Positions 1 to 64,000 of a DNA stretch of 64,000 nt are shown piece after piece. The position numbers were made by a program, and so were the translations under genes. The notes under the pieces were generated by a model. The model ran no database searches and was not told where the DNA came from. It saw only the letters and a list, made by a program, of their open reading frames with translations. Numbering within the stretch: the stretch's first letter is position 1; each line of letters begins with the position of its first letter. The DNA comes from Schizochytrium sp. TIO01 (taxonomy: Eukaryota > Protista > Bigyra: Labyrinthulomycetes), in contig SMSO01000014.1 in assembly GCA_004764695.1 (NCBI GenBank), positions 5,342,845 through 5,406,844 of the forward strand, written 5' to 3'.

Positions 1-1235
1 AGTTATTTTTTAGTGTATATAAAACCTTGTTGGCCTTTTTGTTGAGGCGAAGTTATGAGAGAAGGATCTTGTTTATAAAAGTACTGTTGACTTTTTGCAA
101 AGATATATTGGAACGATTGGTTTTTATTTTACAAAGGGATGGCGTCTGTTTCATTTTGAGACTGTTTGAATATTGATCATTTAGTGAAATTAGAATATCT
201 CATATGAAATTTTCTGAAAGAAGAAGGAGGGTAGTATTTTTCGTGCGATAAGAAAGATACAAATACAGAATCAGCGAGCTAGTCCAGCATAAGAATCTTG
301 CTTGTACGACATTTCAAGCTTTATATGATAATTTTTTTTAAATCAGGGCGTGCATATGAACTAGGAAAAGTAAGGGGTTATATTGTTCTTTGATTCGTCT
401 GATACAAGGTTCATTACTCATTGTCACTGACAGTATTCGTTTCGACATTGAATGAACTCAAATAATCAATATTGATAGAACTCTAAATAGGGTTAAACCT
501 AAAACTGTCGCTGTATATGTAGACCAGAATATCCTTGATTATAATATAGCCCCCTTTTCGCGCGTTAGGCCTATTCTGGGTGAAGCTTCGCTAGTGAATA
601 AAAGAAAGATAAAAGGGAATACCTCTTATAACAAGAGAAGGTCAAAAGATTTGGCAGATTTGGTCGGATCGATGAGAAGCAAGTGGCTTTGCAACTGCAC
701 ATATGACACCCTGAATACTATCTGTGTATGTCAAGAACTGCTTCAGACCTAAAGTTAGACTCTTATAATTCCCCAAAGTCAATACATAGCTCTGGTTACC
801 TTGGGAGATTGAGCAAACGAATTGATTTGAAGGCCACATTTCGTTAGTTGATGTGCATAGGAGGAATGCTATGAAATAACAATAGTGACCTCTTTGCTTT
901 CTTTCTTATTCGCTACTCGCCTATTTGAGCAGCGGCAACGAAGGACCGCCAGACCCAAACCAAGTCCTGCGCGCCTGGCGAGCGGACGTAAGGCAGTGCA
1001 AGGTTTGCCTGCCACGAGAGTTCCTGTCTCTCCTTCCCTTTCCTCTGGACTTCTTGCGACGAGAGCGCGAGAGTTTTGGAGGCGCAAGGGTCAACTGCTG
1101 ATTCTTCTGAGCGTAGCTTAAAGAAGCCAACAGCAGCTTTCATAACAACCAAAGTTGCGAAGCATCATCAAGCAAAAGGCTTAAGACGCGTGTGTGGAGA
1201 AATTGAGAGGGGGTTCAAATTAAAGACACCCGAAA

Positions 1236-2540
1236 ATGCCCTCGAACGAACTTGAGGACGAAGCTGTATGGGGCGATGATGGCGAGGAGTTGGACGCCGA
1301 GATCATGGCCTTGCCTACAGATGACCTCAAACAGCGCATCAGGCTCTTGGAGAACGAGATTCGTATTATGCGTAGTGAGAAGGACCGCCTTAGCCACGAG
1401 GAACACTCCCAAACGGAGCGTATTAAGGAAAACGTCGAAAAGATCAAGATGAACAAGCAGCTTCCCTGGCTTGTTGGCAACATCGTGGAAATTCTTGACG
1501 GTGAAAACGAGGAGAACGAGCATGAGGATGGAAGTGCTGTCGATGTGGACGATCGCCGTAAGGGAAAGTCTGCTGTCATTAAGACCTCTACAAGACAGAC
1601 CATTTTCCTCCCAGTTATTGGCCTTGTCGCTGACGAGGACCTGTCCCCGCAAGATCTTATTGCAACCAACAAAGATAGCTACCTGGTTCTCGACAAGCTT
1701 CCACCTGAGTATGACTCTCGTACCCGTGCTATGGAACTTGATGAGAAACCCAAGGAGAGCTACAGTGATATCGGTGGATGTGAGTCCCAGATCCAGGAGC
1801 TCAAAGAAGCTGTTGTTCTGCCTCTGATTCATGCCGACCGCTTTGAGGCTATTGGAATCAAGGCTCCCAAGGGTGCTCTTCTGTATGGCCCTCCTGGAAC
1901 TGGCAAGACCCTCTTGGCACGTGCCTGCGCTGCCGAGACCAATTGCGTTTTCCTTAAGGTCGCAGCTTCCCAGCTTGTGCAAATGTTCATCGGTGATGGT
2001 GCGAAGCTTGTGCGTGATGCCTTTGAACTCGCTCGTGAAAAGGGCAAGGATCGTGGTGCGATTATTTTTATCGACGAGATTGATGCCATTGGTGGTAAGC
2101 GTTTTGATAGTGACCAGTCGGGTGACCGTGAGGTGCAGCGTACTATGTTGGAGCTCCTCAACCAGCTTGATGGTTTTGCTTCTAACGATAAGGTCAAGGT
2201 TATCGCCGCCACTAACCGCCCCGACGTATTGGATCCGGCCTTGATGCGTTCTGGTCGTCTTGATCGCAAGATTGAATTGCCAGAGCCTAACGAAGAAGGT
2301 CGTATGCGCATCTTGCAGATTCATGCTCGCAAGATGAACGTCGATGAAGACGTGAACTACGCAGAAATTGCTCGTTCAACTGAGGACTTCAACGGTGCCA
2401 TGATGCGTGCCGTTGCCATCGAGGCAGGCATGATCGCTCTGCGTGAAAATTGTAAGGTAATCCAGCATCGTCACTTTCAGGATGCGATCGATGAGGTCGC
2501 AGCTAAGCGAAAGAAGGTCGATGTTTCATACTGGTCTTAG
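1236..2540 (+). CDS. RPT5: 26S proteasome regulatory AAA-ATPase subunit 6A (Rpt5/TBP-1)
   Basis: Intronless 434-aa ORF with an N-terminal coiled coil and the Rpt5 signatures [35 protein letters not shown] and [18 protein letters not shown]. Walker A GPPGTGKT, Walker [10 protein letters not shown], and [26 protein letters not shown] are present. Confidence 0.96.
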
Positions 2541-3531
2541 ATCAATATCATCAAATAACACAAGAACCATAACAATACTACTTTTTTTTGCATTATCTCT
2601 CATTAACCGTACAGACAACTCTACAGCATATTTGTTCTGGTAAAACATCCTCGCTTCGACTGCTTCTCGTATCATGCAAGCCTCGATATGTATTACTCTA
2701 GAGTTACCACACTTAATATCCATCAAAGGTATAACTTCAACAGAGTATTACAAAAAGAATTTGTTTGCATCTAGCAAGCTTGTAGAATAGCTTTTCCATA
2801 GTACGCGAAGTCGACCTGCATGGCCTGCGATCAGTACAATAAAGAATCAGCTGTTTACATTTTACAGAGAGACAAGGCTTTTCCTTCGTCTGGGTGTAGA
2901 TAGTCATACAATCTGATTGATGACAAGGGGTAGATACGAGAAGGTGGCAAAACATAAACCAAGTCTAACAGGCAAAAAACAAAATATGTATGTTCATGAT
3001 CTGATTAATCTCATATCACAAGAAAAAGTGCGCTGATGCTTTTAACACTGTCGTGCAAAATAAACCGTGTCTTACCACTACAGACAGTGCATAAATACAG
3101 TGAGAGCGCCAACCTAGCAAAGATAGGCAACTGCAGCGGCCAGTGAGTTGAGTTGCCAATCCCAAGTTGATGCAGCTTATAATTGATATCTAATAGGATA
3201 ACGCTCCAAAGAAGCCGCGACATAAGCGTAGCAATAGATGTGGTCGAGAAAATGTGGCCATCTTTCAACCAGATACATACAAAGTGTGTCCAACTGCATA
3301 TTTACATTCTGAACACCATCAGCCATAACCAAGTAAAAGTTTGCACATCACGTTGAGTTTTGCTAATATGAATATTTGAAGAAAAACAAACTCTTGTTAG
3401 CTGAGGGTCCAAGCAGAGAGTTTCCCAACAGTGGCAGTAATAATTATCGGCAAGAGGAGAATGCCATAACACCAAAATTTTCACTACTATCATACACCGC
3501 AATAGAAGAGATTACAAGAAAAGTACCATTT

Positions 3532-5718
3532 TTAAGGACGAGGGCCTCCGCACTTCAAGAGCCCGTGTCGATGAGAGAGGACCCCAAATGCGGTTCCGCA
3601 GGCTAGAAGAAGCATAGCATTACTCTGCATGGCAAATCCTGGGTCAGTTTGATGCGCTAGAAACCCAGTGCAGGATGCTCCTAGAAGCAGGCCAACATCT
3701 CCAGTTGTTCGCAAGAGGGCTAAAGCCTGTGAACGGTTTTCGCTTGGGACAATATCTGTCACATGAGCAGTAGGGGCCATTCCAAACATCGTTCCGCCTA
3801 GACTCCACATAGCGAGAATACCAAGCGCGGGAGTAATCTGCGTTGCCCAAGGAAACATGAACATGGCACTGGCAACAATAGCTGACGAAACGACAATTGC
3901 TGGTGGCTTACCGAACTTATCTGCGATAGCTGCAGAAGGTGGGGTACAGACCACCGAGACAGCCGAGGTCATGGCAAACACTCCGCCAACCTCCGCGGAA
4001 GAAAGTCCGAGCTCATCACGAACTAACATGAGGGGCAGCAATGTCATATAAGAACCACTCAGAGCTAGCCAGTACATCAAATTGATACCGAGTACAGAAG
4101 CAAACTGTTGGTCGGCAAGTAAAGGCCGCCATTGCCGCACAGTCTCGCGAATTTCAGATGCAAGAGTCGGGGTTGGCTTGTTTGGGTCAGATGGGGTATT
4201 GGGAACAGTTTCCACAAGAATCCGATGATTTAATGCCATAATCGCCAAGAAACTAGCCCCAACCATAGAAAAAGTCGCTGAGAGACCAACGTTATGCGCC
4301 AGGAAACCACCTACTGCGGGTCCTAGCGCAGCCCCTGCTGAAAACCCGGCAGATATAGGTGCCATAGTTTTTGTGCGCGTAAAAGGTGTACCAATATCCA
4401 TGAGATAAAGCATCGACGCAGTGGTAAACCCACTTGCTCCAAAACCAGTAATAAGACGCGCGAGCATAAGTTCAGGCAGATTAGATGCCAAACCTGTGCC
4501 GGCCATACCCAAGGCCATGAGACCAGCTCCGGCAGTCATGACTTTCTTGCGACCAAATCTATCACTAAGAAATGCGCATGGGATGTTTCCGAGCAGCTTA
4601 CTAAGACCAAAGGAGCTCACCACCATGCCGAAATCTGCAGAGGAGAGACCCATGCTCTTAACAAAAAGTGGCATAACCGGTATCACCACACCAACTGCAA
4701 CTCCGGTCATCACCATAGACAGGGTGACAGGCCAGACACGTGGGTCAACAGTACGAGCCATTCCAAGAATGACCTTGTCAAATTGCGCACGAGAAACACC
4801 TCCGTGCCCCTTGGTGTCAAGTTTAGCCATCAATTCGTCAGCAAACTGTGATATATCTCGATCTGACATCACTCGCTCCCGGTCATCACGGCGTCCGATT
4901 TCCCGAACGTAAGATAAAAGCTCATCATACTCCACGAGGCCGTTCTTGTTCTTATCAACACGGTCAAATACGCGACTGAGTTCATCCTTATTGAAGTTGA
5001 TCAGTTTAAAAAGGTCAAACACTCGTGCATTAAACGGTGTGTCGCTCCACTTTGTCTCGGGCAGAGGAACACGCTCCCGAGTCACACCTTTTGGTGTATG
5101 CGGCGGTTCAAGTCTATCTGAGAGAGTTGGGGAAAGTGGGGCCTGTTCGAGAGGGCTGGATGGGTTTGAAGCACTAGTATGGTTCAAAGGATCATCTTTA
5201 GGATGATCGGAACCTGGGGCAGCAGGTGTATCAGTACCGCAAGAGGGGATAGCATTTAAGGGTGCTGACTCTCTGTGTTGCAACGGTTTAGCCTCATTGT
5301 AGCGTGTTGATGTTGTTAATGTTGTTGAAGATGATGATGAAGATGTTGAGGGTGTAAATGGGGTACTGGGTTGCGCGGAAGTCGATGTTGGAGGAGAGCG
5401 TGTAGTTTTATGGATATTAGGGGGGGTACAGTCAGCTGGGGCCGAAGAAGGAGTCGGCAATAGCGTAGAAGATGATGCGTGAAAGGAATGTTGTAAATCG
5501 CGTGTTCTGCGCACTCCGGCGCAGCATGAAGAAGATGATGACGAAGAAAAGGTCCCAAGAAGAGGAAATTCAAGTTGGTGTGGCGTTGAAGAACCAAAGA
5601 CTCCGAAGGAGGGCCTCTGCGTAGCCTTGATCCAGCTTGTGAAGCCACGAGAGCTCTTGACGTGATAATAGTGGATGGTTCGGCCTGAAGAGATAATTGG
5701 GGTTGTGAAACTCATCAT
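3532..5718 (-). CDS. MFS (DHA1/TetA-like) transporter with N-terminal EF-hand pair and probable organellar targeting peptide
   Basis: 728-aa ORF. The N-terminus is S/R/T-rich and acid-poor, followed by a P/S/T linker. EF loop DKNKNGLVEYDE is canonical and a second loop DTKGHGGVSRAQ is degenerate. About 12 hydrophobic segments follow, with MFS motif A (LSDRFGRK) and its repeat (IADKFGK). Confidence 0.88.
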   Translation of the reverse strand: MMSFTTPIISSGRTIHYYHVKSSRGFTSWIKATQRPSFGVFGSSTPHQLEFPLLGTFSSSSSSSCCAGVRRTRDLQHSFHASSSTLLPTPSSAPADCTPPNIHKTTRSPPTSTSAQPSTPFTPSTSSSSSSTTLTTSTRYNEAKPLQHRESAPLNAIPSCGTDTPAAPGSDHPKDDPLNHTSASNPSSPLEQAPLSPTLSDRLEPPHTPKGVTRERVPLPETKWSDTPFNARVFDLFKLINFNKDELSRVFDRVDKNKNGLVEYDELLSYVREIGRRDDRERVMSDRDISQFADELMAKLDTKGHGGVSRAQFDKVILGMARTVDPRVWPVTLSMVMTGVAVGVVIPVMPLFVKSMGLSSADFGMVVSSFGLSKLLGNIPCAFLSDRFGRKKVMTAGAGLMALGMAGTGLASNLPELMLARLITGFGASGFTTASMLYLMDIGTPFTRTKTMAPISAGFSAGAALGPAVGGFLAHNVGLSATFSMVGASFLAIMALNHRILVETVPNTPSDPNKPTPTLASEIRETVRQWRPLLADQQFASVLGINLMYWLALSGSYMTLLPLMLVRDELGLSSAEVGGVFAMTSAVSVVCTPPSAAIADKFGKPPAIVVSSAIVASAMFMFPWATQITPALGILAMWSLGGTMFGMAPTAHVTDIVPSENRSQALALLRTTGDVGLLLGASCTGFLAHQTDPGFAMQSNAMLLLACGTAFGVLSHRHGLLKCGGPRP

Positions 5719-6924
5719 TGCTAAACCTGCCTTAAAACCAGCCCAGTTTGAAGAAGCGAGGTGCTAATAGAGCCACAATAGCCGAGGTGGACCACGGATG
5801 AGGCAGTGACGTGCTTTAAATTAACCAAAGTCCCAAGGACACGGAGCGTGGTGAAAACTAGTTATGCAAATGTTCAAGTGGAATGTTGAGCTTTGAGCAG
5901 ATCGATTCGACGCTCAGTCTCAACCTGCGTGCGTCAGAGGCCTCCCAAAACTAGACGAGGAATCTAATCCTCGCTGAGAGGACTTTCCTCCCGTCCGGAA
6001 TGGGTGGGGGGAGTATGAGCGACAATGGTTGAACAAAGTGCGTGAATGATAAAGGGATGAAGAATGAGGAATGGGGAATAAAGAATGTGGAACGAGGAAT
6101 GAACGAAGAAGAAAAGAAAGTCAAAAGTTAATGATTTAGTTAGTTATCACTTACTTTGATGTGGTAAGCCCCCCAATTAGGCCAAACACTACCACAATGA
6201 CTATGTACTACCTACTACCTCAATCATCGGCAAGCCGACCCGAGGAAAGGGCAAGAAAGGAAGGCTGCTTCTTACCGACCTACTCTAGCTAGCTACAGGT
6301 AACTAGCCACCTACCTACCTATGTAGTAGCTATGGAGCTATGTTGCTATGTTGCTCTTGAGGCATCACGAACACAGGCGGAGATGATGCTATTGCATTGA
6401 TTTGGGAAAGGAAGGAAGGAGAACGGCGACTCGCCTCTTAGCAATTCTCAACTTGCACGTCTCATGCGAGTCGACAGAACATATACAAGAACATATGTCT
6501 TGAAAATAACACACTGTATGAAATAGCCATCAGCAGATGAAAGTGTGAAACAGGTGTATAGTACAATTGATACAAGTTTTTCTCTCTGAACTGTATGTAA
6601 TAGACAATATACGGTAGAACGATCCATGGCTACAAAGAGCAATTTTAATCTTGTAGAAGCTAGGAAGAAGTTTGGGAGCTAATTGCACGGAGAGGATGAA
6701 TTTAGGACCGACGTCATCATGGGCCAACGACCTACGCATTATAATACAACGATCGCACAATAAAATACGGCCCAGCTAGTAGTAGTCTGCAGTAGCACCC
6801 GCTTAGCAGGAGCAGAGAGCTAGGTAACTAACTATACGTAGCTAGGTAGGAGGCATGCATTGCCACTCAAAGGAGCGGACATATACGAGGAGATCGAGAC
6901 GACAAACGAGAGCTTGAAAATGAA

Positions 6925-7080
6925 GATTGAGGTCTTCGATTGAGGTCTTCGACTGAGGTCTTCGATTGAGGTCTTCGACTGAGGTCTTCGATTGAGGTCT
7001 TCGACTGAGGTCTTCGATTGAGGTCTTCGACTGAGGTCTTCGATTGAGGTCTTCGACTGAGGTCTTCGACTGAGATCTCC
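6925..7080. repeat. 13-bp minisatellite (GAYTGAGGTCTTC)x11 plus 1 degenerate copy
   Basis: Counted directly. Contiguous units with no spacers, and the third base alternates T/C through most of the array. Confidence 0.97.
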
Positions 7081-7205
7081 ATCACGACCACGTGCCCTCT
7101 TCTGCTATGGGCTATGTCAATGGCAATCAATGGCAATGGTGGTGGCTAGCTATCTCACAGCGCTTGGAGGGACCCGGGGAGCTAGCTAGGAAGCTCGCCA
7201 CGTAC

Positions 7206-7249
7206 TATTTATTTATTTATTTATTTATTTATTCATTTATTTATTTATT
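7206..7249. repeat. (ATTT)n microsatellite
   Basis: Direct observation, with one interruption. Confidence 0.9.
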
Positions 7250-10200
7250 GTCTGTCCTCTTCGGCACTTGAACTTGAGCGGTGATTGATTGATTGAAGGA
7301 TGGATTCACTTATTACCCAAATCCGAGCAAGCTGTAATTAAGTCGATCTCCGAACAAACTTCGATGCTCGCCGAGAGTGCTTGAAATCCTCGTTGAGCGT
7401 GACAGCCCAAAGGCATAATGCAATCAAACAATACCTCAGCTTGCATTAGTCTCAAGGTTGGCAATCTTGGGAGCCCACTCTGGCGACGATGATGATGGTT
7501 TCTGTGCGTGTATGTGAGTGTATACAAGTCGTCAACATTGTTTGTCTCTGCCACAACTAGCGCCTGTATCGACGACCTCTAGAGTAGGATCAAAAGTTCG
7601 CGGATTGCCACTAACCCTACTAGGTATCTCCTAGCTCCTAGGCTAGCTATCGATTATACACTGATGGTAGGGACTGCTACGTACCTCTCAAGTATATACT
7701 ATACGTGCCTATAGCATCGTGCACGATATAGTGTAAAATGGGTTGCAGTCGGAGGTACTATGCTAATTTGTTTCTCCGGAAGGGGGACAGGAGCATTTTG
7801 GGATGGGGGCAGAAGAGAGGTCTGACTAGATTCGTTGGAGCTTTACTTGGTAGTTGGGAATCGCTTACTAGCAATTCGACTAAGTCGGCTGCCTCAGTCT
7901 TTGTGCAGTAAAGCGACTTAGAAGCAGTGTGTGCTACGCTGGCGTCTGGAGAGAAAATTTAGGAAAAGACTATTTATTCAAGTTATATATATCTCTATAT
8001 ATAATGAGCGTATTTTCAAGTTTAAAATTGTGTGCGAGCTGTGTCCGATTGATTTCCTGCAACTATTTTTTTTTTTTTTCGATTTCGTGGGAATGCAACT
8101 TAACTAGAATAACTTTTGTAATGATTTTTACTTATGCATATAGGTTGTTGTATGATTGACGATGTTTCTAAACTATGTCATAGGCGGACCAAATTGACCA
8201 TGATGTTTGAACTTAGGTGAAATCAATTCTTAAATCATCTCGTAGTTTCACTAATATAACTTGTGAAAACCTAGCAAAGCATGACGACATGCTATGAACA
8301 AACCAAAACTAGAAACGTCAAACTTACAATACTATACTTTATTCGAACTAATTTGTCGCAAGATAGGGGTGTACTGAAGCTAGCTTGTTGATGTGGAACA
8401 ACCCTTCATTGCTTTCTCGATTTCTGATCGTGTTCACTTACTGACGGAATCAAGGTTCTTGGGATGAACAGTCAAATACTGTTTCTTTAAAAATAAATGA
8501 TGTACAATATTTAGAAAACAAAACTATGTTTAGCAACGTAGTAACTTTTCTGCAACGCGCCCCTTCCTAGAAAAGGATTAACCTTTCGCTTTGTGCAAGA
8601 GTTTATTACAGCTCACGTTTCACTTTCTCCTTCCTCGAAAAAAATACAGGTTCAATTTTAGTTGGGATAGTAGAATAGAACTACATATTTGAGTTTCTGG
8701 CCCTTTCAAAGGCATGGTTGGAGCAAATAGAGTCACTTTCTTTTTTTTCTTCTCAATCGAAACCGGAGCTGTATGCTCCACATTCAGGCAACCAACCTCC
8801 TGAAGCAAAAATAACTTGACCCCCAGGTTGACGTACACTGAGATCAAATCGCATAGAGACAAAGAATTAAATTTTGCCCCAGCATGCAGAGATGCGTAAT
8901 TGTGTATGTTTGCATCAGAGCTCCGGTATGCAGAGCTTTTTTCGCTAAGAGATGCCTTCAACTCTTTCAATTAGAGAAATAAACATTGTGTTCATTGAGG
9001 CACGCTTAGTAACGTTTTGTACCGTCACTTGAGTTGATCAATATTTGAAAATTTCTTTGAAACTGACTGAAGACATCGAGTGTCTCGATGGAAAGTATTA
9101 ATCAATGAATTGCTAGGTCATTGGAATGAATTGAAGTACCTTCAAGGTACAGAGGTGGAGTAACGTGAGTTACATGATCCCCCCGACAGTCATGAGCAGA
9201 TCGCCAGACTTTGCGATATTCAAGATATTGTTTCGCTAGCTTTGATAGCCTGTATTATGGTCTGAGTTGCAGGACATAGGAAAACGCTCACAAAGCCGAG
9301 ATCTGATTTAAGTCGGCCAGACGTCTCTTTGTCTTTATTCCTATTCTTTGGGTATTCTTTGGGTACGCTAACTATCGCCGCTAAATAGAATAGACATGTG
9401 CAAGGGACATAAATGGTAGCCTCGAATGAGTGGTTCTCAAACAGATCATTCTCGGTTGGGGTATGATACCCTAGCTAGTGAGGAACTATGAATTAAAAAA
9501 TTGAACGATTATATATTATTATTATTATTATTATTATTATCATTTTAAATCACGGCACGTTTACAAACCACTTCATCCTTCATTTTTTAAACAACAAATT
9601 TCATTTTGTGCCAGGATATGTCTAAACTTTTATTTTTAATAGAAGGTGAACAAACGAAGACGAGAATTCTAGCACTACGAGTATACGAGTAGGTTATTGT
9701 GCAGCTCCGAGCTGACTAATTGCAAAGAGGCGAGCTATGAGTATTTCCCCCCTTGCTATTTGAATAATTGATCATAATCGGTGTGAGCTGAGATCTGTGC
9801 AGTACCAAAGAGTTTTAACTCCTACCATGTTATCATTTAGAATTTTATTTGACAGCATGTAGTCGCCATTGAAACATTGTCGACTGAATCCTATCTATTT
9901 TCAACTCGAAGGTGACATTCATTAGGAACGCGAGTTCTGCACGCGCGCGCATTTCCCTTGCCTTAATCAGATCTACCTACCTGCAGCCTGACGAATGCTT
10001 GGTGCACAGTGTACACATAGCACAGCTCTGCTTTCGAGTATAAGTCGAATTGTTGTCTTTGAGTTGCCATGCTTTTTTTAATTTTTAATATTTCATGCTT
10101 TTCCTTCTTCTAAATAGTCTGAAGTAAGAAGCGCAAATTCCAAAAGCCCTACCTTACCAACTAGTAAGTAGGAGCTACTATAGGCCAAGGTAGTTCGTTC

Positions 10201-11815
10201 CATCATCGATTTTACTCAGGCTTTTGAAGTAGTCATCAGCGCGTGCCGCCCCTCAGCTAGATTCAAACCCCTCAGACCTCTTCTAAAGAGTCCACTTGGA
10301 TAAAGTTTTATAGAGAATGATAGAGATAGTGCTACTACTTCTCCAGAGGACTTTTGCAGTGCACACGTCATGCTTGAAGTTGATGAATAGTAGGATAAGT
10401 TGCGCAGTGATCATGCGAGACAGAATACCATTTTGTTTTAAACCGTGGATAAGGCTATTGAACGGGCTCACAAATTGTTTCGCTCCGCAACGAGCTGGCA
10501 ACAAGAGGGTCTTAATCGAAGCTCTACTTAGCGTGGGAAGACGCACTCCATCATGATCAGTGTAAGCCATTTGATTATTCTTGTGTAGCGCTTGAATAGT
10601 GAAACTTTTTGCTATTTTTAGTTCTGCTTGAATGAGAGGATCAGGCGTGAAAGCACTATCCATCAAGCTCGCCCTCTGAGATGGTGGCAACTACCCCTAG
10701 TATAGAGTTCCAGCTTGTCAAACCGGGGGGCACTGCCACCAAACAACAGGGGAACATGAATCATCGATCGTCATTGGATATGGAGATGTTCACATCGCGC
10801 TCAACCAATCTCTTGAAAGGATCTCCTGAGGAGAAACTTAAACAACTTGGTGATTCGTTTATAGTTTAAACTTTGACTCCGCTGAAAGAGAGGATTGTTC
10901 TTTTCACGCTCAGCAGGCCAATAATTGCCCATGAGACAGCTGCTCATCACCTAATTTTCCGATACTCCGGCAGTAACAAACGCTCACCCTTACCCCCCCT
11001 AATCAATTGACCAATGAGCTATGATTTGTCGCATACAGGGGTATGCTGGAATTTACATTTAGGACTACTTTGCTCTTGCATACCCCCTCACTGTGAAGAT
11101 GCGGCCCTTATTCATAGAGGAGACAGATAGCATATGTTTTTGGAAGATGGTCTTCTTGGTGTAAAAGTTCCTGAATTATAGAGACTTGGTAAAAGACACA
11201 GAGTGATTGATCGCCTAATTGTGCTGTTAAAGTCTATTCGCATTGCATAATGTTTGCACTTAAAGAGATGCAGAAGTGTGGAAAGCAGTTTGGAAAAGAA
11301 AAGGTTTTATATTGAATGGTTTGGGTTTGGAATCGGCAAACAAACCAAAACCTCAGCGGCAAGATCAGCAGCAACAGCGCCATCGTTGCAAGGAGGCGGA
11401 GCTACTCCAAACTGCAAAACGTCTGCCTGTCTCGAGAAGCAGACACATCAAAACCACGACAGCAACACCAACTTCCGCGAGAGGCGCACTAGCTCAGCTT
11501 TTTAGATCAAGAACACTCCTGGTAACCTGGCTGCGTTACTTTGGTCTCTTCAATACAGAGGCAAGCCCACTTCATCTGAGCCACGATCGTGGTGTTGGTG
11601 GTTAGTGGTCGTGGACCTGAACGTGAACGTGAGAGTGGGCATAAGCATCGTTAAAAGCAAAATCTTCTTCGGCACTTCAAACCAAAAACCAATTCTATAT
11701 CTACTATAAAGGAACTCCTCTCTTGCACGAAGTTTTCAAGTTTCATCATAAGGGCTCTGACCCAGAACTCAGTGCTAAGAGCCCCTGCGAGAAGGTTGGC
11801 ATAAGTGTGGAGGAT

Positions 11816-21371: not shown

Positions 21372-22817
21372 ATGCTACCTTCTTCAGCTTCAGCATCGTC
21401 ATCCAACAAAGCGAATGGTAAAGAGCGGTCTGTCACCGGTCCAAACTCTCGAACGGTCCACGACGATGATACTTTAATGGTTCATGGACACGGCCACACC
21501 GACGAGAAGGGCGTGCCATCTACATCAACTTCATCCTCTGGGACAGGTGACGGTATCCCAGGAGCACCGATTCAACCTGGCCTTGGCGGAGGATCAAGGA
21601 AACGAAGACAAAAGCCACGTGGTCGCCCCCCAGATCGGGAAACCCGTGAGGAGTTCATTATTTCGCCAAGCGATAACATGAAGAGCGAGAGGGCCCAGTG
21701 TAAGCACTGCGCTTGGGAAAAGGCGTACAACCTTCCCCGCTTACGAAGGCACCTTGCCTCTTGTGGGGGATTCCGTCAAAAGGTTGGTCGTGACCGCGTC
21801 AAAGAGCTGTGCGAGCGCTGGCAGGTAAAAATCGACACAGGGGAGAGGACCGGATCGTCGCCTGGTGTTCAACCACCACCTGTAAAGAAGACTCGACTCA
21901 CACCGCTTGAGGATGAGGCGCGAGCTTTGCGGGTTTCGGCAACTGCATCACCAGGAGTCATGCCTCGACAACCGCAGCTCCACCACCCTCACGTCCAGCA
22001 GCAGCACCAGATCCACCACTCTCACCACCAAGCCCAGCAGCAGCAGCACCAACACCACATTCACCACGTACACCACCAGCCTCAGCAGCAAGTTGGCCGC
22101 CATTTGAGACCCGAAAAGGGCCTGGTAGGACAGGCTGCGCTCTCATACACCACCAAGACGCTGCAACAAGCACGAGTCGTCTCCATCATTCGAGCTGTCG
22201 ACCGCGACACAGCTGTGGAGCGTGCCTGCGATCTTGTGAAAAACTGTGGATGCCGTGCGATTGAAATCACCAGAGATTCTAAAGATTGGCTCTATGTGCT
22301 TAAGAGCGTAGTGGATAAGGTTGGAGACCAGGCTGTGGTAGGAGTTGGCACAATTCTTGATTCGGCTGACGTGGCAACTGCTGCTGGAGCTGGTGCAAAG
22401 TTTGCGCTAAGCCCTGTAAACCCACCCGGCTTCATTGATGCGTGTCTAAACTACGATGTTCTCCCTATTCCGGGATGTTACACTCCGCAGGAAATCTTTA
22501 ACGCAACCTCGGCTGGCGCGAACTTTGTGAAGATCTTCCCAGCACAGAGCTTTGGCCTTGACTCGCTTCGTGCTTTGCGTGGAATTAGCTACTTTAAGGG
22601 GGTTAACTTCCTTGCTACAGGTGGCATTGACGAAGCCCGGGCAAGAGAATGGTTTGCCGCAGGTTGCGCAGTAGTTGGTATGGGAGCCCTGATTTGTGGT
22701 GGCGATCTGGGAGAAAAAGACCCTTCTAGGGTTGCTCAACTTCGACAAGAGTATTTAGTCACACCTGGAGGTGGGAGAGAAAAAGCGAGGGGAATTCTTG
22801 ATAGGTTAGCTTTATGA
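21372..22817 (+). CDS. AT-hook + BED-type zinc finger + Gln/His-rich linker + KDPG/KHG aldolase (Eda-like) fusion protein
   Basis: First ATG at 21372 (481 aa), one uninterrupted frame. It contains RKRRQKPRGRPP (NLS/AT-hook), AQCKHC-x12-HLASC (BED-like finger), PPVKKTR and a poly-Q/H tract. The Eda fold motifs follow: VVSIIR, AIEIT, VGVGTI, AGAKFALSP, PGCYTPQE, VKIFPA (Schiff-base Lys), ATGGI and GCAVVGMG. Confidence 0.88.
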   Translation: MLPSSASASSSNKANGKERSVTGPNSRTVHDDDTLMVHGHGHTDEKGVPSTSTSSSGTGDGIPGAPIQPGLGGGSRKRRQKPRGRPPDRETREEFIISPSDNMKSERAQCKHCAWEKAYNLPRLRRHLASCGGFRQKVGRDRVKELCERWQVKIDTGERTGSSPGVQPPPVKKTRLTPLEDEARALRVSATASPGVMPRQPQLHHPHVQQQHQIHHSHHQAQQQQHQHHIHHVHHQPQQQVGRHLRPEKGLVGQAALSYTTKTLQQARVVSIIRAVDRDTAVERACDLVKNCGCRAIEITRDSKDWLYVLKSVVDKVGDQAVVGVGTILDSADVATAAGAGAKFALSPVNPPGFIDACLNYDVLPIPGCYTPQEIFNATSAGANFVKIFPAQSFGLDSLRALRGISYFKGVNFLATGGIDEARAREWFAAGCAVVGMGALICGGDLGEKDPSRVAQLRQEYLVTPGGGREKARGILDRLAL

Positions 22818-25705
22818 TGATGTTTCTAATGGGTTTGAAATGATTCCCTTGGTCTGCAATGCAGAAAGCAAAACATAGGCAATCCACAAAAAGATAAGAA
22901 TAACACATGAGACAATCTTGGCTCTCCGCGGGCCACCGAGTTCGCCGAAGCCCATTCTTCGGCGTGCATACATCAACGCAAAGTATATAACTGCAATAAT
23001 GCAGAAAATTAAGACGGAGAATGAAAGGTTGCCAGGCTTGACAATAAACTGCTCTCCGTGGGCAGCCTTGTAGACAGCGCCAATGACCCAGGGCAGACCC
23101 AAACCAAGGAATACATTGACAGAGTTAGATCCAGTCACATTGCCAATGGAGTTGTCGGCATTATCATCATTCTCTGCCGCCATCTTACTCGCGAATGTAT
23201 CTGGAAGTGAAGTGCCCAGAGCCACGAAGGTGATCGCAGTGACACTATTGTCAAGGCCGATGAGGCAACCAAAAATCTTTGCCACGTCTCCGACGACGAT
23301 GGTAATGATCAGAATGAATAAAAGCGAAACGAAGAAACTGAGCTTGCCGTTGTAGTAGGATGTGGGGGGAACAAGCGCGAAGAGCACCTTCCATCCAAAT
23401 GACATGATGTGTAATGCACAGTCAAGATTCGAAGCTTCGGCTCCATCTTCGCCCTGGACAGTCAGAACATTAATTAGTTGTTCCTTCCAACTTCCAGAAC
23501 CAACATCAACAGCTTCGAGATGAAGTCGCATAAGAGATGCGACACGATCTACAGTAGCCTTATAATTCTCGTCACTGGTAATGGTAATACTGTTCACGCG
23601 ATGCTCACCATAAATGGCTCCACATTCAGGAAAGTTAACAATTTCAAATTCTACTGCAAATGTTGAGTCACGCTCATACGTCTTATTGTCCATGATTGCA
23701 ACCTCAATGATAGCCTCGCGCACACCATGCTCAAAAATTAATGTGCCGCTAGCCTCAAGGTAGTCAGACCCTGATTTAGCACTAGCATCCTTTGTTTTAA
23801 ACTGCACCTTGATACGTCCAGCAATTCCATTCTTGCGAAGAACCTTGATGTGAGCAACTCCTCAGACTCACGAATGACCATAGCACTGTCTTCAAAAGTA
23901 AAAGTTCCGGGTAGATCATCATCTATGATAGTGACTTCTGCAGTTGAAAATGCAGAGTGCTCCAGGTCTACATTGTGGTCAGCACCCTTGACACTGAGAA
24001 CAACCTGGAAAGTTTCGTCAGGTTCATAAACGTTGTCATCAATGATATTGACTGTAATTGTCTTTTCCTTCTCCCCCGGCAAAAAGATGAGTTTGCCGTC
24101 CGTATGCTCAAAGTCTTCGCCGCCGCGTGCAGTACCACTGCGGGTCTCAAAGTACACCATTGAGATAAGCTGCAGCTCTTCATCTGTACCTGTGCGCATG
24201 ACTGGGAGCTCAATGAAGCCGGCATTTTCATTAACACAAAATGCATAGGCCGTGAAGGAAACACGAGGCAATGTCGCCGAGATGTTGGCTACAGTATTCT
24301 CCTCATCTAGAGGAGCATCCTCTAGAATAACTGGGGAGGTATTAGGTGCTTTGACAGCTCCGAGAGAGCCAAGACCAAGACGATCGAGCTCTGATGGAGT
24401 GTTTTGCGCAAATCGCTTGGTAGTATGGCGCTTGAGAAAATCGAGACGCTTAGAAATGACCGAGCGCCCGCCTGCTAGCTTACGTCGAGCATCAATGCGG
24501 TAGCGGTTGGCAGATGTACGATCCTTGAGAAGATCACTGGCTACAGCCTTGGCCATATCATCATCAGAAAGGCCTCGAGGCAGGGACTGAAGCAGCTCGG
24601 CAATTCGACCTTTCTCCTTGTCCTCCATTGTAATGACGCGTTTTCCCGCATGAGCCCCGCCAGTGGCAAACTCAGCGGCTGCTTTCGCGGCATCTTGCTG
24701 AGCTTCAGGATTAGAGCTATCGATGGAGAATTTGCGTCTGTCACGGAGGGCTGTATGGTTTGCTGTGTCGAGCCCAATTACGTGGCCTCCATCAGGACGC
24801 ACCTTGGCAGTGGCCGACTTCCCAAAGAGCTTGGCGAAGAGTCCCTTTGACTCCAAATAAGAAAGACCTACCAGGATGGGGAAAAGAAGAAATGTAATGA
24901 TAGCTTCATGAACGTCAACAACACCATCCTCGCCAAGTACAATGAGCATCCACACGTATGCAAACACAGAGAAAAAGCTAGTAATGATAAAAACGCCATA
25001 GTTTTCGATGACACGCTTCTCCCCCTCGGGAAGCGCAACAACACACACTGAGGTGATAACCAACAAGTTGAAAGCTGCACTACCAACAATGGTACCAGGT
25101 CCCAGGCCATCCTCTGGAGGTTGGTTCAAGGTGCCTACTGTTTCAACGATGGAGAGCAAAATTTCTGGCGCAGAACTTCCCAGGGCCATGAGAGTGAGGT
25201 TCGCAACAGTTTCATTCCATACTAAAACACGATGCTCTTCAGGCTCGCCATCTTCATTTTGCACAACGATGACTTTTTCTTTACTAGTAATAACTTCAAT
25301 TGCTGCCATGAAATGATCGGAAATAATTGCGACACCAAGAAAACACCATCCTAGAAAAAGGAGGTAAATTACAGCGCGGAGATGACCTGGCCACATAAAC
25401 TCATTGAGGAGGAAAGGGAAAATATAGTCACCCATGCACTCATCATACTCAACAGGACTGTCATCTTTTGGCACAAAAAGCATAAACCCCTGAGACATTT
25501 CGGCGGCATAAAGAGAGCAATTTATGCTGGGGTCACTGAGTGAACTGTTAATGATTTCTAAAGGAGTTGTTGTGCACAGATCTAAGCTGTCATCTAATTT
25601 GTTGAGATCCAACATTGCTCGTGCATTTGATGGTTGACTGGCCAGAAAACCAAGACACAGGCAAATGCCTGCCCAACGGGATACTTGTGTTGGGACTGGA
25701 ACCAT
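22812..25705 (-). CDS. NCX: Na+/Ca2+ exchanger (SLC8/NCX type, two Calx-beta domains); frame broken by a 1-nt deletion near 23860
   Basis: Signal peptide, alpha-1 repeat NLTLMALGSSAPEILLS...GTIVGSAAFN, two Calx-beta domains, and alpha-2 repeat AITFVALGTSLPDTFASK...IGNVTGSNSVNVFLGLG. Adding one G at GAG-GA(G) joins the two ORFs as ...IRESEGVAHIKVLRKNGIAGRIKVQFKTKD..., giving 964 aa. Confidence 0.92.
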
Positions 25706-28700
25706 AGTGCGTTCTTTTTAGAATCCCAGCTTTGTTCTGCAGTTGTGACGTCGGAGCTGATATACTCTTGACCGTTCAAAGGTCAAGGTGAAGCAATAGA
25801 TTGAACAAATAAGATCAGCTTGTACAAACGAAGTGATGATTTACAATTCTTGCAAAACTGAGACGGGAGAGGTAGTAAGCAAGCCACACGTGTAGGCTGG
25901 CCTCGGCCTGGTCTTCTAGGGTGTACCTATACGCCCCAATGTTCTTTCGATTGTTGGCTTTCCAACAGCAGATGACAAACTGGCTAGGTGAAAAAGCAAT
26001 CGCACATGAATTTGACAATATGCTCTACAGAAAGCACGGCAGAGTGCAGAGTGCAGACCACCGTGCGTGTGTGTGCCAACCTTTCCAAGCAGTGCTTGAA
26101 TCTTTGCTTGTCAAGTTGAAAGCAATCCTTTAAAAAAAAGAAACTTTCGATTTGAAGCAGCGACAACAGCAACACGATATGTGTTGCTTTTTCTCAGTCG
26201 AGTACTTCAGCTGTGAATTGGCTTACTTCACTCGCTGAAGCAAATGGTGAGGTCCTTTTCCGTTTTGCAGCTTGCAAATATTCACAGCCTGGACAGTGTC
26301 TTTTGTTGAGTTGTGATCGAAGTCTCGGGTTTGGTGCTACTGGTGCAGCAGAGAGAGCAGCGCAACAAAGCGTACAGCTTCTCGTTCCGCTGCCGGAGAC
26401 ACTACTCACCCACGACGGCCCCTCTCTCGAAGTTGATAGCTTTGCAGTATGAATTGCTTTCTTCAGAGCTAGCCAAGGCTCATTTAAAATATATGAGCAA
26501 TTGTATGGCTCGATTCTCTGCTCGATCCTTCATTATCGTGGGAGCATTGATCAACAATGCGTTGTGAAAACTCTTTCTTCTCAACGATCAAATTCTTCTT
26601 TGCCAGGATGACCCCACCGGCTAGTCCCCATCTATATGAAACTATAGGAACTTAGCCAACTCTTCTTAGTTATCTTATGTCAATGTTAGGACCTCTTCTT
26701 TGAATGAAGAAAAACTATAGAAATTCAATAGAAGGAAACGCTCGCCTTTCAAAGCGGCTAGGAACCCACGCAAGTAAGGTAATTTACCAGCTTATATTCT
26801 ATGACATGAATTTGCCCAAAATATAAAACAAACTCAGGCTCAATGACCTAGTCGACTTGCACATAATTTTGTAGTTTTCTGTCGTAGCACTAACAGCCAA
26901 CTGTATTTTATATTGCACCCTGCTAGGATCATAATTGTTATTGTTACAAAAATAAAATAAAATAAAACAGCTCTAGGTAGAAATGGAAACTATTAGGTAT
27001 CTAGGTAAAAATTAAAAATTAAAAACATCACTATTAACACTTCATAACAAACTTTGAAGCGTATAAATATAAAAACAAAATAAAATAAAATGAGACACTG
27101 GTGATTGTCCATGTGATAGGAAGGAAGGTGATAGCAGGTATTTGAAATAAGGAGGGGAAAACTATATATAAACGATGATTTCATTGCAATATAGAGAACG
27201 GGCCAGGTCGAGTCACTTTTTAAACAAACTAACTATGCAGATTTTCATACTTGAAGCCTAAACCTACCTCATTTGTATTATTTGCATCGGGGTGGCTAGG
27301 AAAAAACGATAATTAGCAGAAAATCACAAATGCATTCAGCGAATCAAAATGCCATTATGGCAGGGGTGTACTAAATAGTATAGATGTAATATAGCTCAAT
27401 AAGCTCAATAAAGAAAATGACAACCGGACCATAGGCAATGCGATCTCTCGATACATACGCAGCTCAAAAAGTGTTAAAGCGCTGGCATTCCTGCGCCGCC
27501 CTGAAATTAATATTAAGTTTTTTTTTAAATCAGGACCAGATCCGGTCCATGGAGTTCCGTATCTATGAGTGAGCACCGTTTTTTTCTCTAACTTTTTTTT
27601 CTGTTTTTTGAGGTTTCAAGATTGAATGTGCCTCTGCTGACCCTGAAACATTGAAAAACGTTTATTATACTTTCTCCTCTCTATCAGGCGTCACTGCGTT
27701 CATTGTACTTCTGATTGAAGGAAGGTGTATGATCTCCCTATTTCACCTCAAAAACCTTGAACAAAGTAAATGTCTCGATAGCTTTCCAATTTTAGATCCA
27801 ATCATAGTACTCTATTTCAACTCCTCAGAAAATTCATGTCAGGCATTGCAACGAATCACCGAAGATCGCATCTGTGCTACGTTCACCTGAACCTTCTTTT
27901 TTAACCCTGAATCCCGTCACCGTGCTCCCGGTGTGTGGCTTTAAATGTTGTTGACTTCCGGATCTCTCAGCGCACACCTCCATTTATTAATGTCTCTAAA
28001 GAACATTACTTGGTGCTTTGCTCTTGAAGCGAGCCTTCTTCTTCACTACCCTATGCTTCAGGCTCTTTGAGCTAACTCGGCCCTTTCCAGATAATAACAG
28101 CTACTACGTTTGTTTTATAGAAAGGTACTTGTTACATCAAGTGATGCAACTAATCCTACAGGGAATAGCACCATCTTGCTACTGCGCGCATTTAAATTCG
28201 CATCCTGGTGCAGATAAACTTAACCCAGGTCGACAACTTCAGTAGTTCCACGATTAGCAGGGTTCTCTTGTAACAATTTCCCATTGACCTCCTCTCAGCG
28301 ATCGCTTCCGGTCAGATCTTGTTTATTTGAGCCAATATTCTAACCTTGCTGGCGCACCCGTGAATGGAAACGAAGAAAGATCTGTTTGAAGACCCATACC
28401 AATGATGAGCCGCTGAAGCGTGAAAGGGGTGAAAACTGCAAACTCCATCCAGGGTTCCGTTGCAGCGTGCTGCAAAGTATCCTCACTCCTATAATAACAG
28501 ACAAAGTGTATATCACATGGCGATAAATATGTTTGACTTCACCAGTTCCATTGAACATAAATAATTTGTAAACGGAAGAGGTGTACATAGATAGCACAAT
28601 CGATGGCTTAGTTAGGATAGGATAGGCCTTCGCCTTTCTATGATCAAGCTGTATCCCCAATCACTGCTATGTTAAGCTGTAGAGGAGCTCTAGAAAAGAA

Positions 28701-29611
28701 GTAGAAAAGAAATTCATTCTATTTGATAGTAGGCCATGTAGCCTTCCAGTGGTGTTGATGGCGCTGTCTTAGTGGAGCGTTCTTTTGCATCGCATCATTC
28801 AAGTTCAAGATAGATTACTCTCGGCGGCGGCCAGAGGTTATTCCTGTAAAGCTTACTTGAGCAGTAACTCGAGAGAAACGATCAAGAGATCGATGATTTT
28901 CGCGAATCGAGTCGGCAAAGGTCATAAAGGGTGAATGAGATGACCACCTCCCATATCTTGAAAGGAACGAACTTCAATCCAGTCGGCAAATAAACTAAGA
29001 AGATAAAAATGATGATTCTGGCATGCCAAGACTGGGTCACTAAGAGACATCGTCTATCGCAGTATCAGACTTTGCTACCTCCACTTGATGTTGAACTTCC
29101 CTTTCCTCGGATCCAACAAAACATTCCCAGCGGCAGACTATCAAGAACTATTTTTCTGAAGCCCGGTTTTTCAACCAAGCTTTGCTCCGAACAGAGTGTG
29201 AAGAAACCAAATGGACTATTATTCTAGATCTCTCTAAATTTATCTCATTAACCTACTGCTATGTATCTCCTATATAGGCGCTAGTTCGCCTACATTGGCA
29301 ATTTAGCTACGAAACCACTAGGGTAGTGCTATGGATTGTCTTAGTAGTGCAGATTTCAAAATGGGTCTCAGCGTAGCAGTCTCCTACTGAAGGTGCTATC
29401 CATGGAAAGATACTATTAGTTCAAGGCCTAGCTAGCTAGTAGGTACTTGGCCTAGATGACCATTTTCAATAATGCGGTGCTATGGAATAAACTATGTGGG
29501 GTTATAGCTGCTGAAGAAAAGCTTCTGCTGCGTTTGAAGACCATCAGAAAACTACAAATCCAAAGACCTCTCGCATTCTTCACAGTCTTCGCAGCTTCAA
29601 CAACAAGCATC

Positions 29612-32250
29612 ATGTTTGGCACCGCTCTCCGCCTTGGCTCCAGCCTCCCGGCCTTCGGCCTTCGTGCCGCTGCCGCCCCTGCCCGCATGCAGGCTGCCCG
29701 CGCCATGAGCAGCGCCGCCACGGAAAAGCTGCCCCAGGTTTACTTCGACATCTCTGTCAACAAGGCCCCTCCCAAGCGCGTGGTCTTCGAGCTCCGCAGC
29801 GGTAAGTGAACTCATTATTCCTGTGGCCGAGGCCGATCAGAGAACCATCTTGCTGGAGATGGTTGAGTGAGATATTGGATCGAGTGAGAGGCAATTTTTG
29901 ACTTTTGCGCGTCTTATGTTGTGCTTGGGTGAATTGCAATTCGGGGGGGTTTGGGGGTGGATGGTGTATGTGGGGATGTTCTTCAACACGGACCAACGTT
30001 TCTTTGGGCTTAGCTGGCTCAGCAATAATTCTGTGCGGCTGAAACGATGCAATTTTGTCCCTATTGCGATGTGCGGCAATACTCGTCTGATCATATTCGT
30101 CTTTGAATTTATTTAATTCTGCTTGAGTATTAATGACGATCCTTGAAAAAGAGGTGGATAAGGGGTTAAAGGAAGTGGTCTGGTTTTCGCTGCCAGTCAT
30201 AATGCGAGTAGAAATGAAGTGTTTTAGTAGTGTATGTGATTTTTCTGGCGAAAGCAGTCAACCATTCCTGTTTTTAGGAATTTAATCGGACAGCACAACA
30301 TCTGCTTATATATAATAGATCAGCCATTAACCGGCTGGCTATCTAGCTAACTATCTAGCTAGAAGATTGATCGCGTGAGAGTCTCCCGGAACAGTCATGA
30401 AGTATCAACTTCTTAAGTTTTATGGTATACCTTTTTACTCTTTTTTCCAAGAGTTATGGCTAAATTATTCTGTGTTCCGTCTACACTTCTACCTCATACA
30501 ACTTCTCTGTCTGGATACCCGTCCGAATTCCAGTTTGGTGATGAGTATTAGGCAAGTTAGTGGATCATCGAATGCATGGCTTCCCAAATAGAAGACTGTA
30601 TCGATTTCGCATAGAAGGGGGGCCATTTTGAGATACTACAAACTATATATTAGGTAGGGTTTATATCACAATTGAAGGAGAGAGGGGTAAAAGGAAGAAG
30701 TAAGGTGGAGGAAAAATAGAGGAGGTAAGGTGCGGTGAGACTGAATGTGTATATCTATGCGCAAGGAAACAAATGGCATCCTGATCCGACACGTGGTATC
30801 CTTGGAATCGGATTGTCTGTTTTCCCCATAAATATACGATTTAACGAGAATAATTATTGCAGTAGGAAGGCTTTGGAAGGGAATGCTAGATAATTACAAG
30901 TGCTTTATGTTGTGGAAAAAATAGTTTACGATGTCGGTGCTCATTTGATTTGAGAGCCAGGGTTTCCGGTGGGGAGGAATTCTGATAGAGGATAACATCG
31001 TTAGGATAGACTAGGAGCTAACTGACCTATGTTTTGCTGCTATTGCTTACATGTTCTGTGTAAACCCACGGATGAATTGCGTCTTCAGACGTCGCCCCCA
31101 AGACCGCTGAGAACTTCCGCGCTCTCTGCACTGGTACGTTTTGTTTTGATTGACTAAATGAAGACGAAAACAAGTACTTCATCAGTTTCTGTTTGGTTTA
31201 GAAGAGCGGCTCCCGAGTGCAAAATCAGACCTACCTTCGATGCTTGTGGAAACAAAAAAATTAATGTGGTGCCAGCTGCGAGTGGTCCAGGAAGTAAAAG
31301 CAGAGGGTGTGCGTACACCACTCAATGTCGCTGAGCTTCGAGATTGTGAAATAAATTGCAAAACTAACACTGACCCACCCTTTATTTGGCAATCCGCCAT
31401 ATTTGATCTTTGAATAAATTTCTTTTCCCATTGGCCAAATGAATATGATTTGAAAACAATCTCAGGTGAGAAGGGCGCCCTCTCGAACGGCACTCCTCTC
31501 CACTACAAGGACTCCATCTTCCACCGTATTATCCCCGACTTCATGCTCCAGGGTGGTGACTTTACCCGCTTCAATGGTACTGGTGGTGTCTCTATCTACG
31601 GCCAGAAGTTTCCGGACGAGAACTTTATCCTCAAGGTACGTGCGGCTGGTTTCTATTTTTCTTTTACTTTTTTCTTTTCTGAGATGCACGGCGATGATAA
31701 CCACAAGTTTGTTTGAAGAAGGCCAAAATAGGAAAACTGACTCTCTTTCTGATTTTTATCTCTTTTGCCAACTTTGAATTATTCGTATTCGAAAATAACT
31801 ATGTGATGACGCTGGTTGGGACGATGGTTAAATTTTTATTTTGTCCATTAGCACGATGCCCCGTACAAGCTCAGCATGGCTAACGCTGGCCCCAACACCA
31901 ACGGTTCCCAGTTCTTTATCACTACCATTCCCTGCCCGTGGCTCGACGGCAACCACACCGTTTTTGGTGAGGTAAGTTTAAAATATTTGCAACTTTACTA
32001 ATGCATGGGGATCCGCAAACGAAGGAAGTGCAGATTCTATAGAAGGATGCTGTGAAGTTCCAACTGACTCACGATGTAATTTTCTTTCGACATGTTTTTG
32101 TGTTGATACTTTAAAAAAAACAAAAAAAACTCTTGTGTTAAACAGGTTATCGAGGGCGCTGACTTCGTCCAGGAGATCGGCGACAACTACGGCTCTGGCA
32201 ACGGCGCCACTCGGGTCGAGGTCAAGATCGTTGACTGCGGTGAGCTCTAA
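29612..32250 (+). CDS. Cyclophilin-type peptidyl-prolyl isomerase with mitochondrial presequence (CypD-like). Exons 29612-29801, 31089-31133, 31466-31635, 31852-31971, 32146-32250
   Basis: Four GT-AG introns with CTAAC/CTGAC-like branch points. Exons sum to 630 nt (209 aa). The R/A-rich presequence [11 protein letters not shown]... is followed by [69 protein letters not shown] and KIVDCGEL. Confidence 0.96.
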
Positions 32251-32777
32251 GCACCAATCTTGTTGACTTCGCTTAACGCTAAAGTATGCGCACGTTTGGC
32301 CACCTAGATACTGAATCTAGATAGCGAGGAGGATTCAGACACCGCCGTTTGATTCCCCCCGTATGAGGCGGCAAAGAACGTTCCTTCATTCACTAAGTTG
32401 CCGATCCCTTTTGCATCTGTAGTGTGGCATTCCCTACCTAGCCTGACTGGAGTCGATTATCCCTCTCTTCGTTACTTTAAGCCCGTCGACTGGGAGATTC
32501 TTGCTAGGAAGGAGGGGAGATATTTGTCCACAATAGGTGCGGCGATCTCAACACAACAATAATCGCCAGGAAAGATTTTTTATTTTTTCTTGTCTAGTAG
32601 TTATCTCTACACTCCGACTTGCGGCAGGCGTCTGAGAAAACTTGTGAAATGAAAATATCCATCCATCCATCCCTTCTATTAGTAAAGGTCAGTTCGATTT
32701 TACGAACACCAAAAGCAAGCAATCAAATAAACAAAACACACAAGCAGGGAAACACATTCTATTGAAATTGTCATGGT

Positions 32778-33035
32778 TCACCTTCTAGGTCTCCCCACTT
32801 TGCGCTTGCTATTTTCTTTGCTGCTGACTTTACTGTCTATAGGATCACCGCTTTCTGCTGGTGGTAGTGGTTTCCCTAGAATACGGGCCCATCCTCGGTT
32901 GGCCTGCTCCATGCGCAGGTAGGCAGCCTCGAGGTCCTGAAGCTGGTGGGTGAGTGCCTGCAGAGCAATATCTACACCCTCAAGGGACTCGCGTGTACGC
33001 CGCACAGCCGATACTTCCTCTGCGTGTGACGACAT
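32778..33035 (-). CDS. Small coiled-coil protein, probable DASH/Dam1 complex subunit (Duo1/Dad2-like)
   Basis: 85-aa ATG ORF in a GC-rich island. A heptad-patterned helix ends in GWARIL, resembling the W-x-R-I-L end of the Duo1 core helix, followed by a basic tail KRKVGRPRR. Family assignment is from remembered consensus only. Confidence 0.5.
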   Translation of the reverse strand: MSSHAEEVSAVRRTRESLEGVDIALQALTHQLQDLEAAYLRMEQANRGWARILGKPLPPAESGDPIDSKVSSKENSKRKVGRPRR

Positions 33036-34255
33036 GGCAAAGGGCCAGCAGCGGCGGTCGTTGGGCTTTGATGCTTTATTTATCTTTTATCCTCAGGGTA
33101 CCTAATCTAACCTACCTAACCTTCCTAGCAATAGCTGTCTATACTAAGTAGTACTACCTGCTGCTACCTACTGTCTCATGTATAATTTGAGAGGAAGATC
33201 ATACAAAAGGAGGAAACTTCAACCTTATAATGCAAGTGAAAATAGTACAGGAGCGGCCTTTAGGTTAAGGAAAGTTTTGTGATGAAGTAGGATCGCTTGT
33301 GACTTGACTTAAATGTATTATTGTATTTCATTTCTGGGATATTGTATTTATATTTCATGACGAAGAAATCATCGAGGTGATTCGTTCTTATTTTTTCCAC
33401 AAGAAGAACTGTCAGCATCGAAGTTCCCTTTTCAGGCAGCAGGCAGATAGTCGGGTAGATAGTAAGTAGGCAGGTAGTAGTACTTGAACTGAAAAAGGTG
33501 GGTATCTTGAGCGACACGGGTGACACGCCCATGTCCATTTGTCTCTTTGTTGACTTTGGTGACACATCGATCACATCCTATAGCAAAACCGTGTGGACAT
33601 CTGAGCATCTCGCATGTGCCCCCCATTCATGTTCTATAACTGTAAAAGTTGTGGATTGAATAGTATTTTCAAGTTCTGGTGTATTTGTTGCCGAAGCTGA
33701 AGTGGGAGGAATTGCCTACAAGGAATTCAACTATATTTATTTTCTTTCTTTATTAAAATAAAAAAATTAAAAAAATTACCTATATACTAAGTCAATCTAC
33801 TAGTGCTGCAATTCGTTCATCGCTTACATAGATCCGTTCGCGTGGACATATTCAATATGTCGCCTTGTTTAGACAATGGTCCGCAAGGAAATGTGTATCG
33901 AACGTTCTCGTAAGTGTGCGTGAGCGCTTGGTACGCATGGAGACGCTATTGAGGGCGCAAGTGCTCAGTCTAGACGAAGCAATCCTTATCATGAGAGCAA
34001 GAACGACCCGTAGTACCAGTTGCTACAGAGCACTTAAGAAGGCAAAAAGTTGTAGCAGCCTTCCGGGTTTCTGAGTTGTGCCATCTATGCATCTTTGGGG
34101 TCTAGTTCGTTTCGCTAAACATTTACATACGTACTTACTTACGAGGCTCTCACGCACGCGAGTAGGTAGGACGTACGTAGCTCACGACGCTGGCCTCCTG
34201 CGGGTGCACATCGCCACCTCGTGGCAGCACTTCGTGGGAGCGATAAGTTTTTGAA

Positions 34256-37014
34256 ATGAATGTAGGCGTGCATCTTGAGAGTCAAAGTGATGCCACTGAT
34301 GATTTCTCAGTGGGTTTCAAGCTTGCAAAAGGTAATCCAACACTTGGACTTCGCTTGGCACAGCTTCCAGGTGGACGGGGTGCTGCGTTTGATGGTTGGA
34401 AAGATGATAAGGAAAGCACTGGTGAGAACCATGAGCTACTTGAGGTTGGCGACCGTCTCATTTCTGTGAATGATGTCCTCGTTGCACCAGGAACGTCAAC
34501 GTTCACCCGTATCAGACGCCTTGTACATGAAGCTATAGAAACTCTCGTGAGACAGACTGAAGAAGCAGAATCAAAAGCTCTTGAAGAGAAGGCGAGTGGT
34601 TTAGCACCAGTGCGAAGTAAGTACTCTGTTGATGCTGGTCGTTCTGCGAATCTGCGTGTGCATCTGAATTTCCGTAAACCTGCCCGAGACCAAACTGTTG
34701 TACTTGAAAGTGGTTTTTTCGAGGCAGATACGCCAGCAGATGTAGAACTTGGAGCATGGTTTCGACCTGCTGATGATACCATGTGCGGTGCTGTTTTTGA
34801 AGGTTTGGTTCAAACATCACCGTCGGCAGTCCAAAAAGCCTTTTCTAATCTGTCCATGGGTGCGCGTCTACTTGCTGTGAGTAATAGATCTGTAGAAGGG
34901 TTGAAATTTGATGTGGTGTTAGACTGTATTCGTGAAGCGAAGTTTCCCATCGTTTTACGGCTTGGCAATGCTGCAAATGTGAGTAGCCAGGAGGAAACTC
35001 GAGCCTTGGCACGAACACTTGACCCTCATTTCCGTATTATGAACAAACCATTTGGCACTGTGCACCTTGAACAGTTTTTCAGTCGTTTAGCGGAAGGCTG
35101 ACCGTGATTACGTAACTGCAAGGCTTCAAGATGGTCTACGCATGGGCGTAAGAGACAATGTTGGTCGAACACCACTTATGTGTGCTGCAGTTCTCTCAAA
35201 CGAAGATGATTCCTATTACTTTATAAATTTGTTATTGAAAGAAGGAGCTGATATTGATGAAGTAGATACAAGTAACGCATCATCTGTCCTTCACTTTGCT
35301 GCCCGCATAGGTCACGTGTCTGTCCTGGAAACCCTTCTACAAGCAGGGGCAAACCCTAACCTAACTGATCGACAAGGCAAGACGCCACTATTAGAGGCAG
35401 TGATAAACAATCGGGTGCGTGCTGTATCTGTCCTGCTGCATGGAGGAGCCAATGGGGAGCTTGTTGAACGAAGTGCAGGTTGGAACTGTCTACACTATGC
35501 TGCACTTAACGGTCGAGATGATATTATTGAGCTTCTTTTGAGTGAACAAGGAAAGCTTTCGCCTCATACAAAGACACTGCCCGGGCCCTGGCGGACTCCT
35601 CGAACGGCGATCGATATTGCGCGAGAGGCTAACCATGGAAGCGCTGCTCGCCTTCTGCATGAACGTCTTGCTAGTGAAGCCCTTCAAAGAGTGTACCCGC
35701 GTCCTGGAGATTGGGTTGTTATGGATGATACTTTGGCTGTGCCAGACCTTCCATGGAGAAAGGGGTCAGAATTTAAGTCCCTTCGAGAGGTTGAGCTAAC
35801 GCGGCGTCAAAAATCATGCAACAAGCTAGAAAATTTTCGCATGTCTCGACCTGCAGGCTTGCAAGACCCTCGCGAAATGCTACGTCAGGAAAATGCAATT
35901 AGTGCATTTGTTGAGGACTTGGATGATGCAGCGGAAATTTGGCTTGGCAGTCGCGAGTCATTACTTCAGAAAAAACTGCGTAAGAACAAGCAAATTAATG
36001 CTGTAATTGTTGTTGTGACGAAAGATCACGAACAGCGCCAGCAGCAATTAGACAAAACATCTCCAAGATTGCAGGAAGAATCTTTAGAAAATAAAAATGA
36101 AACTTTCTTGCACGATGGAAACCTATTTCAAGATCCTAGATTAAAGTGGATTGCGGAGACCAAGGATCACTATATCTTGGATCAGGGTGTAGATGACTTT
36201 GAGGCATTCACAAAACACCATCTTGGAGTAAGTTATAAAGTGAAACTGAGACTCATCTAATGGCGAAAAGGATTAGAGTCGAGCCCGCGGAAAAATGCTC
36301 AACATATATGTATATTTAGCAACTTCTTGCTCTCTCTCATGTTTTCACGGATCCATATTTAGTGTTTTTAGTGTTAGGGTGGAGTCATGGCAATGATTGC
36401 ACAGGTAAATGACTCTTGCTTCATGTTTACATAGACTATGATTCATCTGAAGATTAGGAATTGTACAAATCAGTAAGGGAGATTACTGGTAAAAGCAAAA
36501 TCGCCAACCTCCGATTATTTTGAAAAACTAACTTGGAATCATTATGGGATTTGTGGTGACTGACCTGCTGTCTTGACACAACTTATAGGCATTAAATCGC
36601 TTTTTGAACCATGTGGAACAACAAAAGAGACATTTGCTCATTGCTTCCCTCGACGCAAAGGTAGGAGACCCATTGCTTTTACCTAGTGTAATACTGATAT
36701 CATACTTTATGATTTCCAAAGAGATGCGGCTAGCGGAGGCAACAGACTTGTTGCGCCAGCGATGCTATTTCTATACAGCAAAGGGTGCAATAGATAAAGA
36801 CGAACGTCTTCAAAGTGCAACACGGCGGATGGAAATATCCTCGGAAAACCAAGGGTCATTAATCCTCGCGCATGAGACCTCTGAAACGTCTCGCGTTTCA
36901 TTGCCTAAAAGGTGGCAGAGAGGATTACAATCTCTTGAAGATCATATCTTGGCGCGGCGTATTAAAGCTACACGAAGGCAACAAGTAGATTTTCGTGCCA
37001 AATTTGTGATGTAG
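34256..37014 (+). CDS. Multidomain scaffold: two PDZ-like domains + ankyrin repeats + degenerate dual-specificity phosphatase-like domain (1-nt insertion at 35098-35099; intron 36228-36588)
   Basis: PDZ-like segments: LGLRL...LEVGDRLISVND and LSMGARLLAVSNRSVEGLKFDVVLDCIREAKFPIVLRL. Removing one base of GGC-T-GAC fuses the ORFs into the ankyrin run (GRTPLMCAA, SVLHFAARIGH, GKTPLLEAV, GWNCLHYAALNG). A phase-0 intron GTAAGT...GACTGAC...TTATAG joins the exon ALNRFLNHVEQQKRHLLI...ILISYFMISKEMRLAEA. Total about 798 aa. Confidence 0.75.
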
Positions 37015-40000
37015 AAACGAGTGACTCAACCCAAATATTCTTGACTAGCTACTAGCTTGAACCTATGGTAAATTTTTTACCGAATTGGGAATCATCGATG
37101 TTTTCCCTTGTCAAAGTAACAAAATGGAACAACATATAGATACAAATTATTCTTGTCGTATGAGCTGAGCAAAATATACAAATTCAGCTTCTCGCTTGGT
37201 GATATCTGCTCGTAATGTTCGTTGTCTTGATTGCGAATGGCCGCGAACAGACTCAGCGTTTAAACGTCTCGTAGGTTAATGAGCACGATTTTGTGCTCAA
37301 AGTTGTCGTTGGTGAGTGTGCGAACAAAGTTTATTATTGCATAGTCAAGCAATGCAGAGACCTGAATTTCTAGTCTCCATATAATCGTTGCACTTGGCGA
37401 TATAGCATATTTACTTGATTATTTAGATCATATCAAATTTTCTTACATTTATAATTTATAAATGGCACGCGAGGCCTTGCTCCCTTCGCGTGCTAGAGTT
37501 GAGTTTCTGCAACATGATAGCGATGATCTTTTCTGGGTTGGTCCTTGTTGGGTTTCGCACGCACTAAATAGCACGTGGTGGGTAAGAGTCATCGTGCGCA
37601 TATATAGCACGTGTGGAAGACCATGGGACGCGCAAATAAAAGTGCAAAGACCTAATATTACTAGTGGTGTTGAATCAATTATGTGATTTAGATCTTTGTC
37701 AATCTCACGCCAAACCTGAGACTGATCAACCTAATTGAGGCCGGGTGGTTCAAATGTATCAGTGAGAAATAAATAAAAATTGTCCTTATTGAATCAAAAA
37801 TCGAGTTTGATCAAAATCATCTCCTTTCTAACTAGTAGCCTATCTAAAGTCTTCGTTTAGCATGATTTTCGTTTTTTGTGGCAATTAAAATTTCGTTGGT
37901 TCGAAGCTGTCGAAGTTTTGTTAATGAAAATAATAGTATCTATATCACTTCTTCCGTCGAGTATTGATGTAAGCCTCTCCTCAAAAGCCGTCTATATCCG
38001 GAGGTGATTTCTTCGAAGGAAATTAAGGAAAATAAATTAATGGACTGTCAATTTGATAAGATAACATGCATAAAAATAAAGGCTGTATAGTAGATATAAT
38101 AGGCATCAAGGACTTACAAAAGGGCACGCGTTGGGAAGCAAATCCACGTTACCTTTGCTTGCTGCTAGAGTCCCTATACTCGTTGTGTTTTACATCATAC
38201 CTTTCAACTTCAACAGGTCTGTAGTAGTACTTCCATTCTGGCCAATGTTCTTCTAGCACTACTGGCAGAGGAATTACTGTGCTACTTTTCTTGTTCCTTT
38301 AATTTCTTCAACCTACAACAATTTGCGCGATCAGCCTTACATTGCAGCCCCAACCAAGTGAAGCCACAAATCTGGCCTTGCAGGCTGCGCAATGTTTGTT
38401 ACTGATAGGCATTTTATAGTACTACCTCGGGCGGCATTGAAAACAGTGGATTTAGTCGACGCGCTTCGACCTCGTGCCGTGTGCGCTGCGCATGCTCTTC
38501 AGAAGTATGATTCCAATGGAAACACACCACAACTGTTCTCTTGTTCTTCCTGTGCTGTCTTGAAAAGAACAACCTTTTTCAAAAAGGACAGTAGCAGTAT
38601 TGCACTAAGCATAGGACAGGCAAAGAAACAGTATCTCCTGGTAGTAGTAGTACTATCACCCACCAAGGTGCCCTTGCATATTTGAACTTCTGAAAGCCTT
38701 TTGCTAGTAAACAGCAGGACAATGAAGTTCTCATCTCTTCACTACAAACAAATGCGCCCCCGAACTACGATCTTTAGTTCTCAATCCCCAATTCGAATAT
38801 CTCCTTGTTGAACTTGAAGTTATTGTTGTCAACTTTCAAGAGTTCTTTGCGCTTGCGTTTTTCTTCCTCTACGCAGCGCATATTCTCGCGATATCTTCTT
38901 CTAATTCCCATACCAACCAAGATCAGCGAGCAGATAGGTAGCTTCGGAAACTGAAAATAACTCAAGCTGACGCGATCTTCTTCCTGTACTTCAGCAATCA
39001 TAGTATGCGTACCAAGCTCTGCGAAAGCTCTCTCCAATTGTCTATTGATGCTTAGCGCATCCAGTTACCCCCACTGGATGGAGGTAAGGCTTTCCTCCTG
39101 CACTTTTTGCTCAGGTAAAAAAACTCGAATAGCAATATATTTTGTACTGTATTTAGAGCATCAGCGGTAGGCTATGGATTGATCAGCATGCGAACCTCCA
39201 AGTCAAGAGTAATGAATGAATACCTTGGCAACCTTGGCAACCTTGGAGCACCTTGAACAGAGATAGTCAGCGCACCTCGTGGCCTCTCCAATCTCATTCT
39301 TCTACCAACTTCCAAGTGGCAGCATACCGAGGGCAAAATATGAAGCTAGCTATACAATTCATTAGTAGGAGTGGCGGATGAGAGGTCAAAATATGATATC
39401 TCTGATGGGAGCGGATGGACCAAGATAGGCGAAGCTCGAAGGAACAGGTGAATGCTCGTTGCTCGTGAAGCATGTCAATGTCGCTTTACTAGACTAGTCT
39501 TAGAAGCTTTTCGCATGCCATGAGTTGGAATGTAGCAACCTCCTTCTATTCATAGTCTCTTTCACGGTAGTTCATTTACTCAGACAGCACAACTAAGCAG
39601 TACGCAGAAGGTTCAGACGGTATTTGCATAATTGAGTTTGAAGAGTATCATTATCACTACGATTATACATACATTTTTTTCATAAATTTATATTTATAAA
39701 TAAATTAAATAAAATGTTTTGCGAAATTTAAGGGACGTCGTGTCCCAGATATGGAGGAAAATAGGACTAGGCTTGGGATCCAAAAGCAGAGGTAAAGGAA
39801 ACCCAGGTAACAGGTTAGGCGCTCCGAACGCCTAATATGCGATACTTACTTAGTCCCTTGGCTGATTGGCTGCTCGCATGGATTTACGAGCAGGCAAATT
39901 ATCAAGCGAACAACCAACAACCAATCAAGCAAACACGCGCTCATATCGAACAACCTTACTGTAAACACGGCTTAAACGAGGCAGAGCCGGTTGCCCTGTT

Positions 40001-40144
40001 CCTCGCGCAATAAGAGTCGCCTGAATTCACCGCGTGCCAAGCCACGCGGTCCCTGTAGCTAGTGCTTGCGGAAAAGTCTAATCAACCTTGTCTTAATTCC
40101 TCAAATGAATCGTGCGTCTCGGACAATCATGTGGATTTCAATAT

Positions 40145-40730
40145 AGATAGGATCCAAAAGATCGTTGCCGCGTGCATCCGCAAGTAATGTTAGTTATTAT
40201 TGCCAAGGAATTAAACATCCAGTGTATTCTTGTCTAAGTCAAAGGCGATTCATTTCTAAAGAACCATACGACAGGGTTTCGCTTTGGAAAATCTGCAATT
40301 TCAACTATGATCTTGAAGAATGGGACACGATACTATTTTCTGATGTGATACCAAAAAATCTCAAACTGATTGAAATGACGCGTATTTCTGAATAATTTTA
40401 TATGCTTCTAATATAGTCGAAGTGTCACTTCAATAAGGTATTTCGCAGCAAATTAATATCTTCAGTTTCATATATCAAATGGGTAAATCATCAGAGCCCC
40501 TTTTCCCAAGACCTAATGTCTTAGTTTCGCCTGGTAATACATGTGTTTTCAATGCATGCAATTCCAAATGAGGGATAAACTAGTACGAATAAAAAACCCA
40601 CAGCGAGAGGACTTAAAAGGATTTGATCCTTGAGGCATTCATAAATATACAGATGCCACTTCCGCAAGAATCCACATAGCGCCATCACCATGCGTCAAAG
40701 TCTTGAATATGGGTAACCAATTTGATATTA
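40145..40730 (+). mobile_element. Heavily decayed Tc1/mariner (IS630-like) transposase relic
   Basis: Fragments in different frames occur in transposase order: IAKELNI (HTH, ~40200), WDTILFSD (first DDE Asp, 40321-40344), SPFSQDL (resembles PPYSPDL, ~40495), and EDLK..ILEAF...KVLNMGNQF (C-terminal). No TIRs identified. Confidence 0.45.
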
Positions 40731-43700
40731 TTGGCAAAGTTAATGCAGACTTCGATGATGTCTAGTGTTTCTCAGCTATGTTTCCCAAACAAGGACTCCA
40801 CGATGGTGATAACATTCTTTTTGATTTGGAAACCATAACAAATAGAGAGGGAGCTTTGGAACACATGGAAGCTCATTTCGTTCCTGTGCTTAATTTCTGT
40901 TTGTGAGTAGCGATCGAGATAGCAGCTCTAAGTAGCAGCAATTGTGCCCCATGGCTGCATTTAGACAAGGAGACTCCTGGCAACTTGACCCGAGCTTCAA
41001 ATCAATAATTCAAATCCCCATAATATGCGAAGTCGTGCATTCAGGAATTTGGTGACTTGAGAAGAAAAACAAAAAACGGTTCGACTAAGGGTTGCCTTTG
41101 GTTTCAGAATTCGAAATGCCTCGTGCTTTTCCCTAGGTACCTTTCAGATTAAAATAAAATAAAGAACAGTATGCATCTTAAAATAGTAAAAAATATTTGT
41201 TTTTGAGTATTTAAATATTATTATTATTATTATTATCATTATTATTATCATTATTATTACTATTTTTATTATTGGTATTGCAAAAAGTAAAATTCTTTTT
41301 ATTTTTTAAATGTTAATAATTCCAGTATATTTTTAGCTTTAAAAACAAATTCTTCGATAATAATATAAACCTTTAAAGAAAAGATAGTCTTTAAAAGAAA
41401 GATCAAAGAGAGGACTGGAAAGCCAAACCAAACGAGCGAATAACAGTGAAGCAGTCAAGGCTTGACTTGTCAACACTTGATCTTAAAAGGGCTGGCAATC
41501 TGTCTGGTATCCTGGATATGGATGATACGTAGAAAAGCGAGTTTCTTACCAGTGAACAACTAGTTCTTCCTTGCTCTGTTCGGCACCACTTCAAGCCTAA
41601 ATATATATATTATGTTATGAGTTGAAACATTTCAGTGAAAGAGGAATTTCAAAAAACACCTCTTAGTGTTTGAACTAGACAAATGGGTCACTAGCACTAT
41701 AGAACGCACCAGTGTGTGACAATATCGGGGTGGAGCATTGATTTCAAAGGGCACAAAATTAGGCACGCGAAGCACGCGCAGCGCGTGCTTGCAGCGAGCA
41801 AGCTGAAGAACAGGCTAGGTTGACGCAGGGACTAGGTCGGGACGCAAAGGTATTGCGTTTCGTTTCGCAAGGAACTATATGAAAGCTCGTGGTATACTAT
41901 ACTCCCATCATTCACACGAGCAACGCATCAACCTGATAGCAGCCAGCTCACGGAAGCAGCAGAACAGCAGAACAGCAGCCACTCTAGTTTTCGCAGGAGA
42001 GCTTTGGTAAATAATTGAGTAAGAGAATATTAAAATTGAAAAAAGAGTATAAAAACTCATTTATAGTTTGACCGACACTGCAAGCTTTGCCGAAAATAGT
42101 ATCTTATAATATATTTTAAATTCCCTTTAATCTTAATTATAACTGTATTGATAAGTAGTAGCTAGGTAGGTACCCACATTACTGCCTGCATGAGTTAACC
42201 AGAGAAGAAAAGGAAATGAGTGGGGAAGGTAGAGTTTTATCTTCCTGATTCTGATTTTTAGAATAAAAACAGAATAAATTAAAAAAGTAGAGGATTTTAC
42301 AAAGGGCGAAGAAAACATTTTCTTAATAGTGGTTAGTGCCCATTACTATAGTAATATTTCACATACTAACTTCTTTGTTCAAGGGTTCTTCTCAGTTTTT
42401 ACTATGGTCAAATCAAAAGTAAGAGTGAACTTTAGGCCCTCTGCTTCAGGGTTTACTTTACTTGAGTAAAATGAGATGAATGCTGCAATGCTCTCTGTAA
42501 GGGGTATGGAAAGGATGTCGTTGAAGGTTTTAGCTAATGGATCCTTGCGAGGGATAAATGGCTGATAGAACTTCCCTCAGATCCCTTGCAAACGAACCAG
42601 ATATGAGGAAGCTAGTTTCTTCTCGAGTCGACGAACTGGAGCAACTTTCCGTAAATTGTGCTTTCGTTATCATCATCGTCTTCTTGTTTTCCTTTCTTCC
42701 CCACTAACATCATAGGAAGAATACTAAAACTGTCATATTTTATATACAACTCTGCACTTTATCATTCACATTTGTCAAGTCGGATTGAGCTGAAACAGGG
42801 GGACTGGAGGTATTGCACACCTTATGTAATTGTGAGGCTTACTGTCAGGTCTGGGTCGATTGTGAGTGATCGTGCGCTGTTCATATTGCAATTTGCTGTT
42901 GGGATTCGATAAGCATTACCTGCATGTTCTTCACAGTAGATGAAGCTAGCGCATACAGCCGTTAACGAAATATGGATTAGGGTTTTACGCATGTGTATTG
43001 CATAAGAACTGATGTGTGGTTAATTCTTGCAATGGATTTCGTGACAGAAGCAGAAAAGTTATCGTATTACATCTATCAATGCTTGCTCCAAATTTAGACT
43101 AAAGAACATAGACATATGTGCAATATAAATAAAATATAAATAAGTTCCCGATTGCTCAGCGAGACTTGACGTTTCAAAAAATAATTCTACATTGTTTATT
43201 AATTTGTGCTTGAGGTCGCATTCCGTATCGAAAGAATGAGCATTATTTGGGGCGTGGTTTTAAAACGTTGCCCCAAAACTGTGCATCAAGTTAAATAAAG
43301 CAAAATATCTATTTATAGATACAAGTCGCTCACTTGAGTTAGGTTAGATCTATCCAAAATAAAAGGCACATGATCAAAATAGAGTATGTTAAAGACACTC
43401 AACTCAATTAATATTTCCTTTTGTTTTTGCAAAGTTCACAAAAAACCAGAAAGGAAAATATACTGCCTACAAAACGGGAATGTTAAAGAGCTATATTTAT
43501 CTCAGAGTTTGTAAAATAGTTTATGTTTTAATGCTCGAGTATACTTCAGTCGCCTGTTTCATGAATCGGGGAGAGTCTGAAACAGTTTCAAACATGCTTC
43601 GTTGGCTTTGTTACAGCTACCTTCGTACAAACTCATGATGAAAAATGTGGAAAATTTGATGAAATTTGCTCGTAAATTGCAGACATATTAATAATTGTAG

Positions 43701-43906
43701 AGTGGTTTACTTTAAGGGTGTGTACTTACAAAACGAAGGGTCAAGAGTAACTTTTGAGTGTGTGCGTGTGTTCACTTAAGGTCGGAGCAGCCACCAGTCC
43801 AAGACTAGGATAAAAACAGTTGCATATTCTCAAATACTGAGCTTGCAGAGTTAGCTCTTAGTTGTAGATACGGGAAAGACGAAAGAAAGGAATCCATTTA
43901 TCTCTC

Positions 43907-43910
<4 letters not shown>

Positions 43911-43948
<38 letters not shown>
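43911..43948. repeat. (TA)n microsatellite
   Basis: Direct observation. Confidence 0.95.
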
Positions 43949-43951
<3 letters not shown>

Positions 43952-46900
43952 TTTGCTTATCTCAAGCATTCATTTAATCTTTTAATGAGATCATTTGCAG
44001 CAATGATTCGAATAAACATGAACGATATATATTGCATTTATTATTCCCTTATGTAGATTTGCAAAGCTATTACGGCTGACAAGAATGGTCGAAATAGGGC
44101 TGAGTATAGGATAATAATAGTGGTGTGCTTGAACTAATAGAGTATGAACCGACATAAAAGGGGGTAGCAATTTCTTGATCTAATACTATGTGCAACATGC
44201 ATATAGCGTAAAATCAAGGTCTTTCAACATCTCTTTTATAATCAATCGATGTTAAAAATATTGTTAACATTCATACGCGTTGGATCGAAAATAGTACTAT
44301 AAAACTTGTTAATACAGCCCAATGCTGCTGATTCTGATTTTGTCGTCTCATCGATAATCTTGATTTTTTATTTCATTCGCAAGTGAGACCTAAATAAAGA
44401 TCTGAACGTTTTGGAAACAAATCAAACTATCGTTTTCTTAAATTAAATTAAACCATAATAATGATGTGACACGTACATGTTTTATACCATCACGGCACTA
44501 AGTTTCTTACTTAATCATATCGTATAAAGGGCACATTTGTACAAATCAATAGAAGCGAAAGCTGTTTTGTTTTTATTGATACTTTTTTTTTTTTTTGCAA
44601 ACTTGTGCAACGAATACTTGAGCATCATTTTCCTTTTGCACGCTTCTTTGTTTCTCCGAGCTTGAAAGTGGCATCTGAATAAACACCACTCCCACCTTAC
44701 ATTTCGATATTTTAAAACTATATAATTTATTTTATACTAATTTGTTTGAAAGGAGGAAATAGACAAATAAATAATAATTAATTGGAGAAATGAAAAAACG
44801 CAAAAACAAAAATAAAAACTACAGATGAAATTTACAATAATATGAAAGAATATTGTTTTCTACATCAATAATGACAAGTGAACTGCCCGCTTGTGGTGCT
44901 GTACTGTGAGGGCAGCCCTGGATAAGAGGGATCTGAAAGTATCTCAATGCTGGTATAACGGCAAGAAAAGAAAGTCCTTCAAGAAGTTAAAAAGGTATCA
45001 TTGAGACATGGGTCCGGAAGAAAAGTAGCTGAAATTCTTATATTCTTGTATCTTAATATACCCCTTTCAACTTTAAAAGTAGCTGTTACTATATGTATAA
45101 GAGATGATTCTTTAGGGGGTATTGTAAAACATACTGCAGGGTGAATGGAAGCAAACTTTATAAAGACCGTGTACTCTGTAACGCCAAGTTGTAGAGAATA
45201 GATAATTTTTGCAGCCACCTCAAGGGAGACCATTCTCCGTAGACCTGAGACTGCAAGAAGGCCCATGCATCCTCCAGCTGCAATGTCATTGGCAGCCTTT
45301 TAAGGGATAAATTGTATAAATAGATAGATAGATAGATAGATAAGATGTATTATTATTTCTTTTTACTTTCTCGATTATGCTTGACTTTCTCCAGAGGTTT
45401 TATTCTCTTAAAAAAAATATATAAAAAATTAACGTTTAAATCTTAGAGAAAAGCTCCTTTCTTATATATCAAACTCGTAAAATGTATTTAAAAGGAGCAT
45501 ATGCCTAATATTTAGTAATATTTAATATTCATGGTCTCCTACATTTCATGGCCTTTTCTGGTGCAAGATGAAAAATACTGTTTGCAAAGGTTCACACGCT
45601 AGGTAAAGGTCGTTACGCAGACCGATTTCACTGAGACCGTCGTCACGAGGGGAATCCGCTTCTTAGTTATCTTTTTCTTCCCCTCCTCCCCCCCCTTTTT
45701 TTTCCCTTTTCTTTTCAAATAATGTTGAACAACAACAAAAAATGTATAAGCAAGAGAGCACACCAAGTAACAACGCTTTTTGATATTATAGTAGGAATGA
45801 TTAGAGACGAAAGGGAATGTGCTTTGATTTGTCTTGGTTTGTCTCGACTCGATCATTCTGGCCGAATATCCTCCCTCAAGTTCAATGAGCATGTTAATGT
45901 TGATGAGAAGATAGTTCATTTTAGCCTGTCAAATTGACGAGGTAGGTAGCGGAGACTTATTTGTCCTTCTTCAAAGTAACAGGATGCATTTCTTCTGCTT
46001 CTCTAAAATTAGAGAACTAAATAATGCACGAATTAATTATATTTCTGTTCATAAAGGTCACACGTGATAACAATGAATGTCCATTGCAATCGGGTAAACT
46101 TTCTTGCTGTTTTTTTGAATGGGATGAACAAAGGATAAACTCGCAATTTGATTTTGGCAATAATCCTTATACAGTTTGTTTACTTTTAGTGTCGGGAAAT
46201 TTCAAGAAATACATGAACGAACTTTCTTACTCAGAGAGATTGGTTTGGTTACCCGTAATATGTGAACTCTTTTCTTTAGAGAACGCTTGCAGTCATAGGA
46301 CCTCATCCAACACATGTTGTCAATCTTAAATTTTATGATGGCTTGGTTTTCAGCCGCATTGCCTTTTCCATTTATTTTGTAATTAATTTCTTAGGAGAAT
46401 TTTTAAATAATAAAAAAATCACAAAAGTGAAAAATTAAAAAGTTAATAAAACGGCAAGCGGTCCCAACAAATTAGTTTACGAAATAATAGATATTAAGTT
46501 TATCATCCGTAGCTGCTCGCATAAATTCAACAATCAGTATGCAGACCGATGAAGGCCACGCCTCCGCACCGCGAGCAAAGTTTCTGCTAGACTATGTTTA
46601 AGTCACGCAATAAAGACGTTTAGTCAAGAATCAAGGCATGACCCAAGTTTAGAATGTGAGCTGAACTTTTAAATGAATCATAGAGACTATGAAGGACCTT
46701 CTCGATGAAACTTAACTTTAGCCTCGCCGCGCGCCCGGGCTCGATTCAGAGTGCTAGGCCTTGGTCTGTTCGGGGATTTATTATTAAATTTGATAGCAGG
46801 CAGAACGCTTTGAAGACTATGTTATGAGAAAAAACATTGTTTCACGTTTGGTAACCTTTTCTACTCCTACCTGGTTTTTCCTTCTTTTCTTTTCTTCTTT

Positions 46901-47453
46901 CTTTAAAATAGAAAAATAATAATAAATGTGTCAAACTATCAGAAGTACTAAACGTTGAGTGCGACTTGGTACCGGATGGAGAATGGATTATTTGTTTCTG
47001 TTGCAAATATTTTGCGTCTTGATCAATTTGGTACTGTGATACAAACCATGATAATTAGACAATGTAAAAACAGTTCTTGACATACGTTCATGTCACTTGT
47101 GAGAGAAAGTTTTTGACAGAGGAGTTTGCGAGTGTTATCCTTAACATAGGTTTGCAGAGAGGCAAAGTCCTTATAAGTTAGTGTGCCATTGCTTAAAATT
47201 TTAAAATATTTTTTTCTATTACTAACAAATCATTTCAAGTATGAGAAACCATACTCTGTAAGCCATAAAACTTGTAAACACTGAAGACAGTTTCCTCAAG
47301 AAAACAATTAGTGACCTAACAAACCCCACTGGGATGGATGAAAATCAACGATTTCCGAGCAACCTTGATCAGCAAACCCCAAACTCCGGCGAAGACATTC
47401 GCCACATCTCAAAAACCTTTTAAGTGCCTTTAAAGGCTAAATATCTGTGCAAC

Positions 47454-49538
47454 ATGAACAACATGAGGAGCATCGTGAAAAACCCTGAGGGTAAAGTCGA
47501 GTCCGACATCTCAGGTCGCTTTGGCAGTGGAATCAGTGGAAATTCCCAGATTGAAGATGGCACTCTTAAGCCATTTGATGAAGAAGCCGAATTCCAACAT
47601 GCCATCGACTGGCGTGGCCAATTTACAGTTCGCGGCGCCATGGTTGGTGTCATTGTCGGCTTTGCCATGACTATCATTACTCTCAAGCTTAGTTTGACCA
47701 CCGGTGTGATCCCGTCCCTGAACATTTGTGCTGGTTTGCTTGGCTTCATTGGTGTCCGTTCCTGGGTTGGTATTATCTCTCGCTGGGTTTCCGATACTTA
47801 CAAGTTTACTCGCCAGGAGAACACCGTTATTCAAACTCTCGCCGTTGCTCAATACGGTACTGCGTGGATTCTTGGTTTTGGTTCCTACTACATTGCCATG
47901 GATGAGTCATCTTGGGAGAAGACCGGTGCTGATGCTGATCAAGAGAGCGAAATTGTGAACCCGCAATACAAGAACATCATTCCGTTTGCGTTTCTGGTTT
48001 GCTTTACTGGTATCTTTGTCCTCAACACTCTTCGCAAGACCTTCATCGTTGACATGAAGCTCACTTACCCATCCGGTACTGCAACTGCTGTCATGATTAA
48101 TCAATTCTTCACTGATGATGGCCAGGCTCTTGCGGAACGCCAGTTCGTCGTGTTTGGACGTTGGTTTGGAATCTCATTCTTCAAGGACTTCTTCTTTTGG
48201 TTTTTTGAGGGCGATGGCTCTTGTGGCATTGGAAACTTCCCTACCTTTGGTATGAAGGCTTACGACTGGGCATGGAGCTTTGATTTTGAAATTAACTACG
48301 TTGGTGTCGGTATGCTCTGTGGTCATGCGGTCAACTACTCAATGATGGTCGGTGCCGTCATGGGTTGGGGTATTATGTGGCCTGTTTTCACCCAAAAGGC
48401 TGGCGAGTGGTACCCTGCTGATGCTGGTAGCAGCAGTCTTGATGGTATTCTTGGTTACAAAGTCTTCCTCGCCATTGCCCTTATTATTGGCGACGGTATC
48501 TACAATGTTATCAAGATGGGTGTGCTTTCATACCAGAACTACAAGAACCACACTCGTGAAATTGAAGTCAAGGAAGAGTTTGAGACTGAGGAGGAAGAGC
48601 GCGAGGCCCGCCTTCGCCACCGTGTGTTTATGACCGACTCTGTCCCTTGGTGGGCTACCCTTGCCGGCTACATCTTCTTTGTCATCCTCGGTACTGCTGT
48701 GATGCCGGTTATCTTCCCTAGCACCCACTGGTTCATCCTCCTCGTTGCCTATCTTCTTATTCCCTTCTTTGCCCCGGCTAACGCCTACATTTGCGGTCTC
48801 ACTGATTGGGATATGTCTTCGACCTTCGGTAAGCTCGGTATCTTCATTTTTGCAATCTGGTCTGCTCAGGTTGACTCCAGCACTGGCATCATCTCCGGTC
48901 TTGCGACTTGTGGTATTCTTCTTGCGGGTACTTCTCAGGCCGCTACTCTGATGCAGGATTATAAGACTGGTTTTCTCACCCGTAGCAGCCCTCGCGCTAT
49001 GTTCATGGCTCAGATCTTCGGAACCCTCATTGGTTGCTTTCTCTCCCCGGCTGCCTTCTTTATCTTCTACAATGCCTTCGACGTTGGTGATGAGGATGGC
49101 GCATACCCTGCCCCGTACGGAGAAATCTACCGTGCCATGGCTATCCTCGGTACTGAAGGCTTTGGTGCTATGCCCGGTCACTGTGCTGCTATGATGCTTG
49201 CCTTCTTCCTCGCTGCCTTTGCAATGAACTTCACTCGCGATATGGCCCCCCGCTTTATGAGCGAGCGTGCCGCCTCCATTCTTGCCTTCGTCATTCCTAT
49301 TCCCGGTGTTATGTCGATTCCGTTTTATATCTCCGGCACTCTTGCTGTTGATATGGGCGTTGGCAGTTTGGTGAACCTCATTTGGAACTGGAAGGACCCG
49401 GAGAGCTTTCACAACTTCTACATCCCGGTCGCCTCTGGTCTCATTGCCGGTGATGGTATCTGGGCACTCCCCAGCGCTCTTCTTGCCCTCGGTGGCGCCA
49501 CCAGCCCTGTCTGCATGACCTGGTCTGCTAACTGGTAA
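47454..49538 (+). CDS. YSL: Yellow-stripe-like (YSL) transporter, OPT superfamily, copy 1
   Basis: Intronless, first ATG at 47454 (694 aa). YSL motifs: KLSLTTGVIPSLN, FTRQENTVIQT, LTYPSGTATAV, LMQDYKTGFLT.SSPRAMF.AQ..GT, PAPYG..YRAMAILG.EGF and ASGLIAGDGIW.LP. Confidence 0.95.
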   Translation: MNNMRSIVKNPEGKVESDISGRFGSGISGNSQIEDGTLKPFDEEAEFQHAIDWRGQFTVRGAMVGVIVGFAMTIITLKLSLTTGVIPSLNICAGLLGFIGVRSWVGIISRWVSDTYKFTRQENTVIQTLAVAQYGTAWILGFGSYYIAMDESSWEKTGADADQESEIVNPQYKNIIPFAFLVCFTGIFVLNTLRKTFIVDMKLTYPSGTATAVMINQFFTDDGQALAERQFVVFGRWFGISFFKDFFFWFFEGDGSCGIGNFPTFGMKAYDWAWSFDFEINYVGVGMLCGHAVNYSMMVGAVMGWGIMWPVFTQKAGEWYPADAGSSSLDGILGYKVFLAIALIIGDGIYNVIKMGVLSYQNYKNHTREIEVKEEFETEEEEREARLRHRVFMTDSVPWWATLAGYIFFVILGTAVMPVIFPSTHWFILLVAYLLIPFFAPANAYICGLTDWDMSSTFGKLGIFIFAIWSAQVDSSTGIISGLATCGILLAGTSQAATLMQDYKTGFLTRSSPRAMFMAQIFGTLIGCFLSPAAFFIFYNAFDVGDEDGAYPAPYGEIYRAMAILGTEGFGAMPGHCAAMMLAFFLAAFAMNFTRDMAPRFMSERAASILAFVIPIPGVMSIPFYISGTLAVDMGVGSLVNLIWNWKDPESFHNFYIPVASGLIAGDGIWALPSALLALGGATSPVCMTWSANW

Positions 49539-52500
49539 ACGTGTCCTATCACATGATGGTCTCTCAGGACACCTTCAATCGAGAAAAAACAAGCACGCAC
49601 GTTTTATGTCAGTCTCTTCTCGCATGCATACAATCCATCACAAAAACTATTGTTCTCCTTTCCTCGTCGTTTAGAATTGAGGATCTTATAACCATTTACA
49701 TCTTATGTTCTCCGTTTTGAAATCATCAGTCTATTTTCAATAATTCTTGACGCCTTTACGTGTTTTAAAATCAACTTTCGATGGTTTCGCTGATGTTCGC
49801 TGATGAAGGGTAGATTTGTTTACAGTATTTCAATTTTCGCTTTATCCTTTTAAACTCATCGCAAGTCGATGATCATCTCCATCTTTTATTTATTTTCTTG
49901 GCTTTTCTTGCTTTGTTCGGCCCATGGTTTTCAAATATGAATGCGACGTGTGGCGGTCACTTTTGACCATGTTCCAAACATTGCCTTACCCAGACCCAGA
50001 TGCCCACTTAGATTAGATAGTAGGTGAATTTGGTATTTAGCAGTGACATAAGAAAACGGAATGCTTACTGCTTGGTATGGTTGAATTAGTTTATAGAAGT
50101 AAGTGGGTAGATGATAAAGAGTGGTAGTTTAAGTTAGGTGGTTCCTTCTTCATGATGGATTGGCACTAACTTCGAAAAGGTTTATACACGGTATCTCTGC
50201 CATTGCATGCCAAAAGTTTGCTCCAAAGACTTGCAAATTTTGATTCGAAAATTTGCTGAAAGGCAAATTTACGTTTTGAACGCCGCCGTTGAGATAGTCA
50301 GAATACTCCCTGCTATGGTCCTGCTCTATTCCAGTTGCATATTCAATATAGCAAAAGCTGCGTTGAAAAGGAAGCCCTGCAATTTCTCACTAAAAATCGA
50401 ACAATCGAAAGATTAACGAAACTGGCAATCAATGTTACGGAAGCTCAATTATATGGCTTGGAGCCGAAAAATAGAGTTGACAGCGTAAATTTAAAATAAT
50501 ATATTGCGGTTGAAAGTACGAAACTGTTCTTTGTAAATTCTAATGTGTTTGGGTATAGTTTCCGTCGTGGTAAGAGTTATAAGTCTTCTCAAGTCTCAGA
50601 AAAAGGCAATATTGTAACGTATGGCTGTTGTTCTTTAATGTTGTTAGTAATTGATCAAAAGCTTTATTCAGTGGGGCACGAGGAAGGTGAAGTTAGGGAC
50701 AGTAGTTGACAGAAAGACCGTCGCGTATATTAGTCAAGCAATGAACTCAGATCGGATTCTCCATCAACCTGGCACGCGGAGTGCTGATTTATTCAAAGGT
50801 ACCTGCAACTTGAAAACATGTTCCGAACGGCCTGGGTACTACCGAAGTATCCCGCAACATGGCATGACTTAATTGCGAAGTCTTCCCTAGCTCGTCAGAG
50901 GATGGCAAGCCAGGCCCTGGCCCGACCGCTTGCGTCGGCTTGTTCAGGAACCTTTCCTTGCAGCCAACTCGCTTGGAGCGAATTCACTGACCTTTCTCAA
51001 ATCTGATCTCTGTGTCTTGGTATGATCAAATATGCATGTATTTACTTTTGCTCTCGGTAAAACTTTTGTTCCGGAGGCTTTTAAGACTTTTAGTAATTTA
51101 GTGCTGAAATTAGGAAAAAAGAACAATATTTTCATTTAAAACTCGATAATGAAAATGAAGTGCTCAAGAAGAATTATAGCTTTAACCCCTATATTGTATC
51201 TATAAACTCGACGCCAGCGATGAGGTCAAACTGCCTATGGTAGCAGCTCTTTAGATGGAGCTGGGCGATTAGGAGTTATCCACAAGGTGATAAGGAAGGG
51301 TAGGAATTGCATCACGCACCGGTGTAGGATAAATGCTGCAAGTTCTTACGTATGGTTTGGTGCTACCCTCTCCTTTTTCTTTTCTTTTTTAATGTTTATT
51401 TGAAAAATATTTTTATCATTGTCTGACTCGGAGAATTTAAAGATGAAGGACTGCCTTTATTTTAGCAGTGTGCATTATTGCGCGTAGAAAGAACTCATTG
51501 GCAATGCGAAGCATGACTCGAAAGCTTTGTTTTGGGGTAAATGAGGCCGAGAACGTTGCAACCCTTGCAATTCAATTCTTTTGTTCCGTGGTGTTTATCT
51601 ACCTCTTAGTCTGGTAAAATGAATAGGTCTAAACACTCTGCAATGGATGCGCAGCTACCCCTACCTAGAACGCGGCCCATCTTGATCAGAAATACGAAGA
51701 CTACGAACATATTGTGTTTGGTAATTTTATTTTTTGTTTATATTAGTAGTAGTATTACCTACCTTGGAACTCCCTTGCTCTGTACGGCATCTTCTTTGTA
51801 TTAATAATTGTAGCACTTCAACTTTCCTTCCTAAAACTTAGATTTTCTCTGGGCCCATACATACTGCTACTACATAACCATTGGCGCAATCGAGAGTGAC
51901 TTGCAATCGCTTTACTAGGCTTATATCCAAGATGATTGCTGTGCTTACGGATACAACCTTGCCAAAGAGGGAAAGGAAAACACCTCCAAAACATCATTGT
52001 CAAAAGTGTTACCATTATATAATGGGGAAAGCAGAAGCAGACTATCGTTTGACACAGCAGCGTCGCCGATTTGCAGGGTGCTGGGTGCGCTCTGGGGTGT
52101 CTGTCACCGCCGTGTGTATTATTCCTCACAGCTGTGTATGTTCCTTACAGCTCCTAGCATTGAGTCGAACGAGCATAGGAAACAACCTAAATGTGGAGGA
52201 TACTCACCATGCTTTGAGTACACTTAATAGTTTTATGACGGATACAAAAGAAGCTGATTTAGGGCCTTGACCTGAGTTCATCTCCTTGGACTATCCATCC
52301 GCCCATGATAGTGAAGGATTAAAGGATACATCATCGGGGTACACAGAAAAGTGAATTTTAAGAGAGAGAAAGAAGGAAAGTTTTCTTTTAACCACTTATA
52401 TTATTTGTATTTCATGTTCTTTTTCTATTTGTTTTCCATCATGATTAAAAAAGATCAATTATAAATAATAATAAAAGATTAGACTTGGAACTTACTATCC

Positions 52501-54092
52501 TATGCTGCCTAGGTATGGTGTGACTGAGAATTTTGGCGATACCTAATCCGCCTCCACCGTTTAAGTTGTACCTGTACGTGAGGCAGAAGGGAAGCCTCGA
52601 CCGATATAACCTTTATCAGAGCGCTATGGCCAGAAATCTACAATGATCACCCCAAATGATTAAATTAAGATAGTTTTATCTCAGGGCTACAGCTTTGGCT
52701 GTCTGACCAGTATTGGGTTGATTTATGATTGCCATGCCCCATACGACAAATTCACATTAGATGTGTGGGGTCTGTAGTGTTGAATAGTAACATACGACGT
52801 TCATATAGGTTGAACTATAGTTCTTCTAACACCCCCTACCCTCCTGGCCATCATGTTATTTTTGCCACATAAAGGATCAAGGGGGGGGTATACAGTTTAC
52901 TTCTACAGAGGTACCACATTATCTGAAACTAGCGGGTTTCTCACATTCAGCGCACCCGACGAACACGTGCGAAGCTGAGTTGTCTGTTTTTCCCAATCAT
53001 TACAATAATGAAATTTTATCAAGGCAGTAATACTTGCCGCCTTAGATGGGGCCGAAGAAAGAGAAAGGAGGAGAGAATCAAATCTTTGATCAACGCTACC
53101 ATTCGTCTTTCCTCAAAATGAGCACGAGGTGTTTTCTTCTGCGGACTGTAGGCACTTCGCGCATAGAAAGAGCTTTTTTGGTAAGTAGGAAGGCTTGAAA
53201 GGACCATAGGAAAAAGCCTTCCAAATGTGAGACCACACAAATTGTCGTAAACTGTTTGCTTTGATACCCTGAACTAGGTATAGCCTAAGCGCCTCTACAA
53301 GGTCACCATTCTGCGATGTCATTGATTTCGGTTTTAATCCAAGTAGGCAAACACTCAGTGAGACCAGTGGATGAGGGATATTGCCACTTATCACCTGATT
53401 TTGCCTGTCAGCGACTTATTTAAATGGTTTCAAAAAAGACAACGCGACATTCACATATCTAGTAAAACCTAAAAATCAATAGCGCTTATCTTACTTTTTA
53501 TAGCACTCGTTCTAATCAGAGCCACTGGATTGCTACTTCAGAGTAACATGATTGAAACACTACACGTCATCGTCGCCCTATGGACCTTTAGTGCATGGTT
53601 CTTCAAATGAATCAATTGCGTATGGCGCGACTATCCAAATTATCCCGATTTCGTCGGAACCCTCTTTTATTACGTTTCTTAATTTCTCGATGGTTCATAC
53701 TATTCCTATGGAAACTGGAACCGATATCGTATCCGTCTCATACGAGACTACATCTTTGAAAATCTCTTTGTGGAATAAATCCTTTTATTTACTTGTGCTA
53801 AGGAGTCTATAAGCAAACAATTCCTCCTACTCAAGTTGTTGACATACCGTGTTTTTCTAACTATCTGCTGCGGAATTCGAGAGATGGAAAGCCTGTGTAA
53901 TGGAAACTCAACCTGCATTTTGGTTTCTCTCAATCCCTCAGCGTTGCGCCCGTTTGCCGAGCTAATACAGGCTTTCCACGTCGAACAACAAGTTTTCAGT
54001 TTATTAGTTTATTATCCATTTTTGTATGATGACTGTCTTTTACAAATAATAATGAATTATTACTATGATTTTTTTAATTTTTTAAAAAAAAG

Positions 54093-54099
54093 TATATAT

Positions 54100-54133
<34 letters not shown>
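54093..54133. repeat. (TA)n microsatellite, imperfect
   Basis: Direct observation. Confidence 0.9.
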
Positions 54134-54138
<5 letters not shown>

Positions 54139-55949
54139 CAAACGTTGCTGGAGAAAGGATAAGGTTTCGTTCGAAGTCTGTAGATAAGTCTATTTTCATC
54201 CAAATCTTGACTCGTGCTTGCAACTAGGTCACAATGAGATATTGTTCGTAGACATCCAACTTCCTCTCAAGCTATATCGATACATTAACATCAAGCAAAG
54301 AAGATGACTCTCTCCTAACTCTCTCCATCCCAATCGTAGTCTCACTGCTTCTTACTTTTTAATGTCTATCTACTCATAATTTTACTATTTTTTTAATTTA
54401 TTTTTTTGCCATTAAAAACTATTATAGTTTATTTCCAGCTGAAAACTTCGATCATGCCCAAAATGGATCCTAGGTAACCATTAGTTTATAGCACTTAAGA
54501 CTACATATAACTGAAAATTTTAAGGCACGGAAGAGAACAAGGTCGTCGACTCCGAGTTTCCTGCAATGTAAATGCGAAATCAAACTAATAATTGTGGCAT
54601 GGATGAACTTACTATCACAAGAACATGATTTCTTTTAGAGCGCACAGTAAAATTAACAAAAGTAATTTATTGAAAAATACTTAATTAAAAAACGAATTCT
54701 TGTTTCATTTTTTAAAATAAATAGAACAATAATAATATTTTAAAATTAAAATAAATGCTAAAAGGCAATTAGATTGATACTTACTACTCAGAAAAGCCCA
54801 TATGAAACTTCCAGAAGCGAAGAGCTCAATAACTTCACCAACTAAAGCTTAGCAATCTTTTCAAAGTTAATGTTCCCTAGGGGAATGTAAAGGATTGCGC
54901 GTTTGGTCTGTCAAAGCGTTTCCCTTTGTTCTTTTACACTTTTTTAGTCTAGCGTTTCAAGAAGAGGTCGAAGAATCGGAACTGTGACTGTCTTCGGTCG
55001 AAAAGACCATGAAAGAAACAGAGGTTTGGGACACTGCCGCATGCCCAGGGTTGGAGATAGAATGACCAGGCTAACTAAAGTAAGCATGACATGTAGCTGC
55101 GCCCTAGAGAAATTAAGTAGCCTCCCTCGTGATTGTTTCCAGGATATAAGTGAAGATAGGCTCATAACATCCATGATAAACGACCAAGCTGCCCATCACG
55201 GTATGAATTGATTAATAGTAACCCAGCGCAAAGTCGCAATTGTTCAGGGGAATAACATCGAAATGAAAGGGGGGTTCAACCACGTGAAGACAAATGATCG
55301 TCTTCCTCTAAGTTTGCGATGGTTTGAGTTGAGGTTGGCTGCACGTAAAGAACAGTGATCGAAAACCCAAATTCATTTCTTCTTCTGCTCTTATTTTAAA
55401 TTTTCAAAATTCAATTTAAAAAAATAAAAATAAGAAGAAAGTAAGAGCTTTGTCTGACAAAATCATGGCCGTCAGTTAAGACAAGACACAACTCAATATG
55501 AGAGATGTTCAAGGAAAAAATAAACCAGAAAATCAAAGAATAGAAACACACGAGGGCGGTAAGAGAGCGAAAAGGCACCTCCACTACGTAGACAACGACT
55601 TGATGAAAACAGGTGAGAGGATAGCATTGTTCCGCAGTGTACTCTCTCTGTTGCAAATAAAAGAAGGTAACACTCTAAAGCGCACTGGATGCGTGTTCTC
55701 TTTTAAAAGTTTTGGTCCATTTGAAGAAAAGCACAGGAAGCAACTGTACTACAGACGCAAAGCATAGCTAGCAACAAAGACGCTAACAAATTGGGAAAGA
55801 CAGCATTTGCAAGTTCTTGCTAACCCAAATCCAAAACCCAAACTCGAAACCCCGACTCCAGCTTGCTCGACTACCAGTCGTGGTTCTAGCCATATTAAAA
55901 AAATAACCCTTTGTGCAGCTTGCCTGCACTCTTTAAGGCTGACAAAACT

Positions 55950-58037
55950 ATGAATATGAATAAAGGTATCATCAACAATCCCCTGGGTAGGGTTGAGTCT
56001 GACATCTCACATAAAACAGATCCATTTCTACCTGAGGCAAGTGAAGCAGAGCAAGGTCTTGCGCAGCCCTATGATGAAGAAGCTGAGTTTCAGCACGCCA
56101 TTGATTGGCGAGGCCAGTTTACTTTGCGTGGAGCTTGTGTTGGTGTCATCGTCGGCTTTGCGATGACTATTATCACTCTCAAGCTCAGTCTTACCTCTGG
56201 TATTATCCCATCATTAAACATTTGCGCTGGATTGCTTGGTTTCATCGGTGTCCGTTCATTTGTGGCCATTATCTCTCGATGGGTTTCAGAGACATACAAG
56301 TTTACTCGTCAGGAGAACACTGTTATTCAAACCCTTGCTGTTGCTCAATACGGCACTGCGTGGATTCTTGGTTTTGGTACCTACTACATTGCCATGGATG
56401 AACAGTCTTGGCTCCTTTCTGGTGCCGACCCTGATCAAGAGAGCGAAATTGTGAACCCGCAATACAAGAATATCATCCCGTTTGCTTTTCTTGTTTGCTT
56501 TACTGGTATTTTCGTTCTCAACACTCTTCGCAAGAACTTCATCGTTGACATGAAGCTTACTTACCCATCCGGTACTGCAACTGCTGTAATGATCAACCAA
56601 TTCTTCACGGAAGATGGTTCAGATTTAGCTCACAGGCAGTTCGTTGTGTTTGGGCGCTGGTTTAGTATTTCCTTCATCAAGGACTTTTTCAACTGGTTTT
56701 TCATGGGCAATGGCTCTTGTGGTCTTGACATCTTCCCGGTTTTCGGAATGACGGCTTATGATGCTTCCTGGAGTTTTGACTTTGAAATCAATTATATTGG
56801 TGTCGGAATGCTTTGTGGCCATGCGGTCAACTACTCAATGATGCTCGGTGCTATCTTGGGTTGGGGTATTATGTGGCCTGTTTTCACCCAAAAGGCTGGC
56901 GAGTGGTACCCTGCTGATGGTGCTAGTAGTCTAAATGGTCTTCTTGGTTACAAAGTCTTCCTCGCCATTGCTCTTATTATTGGTGATGGTGTCTACAATG
57001 TTATCAAGATGGGTGTGCTTTCATACCAAAACTACAAGCAACACATTTCCCGTGAAGAAAAGCTTGATCAGGAGACCTTTGAGTCTGAGGAGGAAGAGCG
57101 CGAGGCCCGCCTTCGCCACCGTGTATTTATGACCGACTCTGTCCCTTGGTGGGCTACCCTTGCCGGCTACATCTTCTTTGTCATCCTCGGTACTGCTGTG
57201 ATGCCGGTTATCTTCCCTAGCACCCACTGGTTCATCCTCCTCGTTGCTTATCTTCTTATTCCTATCTTTGCCCCGGCTAACGCCTACATTTGCGGTCTCA
57301 CTGATTGGGATATGTCTTCGACCTTCGGTAAGCTCGGTATCTTCATTTTTGCAATCTGGTCTGCTCAGGTTGACTCCAGCACTGGCATCATCTCCGGTCT
57401 TGCGACTTGTGGTATTCTTCTTGCGGGTACTTCTCAGGCCGCTACTCTGATGCAGGATTATAAGACTGGTTTTCTCACCCGTAGCAGCCCGCGCGCTATG
57501 TTCATGGCTCAGATCTTCGGAACCCTCATTGGTTGCTTTCTCTCCCCGGCTGCCTTCTTCATCTTTTGGGATGCTTTTGATATTGGCGCCAAGGATGGTC
57601 TTTATGAAGCTCCTTATGGTGTTATTTACCGTGCCATGGCTATTCTTGGTACCGAAGGCTTTGGTTCTATGCCCCAACATTGTCCTGGATTGATGCTTGC
57701 CTTCTTCCTCGCTGCCATTGCCATGAATCTTATTCGCGACTTGGTGCCCCGTTGGCTTGGTGAGCGTGCCACTTCAATTGTACAATTTATCATTCCTATT
57801 CCTGGTGTTATGTCGATTCCGTTTTATCTTTCCGGCACTCTTGCTGTCGATATGGGCGTTGGTAGTTTGGTGAACCTTATTTGGAACCACTACTCTTCTC
57901 AAAGCTTTCACAACTTCTACATTCCGGTTGCATCTGGTCTCATCGCTGGAGATGGTTTGTGGGCACTTCCCAGCGCTCTCCTCGCTCTTGGAGGTGCCAC
58001 TAGCCCGGTTTGCATGAATTTCACCTCTAACTGGTAA
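55950..58037 (+). CDS. YSL: Yellow-stripe-like (YSL) transporter, OPT superfamily, copy 2 (tandem paralog)
   Basis: First ATG at 55950 (695 aa). Colinear with copy 1 and carries the same YSL motifs. Confidence 0.95.
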   Translation: MNMNKGIINNPLGRVESDISHKTDPFLPEASEAEQGLAQPYDEEAEFQHAIDWRGQFTLRGACVGVIVGFAMTIITLKLSLTSGIIPSLNICAGLLGFIGVRSFVAIISRWVSETYKFTRQENTVIQTLAVAQYGTAWILGFGTYYIAMDEQSWLLSGADPDQESEIVNPQYKNIIPFAFLVCFTGIFVLNTLRKNFIVDMKLTYPSGTATAVMINQFFTEDGSDLAHRQFVVFGRWFSISFIKDFFNWFFMGNGSCGLDIFPVFGMTAYDASWSFDFEINYIGVGMLCGHAVNYSMMLGAILGWGIMWPVFTQKAGEWYPADGASSLNGLLGYKVFLAIALIIGDGVYNVIKMGVLSYQNYKQHISREEKLDQETFESEEEEREARLRHRVFMTDSVPWWATLAGYIFFVILGTAVMPVIFPSTHWFILLVAYLLIPIFAPANAYICGLTDWDMSSTFGKLGIFIFAIWSAQVDSSTGIISGLATCGILLAGTSQAATLMQDYKTGFLTRSSPRAMFMAQIFGTLIGCFLSPAAFFIFWDAFDIGAKDGLYEAPYGVIYRAMAILGTEGFGSMPQHCPGLMLAFFLAAIAMNLIRDLVPRWLGERATSIVQFIIPIPGVMSIPFYLSGTLAVDMGVGSLVNLIWNHYSSQSFHNFYIPVASGLIAGDGLWALPSALLALGGATSPVCMNFTSNW

Positions 58038-59918
58038 GCAAGAGAACCTTTTTTAAAAGCCTTTCTCAAGCAGGGACGTATTTCACGCATGCAACCTACT
58101 CGAGGTTGCTTCTTTCTGCATACAATTCTAATTTACGATTTTCCTAGCTGTTCTTATAATTCAACAACGTTTTGGAACTTCGCAAGCTACTACGACATTT
58201 AATTTTAAAAGTTACGTTTTCATTTGTTCAACTTCTCTTGTCTTTTCATCTTGTTGCCTCGCTTGTCAAGATCGCCATCTAGCTGAATATTTTGTTCACA
58301 TTATAGGTTTCTAAAAGAAAACTGGATTTCTCTACCCTGGGAAATCAAACGAGATTTATCATCCTCACAAACGATTATCATGATATTCCAATGTTCATAG
58401 ATACAATTTAGCATGTTGGGATTTTTACTGAGCTGCCAATCTATTCACAATGACAATGATTCGATTTCGAAAAGCTCAATACCTGCAAGATAGCTTACGT
58501 TGAAGCTGGGTACACTGGATGCAACTCCTAATTCCCCAAACAGTGCCAGGATACATTTCTAGGGTGTTTCTGAATGCAATTATATACACGGCGACGGATA
58601 CGGAAACTTCAGGAAAGTTCTGTCAAACTGGCTTAACGCCTACAACTTATGCCTGTAGTGTTACAAAGGGTATAAGTTAAATCTCTTTTGCTGAGGCACA
58701 TTCTTTTCCAAGCGAGCTCCTAACCTCACGATTCTGCAAATTCTTTATTTCGGATATTAGTTTACGATATGATATGTCCAAATTCGTATGCCTTATGCCA
58801 ATATTTGTTTTTATTTCTTTTCGTTTCCAGTGCATTAGTTTAAATGAATACATTAACAGTGTAAGGCCGACTCGAGTTCTGCCATTCAGATTGGTGTCTT
58901 TGAGTTGTATTTATAGAACGAACAATCTTTGCAAATTCCTGATAACTTTTGGCGTGGATTAATACTCCATGTGCCATTAAATACTCCTCTTGTTTCACTT
59001 GCATCCTTGCCGGGGAAGTAACCCGCTCAAAGTGTGTACCCTCTGTTTTCATATACATGGTGTCGCTTCGGGAACCCGCAATGCGAAGATTAGTTCTTTG
59101 AAAAAGTCATTTCCCCCTTTCGCAAAAAAAAAAAGAAAAAGGACTGCATCTACACAAAACCTAGGATAGATGGTAGGTATCCTTCATATCCATGACAATA
59201 GATAGCCTTTTAACTGGCCTTTGAGAATGACCTTCCAATTAAATAAGCTGGTGATCTGTCAAACTCCAGACTCTATCCAAGTCTTGATTATCAATTGAAC
59301 CTATGATAGTAGTCAGCGTGCGTAATACTAATTGCTTCCTAATTAAAGTCTGATCGGTAGTTCCTTTGTTGAATAGAATTTTAAAATAAAATTGTTCTAG
59401 AGAGTATATATATATTTTTTTTTGTTTTTTTGTTTTTTTGTTTTTATAAGTGCGTAGGATCAGACAAAATCATTCTGTCTTATTAATGTATTAATGTATT
59501 AACTTATCAATTATAATAATTATTATTATTGAAATAGCTTCTTAAAAAATAAAAAGGGAAAAAGAAAAAAAGTTCAAATTACCCATAAGTTTTCCCGACA
59601 GGGTTTTGGTGATTTGGTGAACGCCCCAAAAACAGAAACAGCAAAATAGATTTCGCACTCTGCAACTGAGGAAGGCTTAATGCAGCAAATTATTCCAGGT
59701 GAAAATATCGTTTCATGATAAAAACTAACCATATCTGTATACTAAAAGACGAATACCAAGTAGTTTCTTCTTGACCCAAGAAAAAAAAGGTTGCTTCTTA
59801 TTTATTTATTGCTTAAATAAATAGTTATTTTTGCTTCTAATATACTAATATATTTCATTTCAATTTTATAGCATTAAGCATAACTATTATTATTTATTCT
59901 TGCCAAAAAATGACCTTG

Positions 59919-59944
<26 letters not shown>
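59919..59944. repeat. Poly(A) tract (~26 nt)
   Basis: Direct observation, at an AT-rich to GC-rich boundary. Confidence 0.9.
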
Positions 59945-59949
<5 letters not shown>

Positions 59950-61649
59950 TAAGATCAAGGGCGGAAAATGCCCCACGTTCGCGTGAAACTCGAACTATCT
60001 CTTGTCTGCTAACTCTACTCGCGCCCTTCGTCTCTGGGTCAGAATGAGTCTACGTACACGATGCGTTGCTGCACGGTGATCTTCAGAACTTTCGTAGGTG
60101 CTTCCCCGTCCGTACCACCAGTTAGTTTGTTCTTGCGGCGGCCACGCGCCAATCTACATCGACTCCGCCAACAAACGCACACCCGGTGCCTCGTGCTGAG
60201 CCTGCTCCTCGCGCGAGGAGGCGCGAGATCTTCGCAGCGTGACAGCTGACAGCCTCTGCGGCCGATCATCACGCTTGCTGGCGCAGGGATCCAGGCGGTC
60301 TTGGCTACAGCATTGACTATAGCATCTGCGGTGGCACGAGTGGCGAGATCTTCGTTAGACTGAGTTATGCTGGAATTGGTGTTATCAGTCAGTATTTGAC
60401 TCTTATCGCCCAGCCACATTACATGCGCGAGTCCGAGCTCACGGAGCTGATGAGCTGCTTGGAGACCTGCAGGCAACGAACTGTTTGCAACAGACTGCTC
60501 GTGCGTTGGTCAAGACAGGCTGAAATGTGTGGCGCGAGTTGAGGGCTTGCTCGCACCTCTATATTTGTAAACCTGAATCCAGCATGGAGAATCCTGGAAA
60601 TGTGACTTGATCGACCTCATTAAGATACGTTTGAGTGATTACAAGCTCAATTGGAGCGCCGACGAGCTTGACAAAGCAGAAGAGCTTCAAGGATGGTGCG
60701 GCCAGAAGCCCAGCGTAAAATATAAAGACGTTGAAGCCCTGATGGTCTTCGCGTTGGACCAGGACTTTGCTGAGAATCGCCTCGAAGCAATTCAGGTCAA
60801 GCTCTGGAAAGGACTGCACAACCCAGAGCGATTAGGTACTGCCTCGGTGAGTTTGTTGAAGAGCAATTTTTGACAAGGAAACGTAACAGTGCCTACCACC
60901 AGGCATTTGTTTCGGAAGTTCAAAGAGCCAAATGCAGATAGTTTTGTCCCTGATTTCGTTTTGGCATCATGCTAATCTTCAGCTCGCCGCGTGTTGAACA
61001 CCACGAGCTTTCCAACATAAGGGCGTATTTGCATCTTTTCAAGCATTGACCGTCCCAACAAAAGTAAGATCCCTCCAAAACATGATCTACAGCAAGATTT
61101 TTCAAGAGAAGACCAAATTTGCCACGGCTTTCGAAACGAGTTCCTCAGCATTCTGCCCATAGTGACAATAGCAAGTACGGTACACACTCAACACAGTTAC
61201 TTTCCAATAAATAATACCCGCGAGGAGGCTGCTGGGTTGGTGTCGTACGATCGGTTGGTTTGAAAAGAGATCCAGAGAGGAGACCTTTGCCAGGATTTGT
61301 GTCATCTCTTAACCTAACAGTTGATCGATAGTTTTAGAAAAAAAAATTGATTTTTTTTTAAATATGTTATCTTTTCACCTATTTCTTTACTGTTTCTTTC
61401 GAAAGCTCAAGTTATTCTCCCGTAATTCAAAAAGGTAAAAAACATTTACTTTTCTTATCTTCTTGTTTACAAAATAAATACATTTTAATTTAAAAAAAAT
61501 GAAAATCACAAGAGTCCACCTTTTTCCTTTGTTCTTCTCTTTCATTTCCTCCATACTACCTTCAAATGGAAATGGCACCTTCCTCTACTTTAGCTAGAGC
61601 ATTAGTATCGTGTTATTGTATTTTTTAAATAAAAGGATGGACCATCGGC

Positions 61650-61835
<186 letters not shown>

Positions 61836-62053
61836 CTAGATGGATCTAAGGAGCTGAGGTCACTCGCAAAGGCCTTCCTTGAGGCAGTATGTGTCAGGTC
61901 TTTGGTGAACTTGGCTCAGCGTGTTCAGAAGGACTGTGGGCGCGTGTGGCGCTGACCAGTTTTCAAGGAGCACTCTGAATGGAAACGCCTGTCCACGGAG
62001 CAGAGATCTCGCTTGCCTCCAGCGGAGAAGACTCTAGCTAGAGACGCCTGCGC

Positions 62054-62145
62054 AGAGCAGCAGAGCAGAGCAGAGCAGAGCAGAGCATGACATGTAATGG
62101 CATAGCAAGGCATGGCATGGCATAGCATGGCGTGGCGCGGCATGG
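62054..62145. repeat. Adjacent pentanucleotide repeats (CAGAG)n and (CATGG/CATAG)n
   Basis: Direct observation. Confidence 0.85.
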
Positions 62146-62512
62146 ACGACTGCGAAGGTGTATCTAGATCTTGGATTTGTGTCTAGATCTCTTGAATTTG
62201 CAGAGCATGTACGGGCGAATGCGTGACGTTTCATTCCTCAAGCATGAACTTGACTATTCACAGAGCTCAGGCCAAAGACCACACACATACACGGCGCCCG
62301 CCTCCTCAAAGGTCGCTCGCCTCTTCGCACGAGCTCGTGAAATGAAGCAGCGCAACGACCGTCTGGTAGCTAGCTTGTTAGCTAGCGATGGCGAACTTGC
62401 TCTGGGTGGCCTCGCTACGCCAAGAAGGCCGGTCAACGCCAAGCTATCCTCTCCACATCTGACGGAGCCGCCGACGCCTCCGGAGTCGATCTCGAGCCTT
62501 CGTGCCTAGCAG

Positions 62513-62553
62513 AGTGGCAGCCAAAGTGGCAGCCAAAGTGGCAGCCAAAGTGG
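62513..62553. repeat. 12-bp tandem repeat (AGTGGCAGCCAA)x3
   Basis: Direct observation. Confidence 0.9.
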
Positions 62554-64000
62554 ACTGGATGGACTCGGGTTCGACACCTGCTCGTAGGGTGCAAGCGCAT
62601 TCAGACCAAAGAGCCCGCGAAGAGCAAGCAGCTCTGACACTTGATGCTCGGACGAACCTCAAGGTTGGCCTTTGCTGTGGCTCAGTTCGCTCGGGATTCC
62701 ACGCCCAACTTGGAGCCACAAAAATCGCTGTTCGTCAGAGCAATCCATCCTCCTTCAGAGAGACAGCGAGCGGCGAGACCGACTCAGATCCCAGGCTTCC
62801 TGGCCCCGCTCCCGCGGCACAGGCGGCGATGCGAGTGAAGACAGTCTGCATGCATGCACGCCGCCTCGCCTGCGTGAGGGCCGACCCCGGCGCAGCTCGA
62901 GGCCCTCGAGCATGCGCGAGCGGCGATCGATCATCGAGACCCACCTCGAAATAAATCGAATCGAATTTGAACGAACGGATAGACCTTTCCTTCTGCAGCT
63001 CTGCATGGTCCTCTCCACTCACTCGCTCGCTCGCTCGCTCGCTCTGCCACTGCCGCGCCCGGCCAGTAGCTCGCACGGAGACGCCTTCTCCAGGGCGCCC
63101 TCCGCAGCACCGCCCACGCGACGGCCGTGGCAGTCTCGATGCGACGGTGGTGGTGATAGCTGTATGGGATCGATTGCACAGCGGTTCTTCGATTGCACAG
63201 CGGTTCCATGGATCCATCTGAAAGCAAGGCACGCCAAGCGGAGCGATAAGAGTTACATAATCACCAATAGGGACCCTCTGGATAGGTCCCTAGCTGGCTA
63301 AAAGTGCTGAGGAAGAGGAGGGAAGTTTACTGTTATAGTATTGGGTAGATGGTGCTAGCGGTGCGAGGGAGCGAGCTGCGTTCTTTGTGTTCTGTTCTGC
63401 GGTGGGCGTTCAGCTCCTAGCCGGGCATAGGAGTGGCTAGGGCTTCGAGAGGAGTGAATTGCAAACAAAGAAAGAAACAAAGAAACAAAGAAAGAAACAA
63501 AGAAGAGAGAAACAATCAAACTCATTCGAGGCTGAGTCGAAGTTGAGAGTTGATGACTCCAATCAAGAACGGGGCGCCCATGCTCGAAGAAGGAGGCGTC
63601 GAGGCCTCGGAGCAAGCAAGGTGGCTTGATCAGAGCAGAGCAGCGCAGCGCAGCGCCTGTGATCACTTCACTGTTTGTTGGTTTCTTTTCCAAGTGGACC
63701 AAGAGGAAGTGAGTGATTGATTAATTGATTGATTGATTCATCGATTGATTGACCAATTGACTAACTAATTGATCATAGGCACGCACTAGGAGGTCGCTAG
63801 GTGATGCCTACGCGCTTCATTCATTGAAGGAAGTGCACGGGTGCCGGCGGAGGGGACACGCCTGAAGCGACCCCAAGACTTGGGCGCAGAGTTTGCTTCA
63901 CTTGTGAAGCGCGTGCAAAGGGCGGTTTCTGTGCTGGCAAGTGAAGTATAGGCGGGCCGCAAGTGAAGTATAGCGCGGCATAAGGCGGGTATTCACGATT

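Follow-up and report, generated by a model that had tools for sequence, protein, structure and literature searches.

The window analysed here is the whole stretch of 64,000 nucleotides from Schizochytrium sp. TIO01, a marine thraustochytrid with Hondaea and Aurantiochytrium as near relatives, and all positions given below refer to it. On its forward strand it carries a fusion gene that consists of a single, intron-less open reading frame (ORF) of 481 codons followed by a stop codon (Table 1). The frame is open from 21327 to 22817 with its first ATG at 21372, and two in-frame stops are located immediately 5′ of the fusion ORF. The elements reported in the initial annotation (basic patches, an AT-hook-like PRGRP motif, a C-x2-C...H-x3-C finger, a Gln/His tract and a full aldolase barrel) were all recovered in their reported places within this one ORF. 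Methionine occurs only at residues 1, 36, 103, 197 and 437 of the protein, and the earlier remark that no ATG lies directly before the aldolase was borne out, the nearest preceding Met being residue 197. The Ser/Gly-rich segment at the N-terminus is probably disordered. The Gln/His-rich tract (40 residues, with 16 Gln and 15 His among the 45 residues around it) is partly made from an imperfect 33-nt tandem repeat. For the stretch upstream of the ATG, the left limit given in Table 1 is a masked microsatellite and not a mapped transcript start.

Table 1. Features of the finger-aldolase fusion gene and its 5′ flank (positions in the window)
Feature	Position	Strand	Basis
Complete single-exon ORF, finger-aldolase fusion protein	21372..22817	+	exact protein in MMETSP/EukProt, contigs, codon score
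Ser/Gly-rich N-terminal segment, residues 1-74	21372..21593	+	no Pfam match; codon score +0.16 in frame 0
Basic patch SRKRRQKPRGRP, residues 75-86, with AT-hook-like PRGRP core at 21615-21629	21594..21629	+	sequence
BED-like C2HC zinc finger, residues 93-134	21648..21773	+	phmmer homologues, alignment A1, AF2 model
Helix packing behind the finger, about residues 132-149	21774..21818	+	confident part of AF2 model
NLS-like second basic patch PVKKTRL, residues 170-176	21879..21899	+	sequence reading only
Gln/His-rich low-complexity linker tract, residues 201-240	21972..22091	+	composition, repeat structure
KDPG/KHG (Eda/DgoA-type) class I aldolase TIM barrel, residues 262-455	22155..22736	+	PF01081, TIGR01182, 2v81
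Non-coding stretch 5′ of the ATG (5′ UTR or promoter-proximal transcription)	20772..21371		contig coverage, codon score

The fusion is a genuine transcribed gene and not an artefact, with every part read in the same frame from a single mRNA. The transcriptome resource MMETSP/EukProt lists exactly this 481-aa protein, and contigs from four probable RNA runs (taken as RNA by guess, and giving neither strand nor transcript ends) span the entire ORF with no splice joint and no indel. Transcripts covering one half only, or with the finger spliced out, had been raised as a concern in the initial annotation; the contigs cross the full ORF unspliced. Their depth is uneven and RNA-like (67 vs 6). Runs X3, X8 and X12 also cover the stretch upstream of the ATG, and the gene contig of run X1 begins at 21349, 23 nt before the ATG. 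Across four independent assemblies no indel was found in 21349-22817, and the length of the Gln/His tract was constant in the four runs.

Codon usage and strain variation were also consistent with translation of the N-terminal half. In the aldolase, the finger and the N-terminal segment alike, the codon score peaked in frame 0, and the N-terminal segment scored negative in every other frame; the Gln/His tract gave no frame-specific signal, and the upstream DNA scored negative in all six frames. Strains differed at 2 of 759 nt in the N-terminal half vs 8 of 578 nt in the upstream DNA (Fisher p = 0.024), and at 4 positions in the whole 1446-nt ORF. The N-terminal half is thus about 5-fold less variable than the upstream non-coding DNA, and it varies as little as the aldolase half does. 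Its two substitutions, located in the finger or next to it, affect third codon positions and are synonymous. A fusion that is only apparent, in which an aldolase-only product starts internally (e.g. at Met197) or the N-terminal part is a leader that is open but untranslated, was considered very improbable. It would agree with the contigs having neither ends nor strand, with the coverage of DNA 5′ of the ATG, with a 1-nt indel in a neighbouring gene of the same assembly, and with the 193-200-aa aldolase-only calls of prokaryote-style gene callers; these short calls, however, begin at a GTG inside the barrel and would miss its first strand and helix, and no ATG lies between residue 197 and the barrel. 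Moreover, the N-terminal frame holds a conserved domain whose homologues are significant across the whole library (see below), has a coding codon signal and varies only synonymously, the transcriptome-based ORF call is exactly the 481-aa protein, and the four assemblies agree over the region without an indel.

The C-terminal half is, on its profile and motif matches, a complete Eda/DgoA-type class I pyruvate aldolase with the putative general-base Glu and Schiff-base Lys. In Pfam, PF01081 matched over profile positions 3-194 of 196 (E 4e-29, 101.8 bits vs a cut-off of 27.8), in agreement with the full-length Eda-type barrel reported initially. The motifs IEIT (Glu298, codon at 22263-22265), GVGTI, VKIFP (Schiff-base Lys387, 22530-22532) and ATGGI (Thr416, 22617-22619) are present. 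In the match to E. coli DgoA (2v81, E 3e-25), Glu298 and Lys387 were aligned with the Glu of VEIP and the Lys of ALKIFP, respectively, which count to residues 37 and 126 of DgoA, positions that we take from the DgoA literature to be the catalytic E37 and K126. Opposite DgoA Val154, a position with a role in specificity, stands a Thr, as in KDPG-specific Eda. Eda of T. maritima was matched with E 1e-20. TIGR01182 gave 123 bits vs a cut-off of 156, and 8 of 8 NCBIfam subfamily and equivalog models were below their cut-offs; therefore, the enzyme was classed as a divergent member of the superfamily with no substrate assigned.

The fusion locus is the sole PF01081 locus in the 64-Mb genome, so the only aldolase of this family in the organism is the fused one, and the stand-alone Eda for which the initial annotation had suggested a search was found nowhere else in the genome. 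Partner genes were searched in six frames, by which intron-broken genes could be missed. No Edd was detected, the two genes of the IlvD/Edd family being true IlvD (about 800 bits on ilvD models); likewise, the six-frame search gave no DgoK, no counterpart of the kinase half of the kinase-aldolase fusion protein P0016 (described below) and no clear KDG kinase among the PfkB loci, which resemble ribokinase, 1-PFK or pseudouridine kinase, with two fitting no class. Because Edd, DgoK and a clear KDG kinase were not found, any connection with the Entner-Doudoroff pathway is questionable, and the tie to this pathway proposed in the initial annotation is weakened.

Homology was searched by region (finger, aldolase), the whole-protein query being dominated by Gln/His words. 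The putative zinc ligands of the finger are spaced as C110-x2-C113-x13-H127-x3-C131 (21699-21764), with the aromatic residues F94 upstream and W115, and alignment A1 shows no variation at the C, C, H and L positions. An exhaustive phmmer search with residues 72-185 against 1.84 billion representatives gave nine matches at E <= 1e-3 (best 1e-18), eight of which carry the pattern F...C-x2-C-W...HL-x2-C: P0004 (E 1e-18) and P0006-P0012 (E 2e-6 to 6e-4). The ninth, P0005, which consists of cystatin repeats, was dropped as a spurious repeat-summed match. Two of these eukaryotic finger proteins, P0004 and P0007 (E 1e-5), themselves pass Pfam as zf-BED with 26.1 and 32.7 bits, respectively. The isolated finger piece scored 15.3 bits on zf-BED (PF02892; E 0.021), under the cut-off of 20.6, and 16.3 bits on zf-C2HE, also under the Pfam cut-off, and with the whole protein no Pfam match to zf-BED was obtained. 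The earlier designation as a BED finger is consequently upheld by the ligand pattern and by the homology to P0004 and P0007, and not by the finger's own zf-BED score; judged from these residues and relatives, the finger belongs to a BED-like C2HC family. Among language-model embeddings, the neighbours of the finger were BED clusters (scores 0.85-0.90), which was regarded as a lead only.

In the basic patch SRKRRQKPRGRP the PRGRP core, a classic minor-groove DNA-binding core, has RKRRQK before it and the non-basic PDRE after it. The Pfam AT_hook model did not match the N-terminal piece even at E <= 10. In the homologue P0008, RKRGRGRPP stands at the equivalent position before the finger, giving the same layout of AT-hook and then finger. 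The finger module as a whole is basic (29 Lys/Arg vs 15 Asp/Glu in 119 residues). The patch SRKRRQKPRGRP also resembles a nuclear localisation signal.

An AF2 model built with the family alignment had pLDDT 89-95 across the finger and contained a helix (residues 61-78 of the modelled piece) within the confident unit, and a single-sequence AlphaFold model of the whole protein had pLDDT 37.8, too low for use. The fold matches of the finger model were weak, and its top ones were the RNA-binding C2H2 fingers of TUT4 (Z 4.6) and TUT1 (Z 4.2), with the protein-binding ZBED3 (Z 3.5-3.8), ZBED2 (Z 3.3), U11-48K/U11 snRNP (Z 3.3) and ZBED1 (Z 2.6) behind them. Foldseek gave no match to the finger model at E <= 0.001, and the finger-family profile found nothing meaningful among PDB sequences. 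From the order of these matches, and from the scores of P0004 and P0007 on the U11-48K CHHC model, it could be argued that the finger, though functional, has RNA or a protein as its target instead of DNA, and that the protein is an RNA-associated or complex-tethered aldolase and no transcription factor. This was considered improbable: the Z scores are all low and do not differ beyond error from those of ZBED2 and ZBED1, the finger adjoins the PRGRP core, and it has homologues above the cut-off of zf-BED, whose members are mostly known as DNA binders.

The finger and aldolase region searches of protein representatives yielded no second finger-aldolase fusion, nor did the metagenome scan, in which the fusion protein had no relative, and the finger region search gave nothing among proteins of 265-840 aa. 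Public protein clusters represent the fusion gene by truncated calls from prokaryote-style start rules; such calls can conceal eukaryotic fusions from length-filtered searches, and the lack of fusion orthologues counts for little, as these may be masked by truncated cluster representatives. The initial annotation did not recall this architecture as described, and a literature search also found no published description of a finger-aldolase fusion; the architecture is real and apparently undescribed. The nearest relatives of the aldolase are dinoflagellate-type PfkB kinase-aldolase fusions (37-44% identity, up to 129 bits). A kinase-domain remnant in the N-terminal half was considered and rejected, as only the aldolase part of P0016 matches. 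An organelle-targeting peptide was likewise rejected as the role of the 260-residue extension, which holds a folded, conserved zinc finger.

Protein, family-profile and zf-BED searches of the organism's own genome revealed no paralogue or source element of the finger, and no hAT dimerisation domain was found in the genome. Most likely, the finger derives from a hAT-type BED finger whose source element is now gone from the genome. The protein P0034 seems to run on into hAT-transposase-like sequence, on which Pfam is silent, and was treated as a lead only. Since the finger is a singleton with no hAT remnant, the fusion has no orthologue among the proteins searched, and the linker is repeat-derived with no codon signal, the protein may be read as a normal metabolic aldolase that carries a passenger extension (a captured transposase fragment and an expanded microsatellite) that has no regulatory or DNA-binding role and at most affects solubility, localisation or turnover. 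We regard this as rather unlikely. The N-terminal half is as invariant as the aldolase half and far less variable than the flanking non-coding DNA, with synonymous changes only, none of the four zinc ligands or of the family's conserved F, W and HL residues has been lost, and the unit of AT-hook and finger is common to the otherwise unrelated homologue P0008.

Our preferred reading, to which a probability of a little under one half (about 0.45) is assigned, is that the gene encodes a chimeric 481-aa protein in which a working aldolase is joined to a finger module that takes the enzyme to nucleic acid. The aldolase would cleave a 2-keto-3-deoxy or 4-hydroxy-2-keto acid (KDPG/KHG type) to pyruvate and an aldehyde, and would probably be a trimer, as is usual for the family. 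The strongly basic finger module would bring the enzyme to nucleic acid, most likely to DNA or chromatin in the nucleus, and the trimer would hold out three finger/AT-hook arms. That occupancy of the barrel by substrate alters DNA binding, which would make the protein a true trigger enzyme or one-component regulator, is an unlikely addition to this reading. Quite unlikely is its full form, a eukaryotic one-component trigger enzyme in which a chromatin-bound trimeric aldolase has its DNA binding switched by occupancy with a 2-keto-3-deoxy acid (or pyruvate/glyoxylate). The catabolism of uronates, sugar acids or hydroxyproline would in this way feed straight into transcription, in a host that would have lost the rest of the classical pathway.

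Bacteria are well known to employ as regulators single proteins that bind DNA and also act on a metabolite; to our knowledge, such enzyme-regulators are rare and mostly indirect in eukaryotes. An expressed, single-copy fusion of a BED-type finger with an aldolase is a directly testable candidate for a link from metabolite to chromatin, and its host belongs to a group of genetically tractable and industrially used protists. Even without a regulatory role, the gene would be a case of a core metabolic enzyme that has acquired a finger of transposase type.

Among known systems, the bacterial trigger enzymes or one-component enzyme-regulators include PutA, BirA and NadR. The fusion protein has in common with them a module of DNA-binding type and an enzyme in one polypeptide, whose ligand could be the signal; these proteins, however, are bacterial, contain RHH or HTH domains and were shown experimentally to bind DNA, whereas here the host is eukaryotic and the putative DNA-binding module consists of a finger and an AT-hook-like motif. 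With E. coli DgoA (2v81) and the KDPG/KHG aldolases of E. coli and T. maritima (1eua and 1wa3) the protein shares the full barrel, the aligned Glu and Lys, and the GxGT and TGG motifs, and it differs from them by about 260 extra N-terminal residues that include a zinc finger; their usual partner genes (Edd, DgoK and a clear KdgK) were not detected in the six-frame search of this genome. The PfkB kinase-aldolase fusions (P0016 from Polarella glacialis, P0013 from EukProt, and P0001 and P0002 from Logan) have the motifs FALSPV, TPQEI and VKIFPAQ in common with the fusion protein and are likewise N-terminal fusions to the same barrel, but the partner at their N-terminus is a sugar kinase, so that these fusions are metabolic, whereas here it is a finger module. 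Eukaryotic lineages thus differ in what this aldolase barrel is joined to, which is a kinase in the dinoflagellate-type proteins and a finger here. Finally, BED fingers occur in hAT transposases and in their domesticated derivatives such as ZBED proteins and CGGBP1-type factors (PMC8097297). The fusion finger has in common with those of hAT and ZBED proteins the C-x2-C...H-x3-C ligands, the upstream aromatic residue, the L-x2-HL motif and the recruitment of a lone finger into a host gene. It differs in being a C2HC finger with a short 13-residue spacer that falls below the Pfam cut-off, in a protein that contains no hAT DNA-binding or dimerisation domain and in which the partner of the finger is a metabolic enzyme and not regulatory domains.

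An open frame at 21327-22817 (+) encodes the 481-aa fusion protein from a first ATG at 21372, with two in-frame stops immediately upstream. The elements described in the initial annotation (basic patches, AT-hook-like PRGRP, C-x2-C...H-x3-C finger, Gln/His tract and aldolase) were each found where it had placed them, and residues 72-190 are strongly basic (29 K/R versus 15 D/E). Since Met occurs only at positions 1, 36, 103, 197 and 437, no separate start codon is available to the barrel; with residue 197 as the nearest Met and the barrel beginning at 262, the statement that no ATG lies directly before the aldolase was borne out.

Features of the fusion ORF (nucleotide positions in the window unless residues are indicated)
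Feature	Position	Strand	Basis
Basic patch with PRGRP core	21594-21629	+	sequence reading
Finger motif C110-x2-C113-x13-H127-x3-C131	21699-21764	+	sequence reading
Second basic patch PVKKTRL	21879-21899	+	sequence reading
Gln/His tract	21972-22091	+	sequence reading
Aldolase domain	residues 262-455	+	Pfam PF01081, E 4e-29

A public protein collection (sources, MMETSP and EukProt) contains a transcriptome-derived ORF call identical to the fusion protein over all 481 aa, Met1 through stop. Other proteins of the window also occur in MMETSP/EukProt, and a proteasome subunit from the window belongs to the same 90%-identity cluster as a Hondaea fermentalgiana protein. Positions 21349-22817 were covered without joints or indels by contigs from four sequencing runs (three differently labelled organisms or strains), which are guessed to be RNA and whose contigs carry no strand or transcript-end information; contig depth was RNA-like, being very uneven across adjacent regions (67 versus ~6), and one contig begins 23 nt 5′ of the ATG. 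No indel was found in the fusion ORF in any run, though the neighbouring gene has a 1-nt assembly indel, and the frame is therefore no assembly artefact. Codon usage was scored as log-odds using the window's other long ORFs as the training set. Frame 0 was positive and the remaining frames negative for residues 1-71, the finger segment and the aldolase; the score was uninformative in the Q/H linker only, and the 555 nt 5′ of the ORF were negative in all six frames. Strain differences amounted to two in the 759 nt of the N-terminal half (21686 and 21734, both synonymous third positions), two in the 687 nt of the aldolase half (one changing Ser to Asn) and eight in 578 nt of the upstream non-coding stretch (N-terminal half versus upstream, Fisher p = 0.024). 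That the halves are separate products, or that the N-terminal frame is an untranslated leader, is very improbable; the database record, the joint-free contigs of the four probable RNA runs, the frame-0 codon signal, the strain differences and the lack of indels all point to a real fusion. A single mRNA encodes, in one frame, a conserved-type zinc finger, the basic AT-hook-like patch next to it and an aldolase barrel with its catalytic residues in place.

The aldolase half covers nearly the entire PF01081 profile. NCBIfam models of the eda/dgoA type all matched as well, every one below its curated cut-off (best, TIGR01182, 123 bits versus 156), which marks the barrel as a divergent member and leaves its substrate unreadable from sequence. 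Its closest solved relative was E. coli KDPGal aldolase DgoA (2v81, E 3e-25). When the two are aligned, the IEIT Glu and the VKIFP Lys match the catalytic Glu and Schiff-base Lys, confirming the claim that both are kept, and the Thr of ATGGI sits at a position occupied by Val in DgoA and by Thr in KDPG-specific Eda. The nearest relatives were eukaryotic PfkB kinase-aldolase fusions, e.g. of the dinoflagellate Polarella glacialis (37-44% identity).

In the source organism's genome (64 Mb, 37 contigs), the fusion gene is the sole PF01081 locus, so that the check for a stand-alone Eda proposed in the initial annotation returned none. Searches of this genome for Edd, DgoK and a counterpart of the kinase half of the PfkB fusions were negative; both IlvD/Edd-family genes scored ~800 bits on ilvD models, and the PfkB genes resemble ribokinase, 1-phosphofructokinase and pseudouridine kinase, with two unclassified. 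The aldolase is therefore without a recognised upstream pathway, which weakens the Entner-Doudoroff link drawn previously; it may serve KHG-type cleavage, a uronate-type route via an unrecognised kinase, or pure ligand binding. The two dihydroxy-acid dehydratase (IlvD) genes, the only IlvD/Edd-family members found in the genome, lie in tandem ~3 kb apart (G000 contig C4; L008, 1159-2940, +; L009, 1183-3015, +).

Pfam gave no zinc finger match on the whole fusion protein, and on the isolated finger piece zf-BED (15.3 bits; cut-off, 20.6) and zf-C2HE (16.3 bits) were suggestive, both being sub-threshold. An exhaustive phmmer search with residues 72-185 against 1.84 billion representatives yielded nine matches at E ≤ 1e-3, one of which (P0005, a cystatin repeat protein) was rejected as spurious. 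The other eight share a unit with an aromatic residue ~15 residues before C-x2-C, Trp or another aromatic right behind it, and L-x2-HL-x2-C at the end. Among these homologues, P0004 contains five fingers of the query's type (E 1e-18) and, like P0007, passes the zf-BED cut-off itself (26.1 and 32.7 bits, respectively); P0008 carries RKRGRGRPP immediately N-terminal to its finger, in a layout matching that of the fusion protein, and the chytrid Phlyctochytrium arcticum contributes P0011, a hypothetical protein. The BED assignment holds for P0004 and P0007. The protein's own finger stays below threshold, and we read it as a C2HC finger of BED-like type on grounds of transitive homology, not as a certified Pfam member. 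Language-model neighbours were BED clusters (scores 0.85-0.90), a lead only. AlphaFold2 with the small finger-family alignment modelled the finger and the next helix at pLDDT 89-95, and fold searches with this model gave weak matches to fingers of TUT4 (Z 4.6) and TUT1 (Z 4.2), ZBED3 (Z 3.5-3.8), ZBED2 (Z 3.3), U11 snRNP (Z 3.3) and ZBED1 (Z 2.6). Such matches do not separate DNA-, RNA- and protein-binding relatives; that the finger binds RNA or protein is rather unlikely.

In P0034, a longer member of the P0012 cluster, the finger Cys ligands are changed to Tyr, which looks like G-to-A mutation, and the part downstream of the finger presumably resembles the opening portion of a hAT transposase core, for which Pfam gives no support. 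On this reading the finger would have a relative in a degenerating fungal hAT element. hAT elements are a repeated source of domesticated BED fingers (PMC8097297). The source genome yielded neither a finger paralogue nor a hAT dimerisation domain, and zf-BED signal was almost absent from it.

No second finger-aldolase fusion was found in protein-representative, region or metagenome searches, an absence that is weak evidence. A 200-aa fragment, started at an internal GTG by a prokaryote-style caller, stands as the representative of the fusion gene's 90% cluster. It conceals the 481-aa protein from length-filtered searches and explains why the protein itself was missing from all search results; orthologous fusions could be concealed likewise. 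The cluster's public fragments P0036-P0038 (193-200 aa) all begin at internal GTG codons, apparently through prokaryotic gene calling applied to eukaryotic contigs. Truncated representatives are a general trap when the novelty of eukaryotic fusions is judged. The Hondaea proteome contained no protein of at least 265 aa with the barrel or the finger, a search that a shorter stand-alone aldolase escapes. Neither the literature nor the databases searched held a eukaryotic finger-aldolase combination, in line with the view that the architecture was undescribed; each half belongs to a known kind.

Downstream lies a Na+/Ca2+-exchanger-like gene (22812-25705, -) with Calx-beta-type repeats in its translation, present in the window as two overlapping ORFs. 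Contigs of runs X3 and X12 have one additional T behind 23861, which restores a single frame of 968 codons. The assembly is therefore short of one nucleotide at this site, through an error or a strain-specific frameshift. The convergent stops of the aldolase (22815-22817, +) and exchanger (22812-22814, -) genes abut with no intergenic base, so their 3′ UTRs must overlap in antisense; single contigs span both genes. On the 5′ side, 17800-21371 is an AT-rich stretch of ~3.5 kb (GC 0.35-0.41) having no convincing ORF, long relative to the otherwise compact region, with GATT repeats (20471-20536) and GCTGCT-type repeats (20698-20768); probable RNA contigs extend over at least 20571-21371. A 1186-aa ORF lies at 11723-15283.

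Judging from family knowledge, the barrel would form a trimer and cleave a 2-keto-3-deoxy(phospho) or 4-hydroxy-2-keto acid to pyruvate, and the basic N-terminal module, with its putative NLS-like patches, would bind nucleic acid, most likely DNA; a trimer would provide three-fold avidity of these modules. The trigger-enzyme reading, by which ligand occupancy governs DNA binding, is speculative (probability, roughly 0.15-0.2). It is possible, if doubtful, that the basic module is a passenger extension on the aldolase with neither a nucleic-acid nor a regulatory role. Enzymes fused to a DNA-binding module are a known concept in PutA, BirA and NadR; these are bacterial, whereas the finger-aldolase fusion is a eukaryotic case of an enzyme joined to a putative DNA-binding module.
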